Below, piece after piece: positions 1 through 64,000 of a DNA stretch of 64,000 nt; the first letter of the stretch is position 1; every line of letters starts with the position of its first letter. The notes below the pieces were generated by a model. That model saw only the letters and a program-made list of their open reading frames with translations. It made no database searches and had not been told where the DNA came from. Both the position numbers and the translations under genes were made by a program. Source of the DNA: Octopus vulgaris (Eukaryota); contig OX597815.1 of assembly GCA_951406725.2 (NCBI GenBank), positions 111,600,001 to 111,664,000 on the forward strand. Reading direction: 5' to 3'.

Positions 1-177
1 GCTGTATCGACCTTTGTCTTTCCCTTGGATAACACTGGTGGCGTGGAGAGGGGAGGCTGGTATGCATGGGCGACTGCTGGCCTTCCATAAAAACAACCTT
101 GCCCAGACTTGTGTCTAGGAGGGTAACTTTCTAGGTGCAATCCCATGGTCATTCATGACCGAAGGGGGTCTTTACCC

Positions 178-267
<90 letters not shown>
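178..267. repeat. (TTA)n microsatellite
   Basis: Pure TTA run; explains the poly-Leu ORF 155..346. Confidence 0.97.
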
Positions 268-268
<1 letters not shown>

Positions 269-342
269 GCCGCACTGCTTGGAATCAAACTCGGAATCTT
301 TGGGTTAGTAGCCCGTGCTCTTAACCACTACGTCATATGCCC
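268..342 (-). mobile_element. tRNA-derived SINE head or tRNA pseudogene ending in an (AAT)n tail
   Basis: Minus strand reads gggcataTGACGTAGTGGttaagagcacggg-ctactaa-cccaaagattccGAGTTTGATTCCaagc. It has A-box-like and B-box-like motifs and a 7-nt anticodon-like loop, followed directly by (AAT)n. Confidence 0.6.
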
Positions 343-500
343 GTAGGCAATTATGGAGGGAATTTCCCCAAGACACGTGATGAAGGCTGGAGGGTATATC
401 AGCCGCAATGTTGTGTTAACAACAAACAAGATAAGGACAGATATACGTCAAATGTAAATAATGTAAATAATGTACATAATTCCTTATCCTTTAAATATAG

Positions 501-640
501 AACTGGTACGTATGTTATCGACCCCAAAAGAATGAATGGCAAAGTCGACCGCGACGGCCTTTGAACTCAGAATGTGAAGACGGTTGAAATTCAGAGAAGC
601 ATTCCGCCCAGCATGCTAACGATACTATCAGCTCGCCGCC
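501..640 (-). mobile_element. SINE family A copy
   Basis: Reverse complement matches the copies at 6435 and 54509 (ggcgagctg...gtcgactttgcc..tcat..ttt.ggggtcgataa...gtaccagtt). Confidence 0.8.
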
Positions 641-679
641 TTAATTTGAAACCAATGTCAGCGATATTTATAGGTATGG

Positions 680-860
680 AGCAGACGAAATGCTTAGCGG
701 CATTTCCTTCAACTTTATATTATGAGTACAAATTCCTGACTCGACTTTGCCTTTCATCCTATCGGGGTTGATAAAATAAGTACCAGTTGAACACTTGGGT
801 CTATGTAATCGATATCCTCCGACCTTGCAATTACTAGCCCTGTGTCAAAATTTGATACGA
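680..860 (+). mobile_element. SINE family A copy (diverged), head-to-head with the copy at 501-640
   Basis: gaaatgcttagcgg...tcgactttgcctttcatcctatcggggttgataaaataagtaccagtt. Confidence 0.8.
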
Positions 861-1231
861 ATATTAGCGATTGAAACATGCAAAATTGTTGCAAATTAGT
901 GTTCTGGTTGCTTTTATGAATTCGACTGCCTAATAATCGTTTGTAAAATAGGCACAAGCGGACAAATTTCAGAAGAGAATGTTATCCATTAAACTGACAC
1001 CGGTACATGATTAGCATAACGATTTGGAATGATGATCTCTAAAATATCATAATCTAAAGAGGGAAATGGGGAAACGATAATACCAATTACTGTACGTGAA
1101 TAGTATATTATTTTAACGACTCCAAGATATGCGGGAATTGTTGGAACTTTTAAAAAGTCTCAATGACTGAAACCGGTACTGAAATGATTTTATAAAATTA
1201 GTTTAGCATTTTTCAGATTGACTTTTTTTCC

Positions 1232-1259
1232 ATATATACATACATACATACATAACATA

Positions 1260-1337
<78 letters not shown>

Positions 1338-1466
1338 ATACATTATATTATATTATATATATATATATATTATATTATATCATATTATATATATATATAT
1401 ATTCATATAAGTATATATATATATATATATATGTATTGTATTATATTATATTATATTATATTATAT

Positions 1467-1505
<39 letters not shown>

Positions 1506-1604
1506 CACACATACATACATACATACATACATACATACATACATACATACATACATACATACATACATACATACATACATACATACATACATACATACAT
1601 ACAT
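1232..1604. repeat. Compound microsatellite (CA)n/(TA)n/(TATTA)n/(TACA)n
   Basis: Directly visible. Confidence 0.95.
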
Positions 1605-2223
1605 TGTTTTGAGAAGAAGATTGATTAGAAATTCTCTCACTGTATGGAGGTTTGGACCTAGAAGTATTCAAGTGTAACTTGAGACGAAAGATATAAATAT
1701 TTAATGTGAAGAAACAAAAGACCTGGTGATTCAATCCGCAAACATGACTCCGATTTGAGATGAATTTAGAGGAGAATTATACATAATAAATTAAATCTAT
1801 ATGAATAAAATCTGTAAGTAAATAAATATATCAAAATATATATATGCTTAAACTAATATATTTTAAAGAGTATCTTTATACAGACATAAAAACGTTAAAA
1901 CATGCGTGTATATGTAATATATTGCAGAAAGTCTGAAGTGGTGATGGGATCGAACTAAAAGATGCAATGAGGAGCGAAGTTAAAATTAAAGTAGGGTACC
2001 ACCGGTAGTTTCTGGAGGTTCCTTACATTTCAAGCAATGAATCCCAACATACGGCCGTTGGTACTCTAACTAAGTTTACTATCCCGAATTTTAAATTCGC
2101 TCTTCATTGTATCCTTTACTTCGTTTCCATCACCACTGCAGACTTTTTGTAATCATTTACGTAAGCGGGGTGCTGGCTGGAACGTTAGCATACCGGGTGA
2201 AATGCTTACCAGTATTGTATAGA

Positions 2224-2604
<381 letters not shown>

Positions 2605-2745
2605 ACTGACAAGAATTCCAACTTTGATTTTCATGTTTTATTTACAATCTTATGTTAATATAATATACGGTAACGATAGAATGTTATGTATTCAGAAATA
2701 TTAAATTTCTAAATATCTCATAGAGATATGTACGGTGGTGGGGCG

Positions 2746-3242
2746 ATATAATGGTTGTATACTGTCAACTTAACGTGAAAGTAGGGGATTACACCACCGC
2801 TGTTTAGCCCTAGGAAGCATCGACACTTCCTGTTGGCTTTGACACACTTATGTGTCCTTATATATTTACGAAGAGGAGACAAATACCACCAACAGCTACG
2901 CCTGTATCTAGAGACACGCATGTTTCAGGGTCCTTGCCCTTCATCGGTATAGAGTTGCATTAGCCTGCTACCTGCGAGTATTTGTCTCGATTTCCTAAAT
3001 ATATATATCTAATTTTCAGTGAAGTTTATTCACTGATTACCGATGAAGGACAAGGACCCTGAAACATGCGTGTCTCTAGATGCAGGCCTAGCTGTTGGGG
3101 GTATTTGTCTCCCCTTTGTAAATATATAAGGACACAGTAAGTGTGTCGAAGCCAACAGGAAGCGTCGATGCTTCCTAGGGCTAAACAGTGGTGTTGTAAT
3201 CCCCTACTGTCACGTTAAGTTGACAGTATACAACCGTTATAT
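2746..3242. repeat. Inverted repeat (arms ~2746-2949 and ~3038-3242), each arm carrying a hammerhead-like motif
   Basis: Arms are reverse complements with scattered mismatches; spacer about 88 bp. Confidence 0.9.
2908..2952 (-). ncRNA. Type I hammerhead-like motif, CCGAUGA (U4C) core
   Basis: Minus strand: ctata CCGATGA aggg-caagga-ccct GAAA catgcgtg TC tctag. The mirror copy on + is at ~3038-3079. Confidence 0.65.
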
Positions 3243-3320
3243 ATTCATTCTGTTTAAACTAGTACATTCATGCCTTAAACCATAAACTGTGCAGTCTTTA
3301 GGTTCATATAGTAGTATAGT

Positions 3321-5308
3321 AGGAGTGGTAAGTAGCTTGCTTACACGCATGCGCTGTTGTTAGTGTTGTTCTTAGCACTAAGGAAGTTGCACGCTCTTTT
3401 GTAGCTGCGAATTATTTACAAAAAGAGCTCAACTGTAAGGTAAGGCTTTTATTTTTTGGGTCCAGTGGGGGTTTGTTGTTTGGTGTGTAATAATTTTTCC
3501 CAGACAAGGAGTCCTCAAAGTCCTCACCGGATTCTAGACATTTGTCTGCTTGCAGTTGAGCATTATTGTTCATTTAAGGGTAATTGTTTTGGTGGATTGT
3601 CTCAGCGCCAAAAAAGTTGTGAAATTCGTGGACTTTTACCAAACATTGCGGATTTTACCAAACCATTGGTACCAATTTTACCAAAAATTGGTACAATTCC
3701 ACGAATTGTACCAATTTGTGGAGCTCCGTTCCTGCCAGTGGATTACCCTAGGCCAGCAATGCTGTCGGTCGGAATTATGCTTTATTGAATTTTGCTGTGT
3801 TTTGAACTGTCTTCCTTCTTTCTGCTCTCCTCTTTTTTTGTTTTATCTTCGAAATGTTTAGAACTTGTGTTTAACTTTTTTTGCTCTCAAACATGGCAAA
3901 GGAAAGTTATAAGTGTTGGAGTGGGAAATTCTCCCACCCAAACAGTGGATAAAAAGTCTTGAGGAGAGGACGGTGGGGCTGCGTACGTACTCCAATTCGC
4001 TCGACACCATCGCCCTCATTAAAAAGATTGATAGAGAGAGAGTGTTGACGGAATACATGCCAACTTTAAAATTTATTTCCAGGGTTGTCAAATATGCGAC
4101 GGTGTGGTTGCTATTTAAAACCTATGAAGAGGGGTGTCAAATAGCAACCACACTGGGTTACCACCTGGGATAGAACCCGAGTGGATAGAAGACACTATCC
4201 GCCGGGGTCTGGGTGGCAGCGGAACCAAGCTTCTCAAGGTAAAAATGTTGTCTGCGGCTGATTGGATGGGGTCAAATGCGGTTTTGACCCTGTAGACCCA
4301 ATCAGCCAAGAATCTGGTGTTTCCAGATTTTCTTAAAATGGCCAGTTCTAGGATCGGATGATGCTTGAGGGACGCCCCCCAAGTGTCACCCGTGTCTGGA
4401 ATGAGGCCACATTAAAAACACTGTCCCCAGGACCCAAGTAAGTTTCTGGGACAGCTAGTGATGGAAGAACCTCCACCTGCTTTTTCGGAGGGTGGGATGG
4501 AGGCAGTGAAGACCCCGCTGAAAAAAAAGCGAAAAAATGAAAGAAGGTGGGCAACAATGGTCATCTACCGAAGGAGCCCAAGGCTGCGGGAGGGAGATAT
4601 CTTTCGGTCAAAACGGAGGAACTACACCCTCCCGTTGCAAAGGGGAGAAAAAAGAAGAAAAACGGGACAGTGCCAGCGGTCAATATACTGCTGGCATGTA
4701 CCGAAGCCCCGTCGGTTTACATTTGTGCCACCGATGGTGGACGTTGTGCCGTCGACCCAATGGAGGAAGAATATTTGGCCTTCTCTCGAAGGAGAGAGGC
4801 GGTGAGAAAGTTTACTAAATGTTTACCAGGTGAGGAGACATAACCTGTATTAAAGATCCTGGATGGTCTCCGTAGGTAGCTGTGGAGGTCATCTCAGACG
4901 GATCTTTTTAAGGTAATGGACTCCTTCCCAGAAGATGTATACCGGTTCTGAATAAGGCACCCTGACTTGGCACTATCGGAATGCTTGAGTGACGCTTTGA
5001 GCCTGACCGGGTGCCGGGCTGGTGGCACATTGTATAATCAGTAAATGTAAGAGGCCTAGTGGCTCATTTTTAAGGATAAGTGGCTTAGTGCCTCATTGTA
5101 AGGACCTTCAGTTCAAACGGAACTTTGTTTATTACCTCAAATTGCATGTTTTCTAAAGGAACAATGTTTTAGAGAAGCAGATATCGGCGGGCGCTTTCTG
5201 CCTTCGCACACTAGTACCATATATTTCATCGTTCATCTCATTAATGTTATTATCCAGCCCGCAGCTACTTCTATGTAATGCTTTGCTGGCAAATTGAATG
5301 AAATAAAG
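3321..5308 (+). mobile_element. Non-autonomous L1/Tx1-like element with degenerate ORF1 only
   Basis: Peptide 3913..4173 resembles the start of the Tx1 ORF1 at 46.3-46.6 kb. No APE or RT motifs seen. AATAAA at 5302; candidate TSD tatagtagtata at 3307-3318 and 5309-5320. Confidence 0.55.
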
Positions 5309-5336
5309 TATAGTAGTATACATAGTAGTATAGTGC

Positions 5337-5410
<74 letters not shown>

Positions 5411-5544
5411 ATGCATGTATGTATGCATGCATATATGTATGTATGTATGTATGTATGTAAGACGTTCTGCAGGGTGGCCACAAAATCACGCACCATGAGA
5501 CCTATTAAGTATGCTTTATTAGCAATGAAGTAGGTAATCCATTA

Positions 5545-6090
5545 CAAAGGTTCAAATTGTTGGTCATGTAGCTCCAGAAAAAAGTCCACGGGAGTTAAAC
5601 CTGGTGACAGTGGTGCCCAGTCTACTGGCCAACTACGCCCGATCTATCACCCTGGAATATGATCATTCAGAAAATCTCGAACCTGCAATGCATAATGAGG
5701 CGGAAGATATTACTTGTATTGTCAATAATTATTCAAGAATATCTGCTAGATATTACCTTCCCTTGAGATATGGCATTGTCGCTAAGACGGTCTACAATAC
5801 TCTACGCTGGAAAGATTTTCGTGATAGTCTTACCATAAGGTCACCAGAAAGAGAAAGTACCTACACCTTTAAAAATAAAAGAAATTCTGGTTTAATTAGA
5901 ATAAAACCTTTAACCAGGGGCATCTACAACAGGCCAGACATAGTTATATACAACATGGAGCAAAATTTGTACACCGTTGTATAGATCAACTACCCAAAGG
6001 AAGTGAATGTTTTTCAAAAGCTGGAGAGAAGGAAGGATAACATACACGGAGAATTAACGAGAAATATACAACACTATTATTGAGGGGATT
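5545..6090 (+). pseudogene. 3' fragment of a REL-endonuclease non-LTR retrotransposon
   Basis: ORF 5604..5984 contains YYLPLRYGIVAKTVY...YNRPDIVIYN, a degenerate RH(D)...PD motif. Confidence 0.6.
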
Positions 6091-6434
6091 ATCTATTATC
6101 ATCGACGCAACAACAACGCTGGACAGAAACTTAGAAAAGCTCTTTCGCTTCTCAAAATAATGATCAAAGCAATTTGATTCGAATTCTCAGAATTGATGAG
6201 AGAATTTGAAAGTATGATAAGCATTTCGGAATATTCCATTTGATGTTCTTCTATGAACATGCATAAACAATCACATATACATAAGAAATGTACATGCATA
6301 TGCACACATTATTAGTAATGAAACATATTTGTTCTATCGTGACACAAACACCCACGTGTACAGGTTTATCCACAAGACCACGCATAAGCATAAGAGTGCA
6401 TACGCATACGCTCATACCAACAAATATATATATA

Positions 6435-6660
6435 CGAGCTGGCAGAAACGTTAGTGAGCCGGGCGAAATGCTTAGCCGTATTTCGTCTGCCGTTACGTTC
6501 TGAGTTCAAATTCGGCCGAGGTCGACTTTGCCTTTCATCCTCTCGGGGTCGATAAATAAAGTACCAGTTTCGCACTGGGTCGATGTAATCAACTTAATCC
6601 GTTTGTCCGTCCGTGTTTGTCCCCTCTATGTTTAGCCCCTTGTGGGTAGTAAAGAAATAT
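6435..6660 (+). mobile_element. SINE family A copy
   Basis: gagctggcagaaacgttag...gagttcaaattcggccgaggtcgactttgcctttcatcc; homologous to other copies in the window. Confidence 0.88.
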
Positions 6661-6980
6661 ATATATACATATATGATTGAGAATATGCCTTTAGATGGCT
6701 CCTTCTGGAATCTGTGCAAACATTTTGTACTGGTTTACGCTGAGTGGTACTTCAATTCTCTTATATGGATGCATACATTGGAGAATGAATGAAGGTAGCA
6801 TCAAGTAATTTTAGACACTTCACTGAGACTCAATTAAAATCGTTTTGCTCTGTAAGGAATAAGTTATGAATAACCAAACTTATTAATTTGATACAGTTAG
6901 TCAGCATTATACCTGAAGTTGTACGTCTCCAGTTGATAAAAGTTTGTTGTGATTCAAAAACATTACACACACACACACAC

Positions 6981-7043
<63 letters not shown>

Positions 7044-7398
7044 CACACAAAAGTGTTTGTATTTATGTATACATATAAGTGTGTGCTAAGAAAGTGGAGA
7101 AAATTGAATAACGTTATCTTTAGGAAGTTCGCAAAATTGCATCAGCAGAGATCGAATAAAAGTAAATGAAGCAATATATGTAGATGCACTATTATAAAAA
7201 GCAAGCTTCACGACCACATGGCTTTGGGTTCAGTTCCGCGTCGTAGCACACTGGACGAGTCTCTACGTGTCTATTAATGTAGACACATACACAGACGCAC
7301 ACACACAAACACACACACACACACCAAAATTAAGTAGATTGACAAGTTTATTTTTGAACCTGTGGAAAACATGAGATGTCGAAATATTATTTTTATTT

Positions 7399-7465
<67 letters not shown>

Positions 7466-7466
<1 letters not shown>

Positions 7467-10400
7467 TTAAAATAAGATATGGTTCGTTGTCTTCTGCTGA
7501 ACCGGAATCATCCCTTAACCCTAAGGTTAGAGCAGGTCCTCATCTCATGGAGAGTAAATAGCGTAAAATGTGTGCGGAAGCTAGCAACACCATTTTCTGA
7601 AGTTCTCCCACGTTAATACTGCAAGGGAGTTTGTTGAGCTGCTTATCAAGGCCCTTATTAATTAGCCCTAACGCTCCAATCACCACTGGTGCTGTGCTAC
7701 TTTTCATTCCCCACATCTTGGTCACTTCAATTTCTAGGTCTTTGTATTTAAACAACTTCTCAACTTCTTTAATGGAAACATTTCTCTCTGATGGTACTGT
7801 CACATCTATCATTAAGCTTTTCTTATTCTTCTTATCTTTGATGATTATGTCTGGCTTGTTTGCTTTGATTTCTTTATCGGTGTTGATTGGCATGTCTCAG
7901 AGTACTGTTACATCATCTTTTCAAGTCACAGTTTGCTGATACCATCTTTCTGAAGTTGGAAGATAGTAGTGTTTACATATCTTCCAATGGATATATTGCG
8001 CTACTTTATCGTATCTATGAATATATTAGGTTTGTCTCGTTTTTCTACGTCTGATTTGTTCACTCTACATGGGTATCGGCCCTGCATCAGTTTTTCTAGC
8101 CATTCTTCTGGGCTTGTTTTTTCATCTCTTCCTTAACTCTTTTAGCAAATTGGGTTACTTTCCCACTCGCCCTGATCCTCGGTTCCCCCATCATCAGTTG
8201 TTTCGTAAACTGTACAGATTCTTTATGTACCGAGTATAGCTTCTTTTCTTTATCATGCTGGTGCACAAGCTTCATTATGGGGTCTTTTGAAACTCAAGGT
8301 ATGTATTTAATCCTACAGTGGTGGTTTTATAAGATAATTCTCATTGAGTTAGCCCTCTTCCTCCCATGCTTCTAGGTAAATAAACCATGTTCACGTCCGC
8401 TTTTGGGTGGTTCTTTCGAGCCCTGGTTAGTAGTTTGGTCTTGGAGTCTAGCTTGTATATCTCACTCATTTGCCAGTTGATTATGTTGAAACTGTAAGCT
8501 ACGATTGGTACTGTAAGAGTGTTAACAGCTTCTATTTTGTTTGCAGCGTTGAGTTCAGTCTTTGTTACTAACCGTACTCTCCTGTAGTACTCTTTTCTAA
8601 TCTTCTCTTTCATTGCTGAATGTTTTATGCCGTTACTTTCGTCTTTGCCAAAGTATTTATATGCTTCTTCATGGTCCAGTGCTCGGATTCTTGCTTCTGT
8701 ATCTACGTGGATATCCGCAGAACATGTCAGTTTGCCTCTTATGAAATTGGCTTTCGCGTATTTCTCCAGTCCAAACTACATCATGGTATCACCACTGAAC
8801 TTTTTAACCGTAGCAAGTAGAACTTCTTGTTGTTCATCATTTTTTGAGTACATTTTCAGATCATCTATGTAGAACATATTACCCCCTTTGTACTTATTGA
8901 TATTATATACATACCCGGTTTTGTTGAGCATGGTACTAAATGGTGCTAATGCCAAGCATAATATTAAGGGTGACAGTGAGTCCCCTCTGGAAATACAACT
9001 TTTGATTTTGATTGGTCTGCTTGTTATTGATCCACTGGAATGGTTCAGCGTCAACGTAGTTCCCCATGTATTCATGCTGTGTTTCATATACTTCATGAGA
9101 GTTGGGGATACTTTGTATACTTCTATCACTTTCAGAATCGATGAATGAGGTACACTATCGAACGACTTTTTATAGTCGATCCATGATGTGCTCAGGTTCG
9201 ATTTCCTGGTTTTGCAGTCTTCAGAAATCCTTTTGTTTATCAGCAATTGGTCCTTGCATCCGTAGCTCCCTCTTCGACAGCCTTTTTGTTCTGGTAGTAG
9301 TAGGTTGTTTTCTTCTAGGAATGTGTATGTTCTTTCAGTGATTACAGATATTAATATTTTACACATTGTTGGTAGACAGTGATTGGTCTATAGTTCTATG
9401 CGTTGTCTGTGTCATTTGTTTTTGGTACAGGTATGTCACTCCCTGTGTCAACCAGTCTGGGCTATTTTCCGGGTGTTTCATGACTTCGTTATATGCTGAT
9501 GACATATCTCCATGTATATCAAGTAGCTGCTTGATCCAGAAGTTCCTGTACTTCTTTATTTTTCAGGAGTGTTTATTTTTCCTTAAACCATTCTGCGTCT
9601 TCATTATGTTGTTTTTCATTATCCCATATCATACTTCAGACATTTTCCATATCCTCTTTTTTTGGCGGTTGCTCAACATTTATTTGTCGTTTACCGAGTT
9701 CCCTGTAAAATTTTCTTTCCATTTTCTTTAAATAATTTATTTCGTCTAAATTGCTTGCTTCTCTTTATATATCGTGACAGTCGTTGTGCTTTTGCTTGGA
9801 TTTTTTGCTTTAGGTTTATTTTTGCTTCAGGTATTTCATTTTTTTTGTTTGATCCAATGCTTCTTGCATATTTTCTTGGCTTTTCTTTGGTTGACCTGGT
9901 TTCCGTTTCTTATTTCGGTCAGTATTGATAGATCACCTCTCATGCATTGTATATCCTTTTCTAAGCTTTCTTTCCATTTTGATTGTCTTTCATTCTGAGG
10001 AGCAGTTTTCTTTTTTAGTTTTATGCCTTTTGCTTCAGTAATATCTGCAGCTGTAGCATATGCTAGTTGGCGTAGTGTGTTATATTTAATGGTTCTATTG
10101 ATGTTGATTTTATCTCTTCTATTACATTATTTTAATCAACTCCTTCAAGTTCTTATCCATACTGACATTTGGTGGGGTCCCTCTGTCTGTGGTGTCTTGT
10201 GATTTTACCTGTTCCGCATTTTCTCTGTATTTCTTCTTTTAGTTCGAAATATTTCTCCATATCCATGTCACTGTTTCGTGTACAGGTTCTTCTATCTCAT
10301 TACTCACAGAGGGATCCTCAAATAATCTTCTTCTTCGTTTTCTGTAGTCCGTATTTCGATTTCATTTTTATTTGGTGTTATACGGTGAGATCTGTTGACT

Positions 10401-11237
10401 TTTTTTCTTCTTCCAGCTCAGTGTCTGTGAGCCTCCTAATTTTAATGATATATCTTCGGACATTCCCTAACTTGTTGGGATGCATATTTAACCTTGAAGC
10501 TGGATTTTGTTTGTCTCCATAACTGATAAGTCCATTTAATCGTGTTATCTTCTGATGGTGTGACTACCGCCGTGTAGTATGCTTCCATTACTAGTTTATA
10601 CTCTTCCTGATTCCATTTAGTTCTAGGGTTTTTGCGTGTAGTATGGCTTGCATCGTTGGGGCCCAGGTTGAAGTATTCCTCGGTTAAGTAGCCCACAGTT
10701 GCCCGGGAGTGGGTAGAGTTCGAAATAACAACCAACTTTTCGCTCCCAATCTGACTCCTCACTAGGCGGCTCGCTCCTTGTTGACTCGCGTGACGAGCGA
10801 TGCGGTATGGGTTGTTTTTATTGACTTTATACATTATTGTTTAACTACTGGGTATATTCGTGGTGATTGGCCACATACTCCTTGAGTACCTGAGTGTAAC
10901 CTATGTGTATCACACACATTGCTGGTTCCGCCTTCAAGGCCGTTGTCCATCTGACTCTATGGGTCATCCGCCCTCTCCGCGCTCACAGACTTCATGCACT
11001 TAAGGGAAGTTATATATTCTATCACAACAGCACTCTAACTGCCGCTGCCCCTCACTTAGTTTAGCACGAGTGTCGAGTGGAGATCTCAGGACATGACCGC
11101 CGGCGTACAGAACAGGCTACTCGAGTCATAAGTGAGGGTTGAGGTTTTTATTGTGAACTAGTGATCATCATACATGCTATTGGCATGCGACAGATGGTGA
11201 ACACAAGTGCTATCCCTAACAAATACCCCATATGCCC
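7466..11237 (-). mobile_element. Near full-length, frameshifted R4/Dong-type non-LTR retrotransposon (RT + REL endonuclease) between (TAA)n tracts
   Basis: N-terminal RTKWNQEEYKLVMEAYY (10442..10834); RT motifs EQKGCRRGSYGCKDQLL, DYKKSFDSVPH, GDSLSPL, FYIDD (8776..9366); REL ANKPDIIIKD...IDVTVP...KYKDLEIE (7540..7893); (TTA)n at 7401-7465 and 11238-11311. Confidence 0.92.
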
Positions 11238-11238
11238 C

Positions 11239-11311
<73 letters not shown>

Positions 11312-11313
<2 letters not shown>

Positions 11314-12351
11314 GCTTGACTTTTGCTTTATATTGGTACAAGTTGGCTCCCAGTCTCACCCGGAGATCTCAAGAGACAACAGGTTGGAAGTTCACGTTGT
11401 TGTTATGCCTAGTGTGCCATATATTTGGTTGTTTTTTGTGTTGTACTGGTGGATGTCTAAAAAAAAGTTTGTTTTAAACCTTGAGATTACATAGAAAGTA
11501 TTTTGCGTGGGATATGAGTAGTTCCCATGAGCACTATCTTTTGAATTTCTGCCATTTTTGGGTTTCCTGGTATCTGAGTTAGGTAGCTATCAGCCCCTTT
11601 TGCTATCATTCCCAGGGCACCTATGACAACAGGTATTGTTTTAGTCTTCAGGTTCCACAATTTGCTGATTGATTTCTATTTCAAGATCTTTATATTTGCT
11701 CAGTTTTTGGTAGGTCTTGACAGATACGTTTATATCGATTGGGACAGTCATATCAATGAGGAGGCATGTTCTTTGTCTGAAGTCTTTCAATATGATGTCT
11801 GGCCTATTTGCATCTATCTTTCTGTAAGTTTGAATGGTGAAGTTCCAGAGGAGTGAGATGTGGTCATTTTCAAGCACTGGGGGTGGTTTGTGTTCCCACC
11901 AGTTTTTTTCATGGGGCAAATCCAGGTTTTTGCAGATTACCCAGTGAATATATTGTGCAGCTCTATCGTGCCTGTTAAGATACTCTGTAGGCGCTAGAAG
12001 ACTGCACTTGGAGACCACATGATCAATGGTTTCATTTTGTTGCTGGCATACATGACACGTTGGACTGCTGCTCATCTTTAATATGTTGGCCTGGTAGTTT
12101 CTTGTTGGTAGGCATTGATCCTGAGCTGCTATGATAAACCCCTCTGTTTCAGATTTTAAGCCAGAGGCCATTAGCCATTGATGGGTCAGGGCTGTGTCAA
12201 CATCTGCAATATTCGTTCTCTTTGGGTATTTGCCATATAGAGGTTTTTCTTGCCATTTATCATTCAGAATACCTAAGGCCGCAGATTTAGCACGGGTTTT
12301 CATGCGCTTAGCTTTTTCTGTGCCTGTTTCTTGTATGTCTCTCTCTCTTTC

Positions 12352-12353
<2 letters not shown>
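11312..12353 (-). mobile_element. 5'-truncated R4/Dong-type LINE (Zn finger + REL)
   Basis: ORF 11641..12303: ETEGFIIAAQDQ, CHVC...ETIDHVVSKC, RHD, NRPDII..IDMTVP; flanked by (TTA)n on both sides. Confidence 0.92.
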
Positions 12354-12433
<80 letters not shown>

Positions 12434-12469
12434 ATTAAATCTTGTTACTATTATTATTATTACTATTAT

Positions 12470-13015
12470 ACCTTTGACCTTTGCTTTGACTTCAAGACTC
12501 ACCGAGAGACCTCAAGAGACAAGTTAGAATTTCATGCTGTTGTTATGCCTAGGATGTCATATATTTGGTTTGCACAGTATTGTTGTAGAGAATTGCAAGT
12601 TTGTTATAAAATTTGAGATTGCATACACAGTATTTTACGTGGGATATAGACACTTCCCATGCACACCATTGTTTGAATTTCTGTGATTTTGGGATTTCCT
12701 GGTATCTGAGCTAAACCCCTCTCATTATAATTCTTAGGGCACCTATGACAACAGGTATTGTTTTAGTCTTCAGGTTCCACATTATGCCAGTTTCTATTTC
12801 AAGATATTTGTACTTGTTCTGTTTTTGGTAAGTCTTGACAGATGCATTTGTGTCGATTGGGACAGTCATATCAATGAAGAGGCGTAATTTTTGTCTGAAG
12901 TCACTCAATATAATGGCTGGCCCATTGGTATCTATCTTTCTGTCAGTTTGAATGGTGAAGTTCCAGAGGAGTGAGATATGATCATTTACCAGCAGTGGAT
13001 GTGGTTTGTGTTCCC
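12470..13015 (-). mobile_element. Short 3' fragment of the same Dong subfamily
   Basis: ORF 12711..13076 and its 3' UTR are homologous to 11312-11900. Confidence 0.88.
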
Positions 13016-13143
13016 TCCAGTTTATATAAATATATATTGATTGCCATTCTTTTCTAATATATGTGTAAGACAACATTCTCTATATACCTTATATAGTATT
13101 TTCTTTATTAATAAATATATACCTAACTAGTATATATATATAT

Positions 13144-13344
13144 AACGGGAAAGTTTACGAAAATAAACAAAAGACGAAGGCAGGTGGAGTACAAACAAAC
13201 AAATGTATTAGTATAGCGCTCAGGAATAGAAATAGAAGAAGTCTTTTACGTTTCGAGCCTACGCTCTTCAACAGAAAGATACACAGAAAAGATACAAGGA
13301 GAGAAAAAAATGCGTGTAGGAGCTAACGATCTGTCATGGCGTCC
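13144..13344 (-). mobile_element. HHR-bearing dispersed repeat family H1 (Penelope pLTR-like), copy 1; HHR at 13242-13279
   Basis: Minus strand: tcttt CTGTTGA a gagc-gtag-gctc GAAA cg TA aaaga. Homologous copies at 16335, 36628, 39494 and 63046, all adjacent to microsatellites. Confidence 0.8.
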
Positions 13345-14032
13345 TATTATATATATATAATTCTACCAGTCTTCCGTGGGACTTTACTCTATATATTTCT
13401 AAGCAATTATTTTTAATCACCAGAGCCCAGGAGTGTTTATTTTTCCATTCATTCTTTCATACTTTTATTTTTCTAGTTCAGACAATTACTTGGAAATTTG
13501 ATATATATCTCAGATATATTAATAAAACAATACTATAGGCATAACCGTAACTACCATTCATCACCCATTTGTTAAATAAGGCCACGTAGACAATACATCC
13601 CTTGAATATTTTTCTGTTTGTTTTTATTTGATTTATATTTTATTGATAGATTTAACAGACCTGAACCACGCCATTGCTTTTAAATATTAGCGTACCAAAT
13701 ATTGTCCATCCACTGTCCAATGTTTTGCCAAACTTTGTACAATCCCTGTATAAATATTAATATTGCTACCATTATTATTATTACTATTATTACTATTATT
13801 GATATGGAAAATTTAGAAAATTCGGCAATCCCATGGTAGAACCAGCAGTAAGAGTTTAGTATTTTTCATTTATTTTTTACCTACTTATTTACTTCTTTAT
13901 TTGTGTATTTTATTTGTTTATTTTGGTTACTTATACATATGACTGTAATTCATTAATAAATAGACCCAAATGAATGCTTACAGGCTGATGATTGTCGATT
14001 GATTATCCTTTCCTTTTTCTTATTTGCCTGAT

Positions 14033-14083
<51 letters not shown>

Positions 14084-14084
14084 A

Positions 14085-14425
14085 TATGAATAATATCTAA
14101 ATATATGCATATATACATACATATATGTACATACCTACATATATATGTATATATACACATGCATATATGGGTACAGGACATCAAAAAAACGTTGAATACA
14201 ATAAGAAATGAAAACATAAAAACAAAAACATAGTAACGAACTTCTATTCGAACAACGAAAAAAACCCAGAGAAACGAGACATACAACATAAAGAATATTC
14301 CCCTTCTTCAGTTATCCCTGTTTCATCTACTCCACGTTCAAAGGTAAGGACAAGACGCGACTTCGTTGAAACAGCCCTTCCCGCAAAGCAAATTAAATAA
14401 AATTTGGAATTTTTTGCGGAGGGTA
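14085..14425. repeat. Dispersed repeat family B (also ~18630-18900, ~32780-33060, ~33480-33630, ~34720-34800)
   Basis: Shared catatatgggtacaggacatcaaaa...ccccttcttcagtt...catctactcc...gcaaagcaaattaaata blocks; class unknown. Confidence 0.7.
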
Positions 14426-14538
14426 TATACATGCGATTACACACACACTCACTCACACACATTCATGCACACACGTACGTCCACACGCATGCACACACAC
14501 ACACAAATTCGCACACGCACGCGAAATCACACACACAC

Positions 14539-14592
<54 letters not shown>

Positions 14593-15076
14593 ATTCTTAC
14601 TACAACTAGTAACTAACCTACAATTCTGTCTGCGTTAAAAAATATATCTTTATCCGCTATCTTTAATTGTGCATCAGAAACTGTTTGCTAATCCTAATTC
14701 CTAAGCAAATATTAATCAGTAGCTTATATGTTGCTTTAGTGTAGGCCAAATTGTAGAGAAGTCGATTTACATCCCAAATTTGTACATTTGTGCATGCATT
14801 GGCAAAACTTCATAATTATATAATTAAAGAAATGGCGCTTACTCCGGTGGGATGCACAGAAATAATAGATTGTTTTTACAATATGAATATTTTATTCTTA
14901 CCCAACTAGACAATGAAACTATGGGTCTTCTAATCTGTCGCCAGTAATATCTAATGATATAATTACATGTAACGCTTATTGGACGCCATCATATAAGGGT
15001 TTTTCAAAATCCAGACCAAAGACATGAACAGAGACAGGCAGAGCGCACCATCAAGAAATACAGAGAGAAACAGAAG

Positions 15077-15132
<56 letters not shown>

Positions 15133-15214
15133 GCAGAGACAGAGAGAAGTGCAGTAACTTATATTTATCCGTAGTATACAGCGTATCTGAAGAAATAATT
15201 GGTCTGCTTCATCA

Positions 15215-15620
15215 ATGGTAGGATGCTTGCTTCACAACCAAGCGATTCTGGTTCAGTTCCACTGCCGACCAAAGCCTTCTCAGAGGATTTGGGCTACGGG
15301 AACTAAATACATAGACACACATACACATGCACACACGCACATACACACACACATGCACACAAACACATGCACATGTGTGTGTTTGCGTATGTGTTTGTGT
15401 GTGTGTGTGTGTGTGCGTGCGTGCATGCGCATGTGTCTGTGTGTCTTGGGTCTGTATTTGTTCCCATCACCGCTTGAAAACAGATGTTCGTGTGTTTACG
15501 CTCCGCAACTTAGCGTTTCAGTAAAAGAGGGTGATCGAATCAGTACTGGTGTCAAATGAAATCCTTTGAGGCTTGCCCCAGTATAGTTGCAGTCGGATGA
15601 CTGAATGAAGTAAACATGAA
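15215..15620 (+). mobile_element. SINE family C, degenerate copy
   Basis: Head (tggtaggatgcttgcttc...ggttcagttccactgc...ccgaccaaagcctt), central (CA)/(TG) tract and tail homologous to 35031-35480. Confidence 0.7.
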
Positions 15621-16289
15621 AACTATAATCTATTGCCCTTAAGGTAGACACGCGTCCAAAAATTCGGAAGAATACATTAGTCAACGGATAATTTATCTCA
15701 TGGACCTCAGAGAAATTTGAACGTTAGAATCTACACTAAACATTTTAAGAGATATTGCCAAACACGTTATGAAATCTTCCGTTCTATCTCACCTAACTAA
15801 TTAATAAAATCAGTAGACGTCATTTAGATGAGTATAAATAAAAGGCAAAGTTATGCGAACGTACTTTGAACAAAGGCACATATTAGCACTCGGCATGTAT
15901 TACATTTCTACGTATTCTTTCATCTTGTGGCGCTTCTTTTAATTATATGATGAATTCATGTTTATAACAGCTGCATCGTTATATAAAATTGGCAAAGCAA
16001 TTTAATTCCATCATATTTATGAAATACTAATCATCGTTGTCGCCATCATGTTAGTTATCGCTCTATTATACAGTGGTTACAAGTGATGAGAATATTAAGA
16101 TCAATCTCGTTTGTTGCCAAAAGTTTACAAAAGAAAAGTTGTGGCTTAACCGCAATGTGGAGCCCTACATACGACAAACATTTCTTCACACAACACCAAA
16201 CACACACACACATGCGTATACACATATATGCATCTACACAAACGCAAACACAAAAGTACATGCAGACATAAATATATGTATACAAATAC

Positions 16290-16334
<45 letters not shown>

Positions 16335-16337
<3 letters not shown>

Positions 16338-16545
16338 AAAGTTTACGAAAAAAACAAAAGACGAAGACAGGTGGTGTACAAAACAAACAGATGTATTGGT
16401 ATAGCGCTCAGGAATAGAAAAAGTCTTTTACGTTTCGAGCCTAGGCTCTTCTACAGAAAGGTACACAGAAAAAACAAGGTGAGAAAAACGGAGAGAAAAA
16501 AATGTGTGTAGTGGCTAACGATCTAACATGGCGTCTGACTCGGAC
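16335..16545 (-). mobile_element. Family H1 copy 2; HHR at 16424-16460
   Basis: Minus strand: cttt CTGTAGA a gagc-ctag-gctc GAAA cg TA aaag. Confidence 0.8.
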
Positions 16546-16739
16546 ATACGTATATATGTATGTATTATGTATACACATGTGTATGTTTATATATATATAA
16601 ACATATAAATATGTGTGTGTGTGTGTAATTGAATATTAAAGAAGAGATGGATGTGTCGATTCACTGCAGCTGTTTCCAACGAATTTTTAATCGATTAAAG
16701 ACATTACGTCATTAGAAAAAATAAACATTGTCATGAGGT

Positions 16740-17675
16740 GAATACATGGAACATATCATTTGAAAATATTCAAAATTCACTGGGATATGCATCTTCATCA
16801 TTCTATGATCATTGCTGGTCATTCTTTGACTACAGGGATACATTTTATCGGCAATTTCCATAGCCTTTGTAGGTCAATGTCTAGGTCCTGGTACTTTGCT
16901 TAATTTTTCTATACCTCCCATATTGACTTTATCATCATTTGGAACTGTAAAGTCAATTATATGACACATTTATTTTCTTTGAAATAAATCTGATACTGGG
17001 CCATTCGAATTAGATATGTTTTCAAACACTTTCCGCATTAATGCACTAGTTAGTGAGAAGCAGCTAGATCTGAGAATAATTACTTCTTCCCCCACTTTCT
17101 TTAAAAATGCTCTATCTCCATTATGATTCACTAGTGTATCCTAAATGTATGATATTATCATTGGTGTTGTTGTTGTTGTTAATATATAAAATATTGAGAT
17201 AATTCCTCCAGAAGATATAGAGTAAAAATTAAAAGAAGAGTGCCATTGTCATCTAGTGAACGATATTTCGACATCTTTTGTGTCTTCAACAGTTTCAAAA
17301 AGTACTTTTGTCAATCTACTTCACTTTGATTAATATATAAAGGATTGAGATAACTCCTCCAGAAGATACAGAGTCCTTCTGTTAGTACCTTTTAATGTTG
17401 GCAATATTTTTCTTACTTCTTTACTCATTGTTTCCTGTAGCTCATCTAAATTTTTCTAATCTTCCTTACTTAAATCGATGGTGCCAGTTACCCCTTCCTC
17501 AACGGCAATGTTCTTATTGTTTCCTTTAGGCACTCCTGTGGTTTGAAATGTATCGTTTATGTTGTTGTCTGTCTTACTTACTGCCTAGGTCTTTCTTCTC
17601 CAGTTCTCTTGTGATCTCTTCCACCACCAATTCTCTCATCAACTTGCTTCTAATAGCATTAGCTTGATCTACACA
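16740..17675 (-). pseudogene. Old, internally deleted R4/Dong relic
   Basis: Minus strand has an N-terminal-like VDQANAIRSKLMRELVVEEI near 17600-17670 and a REL-like IDFTVPNDDKVN..GIEKLSK near 16900-16960. Confidence 0.55.
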
Positions 17676-17683
17676 CACACACA

Positions 17684-17753
<70 letters not shown>

Positions 17754-18585
17754 AAGAAAAGTGTGTAGTTGTGTAAAGCCATATATATATACACTACATA
17801 TGTAGGAAATTCTGTCTGTGGGCGTGTTTATGGAATTGTTAGCTAATTCCACGTACATCGTTTTATCGATTTTGATGAAACTTGACACATGAGTAGAATC
17901 CATGTCTGGAAACCACATGGCTACTCAGATTGTTGAAAAAGTCGATAATAGGGCACCTGGAAGTGATCCGTATATATAGCCCAGGAAAGTAACCCATTCA
18001 TTTTCCTAAATTTTTTGGTAAAAATGAAATTGAATATCCTTATTTCTTAGTATTTAAACTGTGAGAGTTATTTTCTCAAGTTATCCAGTACAACCCATAC
18101 AAAAGTAAATAGTATATTCGTAAACAATAGATCGACTTATTTCGGTTAGTGACTTATTCACGAATATATCAACCCTAGCTCCCCGTGAAGGTAATAATCT
18201 CTGGGAACGCACAAAAGCCCTTTTCAGAGTTATTTACTCTGAATTGTTATTATCGCTTATCTGATCAGCCTGTTATTATGTAACATGGTTCACGGTTTCA
18301 GTATACATACCTTATTAGTATTTCCTCATATGATCTATATACTCTAGAAACGCATTAAAGCCCTTTTTGGGTCTACTTTATTTGAATTCTTACTATCAGG
18401 TAACTAATTTCATGTTATTACATAACTGTCTTAACAATTTGGGCATTCATAACTTATTGGAAATTCTTAAAAACAAGATCCCGTGCAACACAGTTTGGTA
18501 TTCACTGTAAATGCACAAAAGCAGTTTTAGGGGCTACATGGTTTGTATTGTTGTTATTGGATTAGCGAAACAATTATGACAACGA

Positions 18586-18633
<48 letters not shown>

Positions 18634-19056
18634 TATATGGGTAGAGGTTGTCACAAAACGTGAACAATATGAAATACGAAAACAAAGTTGTGTATGCAAA
18701 CAACGAGAGAAACAAGTGGAAAACAGAACAAGTAAAATAAAGAACGATCCTTAGTTAAGTGTCGGTTGTCTTATCTACTCCTCATTTCTAGCATTGAACG
18801 ACAATATGAGTCTTCGAAAGCAGTTTCTCACACATAAGCCAAAATAAAATTTGGAATTTATGGACGGTCAATATTGGTAACAAAATCAGGGCAGTGGAGA
18901 CATACAAGGAAACCGAATGAAAACAAACATGGAGAGTCGTTAGACCAGCCGAAGGTAAAACAGCAAACGCTGGAGTGGAATTACGTGAAGGCTAAAACAA
19001 TGCGGAGCGCGCTATTGCCACTGATCGATCCTATGTTCAATGATATATATATATAA

Positions 19057-19632
19057 GAGAGAATATTTTATCACACTGTGGAAACTCTTACGCTAGAAGA
19101 AGATCCGCTATGGTCTTCATAACTAAGAATTGTTCTCCAGAAAACTTAGCACACCAGGAACGTAAGCATGCAAAACAAATGAAAAGTAACGAAAATATAG
19201 ATTAATCATAAACAATTGTTTCACTATCAACAAATTACGTAATTCTACTTACATAATTTATCTGTAGATGTCAGTATGATCGTATATGCAAAATATAATT
19301 TGCAGAACTTCACGCCAGATATCAACACGAAGTCGAAAATGCATGCAGTTCTACTTATTACATTTGTAGTTATTTTCAAAAGTCTTCGTTTAGGCGCGCT
19401 AAATTAGCGGAAATGAATGCAGTATAAATATGTCACTGCAGTAGTTTTCGCCGGTTTGAGAAATTATTAATTTAAAACAATTATGATTAATCTATATTTT
19501 CGTTACTTTTCATTTGTTTTCCATGCTTACGTTCCTGGTGTGTTAAATTTTCTGGAGAACAATTCTTAGTGGTTAAGACCATAGCGGATCTTCTAGCGTA
19601 AAGGTTTCCACATAATGGTAAAAAATTGCCTC
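19057..19632. mobile_element. MITE-like element with ~150-bp terminal inverted repeats, in TA context
   Basis: ~19057-19210 is the reverse complement of ~19482-19632 (e.g. ctaagaattgttctccagaaaa / ttttctggagaacaattcttag); non-coding interior. Confidence 0.8.
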
Positions 19633-19747
19633 ATATATATGTATGAAATACTATTTACTTAATCTCAGTTTTTTATATGCTAGACCACTGATGTTAAAAT
19701 TGATGTTATCAAATTAAAATCCAATTTTTTCACCCTCATTTTGATAA

Positions 19748-21400
<1,653 letters not shown>

Positions 21401-22939
21401 ATATGTGTGCATCCTTGTATTGATATATTGTTTTCTATGATAATGTAAAAGTCTATTAGAGGAGATGCTTTTATTTCTTCGTGGATACGTGCATTTATAT
21501 GTGTGGTGGTTCAGGGTAATGAGATGTATCGAACTTTATGTCTATGCTGAAATGATGAGATATTTTGAAAAACTACCCGTGATCTTGTTCTCTGTTTTAT
21601 AATCTCTCTTCCTATTTTCATACATTCATAAATATTGTTTTGTCTATTTTTTCCTGGTTATTTAGTTCCGTTATTGATGCATAGACCTGTTATACTCTAC
21701 AGAAATTTATTGCTAGTAATGACATTTATGATAAAACATGAAAGGTTAAAACAAAATAATCCTTCTTCTAGAATACTGTGTCTTTGTGCTGTTATAAATT
21801 ATAAAAGGCCTTGATGTAACCCGAGAGAAATACCAAGTTATAGATTTGACATATCTTGCTGTTGATGTTCTTTATACCCAGACAGCGCTGTTTGAATATC
21901 TGTATGATGATAAAATCATGAAATCCTAATATTAAGACTACAATATCCAATGTGCTTTTCCTGCTTAAAATATTATATTGTATCTCGCATTGTATTAGAC
22001 TGTTATTTGTAGTGATTCAAAATTCAGCAGAGAAGTTGTAGGGACAAATGTAAATGATAAAGAAAGCAGTATCCGAGGATTCTGATTAAGGAATGCTACA
22101 ATGAGTTGTATGTTGGAATTACATGGTTTTACTAGTCATTACATATAAAACCATATTGACTAGCACGTTTGATTGTCATAAACACGGGCTTATTATTCTG
22201 AACATAATTTCAAAAAAAAATGTCACTCTAATTTTACTTTAGTTAAGCGGAATAAGCTGCTCGAACATGGGGTAACTTTGCTTGTTACACATTCTGACAG
22301 GAAGAATATATCAATCAATATTGTTATTGGTATCATGATCATTGTTTAAGAACTTATGTTACTTGAGGGAGAGGATTTGATGCAGTTTGGGTAAGATTCC
22401 TTACTGAAGAGACAACCAAAGAAAATGCCACAATAACCCTCAAACGTAGGGAATTATAGCCGATTCCTACATACCTCTGTGGAAGATTTTCAAAATAAAA
22501 GGTAGCGAAAAGCAGCTGCGTCTAAAATCAAATCAACAACATCACTAAATATAACAGCAGGAAAAATCCATTGAACAGCATCAGCTAGAAGCACCAATAA
22601 CTATAATAACACCTACAACATCGAAACTGAGAGGCGCTTAACCCACACCATTCGACCAAACCACCGGCTTAAACATGTGCAATTCTTTCGACTCTCCTCT
22701 GACAAACATGGTGTCCTTCTGACTATTTATAGGTGTTTCCAAAGGCATTTCATTGTAGAGCCTTTTATTTATATTACCTTGGAAATATTTTGCTTTCAAT
22801 CTGTTGAAAGTTGCATTATAAATGTACACCGATTGGGGTCACCTTGAAAACTCAATTTTGTCAGGTCATTAGGTTTAGATGTAATGAAACCAGAGTCTCT
22901 GACCGACGGATTTTCATGCCCTTTTGACGCTCCTCTCTG

Positions 22940-24420
22940 ACATTTTTATTATTTCCATGTCGATCGCGAATGGGAGGTGGAACCGCGGTGTTGTTCCGAA
23001 AAGATCTGAATTTCAAGGTAAAGGCCATGCATCTGGATACAAGGTAAGTTAGTGGTCCTGGATGTGAGCAGTTGCAATGTAGGTGCTTTCAGACTAGTGG
23101 CTGTTTATGCTCCGAGGGATAGGACAGCTAGATTTTTTCAAACGTTGGGATGTTTTCCTGGGAACATTTCGAGATTCATAGCTAATGGGTGATTGGAATG
23201 CCATATTTGGCACAGGATTAGCTTGTGTGAGACAAGCGTTCCAAACTTACAGAGACCAGATAAGCAGATCACGTAAGAGAACTTCGTCGGGATCAACAAA
23301 TGATGGTTTGCCATGAAAAGGGGAATGAGAGAAGAATCGATTAGGTTTGGTAGGCATTAGTGATAGAAAGAACCATAATAGACGTAAACTAAGAAACTTA
23401 GAGGATACGCTTGGGAAAGTCATCGTAGCCGACGTGCTGGCGGTACGATTGATCCTGAACCATTTCTTCAAATCTCAGGACGAAGGGTGCATTGCCAGTG
23501 CTAAGACGCGTGCTATAAGAAGCAAGCGAACGAAAGCTTCTCGATGGGTTCGAGTGGTAGAAGCATAACGTGACAAGAAAGATATAATTCAGTCTTTGGT
23601 AGAGTAAAATGAGTGCACGGTATTTGAACCCAAGTAAATATGTGCAAAATTCCAACAGTACTTTGCTCCAATGTTAAGGATGAATGGCAGTCAGGAATGT
23701 GGGATGGACTTCAGTGTCTACCACGACGGTATGCCACGACGCTCTGCAAGGAGGTGAGTGTGGAGGAACGTTGTGAAATGCCAATAACTGCAGCGGAAAT
23801 ACGAGACGTGATGTGCTGCATATGGTGGTGGGGGGGAGGGGTTGTGGTGAGGGTGGGGTGGGGGTGGGGGTGGAGGCATAAATGTCCTGGTTTGGATGGT
23901 CTGCCCTACGAGCTTTACTTTTATAAGCTAGACTTGCTTATTGGCTTCGTAGCAGATATCTACCGGAGCTGGAAGCAGAACAGGTGAATTCCTTGTTATG
24001 TGAGTCGAGGAGTGGTAGGACTTCGTTGAAAGGATCGAAAGAAGGAGGATCAAATTAAAAAAATATTATGCCCATAAAGCTGTTGAATGCAAATTTCAAA
24101 ATTTTGGCCAAGCTGTTAGCAAAGAAGTTGACGCTTGTCGAGGAACTGATCGGAGACGCGCATCCTAAAAAGATCCACTCAAGACAACTTCCACCTCATG
24201 CGATACAGGTTGGGTAAAGAGCTGTCATTAATGAATTTGAATCAATTTAAAGCCTCCGATAGAGACGACCACTAACACCTTGCAGCCGTTCTCACGGTGG
24301 CCGGTTTCTGTCCTGTTAACCGTATCTGGATCGTTGAAATGTACAATGATTTCTGCACGGCAGTTCGAGTGAATGGTTTCCTTTCGGACCCATTCAGTAT
24401 CATGCACTCGATCCACAAGA
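22940..24420 (+). pseudogene. Degenerate Tx1-like ORF2 relic (APE + RT)
   Basis: Fragments GKLVVLDV..FRLVAVYAP, GDWNAI, KCPGLDGLPYELY and KILAKLLAKKL are colinear with ORF 47633..49588. Confidence 0.82.
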
Positions 24421-24539
24421 TCTGTCTTCTCTCGTCTTATATCCTTCCATCTCAACATCCTTAATTCTCTCTTGCCGTTGGATAGTCCTGCACCATTAGA
24501 TGTCACTGCTCTGTGTTTTTTATGATAAGCATATCACAC

Positions 24540-25010
24540 ATTTTAATTCCAAATTCCATCTAGATATCCTTACAGAATATCTGCAATGTTGAGACTAGCC
24601 CATTATTTGACGCTCACTTTTACGGAAGATGTTTAAGTTAGTCATGTACAACATGTGATTCCACTTTTATTCACTTTCAAAGGTTTACTCCGTGGTTGCC
24701 ATAATATATGCACGATGAGTATCACAAGCAGCAATGGTGACAGACTGTCTCTCTCAAATATATCTCTCTTGATGTTAACCATCTTCATAAATTCCCCGCG
24801 TGATTTAAAATCTGCATTCCAGTCCTCTATTGATCTGATAAAATTCAAAATGTTGTCAGACACCTCTACCAACTCAAGACTTTCTAAGATCTAGGAATGG
24901 GGAAATCTATGACATAATCTTTCTTCTAAACCATCAAAGCCATACCCATATTACTATATCATCTTTTGCATGCATTCAGCATAAGTCTATGTATCAGAAG
25001 TTGATTATTA
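24540..25010 (-). pseudogene. R4/Dong-type RT fragment
   Basis: ORF 24642..24872 VNIKRDIFERDSLSPLL resembles RRIFQGDTLSPLL of the 40.6 kb copy. Confidence 0.7.
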
Positions 25011-26910
25011 TCATCAATTTCGTTGTTGCTCTTGTTGATGATGTTGCTGTTGTTGTAGTTGTTGTTGTCACCAGTCATCATTATCATCATCATCATTCGT
25101 TCCTTAAGGACGTGAATATTCTCTTTATTTCAAATTTCCCAATGTAACTTCTCTATTTAGAGTACTAGGAAGTTACGATTTTAATGATCTGTTAATGCTC
25201 GAGCCATGTTTTCTGAAGGTTGACATAAACCGGTTCGTGTTTCATGTATTTTTCTATTTGCTTTCACGATGTAATAACATCTCATATCTAAATGTTCGCT
25301 AGATACATCTGCCATAAAAAAATATTTATATTTTACAACTGCCAAAATGACGTAAAATATCAAATTCATCACGTGTTATTTAGATGCATTTGCTATAAAA
25401 AGAAGGAAATATTAATTAGATCAATGTTTAATAACAGATATTATTTAAAACAGTGTAACAATCATGTTGAAAGATAACTATAACAACACCTGCATGCAGG
25501 CAAACACTTTAGAGTATGCATATATTAGTAGTGCTAAAAGAGAAAATTTGCTTCAGGCATCACTCTGATAAAACTAATAGATTTAACAAAGTTTCCAGGA
25601 AATATAATCAAGTGAGAGAACTGCACATAAACAGTTTCTTTGTTTCTGAATATAATTCAAAAGCGAGCAAAAAGAAAAATATCATATCTGTAAGTTGGGA
25701 AGAATGGTAACTGGTACCCAATTACTGTAAAAATAGCAATTACAGGAAACACATAATCATGAGTTATACTTTTGCTTGGGATATTGTAAATCCGATTGCA
25801 TTGTCTTTTGTACTTAAAAGACTGAAGACTCAGTCACAGTATAGACTGAAATAGTCATACCTTCCCCTGTACTCATGTATCTCCTAAGTACTATGTATGG
25901 TGAGCTGACCATCAGTAATCAGTGACATTGATAGCGATGCGGGTCTATGGTTATTGGTCAATTTGTCACCGAGGTCTAGTTAAATTACTAAAGCAGAGAT
26001 GGTACGCAAGGGCATGCGGTTAGAAAGGACTCAAAATAAATTTTGTAAACGTTAATGTCCACTTCATCAAATACTGAATTCCATACCGGTACTGGACCCC
26101 TTTCAGGGCCCTGCACAAAACAATGTGCTAGAGGCTGCTATTCCTAAAAGTTTACTTGTAACACATGTCACAATAATGACATTTTGTTGGTATTTTGCCG
26201 AACAAAAACTGAACAGATTTGGGAGGCGAAAGAGAGTGTGAAGCAATGGATTACTACAGCGTCTTACTGCCATTCTCAGAATACTATCATCCCCGCATCT
26301 CTAAAACAACTGAACAGACACCCTGTCTTTGTACTGTAGCTGTCAGGGAGCGATTTATCTTCGTTTGAAGTGTGTGTGAGAGCGCTAAATAAGATTTCTT
26401 CTGTAAATTTCATCTGAAATAATTCAGAGTGTACCGCTGACAAAAACAAATGCTAACAATGAGTAAACCTCACTAAGAAATATTGAGAAGAGATGAGACA
26501 ATCTCTCTTTAGGATAAGATAAATCGCGCAGTATAGTAACCCACAGGAACTAGAAAATACGGTAACGTGAGGGATCCGACTCTGAACGTTTATGATGCAA
26601 CTCCAAGGAAATTCAGTGAAACTACTCCAGATAACTTCAGTGATACTCACCTCATTACTATGATCATATAACAGAATTGAAAGAAACTGAAATGGACTTC
26701 GAAGACTTCCAGAAGAGTAAACAACACGCACGAGTTAACTTGTTATTTATCCCGCTGGCGATGTCTGACTAAAGAAATTAGCAAACAATTGGGAAGTTGG
26801 AAACAAAAAAATATTTCAGGGAGAATGTTAATAATATCGATGTTTCAAGAAATATAACCTAGAGAGGATAATTGGTTCTTAACACACACACATATATATA
26901 TGTATGTAGA

Positions 26911-27003
<93 letters not shown>

Positions 27004-27059
27004 GTGTGTGTATCTTATGTATGTATGTGTGTATATTATGTATGTATGTATATTATTAA

Positions 27060-27141
<82 letters not shown>

Positions 27142-27337
27142 ACTTTTACATGCAGTATAGATGAAAAACGTACAGATAATTTAGTTGTTTGTGAAGTCAT
27201 AAGAATAACTTCAAACAGATATTACTTTCCTTGAATTGTGCGCAGTACCTATCATCGCTGATTTTTGTATGACACGAATTTTGTCATTTCCAAATAATTT
27301 AAGAAGACTTCAACGTCTATTGGGAACTTCCATTTCA

Positions 27338-29100
27338 TTAGAGATCAAACATCATATTCGAATCAACGACTTTATATAATACCTCGCTTCCATATATATT
27401 TATCGTATAATGAATACATATATAAAAACCACAGAAAGTAAAATTATATATGGAAATAAAAATACAAATACATAGAACGGCTTATGAAGAAGGTATACAC
27501 AATTGACTAAAATTTATAAAGCGTGTCATGCGACTAAAAATCTAGATAAAATATAAATCGACAACTTGTTTTCTTTTTTACTCCCCTCAATTAAAAATAT
27601 GACAAAAAGGTTCATTTCATAAACACAATGGTAGGTTGGATTCCAGGAGTGCAAAGAGTTCCACAAAATCTATGTCCATTTCGGGAGTTCGCTACCGCCT
27701 TTCGAATACGAGTTAAGGTAAATCTCCGCAATCACCCCCTCATCAGAATGAACAGTATTCTCAACAATTAGTCGTTCACTGGAGTTACAAAACGGGTGCA
27801 TACCTATTTTAAAGATAATCTATCGTAGGACCAGTCCAAATTATCTACCACACACACACACACACACACATACACACAAATATATTTTATTTCAATTTTT
27901 AAACATGTAGGTAGCTGCTAATCATAGGAATTTTTACTATCCTGTTTCAAAACCCAGTAAAACTAAATGCTATTTACCACACCTAGCTTTACTTGTATAT
28001 ACTTTCTGAAAAGTAGAAAAAAGCTTATGGTTGCAAAAAGGGATCACCTCTGTAAATTTATTGAATGTTTTAGGTCCAAAGGACCTAAGATTGCCAAGGG
28101 ACTTCCTTATACATAACTTACACTTGTTAATATTAACTCTAAAATAAAAGGCCTTCGAGATAACAGACCATTCAACAGCGTAACTTTTTAAAATTCCTTA
28201 TTAAACTATGAATATAAAAGGCATGGTGTAGTGGCGTTACAATATTTTTCGTTCACAAACGAATTCATGTGAGCCCAATATCTCGTCATACATTTGACAG
28301 TACTACCTATGTAAAACCTATCCAAATTACCCTTCTCTTTAACAAGTCACTTATATGTAGCATTCTTAGTCAGAGTGAATCCGTGAAGAGGACATAACCT
28401 AAGGTTTCTACAATTACACGATTTACCAAAACCACCCATATTGCTATTACTAATACTAACATTACTTATCTGGCTTCCAGCTTTCCAACAGAGGAATAGT
28501 TCCAGTGCACTTGCCCATTTAATTTGCTTCTATTAATAGATGCAATAATGAAGGCCGAATTCGGCATTACCGAGTAAAAAAAATTGATGGAGGACTTAAT
28601 GCAGATGCTGTAGCATATATGATTCTTTGTGAAATTCTCCTTCAGAGTCTTAAAAAACAACTTGGGAAAATTTCTTTCTCTTAGAGAAAATGGGAGTGCA
28701 AACCATATGACTTCCGTTTTCTAGAACGAGCGATTGGTTTTACTCATCTCTTCACTGCCATTATTTCGCTTCCAGTATATATTTTTAACATCTTTATATA
28801 CGTATGTAACAGATGGCTTACATAAATAAATAAAAATATTTTTAGTCGATTGATATTTTATTAATTAGATTTTTAGTCGCATGACACGCTTTAGAATTTT
28901 TAGTCGATTGTATATTCTTTCTTCATACGTTGTTCTATATAATTGTATTTTTATTTGCATATATATTTTTACCTTCTGTGTTTTTATATATGTGTCCTTT
29001 ATATGTTAAAGGCGATGGTAATATTTATATATTTGATCAAATGTATGGAGGCGTTGTGTTATATAAAGTTGTTGACTTGAATTTGATGTTTGTTCTCTAA
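27338..29100. repeat. Diverged long inverted repeat (arms ~27338-27561 and ~28845-29100) enclosing an HHR-like motif
   Basis: e.g. taaagcgtgtcatgcgactaaaaatcta / tagatttttagtcgcatgacacgcttta. Confidence 0.75.
27668..27749 (-). ncRNA. Hammerhead-like motif with long loop II
   Basis: Minus strand: att CTGATGA gggggt-(45 nt)-actccc GAAA tggaca TA gat; stem I is weak. Confidence 0.5.
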
Positions 29101-29629
29101 TCAACGTTTTTTATAAGTCTCAATCTCATTTGAGCACTTCATTTTTGCAGTTTTATAAACGTTTTTGTCTCCATAAAAGGAGGCAAAAATTATTTCTTGT
29201 TGTATATATATATATCCTCCTATCTTAGTAACCGATGTACTGTTTTCCTCACAAATATAGTGAAATGTTTTCAACTTTTTCATATTTGAAAAAATGCTTA
29301 AATTGTGAAAGGTTCACGTAAAGAACACTTTTACTATTATATATTATTCAAATCTGAAACATACGTATTAAATAATTTCAAACGTCATTACTACAACTAC
29401 ATATAAAGCAGAAGAATCTTTAGCAAACCAGGCAAAATGCTTACCAGGTTTTCGACCGACTTTACTTCTGAATTCTAATGTTGAGTTTGCCTTTCATCCT
29501 TTCCAATTATCTATATTGTAGAGACAAAGCCCCAAATCCCAAGCTTTGTCTCTAAAATAGAAATACATAGATATAAAAGTCTGTCTGTATGTGTATGACT
29601 GTATGTGTAAGTATGTATATAGGTTGATA

Positions 29630-29840
<211 letters not shown>

Positions 29841-29934
29841 TGGGTGCAAGAATCTATTTTATTTTAGAACACATTCTGACGCATCTAACTGATTTGATGA
29901 AGCAATTATATCAATAAGTTTTCTAAAAATTCTT

Positions 29935-30390
29935 ATACTCTCCAGCGTCGCCGTGAGCGGTACATCATTTGTACGATGTGGAGAATATACCGCCAATTTT
30001 GCCCAAACGACCTGAACATTAGCTTCAAGGTTCATCCAAGACTGGGACCAGGGACCATACGTCCCCTGCCCAATTCAAGATCACAGCATACATGTACACT
30101 GCAACATAATTTCTTTTCCTCAACAGGCCCTGCCCTATTTAACATTGTCCCGAAAGAGATTAAAGAGGAACAGGATCCTATCAACTTTAAACGGAGTCTG
30201 GATAGATTCCTTCAAGGAATACCAGATAAGCCACCCATAATTGGATACAACTCACCCAACAAAAACTCACTACTTGAATGGACCATAAACAAAACTTGAC
30301 TTAAACAGGATTCAAATAATTATATCAGGTGGTGCTATTAAGTTAGACATGGCCTGGACCAATTATTGGTCGAAACATATCTAAGTTTAT
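29935..30390 (+). pseudogene. 3' end of a CR1/L2-group LINE ORF2 with 3' UTR
   Basis: ORF 29976..30299: NFFSSTGPALFNIVPKEIK...FKRSLDRFLQGIPDKP, a typical C-terminus of this group. Confidence 0.7.
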
Positions 30391-32254
30391 ACCCAGATGC
30401 TGAATTTACAATGCAATAGAAGGAATGCTGAATTTCTCATAATTTAGAGTTATGTTCAACTCTTGGAAATTAAGTCTATATATTTTAAAATGCTTTGATC
30501 GATCTAAAAATAAATATTAATGACGAGGAAGTATGGACAGAAGATAACCTTTCATATTGAGCAAAATGGTTTTGCGTTTTTCGTATATGTGTTATCATCG
30601 AAGATAATGCAATATCGAATATTAATTATGCAATAAACATCATTCTGCAGTTATCAGCTTTTATCTAATATAAGTGCCTTGGTTTCGGGTATGGAGGACA
30701 TTTACAGGGCCATGATGGTCGTCAGTATATATTATATTTTAAATTACAAGCTATAGAACACCGGAAATTGCTATTGACCTCATAGACAGAGTTCGTGACT
30801 ATAAGAATATTAAAATTACCTTATCTCTTACTGAGATAAGGAAAAAACTTTAACAAGTTAAATCAAGAACATATAGATACTTTGAATAAAAAACAATGTA
30901 GTAATGTTTTTAAACAATCCTGTTTGTGCTTCCCGTAAAATAGGAGTGAATTTTATTGGCGTTAGAATTATATTATGTAGATATATTTCACAAAACTTCG
31001 ATGACGAACGCGAGGAAGAATATGTTACTTGCAAAAACCATCTAAATAAATATTTTAATGAAATGTTTAGAAAAATATATCGCAGTGTTGAAAACATTCT
31101 CGAGACTTCATTCATATTTTGGAAAGAAATAGTCAAGCGATTGTGGTTTCTTTTCATTTATTCATTTTACTTTCTGCTTTCATTTTATTTTATTTTTCTT
31201 TTTGTGTGTCATCCTACATTTTATTGACACCTGGAAATGCGTTACTGCAACGCAAGAGAGAGAGAGAGAGATAGAGAGAAAGAGAGAGAGGCTATCTTCC
31301 TGCAGGAGGATGGGTTAATATCTTGTAAAGGTTAAAAAAAACTGTTTGTAGTTTGATGTATTGGATAGATTTTGATGAGGATACTGGCATAGATGGTGGA
31401 GTTGATAATTGCTTGCAAGTGTAGAAAATGTGAAAATAGTGCTATCGTCGACGATGATCTTGACGATGAAAACATAGTTATTTAAGCGAATAATGATGAT
31501 GGTGATGATAGCACTGATTATTTTCGAGGGGGATAAGCTTGCGGATATGTACATTAAGGTAAATTGGATGATGTCGATAATAAAAATGATGATGACCAAT
31601 AAGGCCATAATGATGATTATGATACTGATAACGGTAGTGATCAATATAGTGTTAATTATATAATGCTGCAGGAAAAATGAAAACTTATGAGAGAGGTCTG
31701 ACGTTTATTAATTTATAAATGTTGCCAAATAGTTTTGGTGAAACTAGCGAAAACATTATTATCCTATAATGATTTAAAACTGCAAGCATTTAATGAAATA
31801 CGTTCTTCTCTACGCTATACTCAAAGAAGGTGAACACAATATTCCAACGTTCAAAATTTTCTCTGAGAAACGTTATTAGCCTTATCGATAATGTCGGAAA
31901 TAGTTACTTTTAAATGTGATACGTTGTATTCTATTTAGAAAATTTTTGAATGAAAATGACTGATTTAAACATCACAAAATATTTAACAGTTACATTAACA
32001 TAGAGAAAAAAATATAAAAAAGTGATTATTCCCAATCTTCTAGATGAGTTTCATTATAATGAGATATACATGTATTCAAACATACATAAACCTACATTCG
32101 TACGTACATACACAGTACATACACATACGTGTGTGTGTGTGTCAGTGTTGTGGGGGGGGGTCACTGTGTGTATGTGAGTGTGCGCCAGAGTATGTGTGTG
32201 TCGGCGTTCGTTTATGATTGTATGGTTAAAATGAATCTCTTAGTATCTAGAGAA

Positions 32255-32396
32255 ACTGATATTTATATATTTGTATTTATGCATATATATGTATCAATGT
32301 ATATACATATATGCATACATACATTATATATATATGTGTGTGTGTATGCATATGCACATACGCATATTTATATATCTACATATCTATGTACATATA

Positions 32397-32434
<38 letters not shown>

Positions 32435-32734
32435 TATATACATACATACATACAGACATATATATTTACATATATATATACATATATATTTATATATACG
32501 TATATATACATATATATATATAATATAATATAAATAATATATAAATATATACATACATATATGTACTAATCTACCTATATATATGTATATATATATATGT
32601 AGATTTGTACATATATGTATGTATATATTCATATATTTATATATTATTTATATAATATTATATATATATATGTATATATACGTATATAGAAACATATATG
32701 TATAAATATGTCTGTATGTATGTATGTATGTATG

Positions 32735-32780
<46 letters not shown>

Positions 32781-32810
32781 TATATGTACATATATATATA
32801 CATGCATATG
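32255..32810. repeat. Degenerate (TA)/(TACA) microsatellite block
   Basis: Directly visible. Confidence 0.9.
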
Positions 32811-33691
32811 TGGGTACAAGACATCAAAAAAGACGTGGACAAAATGAGAAAGGAAAACATAAAAACAAAAATCTAAAAAACAAACAGAGAACCGAGACAT
32901 GCAGCATAAAGAACATTCCCTTCTTCAGTTGTCCCTGTTTCATCTACTCCGCGTACTGAAGGTAAGTACAATACGCGACGTCGTTAAAGGAGTCCTTTCC
33001 GCAAAGCAAATTAAATAGAATTTGGGATTTTTCTGGAGGGTGAAAGTGGTAGCAAAAAACAGGACAGTGAGAACAAGAGAGTAAAAACAAACGGTGAAGG
33101 TCTGAAGGTCGATAAGCCTAGACGATGGGAAAGATTATGAACGCTAGAAAGAGGAGCTATGACAAGAGACAGGTAAAATCACGTCTTGTGTTTACGAAGG
33201 AAAACAGATCTCCTTTCGTCACGTGTCAATCAGGAGAGAGTGAAGGTGGACGAGTGAGAGACAGAAAGAGTGGGGAACGGTGAAGGGGAGAGAAGAAGAA
33301 CAGGGAAAGTGTGGAAGAGAAAAACAGAAAGGAAACAGAACAAGAGAGGAGATAGATAGACAGAGAAGAGATAGAAAAGATAGAAAATTATGCATCATAA
33401 TAATTAGGATAAAATAATTAAGAGAATTAAGATAAAACGTACTTCGAAGAGGATTCGTGGTGCTCGATCATATAATATGAATAATATATAAATATATACA
33501 TATATACATACATATATGTACATACCTACATATATATGTACATATACATGCACATATGGGTACAGGGTATCAAAAGAAAAGTGGACACAATGAGAAACGA
33601 AAGCATAAACGAAGAACATAGAAAACGAAAAGCAGTTCTTTTTTTATGATTTTGTTTTCGTTTCTCATTCTGTTCACGTTCCTCTTCCAAG

Positions 33692-33728
<37 letters not shown>

Positions 33729-34018
33729 CACGTGATCACCTGACCGACCAGGCTATCAGGTATTGCTACACATCGCTGGTCACAATGAACTTCGCATTGT
33801 TTTAGCCTTCAAATAACACCACCCCGCTGGCCAAGCGAGCAGGCCAACAGAAGAGTGAGAGAAAGATGTGGAGAAAGAGTACACAACCCCTGCCAGAGCC
33901 TTGTGGAGCTTTAGGTGTTTTCGCTCAACAGACACTCACAACGCCCGATCTGGGAATTGAATCCACGATCCTACGACTGCGAATCCGCTGCCCTATCCAC
34001 TAGGCCATTGCGCCTCCA
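33729..34018 (-). mobile_element. tRNA-derived SINE family D
   Basis: Minus-strand head ggaggcgcaaTGGCCTAGTGGatagggcagcggattcgcagtcgtaggatcgtGGATTCAATTCC (A and B boxes); lies between (TA)n runs. Confidence 0.8.
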
Positions 34019-34953
34019 CATATATATATATATATATACATATACTACTAATATAGGATGAATTTTTTACAGAAAAAAATTCATCAAAAAAGTGGCAGCA
34101 TAAAGGTTAAAACAATTTATAAACAAGGGCAAAAGAAAATTATTTCTATGCTCATCTGCTGATAACAGACATTTAAATCATCAAATTCCACATATTATAT
34201 ACGCACTACAGAAATACGATGTACTCATGACTTTTGCTTCGGCTTTTTTTCCAAGGGTGCATGTAAATATTTCATTTATTTGTTATCGTATTTTCTACTG
34301 AAAGAGGAAAAAATCTATCAGATTAATTCCGAAATTGATTTAATATAGAAATAACGAACTTTTTTTTAAAAAGATCTGTTGACTAGCTTCCCGATTTCGG
34401 GGACGAGAAGGTAACTGGCGAGCGCTGGAAAACATGACCTTAGGGCCTGAATGCAACAGGCGAAAGGATTAGCAGTGACGAAAGTGAAGAGGAGTGGGAG
34501 AGAGAGAGACAGACAGATAGAGGAAGATACGCGGCTAGAGAGAAGGGTGAGGCAGAGAGAGAAAAAGAGAGGGGAAGGCAAAGCAAAGGGAGAGAATTTC
34601 GCGTCATTGTAGTTAACTGTAAAATAAGCTGGAAGGAAAGAGACGGAACGAAGTGAGAATTCGAAAAATCGAAAATTCAAACGAACCCGACGCGAAGCGC
34701 TGTCAGACAATAGTGTAATAAATAAAATATATGCATACATACAAACATATATGTACGTACCGACATCTACATGTATATATACATGCATATATAAATATAT
34801 ATACGTACATATACATATATACATATATATATATGCATATATATATATATATGCATATATATATACATATATATATATATGTGTGTGTATATATATTTAT
34901 ATATGTATATATATATATATATATATATACATATACACACACACACACACACA

Positions 34954-34984
<31 letters not shown>

Positions 34985-35030
34985 CAGCACACAGACACGT
35001 ATATCTGTTATTTGCAAAGGAAGAATTATT

Positions 35031-35480
<450 letters not shown>

Positions 35481-35745
35481 GTAAAAAAAAAAGATAAAAA
35501 ACTGAAAGTACATCGTCGTAAGCAAATTTAAACCCGTAGTAAACACTATTCATAGCGACGAGTGTGCGGAAACGAAACCTGTCGCTACTAAAATAGAAAA
35601 ATGTGAATATAAATAGCCATCCAGTAGATAGACGATGATGGATACTATTGAAAGTATATAAGATTCAAATAGGCGCATTTGTCATGGAAATTAATCATTA
35701 AAAGCGGTATTGGTAGCAATAGAGTCTAATATTCCATGACGTATA

Positions 35746-35802
<57 letters not shown>

Positions 35803-35870
35803 TAGATAGATATGTATATATATACATATATATGTATATATATATATACATATATATGTATCTATATACA

Positions 35871-35936
<66 letters not shown>

Positions 35937-35954
35937 ATTGAATAAATATATTAT

Positions 35955-36340
35955 TGAGGCCTACGCAAAGTTGCAGAGAGTGTATAGAGAGCCGAACATA
36001 AGTGTACGAGTGGTTGAATCATTTCCCATGTACCCGAAACAATGTCGATAGTAATGAATGTTCTGTGATACCCACAACCAGAAGAACTGTGAAAAACCTC
36101 GCAGATGTGCGTGTAGCTGTGAGGAGAAATCATGGAATCACCATCTGTGAGTTATCAGAGGACGTGCAGATTAGTTACGGTTCGGTTCAGTCCACTATCA
36201 CTGAAGATTTTGGTACGAGACGTGTGTCTGCCAAGTTTGTGCCCAAACTGCTTTAAGCTGACTAAAAAGACACTCGTGTTTCAGTTGCACAAGATCTTGA
36301 TTGTGTCAAGAACGAGAAAAACTTCCTGAAATCTTTGTGT
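35955..36340 (+). pseudogene. mariner transposase fragment
   Basis: ORF 36002..36256: VYEW...ITICELSEDVQISYGSVQSTITEDFGTRRVSAKFVPKLL (HTH plus WVPxxL-like motif). Confidence 0.85.
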
Positions 36341-36569
36341 AGCCCTCTGAGAAAGTATTGCCTAGCATTTAGCAAAATGATTAATGCGACGACCATACGT
36401 TTTATACGGTAATTCCAAGCACAACTGTAAGTAGCGGAAATGAGCTAGAACGTTAAAAGGTATGGCGCACGCACACCAGATTCCAAAGTCAATCTGTGAT
36501 AAGTAGCTACACGCTGCGTGCTTTAGCTTCATTACTATGGGACCAGTCCGGATACTTGTTGATCAATCC

Positions 36570-36627
<58 letters not shown>

Positions 36628-36628
<1 letters not shown>

Positions 36629-36801
36629 ACGGGAAGCTTTATGAAAATAAACAAAAGACGAAGGCAGGTGGAATGCATACAAACAATTGTATTAGTATGG
36701 CTCTCAGGAATATAAATAAAACAAGTCTTTTACGTTTCGAGCCTACGCTCTTCAACAGAAAGATTCACAGAAAAGAAACACGAAAAAAATGCGTGCAGAA
36801 G

Positions 36802-36804
<3 letters not shown>
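36628..36804 (-). mobile_element. Family H1 copy 3; HHR at 36726-36763
   Basis: Minus strand: tcttt CTGTTGA a gagc-gtag-gctc GAAA cg TA aaaga; sits inside (TA)n. Confidence 0.8.
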
Positions 36805-36859
<55 letters not shown>

Positions 36860-36863
<4 letters not shown>

Positions 36864-38995
36864 AATAGTAAAGTGTGAAAAAACGACAGAAGGCTTAAAT
36901 GTTAAAAAATATATATATTTGTGTCAAAATGTCTGGAGAATATTGGAAAAATTTTTTTTTCCTTTCCTTAAAATGACATAATTTTAAAATTTTTAAAGAA
37001 ATTACCGGTTTCGCGTGTAGCTTTTCAAATTTCTTGTGACGTTATGTTTATATTGCATGGAATTATCGTTGTTTTTATTTCCAGGAGATTTCTAAATAAG
37101 GGGAGGTAGTGAGTGATTTTTTCCGGTGTAGGGGAGATAATCGCTTAAAAAATTTTTTTCCCATTTCCTTGTTAATTTCTCTGTGTCAGTATGTTCGGAT
37201 GGTTGAGTCTGGGTTTGTACTTTTCAATGAAGAATGTTTCCTTGTTCAGTCTCATTTGTGTTGATGATCCGAAAGCACATTGGTAAAATGGGAAGATTAA
37301 AAATTGTGGCAGTAGTTGCTTTGCGCATTTCTCAATGTGCTCACTAAAAGGTATCATTCTATATTCTGGGAATGGAATCTGTTGTCGATGCAGTGTGCAT
37401 CTGCGCCTGAGTGATAGTCCCGTGGAACCCACGTAGTCTTGGTGGCAGCCCGAGCATTTAATAACATAAATTATGTTTTCAGAGGCACAAGTAAAGTTAG
37501 ATTTGATCTTAAATTTCTGTCCCTCTTTAAAGAAGAATTCTGATCCTTCCAATAGGTTAGGACATGTTGCACAGTTCGATCTACCACATTTTTTTACTTT
37601 TGCATCCGTAATTTTAGAAGACAATTTTGCCTTTGTGAGAATCTTTTTAAGTGATTTAGGCTGTTTGTAGCTTTTAATGATTTGGTGTATGTTTAGAATT
37701 TCCTTTAATTTTGGGTTTTATGAAGTATTGGTAAATTCTGGGTGATGATGGTGAAGGCTTCTTTGTTTCTGGGGTTGTATGTAGATATGTAAGGTAGTAT
37801 TTTCGGGGAAGGTGTGTTGTTGTGTTGAACTTTTCTTAAAGTTTCTATGTTGATTTCTGTTGCACGTCTGATCCCATCCTCTATGAGTTGAGCTGGGTAA
37901 TGTCTGTCAATTAGGGTGTTTTTGAGTTCTTGCAGTCTAAAGTTCCTGGTATTTTGTTCTGACACTATTGTGCATATCCTTCTTGCAAGGTTGAAGGGGA
38001 TGTTTGTTTTAGTGTGTCTTGGGTGGCATGAATTAAAAAGAAGGTATTGTTTGGCGTCTGTGGCTTTGTAAAAAATGTCTGTTTCTATTTTAAGGTTAAT
38101 TTTTTTAATTAGTATATCCAAGAACGGGAGCTCCTTTTGGTTGTATTCCATTGTGAACTGTATATTTGGGTTTATGCTGTTCAATAGGTTTTTAAATTTT
38201 AGGAGTTTATCTATGTTTTCATTCCAGAGAATGAAACAATCGTCTAGGAATCGTTTCCAATTCTCTTTTATGTATTGAGAGAGGGAGTTTCCAAAGATTG
38301 ATAGAGATTCCTGGTAAATGATTATTTCCATGTATCCCATTGTTAGGTTCGCAATGACTGGTGCTGCCCTTGTACCCATAGCAATTCCGGATTTTTGACG
38401 GTAAAATGTATTGTCAAACATGAAGTGGTTATTGTGTAGGATGAATTCAATTGATTTAGTAATGAATTCCTTACTGATCCTTTTTGGTATTTCTTCCGGA
38501 AATTGGTCTAACCAGAATTGTATTGCCTCCAGTCCATAATTATGAGGTATACTGGTATACAAGTTGATTACATCAAATGAAACCAGGATTGTTTCTTCCT
38601 TGGTTTTTTTTGGAAGGTGGTTTAACATATCTAAGTCATCTCTGATATGGCTATCGATATGTTTAAGGAAGGGTTTCAAGAGGATGTCCATAAGTAGACT
38701 TAGTCTGTGTGTTTCACAGGTTGGGCCAGCTACAATGGGTCGTAGTTTTAGGTCCCCCGGATTAGGTGTGTGTATGTATGTCTTTGGTGATTTTTTAATG
38801 GTTTCATTTATAATTTGACTTTTATGAATTTTTGGCAGACCATAGAAAAGGCTAGGTTTGCATTTAAAGTTTGTTAGGAAATCAATCTCTTTGGTTGTCA
38901 GTTCCTTTTCATGGGTTTTAATTAGTGAAGATAGAGTTTTCATTATTTTTTGTGGGGTGTAGTTGGTAATTTTTTCATAATGTAGGTCTTCAATA
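36860..38995 (-). mobile_element. 5'-truncated Penelope-like element (Neptune type): RT, Cys-rich linker, GIY-YIG, 3' UTR
   Basis: ORF 37705..38943: FYGLPKIHK, RPIVAG, SFDVINLYTSIP, GIAMGT, WKRFLDD, LPFLDI. ORF 37172..37624: KCGRSNCATC, IIYVIKC..C...YVGST. One frameshift near 37705. Confidence 0.95.
36996..37035 (-). ncRNA. Minimal hammerhead with U3-A8 core in the Penelope 3' UTR
   Basis: Minus strand: aagaaat TTGAAAA gc-tacac-gc GAAA ccgg TA atttctt; 7-bp stem I and palindromic stem III ACCGGT. Confidence 0.7.
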
Positions 38996-39007
38996 TATTT
39001 ATATATA

Positions 39008-39220
39008 CTCTTTTTACTCTTTTACTTGTTTCAGTCATTTGACTGCGCCCATGCTGGAGCACCGCCTTTAATCGAGCAACTCGACCCCGGGACTTATTCT
39101 TTTTGTAAGCCCAGTACTTATTCTATCGGTCTCTTTTTACCGAACCGCTAAGTGACGGGAACGTAAACACACCAGCATCAGTTGTCAAGCAATGCTAGGG
39201 GAACAAACACAGGCACACAA

Positions 39221-39267
<47 letters not shown>

Positions 39268-39436
39268 CATATATACGACAGGCTTCTTTCAGTTTCCGTC
39301 TACCAAATCCACTCACAAGGCTTTGGTTGGCCCGAGGCTATAGTAGAAGACACTTGCCCAAGATGCCACGCAGTGAGACTGAACCCGGAGCCATGTGGTT
39401 GGTTAGCAAGCTACTTACCACACAGTTACTCCTGCG

Positions 39437-39439
<3 letters not shown>
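39008..39439 (-). mobile_element. SINE family C, complete copy
   Basis: Reverse complement of 35031-35480 with a longer tail. Confidence 0.9.
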
Positions 39440-39493
<54 letters not shown>

Positions 39494-39497
<4 letters not shown>

Positions 39498-39720
39498 GCA
39501 AAGTTTATGAAAATAAACAAAAGACGAGGGCAGGTGGAGTATAAACAAACAAATGTATAAGTATAGCGCTCAGGAATAGAAAAAGTCTTTTACTTTTCGA
39601 GCCTACGCTCTTCGACAGAAAGATACACAGAAAAAAAAAAACAAGGAGAGAAACGAGAGGAAAAAATGCGTGTAGGGGCTAACGATCTATCATGGCGTCC
39701 TGACTTCGGCAGTGGTCAGA
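39494..39720 (-). mobile_element. Family H1 copy 4; HHR at 39586-39623
   Basis: Minus strand: tcttt CTGTCGA a gagc-gtag-gctc GAAA ag TA aaaga. Confidence 0.78.
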
Positions 39721-40251
39721 CGCGAGAGGGACAGTAGGGGAGATAACAGAGTTAAGTGACTTAAAAAATACAGGAAAGTGTGGAGAGTATGAAATGAATG
39801 TAAAGCAATATAATATATGAGAAAAATATGAAAAAAGTAAAGTGAAAACGAAAGAGACAGTTTTACGAACAGTTGAAAAGATTGTAGACGTCGTGGTGTA
39901 TTTCAAGGATTTCACATCAATAACAAAGTCACTTTGATCCGTGTAGGAGAGGTGCAGCCAGAGGGTAGGTGTCCTTAGAGGTAAAAAAATCCAATGGAGA
40001 GGTAGTGTCGTGCATCGTTAACAAGCAATAGATGTCCTCTTAGGTTTAAAATATCGCAGTAAATTCCGCTCGAACGGAATAGCCATGTTGAAGTGGCTAC
40101 AAATATCACTTGTTAGTACAACTATATCGATCATCGCTTAGAGAGATTTTAGAACTAGATTTTAGCTAATAAACAAGCATAGCGAGAAAATTTCTAGGTG
40201 TTGCCACTGTTCGGAATATATATTCGTCCGACACCGCATAGAATAATAATG

Positions 40252-40332
<81 letters not shown>

Positions 40333-40336
<4 letters not shown>

Positions 40337-42694
40337 GATTTACCTGAGATAAAAGAAAAGCTGAAGCAAGATATTCTTGCCAAAGCACAAAGGATCCGCC
40401 GGTACAAGAAACGCCAGCTCTTCTTTGAACAAAACAAAAAGTTCAACTCCAACACCAAAAAGTTCTACCAAGAACTTGGCAAAAATAAAATAGAAATCAC
40501 TGCAGCACCAACGGCAGAAGAAGTGGAAGAATTCTGGAGAGAAATATGGTCGGCGAACGAACAACCCAAAAAAAAGGAGTATCAAAACAACAAACTCAGC
40601 ATCTGAGCAACTTTGGACCCCCTAAAAATTACTGCAGAGGTCACCCAGGCACTGCAAAGACTAAGCAACTGGAAGGCACCTGGGCATGACAAGATCCCCA
40701 ACTTCTGGTTGAAATATCTAACAGGAATGCTCAAAAAGCTGGCTGAAAACTTTAACAACATACTAGCAGAGCCAGAGACAATGCCTGAATGGCTCACGAA
40801 GGGGAAAACCATCTTAATTCCCAAATCAAATGAGACAGCAAAACCAGAAATCTACAGACCAATAACCTGTCTCCCTACAATGTACAAGGCATTTACTGTA
40901 GTGATATCGCAAAGGTTGAACAAGCACCTGGACGAAAACAACCTGTTTCCAGAAGAGCAGAAAGGATGCCGCAAAGGCTCATATGGCTGTAAAGATCAAC
41001 TAATGATTAATAAAGTCATAACTGAAGACAGTCACAGAAAGAAGAAAGGCCTCAGTATGGCCTGGATCGACTACAAAAAGGCGTTTGATAGCATCCCCCA
41101 CACATGGATCCTCGAAACACTAGCCATTAACAAAGTAGCACCAACAATTATAAAATTCATAGGGCACTCTATGAATAAATGGCAAACAGTGCTACAGCTC
41201 CAAGCAAAAGAGGGACTCGTGAAAACCAAAACCATCCCCATTGGAAGAAGAATTTTCCAGGGAGACACGCTCTCTCCACTCCTTTTCTGCTTGGCACTGT
41301 CACCTCTATCTGATATGCTAAATAGAACTGGATGCGGATATAAATGTTACGGCAAAACGATCAGCCACCTTTTATATATGGATGACCTAAAACTATACGC
41401 TGCAAATGACAAACAACTGGAAACACTATTAAAGACAGATCATGGATTTACCAAAGAAATAGATATGAAATTTGGATTAGAAAAATGCGCCAAAGTAACC
41501 ATGAAAAGAGGAAAACTAGTTAAGAGTAGCAACATCACACTAGATAAAACCAATGAAATAAAATAATTAGACCAAAGCAAAACTTACAAATACTTAGGAA
41601 TCCATGATCTAGATAAGACACAACACACAGAAATGAAAGAGATTGTAAAAAAAAGAATATTATAGACGAGTTATATCAATACTAAAAACAGAGCTCAATG
41701 CTTAAAAGAAGATAATAGGTATTAACCCTTTAGCTGTCCCAGTTATAAGTTACAGCTACAATATCCTTAACTGGACACTAACTGAACTGATCAAAATAGA
41801 TAGGGAAACAAGAAAAATAATGACAGAATCAAGGATGCATCAGCCAAAATCTGACATAGAAAGACTATATATACAACGTATAGAAGGTGGTAGAGGCCTT
41901 ATACAGCTGGAAAACTACTATAAAATAACCACCATAGGACTGCAAAAATATCTACTTCACAAGGAAGGAAAACTGATACAAATAGCGGCAAAGCACGAGC
42001 AAAACAAAAAAAACTGTTCTCAGTATTTAAGGAAGCTGACGAATACAAGCAAGAAATCATACCACCTAATAAATATGAAGAAGAAGAAGAAGAAGAAGAA
42101 GAAGAAGAAGAAGAAGAAGAAGAAGAAGAAGAAGAAGAAGAAGAAGAAGAAGAAGAAGAAGAAGAAGAAGATGAAGAAACAACAAAAGCTATGAGACAAA
42201 TGAAATCCAAACTAAAAATAGAACAGCAACAAACCATGATAAAACGATGGCAAGAAAAGCCCCTTCATGGTAAATACAGGACTAAACTAAACGCAAAAGA
42301 AATAGACAAAGAAAAATCCCAGCAATGGTTGAGAAGCTCCGGACTCAAAGCAGAGACAGAGGGATTTTTAATTGCAGCACAAGACCAAAGCCTCCCCACC
42401 AGAAATTACCAAAAACATGTAATGAAAAGAAACATAACAAGTAACTGCAGAATATGTGGAGATGGACAAGAAACAATAAATCACATTATCTCTGGCTGCC
42501 CAGTCCTGGCTAAGAAGGAATATATTCACAGACATGACAGAGTTGGAACCTACATACACTGGAAACTATGCCAACATTATGGAATAACAACAGAAAAAAG
42601 ATGGTATAGGCACACACAGAAAAGCACATACCTAAGGCACATACCTAAGGTGCGCTCGGTAATGAAGTGAAAGTAGGCTATAAAAATAAAACTA

Positions 42695-42753
<59 letters not shown>

Positions 42754-43338
42754 CAGAGTTGGAACTTACATGACAGAGTTGGAACTTACATACATTGGAA
42801 GCTATGCCAACATTATGGAATAACAACAGAAAAAAGATGGTATAGGCACACACCAGAAAAGGTCACAGAGAAAGCAACCATACTCTGGGATATGCCGATA
42901 CACACAGATAGAGAAATTAAGGCCAACAGACCAGATATAGTTGTCAGAGATCATGAAGAAAAAAATGCTTTCTAATTGATGTATCAGTACCGGCAGATGA
43001 CAACGTGTCTCTAAAAGAAATGGAGAAACTCTCAAAATACAAAGACCTGGAAATAGAGGTAACTAGAATGTGGAATCTGAAAACAGAAACAATTCCTATC
43101 ATAGTAGGTGCATTAGGCATGATAAAAAAATATTCAGACAAATACATAACAAAAACACCAGGACTTACAAACACATATAACATACAGAAAATTGCACTAC
43201 TGGGCACTGCACACATCCTACGCAGAACACTTTCCATACAATAACCATCAGAGCATTACAACAAATCACAGCACATACCTAAGGCACACAGAGCTGCGCT
43301 CGGTAATGAAGTGAAAGTAGGCTATAAAAATAAAACTA

Positions 43339-43341
<3 letters not shown>
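40333..43341 (+). mobile_element. 5'-truncated R4/Dong-type LINE with a rearranged, duplicated 3' end, bounded by (TAA)n
   Basis: RT 40613..41566 (NWKAPGHD, YRPITCL, QGDTLSP, YMDD); CCHC and RHD in 42191..42670; REL tail 42900-43244; (TAA)n at 40242-40332, 42698-42750 and 43342-43422. Confidence 0.94.
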
Positions 43342-43408
<67 letters not shown>

Positions 43409-43422
43409 TAATAATAATAATA

Positions 43423-43979
43423 AATGCCATGATGCAGTACCAGACAGTGGCTCTCATGGCTTCTGATCTTAACTGATTGGCAGTGTTATCATGTACATTG
43501 TTTTGTCTTGGTATGAAAGATGGGCTACACCAAATATTCTGCTACATACCACAGATTTGCCGGTCAGTTGTTTGACCTAACCAGTTGAGCATGACCCTTG
43601 GTGGCTGACGTTATGTGCATCTCTGATCACGAGCAGAAAATAGTGGGGGAGCATCATAGCCATGTGTTGAGAGGAATTCTTTGAGGTTTGGATAGTTCAC
43701 CTCTGGGAACATGGGTGTTTCGTTCAACATCCTTAAACAATCCTTATTCAGGGACCTTATTAGCGGGATAGGTTACTCGATCAGAAGAAAATTCTAACTG
43801 GACCCCACCTGCAAGGTCATGTGCTGTTTATCTTGATATGAGATCACCATGTCATGTACATATGGTTGTGATGCATGTGCCTCGTGTACCTTAATCAGAC
43901 GGGTAGTCATGATGGGTATACTGGGCTTTGTATATTCTACCCCAGTATCACTTTGATGGCATGTACTGCTCTCTCACTC

Positions 43980-43980
<1 letters not shown>
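43423..43980. mobile_element. Non-coding ~555-bp element bounded by (TAA)n on both sides
   Basis: Complex, GC-richer sequence between two (TAA)n tracts with no meaningful ORF. Confidence 0.5.
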
Positions 43981-44016
<36 letters not shown>

Positions 44017-44939
44017 TTACAGTGAACTCTCCCCCGATCTCTTCTCATAAATATTTTAGATATTTTAGTATTTGTGCATACTGCTGTAAGTAGGTAACCC
44101 CACGGATACACGTATATACACCCATATACGCTTACACACACACATACAAACGCACACGTACATGCACATCAGAAACACGCACGCACATACATACACACAC
44201 ACACACACACAAATGAACCCACACATACATCCCATACACACGGCACACAATTATACATACACGCACACAATTATACATACATGTATACTCACATACGCAC
44301 GTACAAGCACACACGCACACATATACTAAGTAAAGCACAGTTATTCGCCACACACCCAAACTCTACGCATTCACACACGAACACACACATACATACACAC
44401 ACTACAAACAAAACGCACACACGATACATATACATACACGCACACACACATACTTCAAACTAGCAGTACTGACCTGTGGTAGAGACAAAAGGCGCCACTC
44501 CTTCTACCTCCTTCCTTCTTCCTCGACCTTCACGCTACTAGCCCTACAACACGCATCGTTTCACGCATCGTTTCACAGCCACAACCACACACACATACAC
44601 ACATACACACACACGCACACACACACGTGTCATCATTGCACACATGCACATACACACACACGCACACACAGACCTCCACGCACGCACATATCCACACTTA
44701 CACACACATTCTTCCTCCTCTACCATTCTCCTGTCTTTGACAGAACCACCGTCCTGTCTTTGAAAACACCTTTCTTCACCCATTTCCTTCCGGTCTTTCA
44801 AAATGTGACCTCGTGTGTACCGTTGGCGATTTTCTTCCTCTGTCTTCGCTTCTCTGGCACCAGAATTTGGTATGGTATAATCAATATAATTCAAAATGGG
44901 GTGATTATAATCAAAATAAGCAACAATGATGTCCAGAGG

Positions 44940-45033
44940 TAATGCAGTACGATCGTTTCATGCGACTCCATTTAATTGAACAATGCAAGCATTACATCAG
45001 TTTTAAAATGTAGAGCAATCTTCAGCTGCATTA
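44940..45033 (-). ncRNA. Type I hammerhead with extended loop II
   Basis: Minus strand: taatgcag CTGAAGA t tgc-(~50 nt)-gca t GAAA cgatcg TA ctgcatta; 8-bp stem I and palindromic stem III ACGATCGT. Confidence 0.72.
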
Positions 45034-45525
45034 GAATATTAGAATATATAAATTAGCTAAATTTAAAAGATTCATTTTTATAGTTATTCCATTAACCAAA
45101 ATCACAAAGAGGGTAAGTAGGTAGACAAAGAGCAATTTTCATCAGCAATATGATAGTAGTAACTGATATTTTTTCCATGAAGACACTGCTTATCATTAAT
45201 TTTACTTTGTTATTTACATTTACTACTGGGGGAAGGGGTTTAAGTTAATGACTAGTTTATCAGGTCTAGTGGAAAACAAGGAACTATTTTTTATGGATAT
45301 AGAAAAAGACAGTTTAAGTGGCAGAGCCATAAATTAAGATCTCTTTTGAAGTAGAAACCATTTGGGTCCAGTAGAATATATTTCAGCCAAAATTAGCAAA
45401 AGCTGACACGGTAGGGAGAGTAGAAACTTATAATACTCAACTATTAATCCCAATGATGCATATGTATATGTTTCTGTCGGTATACAAGCACACACGCATG
45501 TTTGTGCGCATATATATGTATGAAC

Positions 45526-45591
<66 letters not shown>

Positions 45592-45731
45592 ACTTGTGTT
45601 TCTTCGGGTGTGTACATATATGAATATACGTAGCCGTGATCCTATCTGTTTATATATATATATATATATATACGTATGGATGATCGCACGTATGCCTATG
45701 TTTGCATATGTATATGTATAAATGTGTATGT

Positions 45732-45937
45732 ACGCTGATGAAAGGTAAACACATTGAAACTCGGGTCCGTGTGTATCATGAGTTGAAGACGGGGAGGATG
45801 ACTCCCCTTCACAAATACTGAGAGGACACAGATAGTGTGTCTATAGCCAGCTGGAGGAGATATCTTCCTGGGGCTACAAACTACAGTAGCATCCACCCTT
45901 AGGGGTTAGCCATATTCAAATGGCAAATATGCGTCAC
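45732..45937 (+). repeat. 206-bp direct repeat, left copy, beginning with a hammerhead (45732-45773)
   Basis: Near-identical to 50985-51190 (two substitutions seen); acg CTGATGA aaggt-aaac-acatt GAAA ctcggg TC cgt. Confidence 0.93.
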
Positions 45938-46304
45938 GATGTGTTACCGCTACTGTTTATAACTCGCTCTGAGATTTATCATTGTTTGATTTCACTTTTT
46001 CAATATCAGTGTCAATCGACAATGGAAAAAGTATATGTATTTGTGAAGGGAGCTGACTTCTCGTCGACAACCCTGATTATTCGTCTAGGGATCCCTCTTT
46101 CATCTGCGTTTTGAGAATTTTGCTGCCTTTTTGTTGAGTGAGTTCGTATTTTTTGTTCGTCGTTGTTTGTGTTACTCGTGAATTGAACAGTTGTCCGTTG
46201 TGTAACAGTAATTTTCGCCCTACGGGGCTGAAAATTCTGTGTTTAAACATTGTCATTACCTTCGAGGTAATTTTTTTAAAACATTTGTTCTCATAATTTG
46301 AGAA

Positions 46305-47605
46305 ATGGAGTTCGACTTGGCGTCGAGGAGTGACTTTCCCGTGATGGGAAGGTAAAAACGGAAGGCAATGAAATTAAACTGGTACCGCCGCAAGCGAAGG
46401 TACAGTTGTATACAAAATTTATAGCAACAAAGAAAAAAAAAATGGATGTCAAGAACGAGATGGTTGAAAAGTGCTTGTCCCCGGTGTGGGACAAAATTCG
46501 CCACATTGTTCGAGGTGCTCGCAGCGCTACCGTTGAAGCACATTTCGACTCGGCTGATGTGGCAAGAGAGGTGTCATCAATGACCTTGAAAAGTGAGGAT
46601 ATCATGTTGCTACCTTCGTATATGGGGAAAAGAACAGCCAAACTACATGTAGAGGATATACCAAGAGGGTATGATATAATGTGGGTAGCAGCGGTAGTCC
46701 TGCACAACGTAGAGCGGGAAGTTTCAATTCTGCAGATGAGAAGGAAAGAGGAGGTGTACTGGAAAGGACAAACGCTAGAACTCCTCGTTCAAGCAGAAAA
46801 TAAGATACTAGAAAACTTACCCGATAGGGTATTTAATGAGGAGGGAACTTCAATGAGAGTGTCAGTGGAGGGGCGCAGACCTGGGTGCTTCAAATGTGGC
46901 GAAAAGGGTCACGTCCGCTCAAACTGCATAAAAAAAAAGAAAATCAACGAAGCCCCTCCTCAAAGTGCTTCAAACTTATCAAGAAAAGGTGGAAATAGAA
47001 CCCAAGACTGCGACAAGGAAAGGAACCGAAACAGAAGATGAAAATAAACAGATGGAATATACACAGGTGACACACAAAAGAAAAAAAGATAACACCCTGG
47101 ACTCCTCTCCCCAAACAAAGAAAAAATCAGCAAACACCGCAGAGATACATACAAAACAAATTCCCCAGCCCTACCCCCACGGCACTGTATTCATTGGAAC
47201 ACAGTTCGCCAAGCCCCTCCCCATAAAACAAGATTTGAAAAAATTGATAAAAAAAATGAAAAGATTATAGCATTTGACGAGAAGAACGATAGGGTGTACA
47301 AGTATTTCAAATTTTCAAAATTTAAACTATTCAGTAAGTCTACAGACACAAAATCAACCACTCGCTTTGCAAAAATAAAGCAAGACGAGTGGAAGGAAAA
47401 AACACCACAAGAACATTTAAAGAATAATCTCATTAGAGATGTAACGAATGAAATACTGGAGGGTAAACTCATTATAACCCCGGCAACCACACCTACCCAG
47501 AGCCCGATGGCAACGCCGGTTAAGAGCCCTGCAGCTACGACCACAAGGGAGGAAGAAGGGGAAGCAGGCAGATTTAAACTGTCATGCTCCCTGTCCCAAC
47601 CGTAA
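46305..47605 (+). pseudogene. Tx1 ORF1 (gag-like, CCHC zinc knuckle), frameshifted
   Basis: CFKCGEKGHVRSNC in 46406..47041; continues in other frames at 46965..47270 and 47294..47605. Confidence 0.82.
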
Positions 47606-47632
47606 GTTTATTTATTTTTTCTCTCTCCGACA

Positions 47633-50600
47633 ATGGCAAAGCTGGGTTGTGTGAATGTGCGTGGAATGGGGTCGAAATGGAAACAAATTTGTTTCCTGAA
47701 CGACCTCACGATACACGGAGTGGACGTAGCTATTGTAACCGAGTCCAAGATGAACGGGGCCCAAGCGTTCTCGCCTCTTCTAAATGGTTTCGAGAAATTT
47801 ATATCTCCTAGCCGAGGAAGAGGAAGGGGCGTGGCAGTCCTTATCAGGAAGAGCTTGGACTTGCAGGTAAGTACTGTCTTTCTGGACCCAGAAGGCAGGC
47901 TGGTCGTTCTGGATGTGACCCACGTAAGTAAACAGTCCTTCAGGTTGGTAGCTGTCTACGCTCCGAATGAGTGTAGGCAGGCGGGTTTTTTTCGGAATCT
48001 GGAGCACTTTTTAGCGACGTCGAAAACGGTAGTCTTAGTAGGGGACTTTAACACTGTCCTTGAAGCGCGGGTCGACAGTGTTGGCTCAACCAATAGGAAG
48101 GGGAACCCTAGCCTCAAGGGTCTACTAGAGAGCTTTGATCTAGTGGAGCGTTATCGACTGGATGAGCCGAGCGTTCCACAGTGGACGTGGAGTAACAACG
48201 ACGGCTCACACAGATCGTATATAGATAGGATATTCGTTAGGAAAAGAGATAAGGATACGTTTAGTTATCCACAGTTTCACATTGTGCCTTACACGGATCA
48301 CAAATTTGTGACTTGTAGGGTGCAATTAGATAAGTGCCATAGACAGGGACCCGGGTACTGGAAGCTGAACAAGTCTATTTTGAATTGTGAAGACTTCCGT
48401 ACCCGGATTAAGGTGTTAGTACAGAGGGCATTGTGTGGCACCATCATTAACAATAGATGGTGGCACTCCCTCAAAAGAGCCATTCGTTCAGAGTCCATTA
48501 GATTTAGCAATCAGCTAAGGTTAGATAGGTCTAGGATAGAGGACGATTTAGTTAAGAATCTAAACGAGGCAATGGAAGCTGGCTCTGCATCCGGAGTGAT
48601 GGCGGCAAGGACGGTATTGTACCGTCACCTTAACTCCAAACACGAAGGTTGCAGAGTTAGAGCTAAGCTACGCGCTGGGAAACGAGAAGGTATTAACGTT
48701 GCCGGATGGGCCCGTCAAGCGGAGAGTCAGAGAGGTAACAAAGCTTCAATCAAGTCTTTAACTGACGAACAGGGACAAAAGATCTATGGACAAGAGGAGA
48801 TGCAAAAGTTTCTTCACCAGCATTTCGCCCGCGCGTTCGGGGGTGGTGTGGCGCCGGAGCGGGGGAGGGCCTTAAAGGACTTCCTAGCCGGCGGACCGCG
48901 GCTCTCGGGGAGTGAGGTGGAGTGCTGTCAAGGAGCGATCACTCCCGTGGAGATAGAGAGGGTACTGGCCGGATGCGCCGGGGAGAAGTCGCCGGAGTTG
49001 GATGGTCTGCCCTACGAGTTTTACCAAAGTATGCCGGACTTGTTCAGGGGAATATTGGCAGGCGTCTACGCGAACTGGCAGCAGAATGGGAGAATTCCCA
49101 GTTCTGTAAGCCGGGGTGTGGTGACGCTAATCCAGAAAGACCCGAGCAAGGGGGATAACATTAGTAATTACAGGCCCATAACTCTACTTAACGTAGAGTT
49201 AAAGATTTTGGCCAAGGTGTTGGCAAAAAGGTTGACGATTGTCGTGGAGAAACTTGTAGGGAAAGCACAGACATGTGCAATTCCAGGCAGGTCGATCCAG
49301 GACAATCTTCACCTTATACGCTACACCTTAGATAGGTTGGGTAAATTAACCGGCAAGGGCGGGGTAATGGTCCATTTAGACCAAAGTAAAGCGTTCGATA
49401 GGGTAGACCATAAGTACCTGGCGACGGTCCTCGAAGCGGCTGGACTGGGCCCTGAATTTCGCAGGTGGATCTCCGCTATGTATAGCGGCATCAAGTCCAC
49501 CGTCCAGATAAACGGTTACCTAACGGAACCGTTTTCGATCGAATGCTCTCGAGCCATTGCTGCGAAAGTTGGAGAGGCTTGGAAGTAACCCGGATGAGAT
49601 CGGAGGTGGGAGGACGGTTACTGCTTATGCGGATGACGTCACCCTCATCGTGTCCAATGGAAGGAAGGGCGGAGGTGGCACAGATGTTCATTGCATCTGT
49701 AATCACTTACCGCCTGACCGCTGTCCCTTGCCCCGATTCATGGCTTAGCAAGTTGGAGCGAATCCTTTTCCGCTTTTTGTGGAAGGGAGGAAAGCCACTT
49801 GTGAGGCGCTCCGTTTGCTGCCAGGAACCGTTAAAGGGTGGGTTAAGAATGCCTTGGTTGATGATGCGCAGGCATGCGTTGAGACTGAAGTATCTCTGGC
49901 ACCACCTGGAGGGTGATAAGGTGTGGAGGCCGCTGGCAGGGGAATTTTTCTCGAGACCGGCTTCCTTAGTGAATTTTAAACCCGGTCACATCAAAAGACG
50001 GAATCTGACTTTATGGCAAAAGGAGTGCCGACAGGCACTCACGCTGATCCACAAGGCGGGCAAGGCCGGCTGCGGAAATACCACCTCGGTATTTTATAGC
50101 AGGCTGGTAGAGGCAAAGAACGACGACGTCCTAGGAGGGGCTCTGGGGTTTGACGAAGACCAGCTTACCAACCTGTTTAAAAAAACTTTCAGGACGGGGT
50201 ATTTGGATAATTTCCAAAGATCCCTGGCCTGGCAGTGTTATAGGAATGCTTTACCTGTTCGCGAGAAGTTATCGCGGCACGGAATTTCAGTGCCACCGAC
50301 GTGTCCAAGATGCGGGTTGGACGATGAAACCGTCCAGCACGCTTTTGTACACTGTCGGAAGTTGTCAGACTTGATAAGTTACGCAGAACACGTGTTATCG
50401 CATCTGGGACGAGTACAGCTGTCGGCTGAGTCTATGATTAAGATGATACCGCCAACTGGACTCTCGAAGGAAGGTGAGGCATGTTTTCACTGCACGGTTG
50501 CAGTAGTAAAATAATGCATGTGGCGTACAAGAATGGAAGGAGTCGCAATAGGATCCTTTGTCTCAGGCCCCAGCTTACTCACTTACTTCAGATACCATCT

Positions 50601-50703
50601 GAAGAGCAAAATGGGGCTGGAAAAGAAGATCTTACCACGAGGTGTGTATGAAAAAAGATGGAAGGAAGTGGCAAAAAAGGTGGGTGTCAGAAACCCAGCT
50701 TAA
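47633..50703 (+). pseudogene. Tx1 ORF2: APE endonuclease + RT + C-terminal Zn finger, disrupted
   Basis: NVRG, VTE, VYAPN, GDFN, SYIDRI, TDH, GPGYWKLN, YRPITLLN, DQSKAFDRVDH; AYADD out of frame (49557..49748); CPRC..ETVQHAFVHC; internal deletions and a stop at 50514. Confidence 0.93.
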
Positions 50704-50981
50704 CTATGGATGGAGGAGAGGAAAGAAAAGCTGCGGGGTCTTATAGGTTGCCGGGGTTTAAAATATATCGGTAAGATCGCAAGTTAATGTAATGTTGTAA
50801 TGTTCTATTAGTCAATGCAAAGGACAATTTAAATACAAATTTTGTATAATGAATAATCCAAATATTATGGAAAATTTTTAATCGAACCACTTAACTGTTT
50901 TTTGTATGTATGTCTTGTATTGTCCTGCTATGTAATGATTTTATAATCGTAATAAAGAAATTCGTCGACGACCCTGATTGT

Positions 50982-51026
50982 CACACGCTGATGAAAGGTA
51001 AACACCTTGAAACTCGGGTCCGTGTG
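50982..51026 (+). ncRNA. Canonical type I hammerhead ribozyme, predicted cleavage after C51020
   Basis: cacacg CTGATGA aaggt-aaac-acctt GAAA ctcggg TC cgtgtg: intact core, 6-bp stem I, 5-bp stem II, quasi-palindromic stem III. Confidence 0.88.
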
Positions 51027-51186
51027 TATCATGAGTTGAAGACGGGGAGGATGACTCCCCTTCACAAATACTGAGAGGTCACAGATAGTGTGTCTATAGC
51101 CAGCTGGAGGAGATATCTTCCTGGGGCTACAAACTACAGTAGCATCCACCCTTAGGGGTTAGCCATATTCAAATGGCAAATATGCG

Positions 51187-51190
<4 letters not shown>
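50985..51190 (+). repeat. 206-bp direct repeat, right copy
   Basis: Matches 45732-45937; followed by (TA)n. Confidence 0.93.
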
Positions 51191-51229
<39 letters not shown>

Positions 51230-51329
51230 GTGTGTATGTATTTGGATTTATATGTAGATATATGTAGATATATATGCCCGTATATGTGTGTATATCTATA
51301 TGTACCTATGCGTGCGTAACTATATGAGT

Positions 51330-54050
51330 ATACTAGGAAGGACATAAGACTTATAGAATTCTTCGCTAACAAAAGTAATGAGATTGATGAATCCCTAGTA
51401 AGGAATAAATCAAATTTCACCCCATCAAAAGGAAGAAATAACTACCTTGACCAATACATTGATATCCTATCTAAATTTCCCCTTAGACGCAATACCAATG
51501 TTAGGCCAAACATTAACAAATCAGGGATGTCTGCATGTAAACGTATACAAAACGATCAAACAATAATAATTAAACAAGCAGATAAAGGTGGTGCAATTGT
51601 TATTATGGATACCGAATACTATAAGGATTTGGTTGAGGACCAACTGAAGGACACAACCTTCTATTGTGAAATACCCTCAATTATAGACCACCACATCATG
51701 AAAAAGATCAACAACCTGATTTCAAAACACTACAACTCACTTACCGATAATGAAAGAGACTACATCACCAATTTCGAACCAAAACCCAGTAACTTCTACG
51801 GCTTACCGAAAATACATAAATCAAAAGATATTCAACATGCAGTAAAAGAACAAGAAAGTGAGTACATAAAATTACTATATCCAAAAGACCTAAAACTTAG
51901 ACCTATTATAGCTGGTCCAGCATGCCCTACCCACCGTCTAAGCAATTTCATTGACAATTTTTTGAAAACACTATGTACTTACCCAGTTTCATCAGGGATG
52001 ACATCGACTTCCTGTCCCACCTTCCCAAAACAACAGAAACAAATTCCGTTTTACTAAGTTTTGATGTGGTAAGCCTCTACACCAATATTCCACACGATTT
52101 AGGAATAAAGGCGATTAAAATACTGGTTAGAAAAACATAGAGAAGTGATTCCCAGCAGATTCACAGTGCCATTTATATTAGACACAGTCAAACTTATTCT
52201 AGAAAACAACACATTCTTCTTCAATGGAAAGAATTACATCCAAATTAGAGGCACGGCGATGGGGACGAGGTTTGCTCCCGTTTACGCCAACTCTGTAATG
52301 GGATACTTAGAACAACAACTCTACCAAGAGGTGGAGGTAAACTATGGCACTGGATTTAGAAAGTATATTGAAAAGGCATGGAAGGGATACCTTGACGACT
52401 GCTTCATAATCTGGACAGAATCTCTAAATACTCTGGAAGAGTTCAATATCCTCCTGAACAACCTACACCCATCTCTCCAATTTACAAAGGAGATGAGTAG
52501 TACCAAATTACCATTCCTAGATATAATGGTAATTAAAAAGGACACCACCATCACCACAGACATATACTATAAACACACAGACACACATCATAACCTGAAT
52601 TTTAAGTCGTGCCATCCACCACATACAAAACGCAACATCCCATACTGCCTAGCCAGAAGAATTTGTACCATTGTAGAAGATGCAAATATCAGGAACAAAC
52701 GCCTAACAGAACTAAGAGAATATTTGCTCAAACAAAAATACCCATCTCTACATATAGAAAATGGCATACAGCGGGCTATAAAAATACCCATACAACAACT
52801 TAGGACAACCCAAAGAAGAGGAAAACAAGATCAAGTCATACCATTCATAGTGACACACAACTCATGTCACCAGAATATCTTCAGCATTGCCAAAGCAAAC
52901 CTACCAATCATTGCTCAAAGTAATGAATTAAAAGATATAATCACAGATCGAGCTATGGTTCTTAGTAAAAGACAGCCTAAAAACTTGAAAAAATTACTAA
53001 CAAAGGCAAAATTTGACCTTAGCAACAAAGACCAAACATTCACTGTATCTAAATGCAATGATAGCCGATGTGGCACATGCCAATTCATACATACCGGCCA
53101 ATATATAAACACAAAAACCGGGAAAATATTCACAAACGCGAATATGAACTGCAAAAGCAGAAATTTAATTTACTGCATTAAATGCAAAATTGTGAAGAAA
53201 TATATGTAGGTCAGTCGGGAAATATATTATATTTCCATTCTACAAATTACACAGCCCAAGTGAAATCAAAGGAAATTACACAGCCCAAGTGAAATCAAGA
53301 GGAAAATCAAAGTAAAAAGTATTTTATTGATAAATTCGAACCCAAGCTAAATAAGCAATAATAATAATACTTAGAGATACTACTTCTACTGCTACGACCA
53401 TGACCACTAACAACAACAACAATACTAAAGGTGATCAAGATGAAGATTGCAGGAAAATTATCTTATTTAGGGTTAAAAGTTCTATTGCCATCACCATCAC
53501 CACTAGCAACAATAATTAAGGTGCTGACAATGATGATGATGACAATTGAAATATAAAAATCCCTGACAAAGGCTATTTACAACATTTCTAAAAATAGCCC
53601 AACAATTGCTGCCTCGGCCAGGGTTAAGATACAGGACTCTTGACATGTTCAACAAAGCGTGACGCCTAAAACATTCAGCTTAAGTAATTGAGTGATGCTA
53701 CACACTGATTGGTCAGAATACAGTATGCAAAACCTAGCAATCTGGAGCCTACATAGGTGTATTTAAGGCACATATTTAACCATCTCGCTACAGTCAAAAA
53801 TTGTGAAGCATGACTGTCACCACCACTACATGAACCTGAAGATTGCATAATTTAATGCATGAAAGTACTAGTTCAAACAGAGTGAACATTTAACAGTCTA
53901 TTATTTTATTTTATTTTATTATATTATATTATATTATATTATATTATATTATATTATATTATATCATTATAAGATTGTAAATAAAACGTGAAAATCAGAC
54001 AAGGTTGGAATTCCTTTTATTAATATATTCTTCTATACACAATCACACAC
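51330..54050 (+). mobile_element. Penelope-like element (Neptune type), frameshifted, with 3' UTR
   Basis: ADKGGAIV, FYGLPKIHK, RPIIAG (51527..52057); GTAMGT, YLDD, LPFLDI, KCNDSRCGTC, NLIYCIKC (52145..53209); GIY-YIG domain internally deleted. Confidence 0.94.
53831..53875 (+). ncRNA. Minimal type I hammerhead in the Penelope 3' UTR/pLTR
   Basis: tgaac CTGAAGA t tgcat-aattta-atgca t GAAA gtac TA gttca. Confidence 0.85.
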
Positions 54051-54508
54051 ACCAGTATATATATCTATACATATATGTATGCATATTATGTACGTGTGCA
54101 TTTTTTGTGTGTACGTATACACGTGCGTGCATCTACATGTATATGTGTGTGTATGTATTTGTGTATGCGGGATGCGCTTGAATCTGAGATACTGATTTTG
54201 CAGAGGCAATATTTATTTATATATCATGTAAGGAATCACAACTAGATTTCAGTATGCAGGGAAACGGTTGCATAACCAAAAACTTGTGAACCTGGAGAAC
54301 TACGTTGCTTGGAAACAATTGTAGTGATCACAAATAAATGTCCAACTATACTTGTACTTACTCAATTATCCATCACACACTTCAGTAATCCCAACACAAA
54401 TCTGGCAGTACGTATAATGCTACGGTTGGAGAGCACCGAGAGAAATCTAAAGGTGGACGAGCTTTATACAGTACTCTACTACGTTCTTAACAGAATATAC
54501 CCTACCTA

Positions 54509-54712
54509 AGGCGGCGAGCTGGCAGAAAATTTAGCTCGCGGGGCGAAATGCTTAGCGGTATGTCGTCTGTCTATTCGTTCTTAGTTCAAAATCCGCCGAG
54601 GTCGACTTTGCCTCTCATCCTTTCGGGGTCGATAAATTAAGTACCAGCTGCGTACTGGTGTCGATCTAATCGACTGGCCCCTTCCCCCAAAATTTGTGCC
54701 TAGAGTAAATAA
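54509..54712 (+). mobile_element. SINE family A, complete copy
   Basis: aggcggcgagctggcagaa...gtcgactttgcc...ggggtcgataaattaagtaccag. Confidence 0.88.
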
Positions 54713-54717
54713 GTATA

Positions 54718-54793
<76 letters not shown>

Positions 54794-54798
<5 letters not shown>

Positions 54799-55007
54799 TA
54801 TATGTTACATTACTCGGTAGTCAAGATAAAACTCTGAGTTTCAGATGCCGAAGTGGAAATCCACAACACCATCTCTTCGGTTATCTGGCTATTTGAAAAC
54901 GTTTTCAAATAGCCAGATAACCGAAGAGATGGTGTTGTGGATTTCCACTTCGGCATCTGAAACTCAGAGTTTTATCTTGACTACCGAGTAATGTAACATA
55001 TAGTATA
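54794..55007. repeat. Perfect 214-bp palindrome centred at 54900/54901, with an HHR-like motif in each arm
   Basis: 107-bp arms, no spacer. Plus arm: agataa CCGAAGA gatg-...-catc t GAAA ctcagag TT ttatct (54915-54977). Confidence 0.92.
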
Positions 55008-55187
55008 GATAAATTTCTCTATTTACATAATATTGAGGTCTCTTTCTTTCTTTTGTTATCTTACCGTTTTATCAATATATATATATATATATATATATAA
55101 TATAATTCGAGACAAACCACTATTTTAAAACCAAACAAGGAAAGACTTAATCAATACATACAATTTTAATATAAATTAAATAAACCG

Positions 55188-55231
55188 CCACTACAATTGT
55201 TTCATGTCTGCTACCGACAATCTTCAGGTGG
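55188..55231 (-). ncRNA. Minimal type I hammerhead (mirror copy of 57145-57188)
   Basis: Exact reverse complement of 57145-57188. Confidence 0.85.
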
Positions 55232-57144
55232 ATTTTTCGATCTAAAAATATCAATATTTTAAAATATAATTTAAAATAATAAAATAATAAAATTATCAAT
55301 GAAAGAATATAAAAATAAAAATATATAATCCATATATAATCTATATATAATCTATATATAATCAATATATAATCTAAAATAATCTAAAATAAACCCTATA
55401 AACAATTGAATATAAAAACCTATTATAAAAGTTCTCATATTTAAAAATGTACAAAAACCAAAAAACAACAAGCAAAAAACAAAAACCCAAAAACAAAAAA
55501 AACAAAAAAACAAAAAATAAACTATATATACACACACATGCTCATACACTCAACACATTACTTATTCATACTTCCTCACACACACATACAACACTCATTC
55601 ATAAACAATATACATATACACGCTCACACATACATATACATACACATACATACAGAACACGATATATACCAATAAATAAACACCCACACCCATACAGATA
55701 AATAAATTACGCAAACAATCACACACACACACACACATTCACACATACATAAACACTCAAAAGAAAACCGAACAATTCTTTGCACGTGGATATCAAACGT
55801 TTTAAAAAAATTTATGAATGGAAATGAAATCCATACATACAAGTATAAATATAACTATACAACCCCTAACACAATACACACAAATACACACACATATATA
55901 CACACACCCACAAACATAACCATATACACACTCACACATACATATACATACGTACAAATCTCGATACAAACAAACTTTAATAAAACGACCATGATAAACG
56001 AAAACTCATATATATATTAATATATATATAAAAGAGTGTGTACACGCAGACGGGTGCAATCACACGCACATTCAAAACTTACATGTATACAAGTGCATAA
56101 ATAATCACACCCAATTACATAGCACTCATACACTCACACATCTACACTTACACATGTACACTCGCACACATACATACACACCCATACCTACATACAAAAA
56201 TTCTTATTAAAATAATCATGATAAATAAAATCCATACATACAAGTATAAATATAAAGATACAACCCCCTTACACAATACACACACATATATACACACACC
56301 CACAAACATAAACATATACACACTCACACATACAAATACATACGTACAAAACTCGATACAAGCAAATACGCACACGCACACACATTCACACATACATAAA
56401 CATACAAAAGAAAAACAACATTTCTACACATAATACGATATATAAAATACTCCATAAGTAATCAGATTATCATAAGTAACAAGATTAACATAAAGAGAAA
56501 AATAGACATACCTTCTAATCAGTATCAAATTTTGAAGTGAATTTAAACTCTATCCGTTATTACAATAAACAAAAATTACGTTACCATGGAACCGAACATA
56601 TAAAAATTATTTGCGCTACGTAAAACAGCGTCATTAAAATTATGAATGGAATATAAAAATTCTTTGCGCGTAGTAAACAAATAATGGGTGTGGGTGTTTA
56701 TTTATTGGTATATATCGTGTTCTGTATGTATGTGTATGTATATGTATGTGTGAGCGGGTATATGTATATTGTTTATGAATGAGTGTTGTATGTGTGTGTG
56801 AGGAAGTATGAATACGTAATGTGTTGAGTGTATGAGCATGTGTGTGTATATATAGTTTATTTTTTGTTTTTTGTTTTTTTGTTTTTTGGTTTTTGTTTTT
56901 TGCTTGTTGTTTTTTGTTTTTTGTACATTTTTAAATATGAGAACTTTTATAATAGGTTTTTATATTCAATTGTTTATAGGGTTTATTTTAGATTATTTTA
57001 GATTATATATTGATTATATATAGATTATATATAGATTATATATAGATTATATATTTTTATTTTTATATTCTTTCATTGATAATTTTATTATTTTAAATTA
57101 TTTTAAATTATATTTTAAAATATTGATATTTTTAGATCGAAAAT

Positions 57145-57188
57145 CCACCTGAAGATTGTCGGTAGCAGACATGAAACAATTGTAGTGG
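57145..57188 (+). ncRNA. Minimal type I hammerhead
   Basis: ccac CTGAAGA t tgtc-ggtagca-gaca t GAAA caattg TA gtgg; palindromic stem III ACAATTGT. Confidence 0.85.
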
Positions 57189-59104
57189 CGGTTTATTTAA
57201 TTTATATTAAAATTGTATGTATTGATTAAGTCTTTCCTTGTTTGGTTTTAAAATAGTGGTTTTGTCTCGAATTATATTATATAATATTTTACTATAAAAT
57301 TGGATTTAACCCTAAATCTGATTTTTCCCTGTAATTTTGGATTCATTCCCTAATATTTATTATTATATATATATATATTGAGAGTGAGAGAGAGAATTGT
57401 TTGTATATGTTAGAATGTGAACTCTTTGGTATCAATAAACATATTGTCGAGGCTTAACTGGTTTTATTTTTCGCTTTTCATTCAGTATTTGTACTTGTGT
57501 TTCTTGAAGAAGAATGCAACAGTGTTCAAACCTGGATATGGATGTGCCTCACACAAGTTCTGTTCTTGTCATACTTTCTTTTTGTGCGTGATGTATTTTT
57601 TGTGGAATGAGTTAGTGTCATATGTCTCTCATATATATTTGTGTTTCGTAATCACTTGCATCTTATTCCTATGTACAATAACCATTCTATTATTATCCTT
57701 TATCAGGAAGTGTTGTGCCTAATAATCATACCACTCTTCTTTCTTAGTTGTTATAGACAACCTACTAATAATAATTTGCAGAACTATATGTGGATCTCGA
57801 TTTTATTTCTCAGGAATATATTAACCGTCATTTCTTAATTATTCAATATTTACATCAAAACTAAAAAAAAACAAAACAAAAAAAACAAATGCACAATATT
57901 TGAAAGAGCTGCATTGCATCACAGCTTCACTTTACTGTCTTACACTTTCGTAGTTTCCTTATTCTTATTTTTATCATATCTAAATACGTTATCCAAGAAT
58001 GTTTATAGCATTATGCATCTATTAATTGCATTATTTTAATTAGTACTGTACTAATATTATTATTTTCTGAATTGAAATGCTGCACTGAAATCCAGAGAAA
58101 ATATATTGAAAAATCTAATTAGAAATTGTACTAAGGGACTATTTCTTTATCCTTTATGCTGAATATTTTCTAATCAATAAAGAGAATCTAGTTTACATCT
58201 TTATAACTTGGCTTAATAGTATTCCCATAAAACGATGGTATTAGTACTGTGCTGTATTTATCATGTAAGTAACAGAGAAGAAAGGGTGGAGAGTTAGTAC
58301 ACCCCTCCCGATGCTTCTTCATCGTATATTATTAACATAGCTTTATTTTGTTTTCACGTATTTTCATGTATTTGTACAAAGATATTTTCAGTTACACTTT
58401 TTATCGTATTTTAGGTATTCATTTATTGAGCGTCATATCGTGTATTCTTTCACCTGATAAGGGACTCTTGTCACTGCGAAATGTCTATGTAGTGTCCTAT
58501 TATCCTTGATATAGTTTTGTTTATTTTTAGCTAAATATCCGGACATCTATATCGTTTTACTCCGTTCTTTTGTGGAATATATAGCTATTGTTTAAATGTA
58601 GCTGCATGCTATTTCACTCTGCATGCTAATTCACTCTGCGTCAATCATTATCATCTACATTTTATGAGAAGTTTGTTAAATTGTTTCTGTCATTTCAGGA
58701 AAAGTTGACTGCTCTACAGTGTAAGAAATACTTCTTAAAATACTCATGTCCAATAGCTAAACATTATGTATTATTATACTGATATAATGCTGTATGATGC
58801 GTAAAGGACATATTGGAGTTGTTAATAAAAAACAAAAAGTTAAAATTCAGCTCCGATAGGCATATGGTGCGAGGTCTGAATACAGCTAAATCCTTCTAGA
58901 AGATTATCATAGAGGTTTAAAGTCTAGTTTAATCGGAGTCGATCTCTAATTCACATGGAACCGAGAATTCTTTAGATGGATCGGCAAGTTTCGGCTCCTT
59001 CCGTAGCACCATCAGTATATATATGATGATTTTTATATCTATACATACATACACACACACACACATACACACACACATACATATATTTATATATATATGT
59101 GTGC

Positions 59105-59458
59105 ACCATATATGATGATGGCAATCCACTCGTGACCATTGCTGACCTTCAGGAACATTTTGCGCTCTAGGACTAACGTATATATTTCGCATTTGCGGCT
59201 CCTTTGGTGGCTACCGAACCCTGCTCTTGACAAGCATACAAGACTGGAAACATGGCAAACCAATCTTTCCCCATTTACTATACGAGCAGTGTGATTTCGA
59301 GCAGCGCGCTTAAGTTCTTCATGCAGAATACGTGCTCTCTCAGATGTGTCGACCCTCTCCTTAATTTGCTTTCTCCGTGTGTGGCGATGACAGTGATTGC
59401 GCTCCCAGTTATTCTCATGCATATGACAGTTCTTTAAGGATTGTGTCAAGTGCTGCAC
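59105..59458 (-). pseudogene. 3' end of an RTE-clade LINE
   Basis: SLKNCHM..NNWE...LKRAAR...LVCHVSSLVCLSRAGFGSHQRS, a degenerate C-terminal C2H2-like motif of RTE elements. Confidence 0.72.
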
Positions 59459-59462
59459 TATA

Positions 59463-59528
<66 letters not shown>

Positions 59529-60279
59529 TACTAAATGTCTATACATACAGTAGTATAGCGTAAGAGAAACGTAGATTACTGGTTTGTCATAAGGGATACT
59601 TCTAGTTAAAACAGTGAGACGATGTAAATTATTTCATGAATAGCGTATTAATGAATAACGTCGGCAATAATGCTGGAACAATTACAATTTTAAATATATG
59701 AAGACAATATAATTTCAGCAATCAAATCTAAAATTTGCATTTGTTCATCGGCTGTAAATACTATAATATTAATTGAGGTATAACAAAAAATGCAGATTAC
59801 TCAACAATTAAACCGTAATCAGTGTAAAAACAACATAACAACGAACAGCAGGGATTTCATCTATTCAATTACTCTTAAAGTCAACAAACCGCTTTTCAAA
59901 ATTATTCCATAGTTGAAGATTCAATATCTCCCATTATTTTCTCTACTTATTTTCACTGTATCAATTTATGTTTCACTCTATGTGTGTGTCTGTGAGTGTA
60001 TGTGTGCGTGTGCGTATGTAACTGTGTGTGTTGTTGTTGTTGTTATTTGCTTTATATGTATATTATCAGATCATATGGAATGTTGAACACGTTAATTGAG
60101 TTTTACTAATTCGTTTTGGATGAATTGCTTGACATGGAGACTAAATTAAGAAATACGCTCACAGTTATTCTGTAACATATGAAAGTCATGCAAACGCATA
60201 TATATATGTATGTTTATATACACATATATATATTTATACACGCACGCACACACACGCACCCAAACACACATAAACTCGC

Positions 60280-61550
60280 ACAGAATGCGATGGGTAAATT
60301 GTCGCCATTATATATTTTTAATTACGCGCATGCACATGGTTGTTTTTGATTTTGTCGATTACACAGTATATAGCGTCAGTTGGGCACCATCTATGAGAAA
60401 AACAGCGCCATGACACAATTCACTCTGCCAGAAATTTGGAAACGACATGTTGTACTACTTGGCATTCATGCCAGAGACACCAACACGAACATTTCAGATT
60501 GTTTGGGTGTTAATCTGAGGACAGTGCAGAGGATTCAGAAAGAGTTGGATGAGTCTAAAGGTAATTACAAACATACAGGAGCTCGGAAATCTCACTCTGA
60601 TCATTCTGGTAAGAAAAGAACTCCGGAATTTGTTGGTGAGATCCAGCCCGAGATTGGCTACAATCCCTCCAAGTCAATCAGGTTCATCGCCAGGGATATG
60701 GGACTGTCTGAGTTCCTTATAAAGCAGGTAGAACATGAAGACTTTCGGTATTCCGCATGCGAGATGAAAAGGGGCTAAGCAGGAGAACACAGTCACGGCT
60801 GTCAGACAATTCCTGCGACCACATTACTACTAACATCTGGCCAACTAGCTCCCCTGACTCCCGCCCCTTGATTATTATATGTGGGGCGCCGTTTAGCGTT
60901 GGATAACGCTTTTTCAACTTAGCGAAAGAGGCAAGTTGTTCTTCACTCAGTGCAATGTTTTTATTTTTGCTTGTTTGCTGTGACAGTAAATCTGTGAGCC
61001 GTTGCCTGTCTCTGCACAGTGGGCTAAAAAAGGGTGCGGTAGAAATTTACCAAGCCAAGAAATTCCCGTAATTTGCGGAGAAATGTGGCGAGAGACCAAT
61101 AAAAATCGTTGGGACACCCAAAATGAAATGAAAGCATTCACCAACTTAGACAAGGAGACTATCAAGAAGTGTTGCAGGAGATTCCAAAGTTGTCGGGGGA
61201 CCGTAGTTGAATCCAATGGCGATTTCATTTAATAAATTTACTGTTTAGAATTTCAAGATATTTTAATATAATTTTGGTAAATATATGTATGTGTGTGTTT
61301 GTGTGTCTGTGCTTGCCCCCACCCCGATCGTCGCTTGACAATCGATGGTGGTGTGTCTACGTCCCCGTAATCTAGCGGTTCGGCAAAAGTTCCGATAGAA
61401 TAAGTACTACGCTTACAAAGAATAAGTCCTGTGGTAGATTTGTTCGACTAAAGGCGGTGCTTCATCATGGCTGCAGTCAAATGACTGAAACAAATTAGTG
61501 TTAGTGTTATTTTCATTTTTGCTAATTTAGACGACAATTCATTTACCGCT
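60280..61550 (+). mobile_element. Internally deleted Tc1/mariner-superfamily DNA transposon (maT-like)
   Basis: HTH region 60380..60778 (RTVQRIQK...NPSKSIRFIARDMGLSE); WPTSSPDSRPLDYYMWG near 60835-60890; C-terminus KCCRRFQSCRGTVVESNGDFI; weak TIR-like ends. Confidence 0.8.
61290..61495 (+). mobile_element. SINE family C, 3' half, nested in the transposon relic
   Basis: cgcttgacaatcgatggtggtgtg...tagcggttcggcaaaag...gcagtcaaatgactgaaaca. Confidence 0.8.
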
Positions 61551-61562
61551 CTCTCTCTCTCA

Positions 61563-61625
<63 letters not shown>

Positions 61626-61979
61626 TAGATAGATAGATAGATATAGATAAGTGTGCGTGTGTGTTATTGCGTAAAAGCGACAAAAGATGCGCGAAAAAAT
61701 ATCCGTGACGAATATCCATCATTGTAGACAGTAAACATCACAGGATGAAAATAAATGAATTATAGTAGATCTTTACATTCTTATGTTTGAGAAACTGTCT
61801 GGGACTTATTAGAAACTTAAATCAACGTAAGCTTCATACGTAGACTGGAAATTTTAGCAGGGAGTTTTCTGAGTGAAAGGTGAAGTGGGAAGCAGTTGAA
61901 AAGAGAATCTACCATAAAGAGAGATGACAGAAAAAGATGAGGTGAGAGTAGAGCTGAAACATATAAATGCGATTACTGA

Positions 61980-62560
61980 ACTAAGAAATGATGTAGCATT
62001 TATAGAAACAGGCTGCTGACATTGTTCCTAATTTGATTATGAACCGTTGTTCGTTCTGTGTTCTTGATGATATGGTCACATTATACGTACAGATCGCTAT
62101 GGTTATAAGTCGGTGATAGAATGTCCTGTGCTGAAATGAGTGATCAGAGGCTGGACAGATATATAGTATTGTGATATGATTATACTTCCAAATCTGATTG
62201 GGGATATGCCGACCTTTTATCTCGATGTATATATCCTCGCAATACTTCCAACTTGTCCAATTTATGAGGTTAGGATACGTACAAGAAATTTTCACTGTTA
62301 TGTCAGACAGACATAGGGCGGTTGATGTTTGCGGTGTTGATAATATCCCGGCAAATGTTGGATCGTTGGCGATTGCTATATTGCATCTGGTGGGCGGAAC
62401 GGAGCCTCAATTTACGTGTTTGCTGTGGGTAAAAATAAGATCGGTTGAATAAGAAAGCAGTATTCAGAAAGTATGAATCTTTAAGTGTTTCACAAAAAGG
62501 ATATGCGGGTGAATTATGAGAGAGGGTGTTATTTGGTCTGTAGGTGTGCGGAAAAGCATG
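61980..62560 (-). pseudogene. Highly degenerate Penelope GIY-YIG tail
   Basis: ORF 61981..62295 has SCTYPNLI..C..IYIEIKGR...RTQNEQRFIIKLGT; weak match. Confidence 0.45.
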
Positions 62561-62868
62561 TTGTGAGTGGTACCGCTGAAGATGGCTGCGATCCAGCAGA
62601 GTCTAAAATCTAAAACTGTGTGATTCAAATCTCAATTCAAAAAGAAATATCGCTTCCTCACGTATTGGGATTTGAAATCCGAATGAATGTGCGCACATAC
62701 ACACATATATATATATAGGAACTCATACAGACACATTCACGTATATACAAACATACATATCTGCGTGAATACATACAAACACACACTCACACGTATGTAT
62801 ATATATATACATATCTAACTATCTATATATACGTGCGTGAGTGTATATGTGTGTATACATATAAATAT

Positions 62869-62918
<50 letters not shown>

Positions 62919-62977
62919 ATATACATATAAATACACACGCAGACACACACACACATATACATACATACATACATACA

Positions 62978-63011
<34 letters not shown>

Positions 63012-63045
63012 CATACATACATACATACATACATACATACATACA

Positions 63046-63255
63046 GATCGCCATGTTGATTCGCTAGCTTCTGCACGCATTTTTTTCTTCCTTGTTTCTC
63101 TCCGTGTTTCTTTTCTGTGTATCTTTCTGTTGAAGAGCGTACTCTCGAAACGTAAAAGACTTGTTTTATTTATATTCCTGAGCGCCATACTAATACAATT
63201 GTTTGTTTGTATTCCACCTGCCTTCGTCTTTTGTTTATTTTCATAAAGCTTCCCG

Positions 63256-63258
<3 letters not shown>
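63046..63258 (+). mobile_element. Family H1 copy 5; HHR at 63122-63159, inserted in (TACA)n
   Basis: tcttt CTGTTGA a gag-cgtact-ctc GAAA cg TA aaaga. Confidence 0.8.
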
Positions 63259-63286
<28 letters not shown>

Positions 63287-63320
63287 CATACATACATACA
63301 TACATACATACATACATACA

Positions 63321-63354
<34 letters not shown>

Positions 63355-64000
63355 CATACATACATATATCGGTTGCAGCCTATGGATGTGACTTGGCAGA
63401 TCAGTTGTAAAGAAAATTTGTGTTGGGGCTATAAATTCTCGAAATTCTGACTATGCTGAACTTTCAACAACCTACCTATTTTTGTGCCACAATAAAATAT
63501 TCCTTCCACACTACTTGCAGTTTCTGAGTGACCTCACAGAGAATCAAAGTTTGTTTTGATTATGAAATATTGATTGCTAGCGAGTATTTCACATAACGCC
63601 CATAGATATAGTACTACTTATTTAATTGCAGACAAATTCGATGTAGACTTTGAATTTTTTTTTTATTTTATCTCTACCTTGCTTTCTTTCATTCGTTTTT
63701 TTTTTCGCTTTCAACAGATTTAAATATATATTTCACTCACACAAATTCAAACTGAAAGTAAATGTCTTGTTGCTAATGCTTCCTTATATTTAAGATCCAT
63801 CATCATATTTGTTTTCGCCAACTTGAAAAATGTGCGAACTCCGCAAACTACTTATCCATCATCTCTGGTTTTAAACTACGTACGTGCAATGATTCATTCA
63901 TTCATCTATACATTTACCATGAGCCAAAATATTGTAAATTTCTCATTGAAATTTCCAAAAGTATTTGTTCAATGGTGTCTGCTGCAGTTTGTTAAAAAAA

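Follow-up and report, generated by a model that had tools for sequence, protein, structure and literature searches.

Considering that a LINE in the window (the whole 64,000-nucleotide stretch of Octopus vulgaris DNA that was analyzed) is enclosed by two copies of a hammerhead-bearing repeat, it can be asked whether this element landed there by chance, was copied together with the repeat as one unit, or homes to the repeat and, if so, which feature of the repeat serves as its target.

Layout of the nested locus

The sequence-only reading of this locus had proposed a Tx1-type LINE inserted, with a target-site duplication, between direct repeats that each start with a hammerhead. The direct repeat was recovered (45732-45940 and 50985-51193, 209 nt, spacing 5253), with 3 mismatches between its copies (45753, 45826 and 45938). 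On the + strand, to which all features given here belong, an upstream retrozyme unit (45732..46078; unit positions 1-347 of 352), which is 5'-truncated and adjoins a TA/TG microsatellite, is followed by the LINE (46079..50961) and by a downstream retrozyme part (50962..51193) that meets (TA)n at unit position 209, one of the standard 3' ends. The proposed duplication is present as well, with one mismatch between its 5' (46061..46078) and 3' (50962..50979) copies and 8 nt from its end to the CTGATGA at 50988; in the family as a whole the duplication is apparently 20 bp, the window copy being short of 3 nt at the 5' junction. The 352-nt period deduced by removing the LINE is the same in natural empty tandems, e.g., at locus L003.

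Pfam searches bore out the domains assigned to the LINE, namely zf-CCHC in ORF1 and Exo_endo_phos, RVT_1 and zf-RVT in ORF2. The zinc knuckle (about 46883-46927) of the ORF1 remnant (46334..47041) scores above the cut-off of PF00098, and a CCHC zinc knuckle in ORF1 is a feature of the Tx1 clade. For ORF2 (47633..50703; APE, RT and zf-RVT), which is broken in the window copy, the closest solved relative is the human L1 ORF2p (E 5e-64), with R2 at E 4e-25. Judged by its domains, the element appears to be an L1-group, Tx1-type LINE; its homologues bore no Tx1 family names. The window copy is dead: relative to other copies, which are ~5.3 kb long, it has lost 112, ~47 and 270 bp (deletions at ~46350, 49545 and 49658) and its frames are disrupted. 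Copy L091 has ORF2 as a single long open frame of 1144 codons. The 3' end of the window LINE contains an AATAAA (50951-50956) and has no poly(A) tail.

Only one of the two hammerheads stands as described. The downstream one (50964..51044), of type I with an extended stem I and a near-palindromic loop III, is intact, the 3' duplication forming the 5' strand of its stem I; because the duplication thus rebuilds stem I, this hammerhead stays whole. The upstream one (45732..45773) is damaged, stem I being 5'-truncated with its outer strand gone and stem II bearing a mismatch at 45753, and the structure predicted for it differs from a hammerhead. Cleavage is predicted at GUC at the positions named before, i.e., after 51020 and, nominally, after 45767. 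Rfam yielded no hammerhead match over either repeat copy, nor is a hammerhead among the 150 listed of the 228 matches in the whole window, so it is the core motif and covariation that identify the hammerhead: pairing in the helices reaches 95.6%, 12 cells are compensatory, and 0/500 shuffles match this result. The LINE carries an AATAAA itself, and the copies in U2 genes and off target have no 3' retrozyme sequence, so any role of the hammerhead in the life of the LINE is putative.

The host retrozyme

The 352-nt unit belongs to a dispersed retrozyme (2399 first-look candidates), many copies of which are empty of the LINE; the predicted empty-site tandem units are among these copies elsewhere in the genome. 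If non-LTR retrozymes are defined by a unit length of 170-400 nt and a type I hammerhead in every unit, the non-coding tandem units with their 352-nt period in empty loci belong to this class. The arms stop at unit positions 209 or 252-256 against (TA)n and are arranged head to head. Partial tandems, an inverted 5'-truncated arm, a tail of 30-40 nt and a (TA)n target reproduce the anatomy described for Penelope-like elements (PMC8557442), from which we infer that the host is a non-autonomous retrozyme of the Penelope type, mobilized by Penelope. No autonomous partner sharing the unit sequence was detected among 25 loci of one Penelope family. The Penelope element beside the LINE-retrozyme composite was rejected as a partner, not being homologous to the retrozyme unit, and the translated upstream flank contains no matching Penelope 5' part. 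The 5' ends of 7/78 arms fall at unit positions 33-38, near the cut site, in a range picked post hoc and with 2 of the 7 being selected best hits. Only 3/78 retrozyme 5' ends lie at the predicted +1 described below, an enrichment that is not significant (p 0.10).

Insertion at a predicted transcription start

The earlier suggestion that this LINE family targets retrozymes in a site-specific manner was borne out: among 40 scored ends of each kind, including those of the window copy, 37 of the 3' ends and 38 of the 5' ends lie at one site. This exceeds the share of flanks within one repeat (>20%) that defines target-specific elements in the accessible text of PMC4494074. Furthermore, the insertions are independent, because LINE copies that are 2-3% apart (distances of 0.019 and 0.027 in two subfamilies) reside in targets 7-19% apart (0.070 and 0.188) and the two sets of distances are uncorrelated (Mantel p 0.21 in both subfamilies). 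Target types are interleaved across the LINE tree, locus-private variants are common to both copies of the duplication in the window and in L093, and the duplication is present at 5'-truncated LINE copies too (L116, L119 and L125).

Upstream of the insertion site, the motif ATCA[GT][TC] is present at -57 to -62 in 39/40 retrozyme flanks, against a background of ~0.013 per 10 positions; these 39 flanks are homologous and so do not count as independent observations of the motif. The same motif occurs at -56 to -61 in 14/16 U1 and 19/19 U2 flanks. Hence the retrozyme has, as do U1 and U2, a PSE-like element ~60 nt before +1, the common core being only 6 nt. In the window, the ATCAGT core (46005..46010) of this putative snRNA-type promoter element precedes by 58 nt the predicted +1, which is at 46063 within the 5' duplication, and the duplication would form the leader of the LINE RNA. 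Thus, by sequence, the LINE appears to target a transcription start and not the ribozyme, and we infer promoter activity at this site, with its exact +1 and its use by the LINE. An snRNA-type promoter has been reported for newt satellite 2 (accessible part of PMC2220036).

A second line of evidence comes from sister family 2, whose 30 scored 3' ends include 20 in retrozymes, 5 at U2 +1, 3 elsewhere and 2 that follow a retrozyme-type duplication in tandem. Insertion at U2 +1 duplicates +1 to +14 and leaves the whole U2 sequence in place, cut off from its promoter. All four full-length U2 junctions, spread over two contigs and two promoter variants, read from U2 +1 to +14 into a 14-nt retrozyme-type leader and then into the LINE; this foreign leader starts at ATCG, the predicted retrozyme +1. 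Its presence suggests that the LINE RNA was made from the host promoter; the four leaders are identical and may reflect one capture event. Other sister subfamilies are inserted behind TATA-like boxes in different target sequences, and no Rfam family matched at 14 of these target stretches.

Based on these observations, we propose as the probable explanation a pair of nested elements, namely a retrozyme with an snRNA-type promoter as the host and a site-specific Tx1-type LINE that inserts at its start site. The retrozyme, which has colonized (TA)n in the form of partial tandems and head-to-head pairs, would carry an internal snRNA-type Pol II promoter. The LINE would use target-primed reverse transcription of its own to enter at the retrozyme transcription start, with the first nick ~2 nt ahead of +1 and the second 14-20 nt further. 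It would come to lie directly downstream of the promoter, which is left intact, would have 14-20 nt of host sequence as its leader and would probably be transcribed from that promoter. With stem I restored by the duplication, the downstream hammerhead could cut read-through RNA 59 nt past the LINE. A broader and more tentative possibility is that this LINE clade homes to Pol II starts in general, of the snRNA type in families 1 and 2 and of the TATA/initiator type in the sister subfamilies, guided by the initiation complex or by open start-site DNA; such a LINE would carry no promoter itself, and in retrozymes its 5' end would be set by the promoter of the host and its 3' end by the hammerhead of the host.

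The strongest competitor, which we nevertheless consider unlikely, is an ordinary sequence-specific Tx1 whose endonuclease reads a short motif near ATCG and which uses its own internal promoter, the overlap with a start site being incidental. It would account for the TCG or ATCG common to the targets, the very uniform 5' ends of the LINE and the lack of the leader in the two off-target family-1 copies (L114 and L117). Likewise, none of the scored LINE ends lies at U1 +1 though U1 shares the motif, so the DNA sequence (ATCG) matters too. However, 37/40 hits in 2.8 Gb are beyond the reach of a 4-6-nt motif, U2 and the retrozymes have little in common besides ATCG and the motif at -58, it is exactly at ATCG that the foreign leader begins, and the sister subfamilies have TATA-like boxes ahead of them at other sequences.

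Much less probable is a LINE-retrozyme composite whose RNA, cut by both hammerheads, is circularized and copied as a unit by the Penelope machinery. Several loci could be read this way: a full upstream unit is present at L103 and L112; at L102, the ~75 nt upstream of the LINE come from a different subfamily, which suggests that the donor RNA was longer; the LINEs of L124 and L113 are truncated and have no same-strand upstream unit; and sister LINEs occupy both arms of one inverted locus (L096/L112). Against it, LINE and target distances are uncorrelated, microhomology at the L115 and L124 junctions fits deletion during LINE insertion, and an RNA begun at +1 would be capped and hence not ligatable into a circle. 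The doubly cleaved 5253-nt circle suggested for the window is unsupported because the predicted promoter lies between the LINE and the upstream hammerhead, which is moreover damaged; nothing observed requires copying of the composite.

That the sequence or structure of the ribozyme is itself the targeting signal is very improbable. In most subfamilies the LINE 3' end and the hammerhead core are a fixed 27-28 nt apart, and the targets include a hammerhead family that has diverged very far (L119), but L119 has a promoter-like motif at the same distance too, and recognition of the ribozyme is unsupported because the sister family uses the same type of site at U2 +1, which lacks a ribozyme. Finally, chance insertion or an assembly artefact has a negligible probability despite the abundance of the retrozyme, being refuted by LINE junctions that recur at one site on many contigs, by the three mismatches between the repeats and by empty-site forms on contigs from separate sequencing runs.

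Relation to known target-specific elements

Retrozymes of other animals likewise consist of ~350-nt tandem units with a type I hammerhead and are linked to Penelope-like elements, whereas the octopus units form dispersed short partial tandems with inverted arms; in the accessible parts of these reports (PMC7229834; bioRxiv 10.64898/2026.07.22.740005) we found neither a mention of Tx1 nor a retrozyme promoter. Newt satellite 2 resembles the octopus retrozyme in its ~350-nt tandem units with a type I hammerhead. The site described here is a candidate promoter for an invertebrate retrozyme, retrozyme transcription being unexplained in the accessible portion of the retrozyme literature searched.

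Site-specific LINEs with a restriction-like endonuclease, such as NeSL-1, CRE/SLACS and R2, target host genes. NeSL-1 and CRE/SLACS, which reside in spliced-leader genes, are reportedly transcribed by way of the host-gene promoter. The same is thought of R2 in 28S rDNA according to the accessible text of PMC4494074. Unlike all of these, the octopus LINE is of the APE type and seems to borrow its promoter from a selfish retro-element; the ribozyme in this case is part of the target and lies 3' of the LINE.

A preference of APE-type animal LINEs for another mobile element is known for Tx1L in Tx1D and for the crocodilian Tx1-Mar in Mariner-N4_AMi (PMC4494074, accessible text, which also raises co-transcription from flanking DNA as a possibility and lists, in a figure, Tx1 families with 'satellite' and U5 targets). 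Unlike in these cases, the octopus LINE enters a retrozyme with a hammerhead, and the single base at which it does so is also a predicted start site of the snRNA type. Keno and Utopia are specific for U2 genes, as is sister family 2 in part, their 3' flank beginning at U2 nucleotide 39 (PMC4640811, accessible part); in contrast, sister family 2 inserts at U2 +1 and has the retrozyme as its main target. Neither targeting of retrozymes by Tx1 nor targeting of U2 +1 was found in the literature searched; Repbase reports, supplements and most subscription papers lay outside this search and may hold a brief prior annotation.

These elements represent a new target class for site-specific LINEs, that is, parasites of a ribozyme retro-element, in which several Tx1 families compete for one base and stack there. 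Some yeast LTR elements are steered by transcription initiation and, if homing to start sites is real, the octopus family would be an APE-type LINE steered in this manner. The split between retrozymes and U2 inside one family, sister family 2, bears on how target specificity is switched.

Recurrent insertion of a Tx1-type LINE at one retrozyme site

The direct repeat, the target-site duplication (46061-46078 and 50962-50979) and their spacing, as described in the sequence-only reading, were all reproduced in the window, and its CCHC ORF1 and APE-RT ORF2 were borne out by Pfam for the Tx1-type LINE at 46079..50961 (+), here called family 1. The top solved-structure relative of ORF2 from an intact copy (L091) is human L1 ORF2p; the window copy is missing 112, ~47 and 270 bp and is dead. 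Its host is a 352-nt non-autonomous Penelope-type retrozyme with a type I hammerhead, present upstream at 45732..46078 and downstream at 50962..51193.

Recurrent insertion at this site had been proposed as the check on targeting, and it was found when the flanks of the best 40 of 167 candidate LINE 3' ends and the best 40 of 197 candidate 5' ends were read. The site is shared by 37/40 3' ends, among them one in tandem and one in a very diverged hammerhead family (L119), the exceptions being L114, L117 and L123, and by 38/40 5' ends, two of them behind another LINE; the remaining two 5' ends are joined to unit position 237 in one case and off target in the other. The insertion falls at one base, and its duplication keeps a promoter-like motif upstream of the LINE and restores the hammerhead on the downstream side. 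The young subfamily has an apparent duplication of 20 bp, the older subfamily one of ~14 bp.

Median divergence is 1.9% for 14 young and 2.7% for 19 older LINE copies, and 7.0% and 18.8% for the respective targets. LINE and target distances are uncorrelated (Mantel rho 0.13 for the young and 0.10 for the older subfamily, p 0.21, in sets that exclude copies off target, in tandem or 3'-damaged), and on the LINE tree the different types of target are intermixed (13 changes as a raw count); an earlier tree from the LINE 3' parts weakly grouped the B-type targets. Taken together, the uncorrelated distances and the intermixing indicate that the LINE insertions are mutually independent and LINE-driven. 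The alternative of a LINE-retrozyme composite is unlikely; no examined locus required composite copying. We conclude that the retrozyme-targeting LINE is real and is apparently new among target-specific Tx1-type LINEs. Tx1 elements aimed at other transposons and at U2 have been reported (PMC4494074, PMC4640811); in the main texts searched, no LINE aimed at retrozymes or at U2 +1 was found, and a recent octopus repeat annotation includes L1-Tx1 families, its main text being silent on ribozymes and targets (PMC13282606).

Several loci show additional arrangements. Trains of different Tx1 families occupy one regenerated site in L116, L134, L137, L172, L277, L285, L292, L294 and L295, and this site is common to at least three Tx1 families. 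The 5' and 3' flanks of L102 and L132 come from different retrozyme subfamilies, with the switch in L102 located 75-110 nt upstream of the LINE. An inverted retrozyme locus (G000:C7:109.53-109.54 Mb) holds sister LINE copies, L096 and L112, one in each arm; their 5' junctions are unusual, lying at unit positions 237 and ~44. Contigs labelled as three other organisms (runs X6, X16 and X17) cover both the unit and the LINE at >=85% identity; judging from this coverage, the pair is probably common to related species.

The retrozyme host and its hammerheads

A search of the 2.8-Gb genome with the unit gave 2399 first-look candidates, of which the best 40 were scored. Among 30 fetched loci, most junctions are empty, providing the empty-site units that the sequence-only reading had called for; the LINE is present in L001, L004 and L023. 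Retrozyme loci are partial tandems, frequently head to head, with 3' ends at unit position 209 or 252-256 that abut (TA)n. This anatomy is that reported for Penelope-like elements (PMC8557442), and the unit size and hammerhead type agree with those described for non-LTR retrozymes (PMC7229834). The retrozyme spreads as Penelope-type insertions. Arm 5' ends fall around the predicted cut in 7/78 cases (positions 33-38, a window set post hoc; p 4e-4 versus uniform, 2 of the 7 being selected hits), which hints at cleaved RNA as the retrozyme template.

The predicted fold of the downstream hammerhead has stems I and II, the duplication being the 5' strand of an extended stem I, and the upstream hammerhead folds without this stem arrangement. 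Across 10 target variants picked by the analyst, pairing in the named helices reaches 95.6%, with 12 compensatory cells, a level that 0/500 shuffles attained; Rfam gave no score for the hammerhead motifs in either unit copy. Loop III is palindromic or near-palindromic across subfamilies, which suggests that the hammerhead might cleave as a dimer.

In a second, very diverged retrozyme family (L119:7280-7700, reverse strand), the unit is longer, the same promoter-like motif is present and a family 1 copy is inserted. Next to the downstream unit, at 51320-53990 (+), lies a Penelope-like element that has a zinc-finger linker and carries a minimal hammerhead of its own near 53830-53873. The family to which it belongs is highly abundant, with 10171 candidates, many of them with 775-codon open frames, and has two 3' ends ~35 nt apart, also against (TA)n. 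This element is a possible mobiliser of the retrozyme; no sequence common to it and the unit was found. At 54865-54936, an Rfam mir-9 match barely above the cut-off scores equally on both strands and lies at the midpoint of an inverted repeat that is long and perfect; an inverted insertion junction is more likely than a microRNA.

A promoter-like motif shared with U2 snRNA genes

A sister family, family 2, has ~80% identity to family 1 in ORF2 and the same insertion site. Of its 40 scored 3' ends, 30 were read: 20 lie within retrozymes, 2 follow a retrozyme-type duplication in tandem, 5 mark insertions at the first base of a U2 snRNA gene, and the other 3 are at different places. The motif ATCA[GT][TC] is found at -57 to -61 in all 19 U2 flanks read, out of 48 genes listed. 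For U1, with 42 genes listed and 16 flanks read, it is found at -56 to -59 in 14, and the two flanks without it include one low-scoring copy. These positions are the expected place of the proximal sequence element (PMC4494074). In 39/40 retrozyme flanks the same motif lies 57-62 nt before the (A/G)TCG with which the duplication begins, a count in which three regex misses were corrected by eye and six tandem, off-target or odd loci were excluded. In the window it occupies 46005-46010, placing the predicted +1 at 46063. An snRNA-type promoter has been reported for newt satellite 2, as cited in PMC2220036.

The four full-length U2 junctions, comprising every match of the junction pattern in the genome, all have the order promoter, U2 +1 to +14, ATCGCTACGTGGTG, LINE (4/4). 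The 14-mer ATCGCTACGTGGTG is one change from the first 14 nt of a retrozyme subfamily occupied by family 2 (L283, L284, L289). The simplest reading of these junction sequences is that the family 2 donor RNA started at a retrozyme +1. Part of such a leader is retained in L292, and L286 differs from its own 3' duplication towards another subfamily. Against this reading, L114 and L117 have no leader, and the four U2 leaders may have a single origin.

Proposed donor RNA and start sites as possible broader targets

In the proposed mechanism, a predicted snRNA-type promoter would drive RNA from +1 through the LINE, with a 3' end generated either by the AATAAA of the LINE or by the hammerhead 59 nt downstream. 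Whichever 3' end is used, reverse transcription would begin at the last base of the LINE because the U2 and off-target sites carry no 3' retrozyme sequence. The site specificity may stem from the endonuclease, from pairing of RNA with DNA or from a tether to the initiation complex. The 5253-nt doubly cleaved RNA earlier suggested to circularise is not expected at the window locus: RNA from 46063 excludes the upstream hammerhead, which is itself damaged and preceded only by microsatellite. Loci with two promoter-bearing units could produce a doubly cut RNA. The ~75 nt of a foreign retrozyme subfamily upstream of the LINE in L102 shows that longer donor RNAs or later conversion do occur.

Twenty further LINE copies with 93-97% identity in the ORF2 C-terminus have other 3' UTRs, and none lies in a retrozyme; some are arrayed in tandem at a period near 5277 nt. 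Among 17 fetched 5' stretches, ~12 extend to a junction, and in five of these (L246, L248, L249, L253, L255) a TATA-like box precedes the duplication by ~30 nt; L253 also carries an extra 14-nt piece. These junctions suggest a broader LINE preference for putative start sites.

A young sister subfamily (L220-L227, L234, L243-L245, L256, L258, L259), many copies of which have 1148-codon open frames, forms tandem arrays of up to 9 copies (period ~5277 nt) and inserts into a repeated target with ATCAGT ~125 nt upstream. The target of another subfamily (L229, L231, L232, L246, L248, L249) is a sequence repeated on C27 and C2 that has a TATA-like box. This sequence, which also holds one off-target family 1 copy, L117, may mark where a clustered gene family starts.

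Follow-up and report, generated by a model that had tools for sequence, protein, structure and literature searches.

The window analysed here, a stretch of 64,000 nucleotides from Octopus vulgaris (contig OX597815.1, positions 111,600,001 to 111,664,000 of the forward strand), contains two hammerhead ribozyme cores, at 45735 and 50988, inside a 209-nt direct repeat whose copies lie 5,253 bp apart. An earlier note on this DNA had joined two pieces around the interval, 45768-46078 and 50980-51020, into a 352-nt monomer. What lies between these pieces is a 4,883-bp LINE flanked by an 18-bp target-site duplication (TSD; 46061-46078 and 50962-50979, identical at 17 of 18 positions). From left to right, the features of the locus are as follows.

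45732 to 46078, + strand: retrozyme unit 1 (family A), 5'-truncated and running through the left TSD; it matches family copies at 90-100%.
45735 to 45773, + strand: type I hammerhead 1, with its core at 45735 and the cleavage triplet at 45765-45767, identified by comparison with the second core and family copies.
45768 to 46078, + strand: body of the monomer, with helices 45805-45818/46037-46050 and 45883-45890/45949-45956 plus hairpins, based on fold and covariation.
46061 to 46078, + strand: left TSD copy of the LINE, from comparison of the duplication.
46079 to 50961, + strand: site-specific APE/RT LINE of the L1 group, with a Tx1-like build, 4,883 bp.
46334 to 47041, + strand: 5' part of LINE ORF1 with a CCHC zinc knuckle; the frame is broken further down.
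47606 to 50514, + strand: LINE ORF2 in pieces, with AP endonuclease and reverse transcriptase (RT) at 47606-49588 and zf-RVT at 49486-50514.
50962 to 50979, + strand: right TSD copy; the hammerhead core lies 26 nt past the LINE 3' end.
50962 to 51193, + strand: second partial retrozyme unit, stopping at the fixed 3' end of the family (unit position ~206).
50975 to 51032, + strand: type I hammerhead 2, intact, with an extended stem I, the core at 50988, stem II, a palindromic stem III and predicted cleavage after 51020.
51191 to 51275, no strand: (TA)n microsatellite at the 3' end of the array, the preferred insertion target of the repeat.

The first hammerhead has a stem I truncated on its 5' side and a mismatch in stem II, and is probably impaired. 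An Rfam search of the window returned no hammerhead at the gathering threshold, and it is by motif, fold, and covariation that the ribozyme is identified. Beside a (TA)n run, the window also holds a perfect palindrome with 107-bp arms (54794-55007); an Rfam mir-9 match at 54865-54936 scores equally on both strands and may merely reflect the palindrome hairpin.

The reconstruction of the monomer is valid: all 352 nt align without gaps, at 99.1% identity, to an uninterrupted unit (L002). The two long helices listed above (14 and 8 bp) are exact reverse complements at the places proposed for them, the three local hairpin motifs are present in the sequence, and both helices occur together with the extension of stem I in the circular minimum free energy (MFE) structure of the 352-nt unit (-118 kcal/mol). 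A third pairing proposed earlier, cattgtttgatt with aatcgacaatg, is seen in the centroid of the 310-nt fold but is absent from both MFE structures and involves a copy-specific base, the four other family-A copies aligned reading differently at that position; the conserved, covarying helix near it is a neighbouring hairpin (columns 74-81/87-95). The monomer had also been described as non-coding, and the longest ATG-initiated ORF on either strand of the circle is indeed 56 aa. Taken alone, the natural 310-nt stretch folds with z = -6.1, none of 100 shuffles being as good, and the circular MFE of natural units gives z between -3.7 and -10.8 in all 13 units folded (25 shuffles each).

A search of the animal's own genome (2.8 Gb) for family A gave 2,390 first-look candidates, 40 of them scored, with 132 matches, which rules out single-copy status; searches seeded with LINE flanks gave further families, with 3,275, 1,949, 1,810, and 2,274 candidates in sets that may overlap. 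Core-to-core spacing in family A is 350-353 nt in 17 of 17 intervals found, and families C, D, E, and F have periods of 354-370 nt and, in the parts that align, share 70-87% identity with the window unit. Across 11 aligned units, taken from 40 full ones, pairing is retained in 94% of cells and two-sided changes occur at 27 of 66 pairs, a count that none of 500 shuffles reached, slid controls giving 3-8; with related sequences as rows and cells that are not independent events, we read this as support rather than as a p-value, the structure having been derived from the same alignment except for the hand-set hammerhead stems. The covariation across genomic copies that the earlier note called for is thus present, both inside the ribozyme and outside it, in helices 1-3 and 9-13.

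That the monomer is a unit of a type I hammerhead non-LTR retrozyme, a known kind, is therefore supported: the repeat has a type I hammerhead in tandem units within the 150-450 bp range, many copies, a unit GC content of 0.42-0.47 (below 50%), no coding capacity, and a conserved structure. The type I topology and the head-to-tail units set it apart from a plant LTR retrozyme, which has type III hammerheads in its LTRs. The fold had been likened to either a viroid or a retrozyme, and the second half of that comparison stands. Viroids have no DNA counterpart and replicate as RNA. It is extremely improbable that the octopus repeat is an integrated viroid-like or otherwise infectious circular RNA, a reading that draws on size and high self-pairing only and is contradicted by thousands of candidate genomic copies bearing marks of retrotransposition, by a hammerhead core on one strand only, and by the branched fold of the unit. 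The retrozymes of other metazoans (Cervera and de la Pena, 2020, PMC7229834; Li, Clavereau and Pollet, 2026, bioRxiv 10.64898/2026.07.22.740005) are alike in their type I hammerhead, short tandem non-coding units, GC content below 50%, high copy number, and stable fold; those of mussel and axolotl have units of ~350 nt, as here, and a Penelope partner has likewise been proposed for them. In octopus, by contrast, most arrays have one or two units, their 3' ends are fixed and lie in (AT)n, and 5' copies are inverted, an anatomy that directly supports mobilisation by Penelope. The main texts of these two papers do not name Octopus, and that of the second does not name Tx1. As an observation on the wider diversity of such repeats, one further locus (L174) is an array of at least four units, each 359-360 nt long, from a separate hammerhead family that has C at position 4 of the core.

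The conservation of the ribozyme itself is consistent with function. Of 167 cores, 158 have a stem III segment that can pair fully with itself, in at least six different sequences, and cofolding pairs two stem III segments with each other, which points to cleavage as dimers, a known concept for hammerheads with a palindromic stem III. Among the same 167 cores the 3-8 pair is C-G in 124, U-G in 24, U-A in 17, and C-A in 2; this covariation points to selection on catalysis, and rescue by a C3-G8 pair has been described (Frangieh et al., 2024, PMC11167929). A predicted hammerhead is nonetheless weak evidence of activity, because only one of nine predicted Xenopus dimers was cleaved in vitro (bioRxiv 2026.07.22.740005). 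The same study takes two complete consecutive hammerheads as the sign of an active locus; two motif-matching cores one period apart are present in 16 of the 28 family-A loci scanned, and the window locus does not have two complete hammerheads in succession. With the first core damaged and 4.9 kb of LINE between the cores, the window locus is an unlikely source of the expressed circular RNA that the earlier note proposed and, as it now reads, presumably cannot yield a 352-nt circle; the family may form circles by analogy with the retrozymes of coral, mussel, and axolotl (PMC7229834). Nineteen public sequence rows, under four organism labels, contain part of the array, none of them on record as RNA. 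Contigs from 4 of 24 runs (guessed to be RNA) cover repeat and LINE and in all four cases bridge the empty site (46078 to 45732; 46069 to 50971); LINE-free units exist in these four data sets, in contigs that cannot separate a circle from a tandem array. The 5' ends of inserted segments were considered as a mark of cleavage in vivo and rejected: five such ends among 43 do lie at unit positions 30-36, but their junctions reflect stem I microhomology or are offset.

The ends of the arrays bear on how the repeat moves. Of 48 array 3' ends in 28 family-A loci, 43 lie at unit positions 204-210 or 248-253. An AT run follows directly in 39 of those 43, and an inverted copy is found in 23 of the 28 loci; arrays are mostly one or two units long, and dispersed copies are 90-100% identical with precise ends. 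For one Penelope protein, two internal RT start sites and an AT-rich nicking target are reported (PMC11167929), and Penelope elements have an inverted 5' copy, a tail, and a bias to microsatellites (Craig et al., 2021, bioRxiv 2021.04.23.441226). Because the fixed ends, the AT-run target, and the inverted copies match these features, we infer that the repeat is mobilised in trans by Penelope-like machinery. Tandem retrozyme transcripts would be cut by hammerheads acting as dimers through their palindromic stem III, the resulting ~352-nt units may be circularised, and a Penelope-like RT/endonuclease would copy them in trans into (AT)n microsatellites, beginning at set positions within the unit (~206 and 249-252) and often forming an inverted 5' copy. 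The genome holds a Penelope family with 11,838 first-look candidates, many open 775-aa frames, and, in the one unit examined, an end in (TA)n. No Penelope protein match was found in the array flanks, either in 29 loci or in 110 loci with 1.5-kb flanks and two query proteins, and the repeat sequence has no match in the 4,271-bp unit of the dominant Penelope family (L237), the single family examined in full.

These marks also raise the question of whether the repeat is simply part of a Penelope element. Penelope pLTRs resemble it in having a hammerhead, two preferred 3' ends ~45 nt apart (the 'tail'), an AT-rich or microsatellite target, and an inverted 5'-truncated copy (Frangieh et al., 2024; Craig et al., 2021); they differ from it in that the octopus repeat has no ORF, makes up the whole element, and is without a matching autonomous partner among the sequences searched. 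We consider it very improbable that the repeat is the pLTR of an autonomous Penelope, or an inert satellite, with its structure a leftover. Type I hammerheads do occur in pLTRs, one study derives retrozymes from pLTRs (bioRxiv 2026.07.22.740005), and a Penelope lies ~150 bp downstream within the window, but no Penelope ORF adjoins the arrays in the loci searched, and the neighbour is 5'-truncated, has a different hammerhead of its own, and is set off by (TA)n. The near-identity and precise ends of the dispersed arrays, together with compensatory changes extending beyond the ribozyme, likewise speak against a structural relic. The neighbouring Penelope (51345-54086, + strand) is frameshifted, ends in (TA)n, carries a minimal type I hammerhead with a palindromic stem III near 53830-53876, and belongs to the very large family with the 4,271-bp unit and many open 775-aa frames. 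A second, more divergent Penelope fragment with an RT and GIY-YIG region lies at ~37200-38950 on the - strand, its protein 40-55% identical to that of the first.

The LINE that interrupts the array is a defective copy, without ~112 bp and ~270 bp that are found in other copies (~5.3 kb), and it ends just past AATAAA with no poly(A) tail. It encodes a zinc-knuckle ORF1 and an ORF2 with AP endonuclease, RT, and C-terminal zf-RVT, which is in pieces in the window and forms an open frame of 1,146 residues in another copy. The closest named match to the LINE protein is from Argonauta hians (63%), and the closest relative of ORF2 with a solved structure is human LINE-1 ORF2. No named Tx1 reference is among the database matches to the LINE proteins, and by its build the element would be placed in the L1 group with a Tx1-like build, the combination of a zinc-knuckle ORF1 with an AP endonuclease/RT ORF2 being one that we take to be typical of Tx1. 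The Atlas neighbours of an ORF1 from another locus (L074:1085-2521) are zinc-knuckle proteins, including a ZCCHC3-like RNA-binding cluster (score 0.90). At several LINE 5' ends (L080, L090, L092, L098, and others), the first ~10 bases look like the host stretch usually found after the duplication, the 5' strand of stem I, which suggests mimicry or capture of host sequence.

The insertion in the window is one of many at the same position. Among 64 LINE 3' ends inspected (40 scored matches and 24 further ones among 58 exact pattern matches), 61 lie at the same site of the repeat just upstream of the hammerhead core: 57 run directly into a hammerhead repeat and four into another LINE at the site with the repeat upstream, the remaining three being off target. 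Every one of the 58 exact pattern matches belongs to these 61. This sample consists of best matches and the exact pattern, so older copies are under-sampled in it; ends were assigned to loci by hand, and one locus (L018, a duplicate of L010) was left out throughout. Of 63 LINE ends scored, 43 (29 of 39 and 14 of 24) have the core exactly 26 nt downstream, and the remaining scored ends have the core at 24-33 nt, a mutated or deleted core, or a tandem or off-target arrangement. Full-length copies have TSDs of 14-22 bp whose sequence tracks the host family, and five 5'-truncated copies have TSDs of their own (L079, L082, L091, L093, L229). None of the three off-target copies has any repeat sequence with it, and in at least two a short duplication is clear. 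For comparison, Kojima (2015, PMC4494074) uses as a criterion of target specificity that more than 20% of copies be flanked by one sequence; here the figure is 61 of 64. Two loci of family F, which is far more divergent and has a longer stem I, have also been hit by the LINE (L082, L230), with the core 33 nt rather than 26 nt away and the site homologous in the alignment.

A sister LINE family, whose ORF2 pieces are 78-87% identical to the first, uses the same site. Of its 11 exact 3' ends, seven run directly into the repeat, three into the target motif followed by another element, and one is off target, and the two families stand in tandem in L211, L215, and L226. Past the sister LINE and the target motif, L233 and L235 share an uncharacterised sequence that may be the 5' end of a further, third user of this site. 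The short nick motif is much too frequent to account for the choice of site, with 199 matches in 385 kb of flank, or ~1.4 million genome sites by extrapolation; a two-part recognition motif fits 37 of 47 targets but still extrapolates to ~100,000 sites. We propose that the guest Tx1-like LINE carries out target-primed reverse transcription of its own at a position ~26 nt before the hammerhead core, an event that creates the 14-22-bp duplication, and that a multi-copy, dispensable, and probably transcribed repeat would offer it a safe landing site.

A fixed junction between two elements could instead mean that they travel together. Seen this way, a single repeat-LINE-repeat composite, arisen once or twice, has been spread whole by Penelope-type machinery, with no target preference on the part of the LINE itself. 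Composites do share 3' ends and inverted 5' copies with free arrays, and the LINE sorts by host: in LINE and host trees of 32 rows (7 of 39 loci being left out: three off-target, one tandem, one of family F, and two with deletions), two LINE subfamilies, split with support of 100/100, include 18 copies in A/B-type hosts and 14 in hosts of C/D/E type; the Mantel rho is 0.69, a value that none of 2,000 permutations reached. This sorting, however, rests mostly on one split, equivalent to one event, and is no proof of co-evolution. The distances within subfamilies point the other way, the host repeats being about tenfold more divergent than the LINEs within them: in the second subfamily (14 copies) the median LINE distance is 0.024 and the host-repeat distance has a median of 0.221 and a maximum of 0.357, and in the first the medians are 2.4% and 7.7%. 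Because the LINEs differ by ~2% and their hosts by 22% (median), and because five truncated copies have their own TSDs, the sequences indicate that the LINE insertions were independent and site-specific; a single composite master copy could not give rise to such a pattern. The tracking of host family by the TSDs, the LINE-LINE tandems at the site (L079, L221), the use of that site by the sister family, and the repeat-free off-target copies likewise count against a composite that moves only as a whole, which we regard as quite improbable. Clean LINE insertion does not account for every copy, since seven truncated copies have neither a TSD nor a same-strand repeat upstream (L064, L068, L076, L095, L186, L216, L225), and in L095 an inverted repeat copy is joined straight to the LINE; Penelope machinery may have carried some composites, or later rearrangement altered them. 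Composite spread may thus be a secondary route for a minority of copies and is largely refuted as the sole route. Two arrangements at inverted arrays can be recorded here. In L067, an inverted retrozyme array has a LINE in each arm, the second LINE being 5'-truncated and preceded by repeat up to about the ribozyme cut; in L076, the truncated LINE is preceded by an inverted repeat copy whose start is the LINE target site, an arrangement that nicking of the site in both arms would produce.

A more speculative possibility, to which we give less than even credence, is that the retrozyme serves the LINE as its promoter, as a device for processing its RNA, and as a guide. The LINE would be co-transcribed with the array, and the flanking hammerheads would excise a poly(A)-less RNA of ~5.6 kb, possibly circularised, consisting of one retrozyme unit with the LINE inside; host sequence at the ends of this RNA would direct new insertions to other members of the same retrozyme family, and Penelope machinery could copy the composite as well. 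Hints come from the absence of a poly(A) tail at all LINE 3' ends inspected, from the sorting of subfamilies by host, from a short nick motif with ~1.4 million sites, and from the 5' flank in L074. There, a LINE of the B-host clade sits in a host that is otherwise A-type (19 of 21 sites further up, 99% A downstream), but the 72 nt of 5' flank next to the LINE are B-type (10 of 12 diagnostic sites), which would be expected of a LINE RNA that includes host sequence from upstream. Gene conversion could also explain L074 and is a live alternative because another locus, L231, looks like a recombinant. Against RNA guidance, the off-target LINE copies carry no repeat sequence, and DNA-only recognition of a longer motif is a possible alternative to an RNA guide. 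R2 elements have a 5' ribozyme and carry over 5' flank. The octopus LINE is similar to R2 in its site-specific insertion into a transcribed repeat, with possible co-transcription and upstream host carry-over (L074), and differs in having an AP endonuclease rather than a restriction-like endonuclease and in that any ribozyme processing would be supplied by a mobile host repeat. R2 is co-transcribed with its host gene in 28S rRNA genes (PMC4494074).

Overall, we consider it highly likely that two or more LINE families land specifically in a Penelope-type retrozyme family. The sequences themselves show the anatomy, the structure of the copies, the covariation, the site specificity, and the independence of the insertions, whereas the ribozyme cleavage, circles, Penelope partner, and mode of site recognition are what we infer. 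Target-specific LINEs of the Tx1 clade include Tx1 in Tx1D, Tx1-Mar in Mariner-N4, Keno in U2 snRNA genes, and Kibi and Koshi in microsatellites, and the legend of Fig. 3 in the same paper also names U5, 5S, and unspecified 'satellites' among the targets (Kojima, 2015, PMC4494074); the last of these may be a precedent. The octopus LINE is like them in occupying a fixed place in another multi-copy element and in forming tandem insertions around the TSD, and unlike them in that its target is a ribozyme-bearing retrozyme, with host families up to ~35% diverged and at least two LINE families using one site. We found no report of a LINE targeting retrozymes or hammerhead repeats in a literature search that covered openly accessible papers, and passages of PMC7943196 hold nothing relevant on such an element.

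The retrozyme repeat alone adds just one more member to a known kind. Retrozyme targeting, in turn, would be a new target class for site-specific AP-endonuclease LINEs, and it would produce a three-level nest of microsatellite, retrozyme, and LINE in which the LINE is a parasite of a parasite. Whether a LINE or a Penelope moves animal retrozymes was left open by Cervera and de la Pena (PMC7229834), and the marks in octopus are of the Penelope type. The divergent natural targets form a series from which it may be possible to find what such an endonuclease reads, and the locus offers a testable case of a retrotransposon that may borrow the ribozyme of its host.
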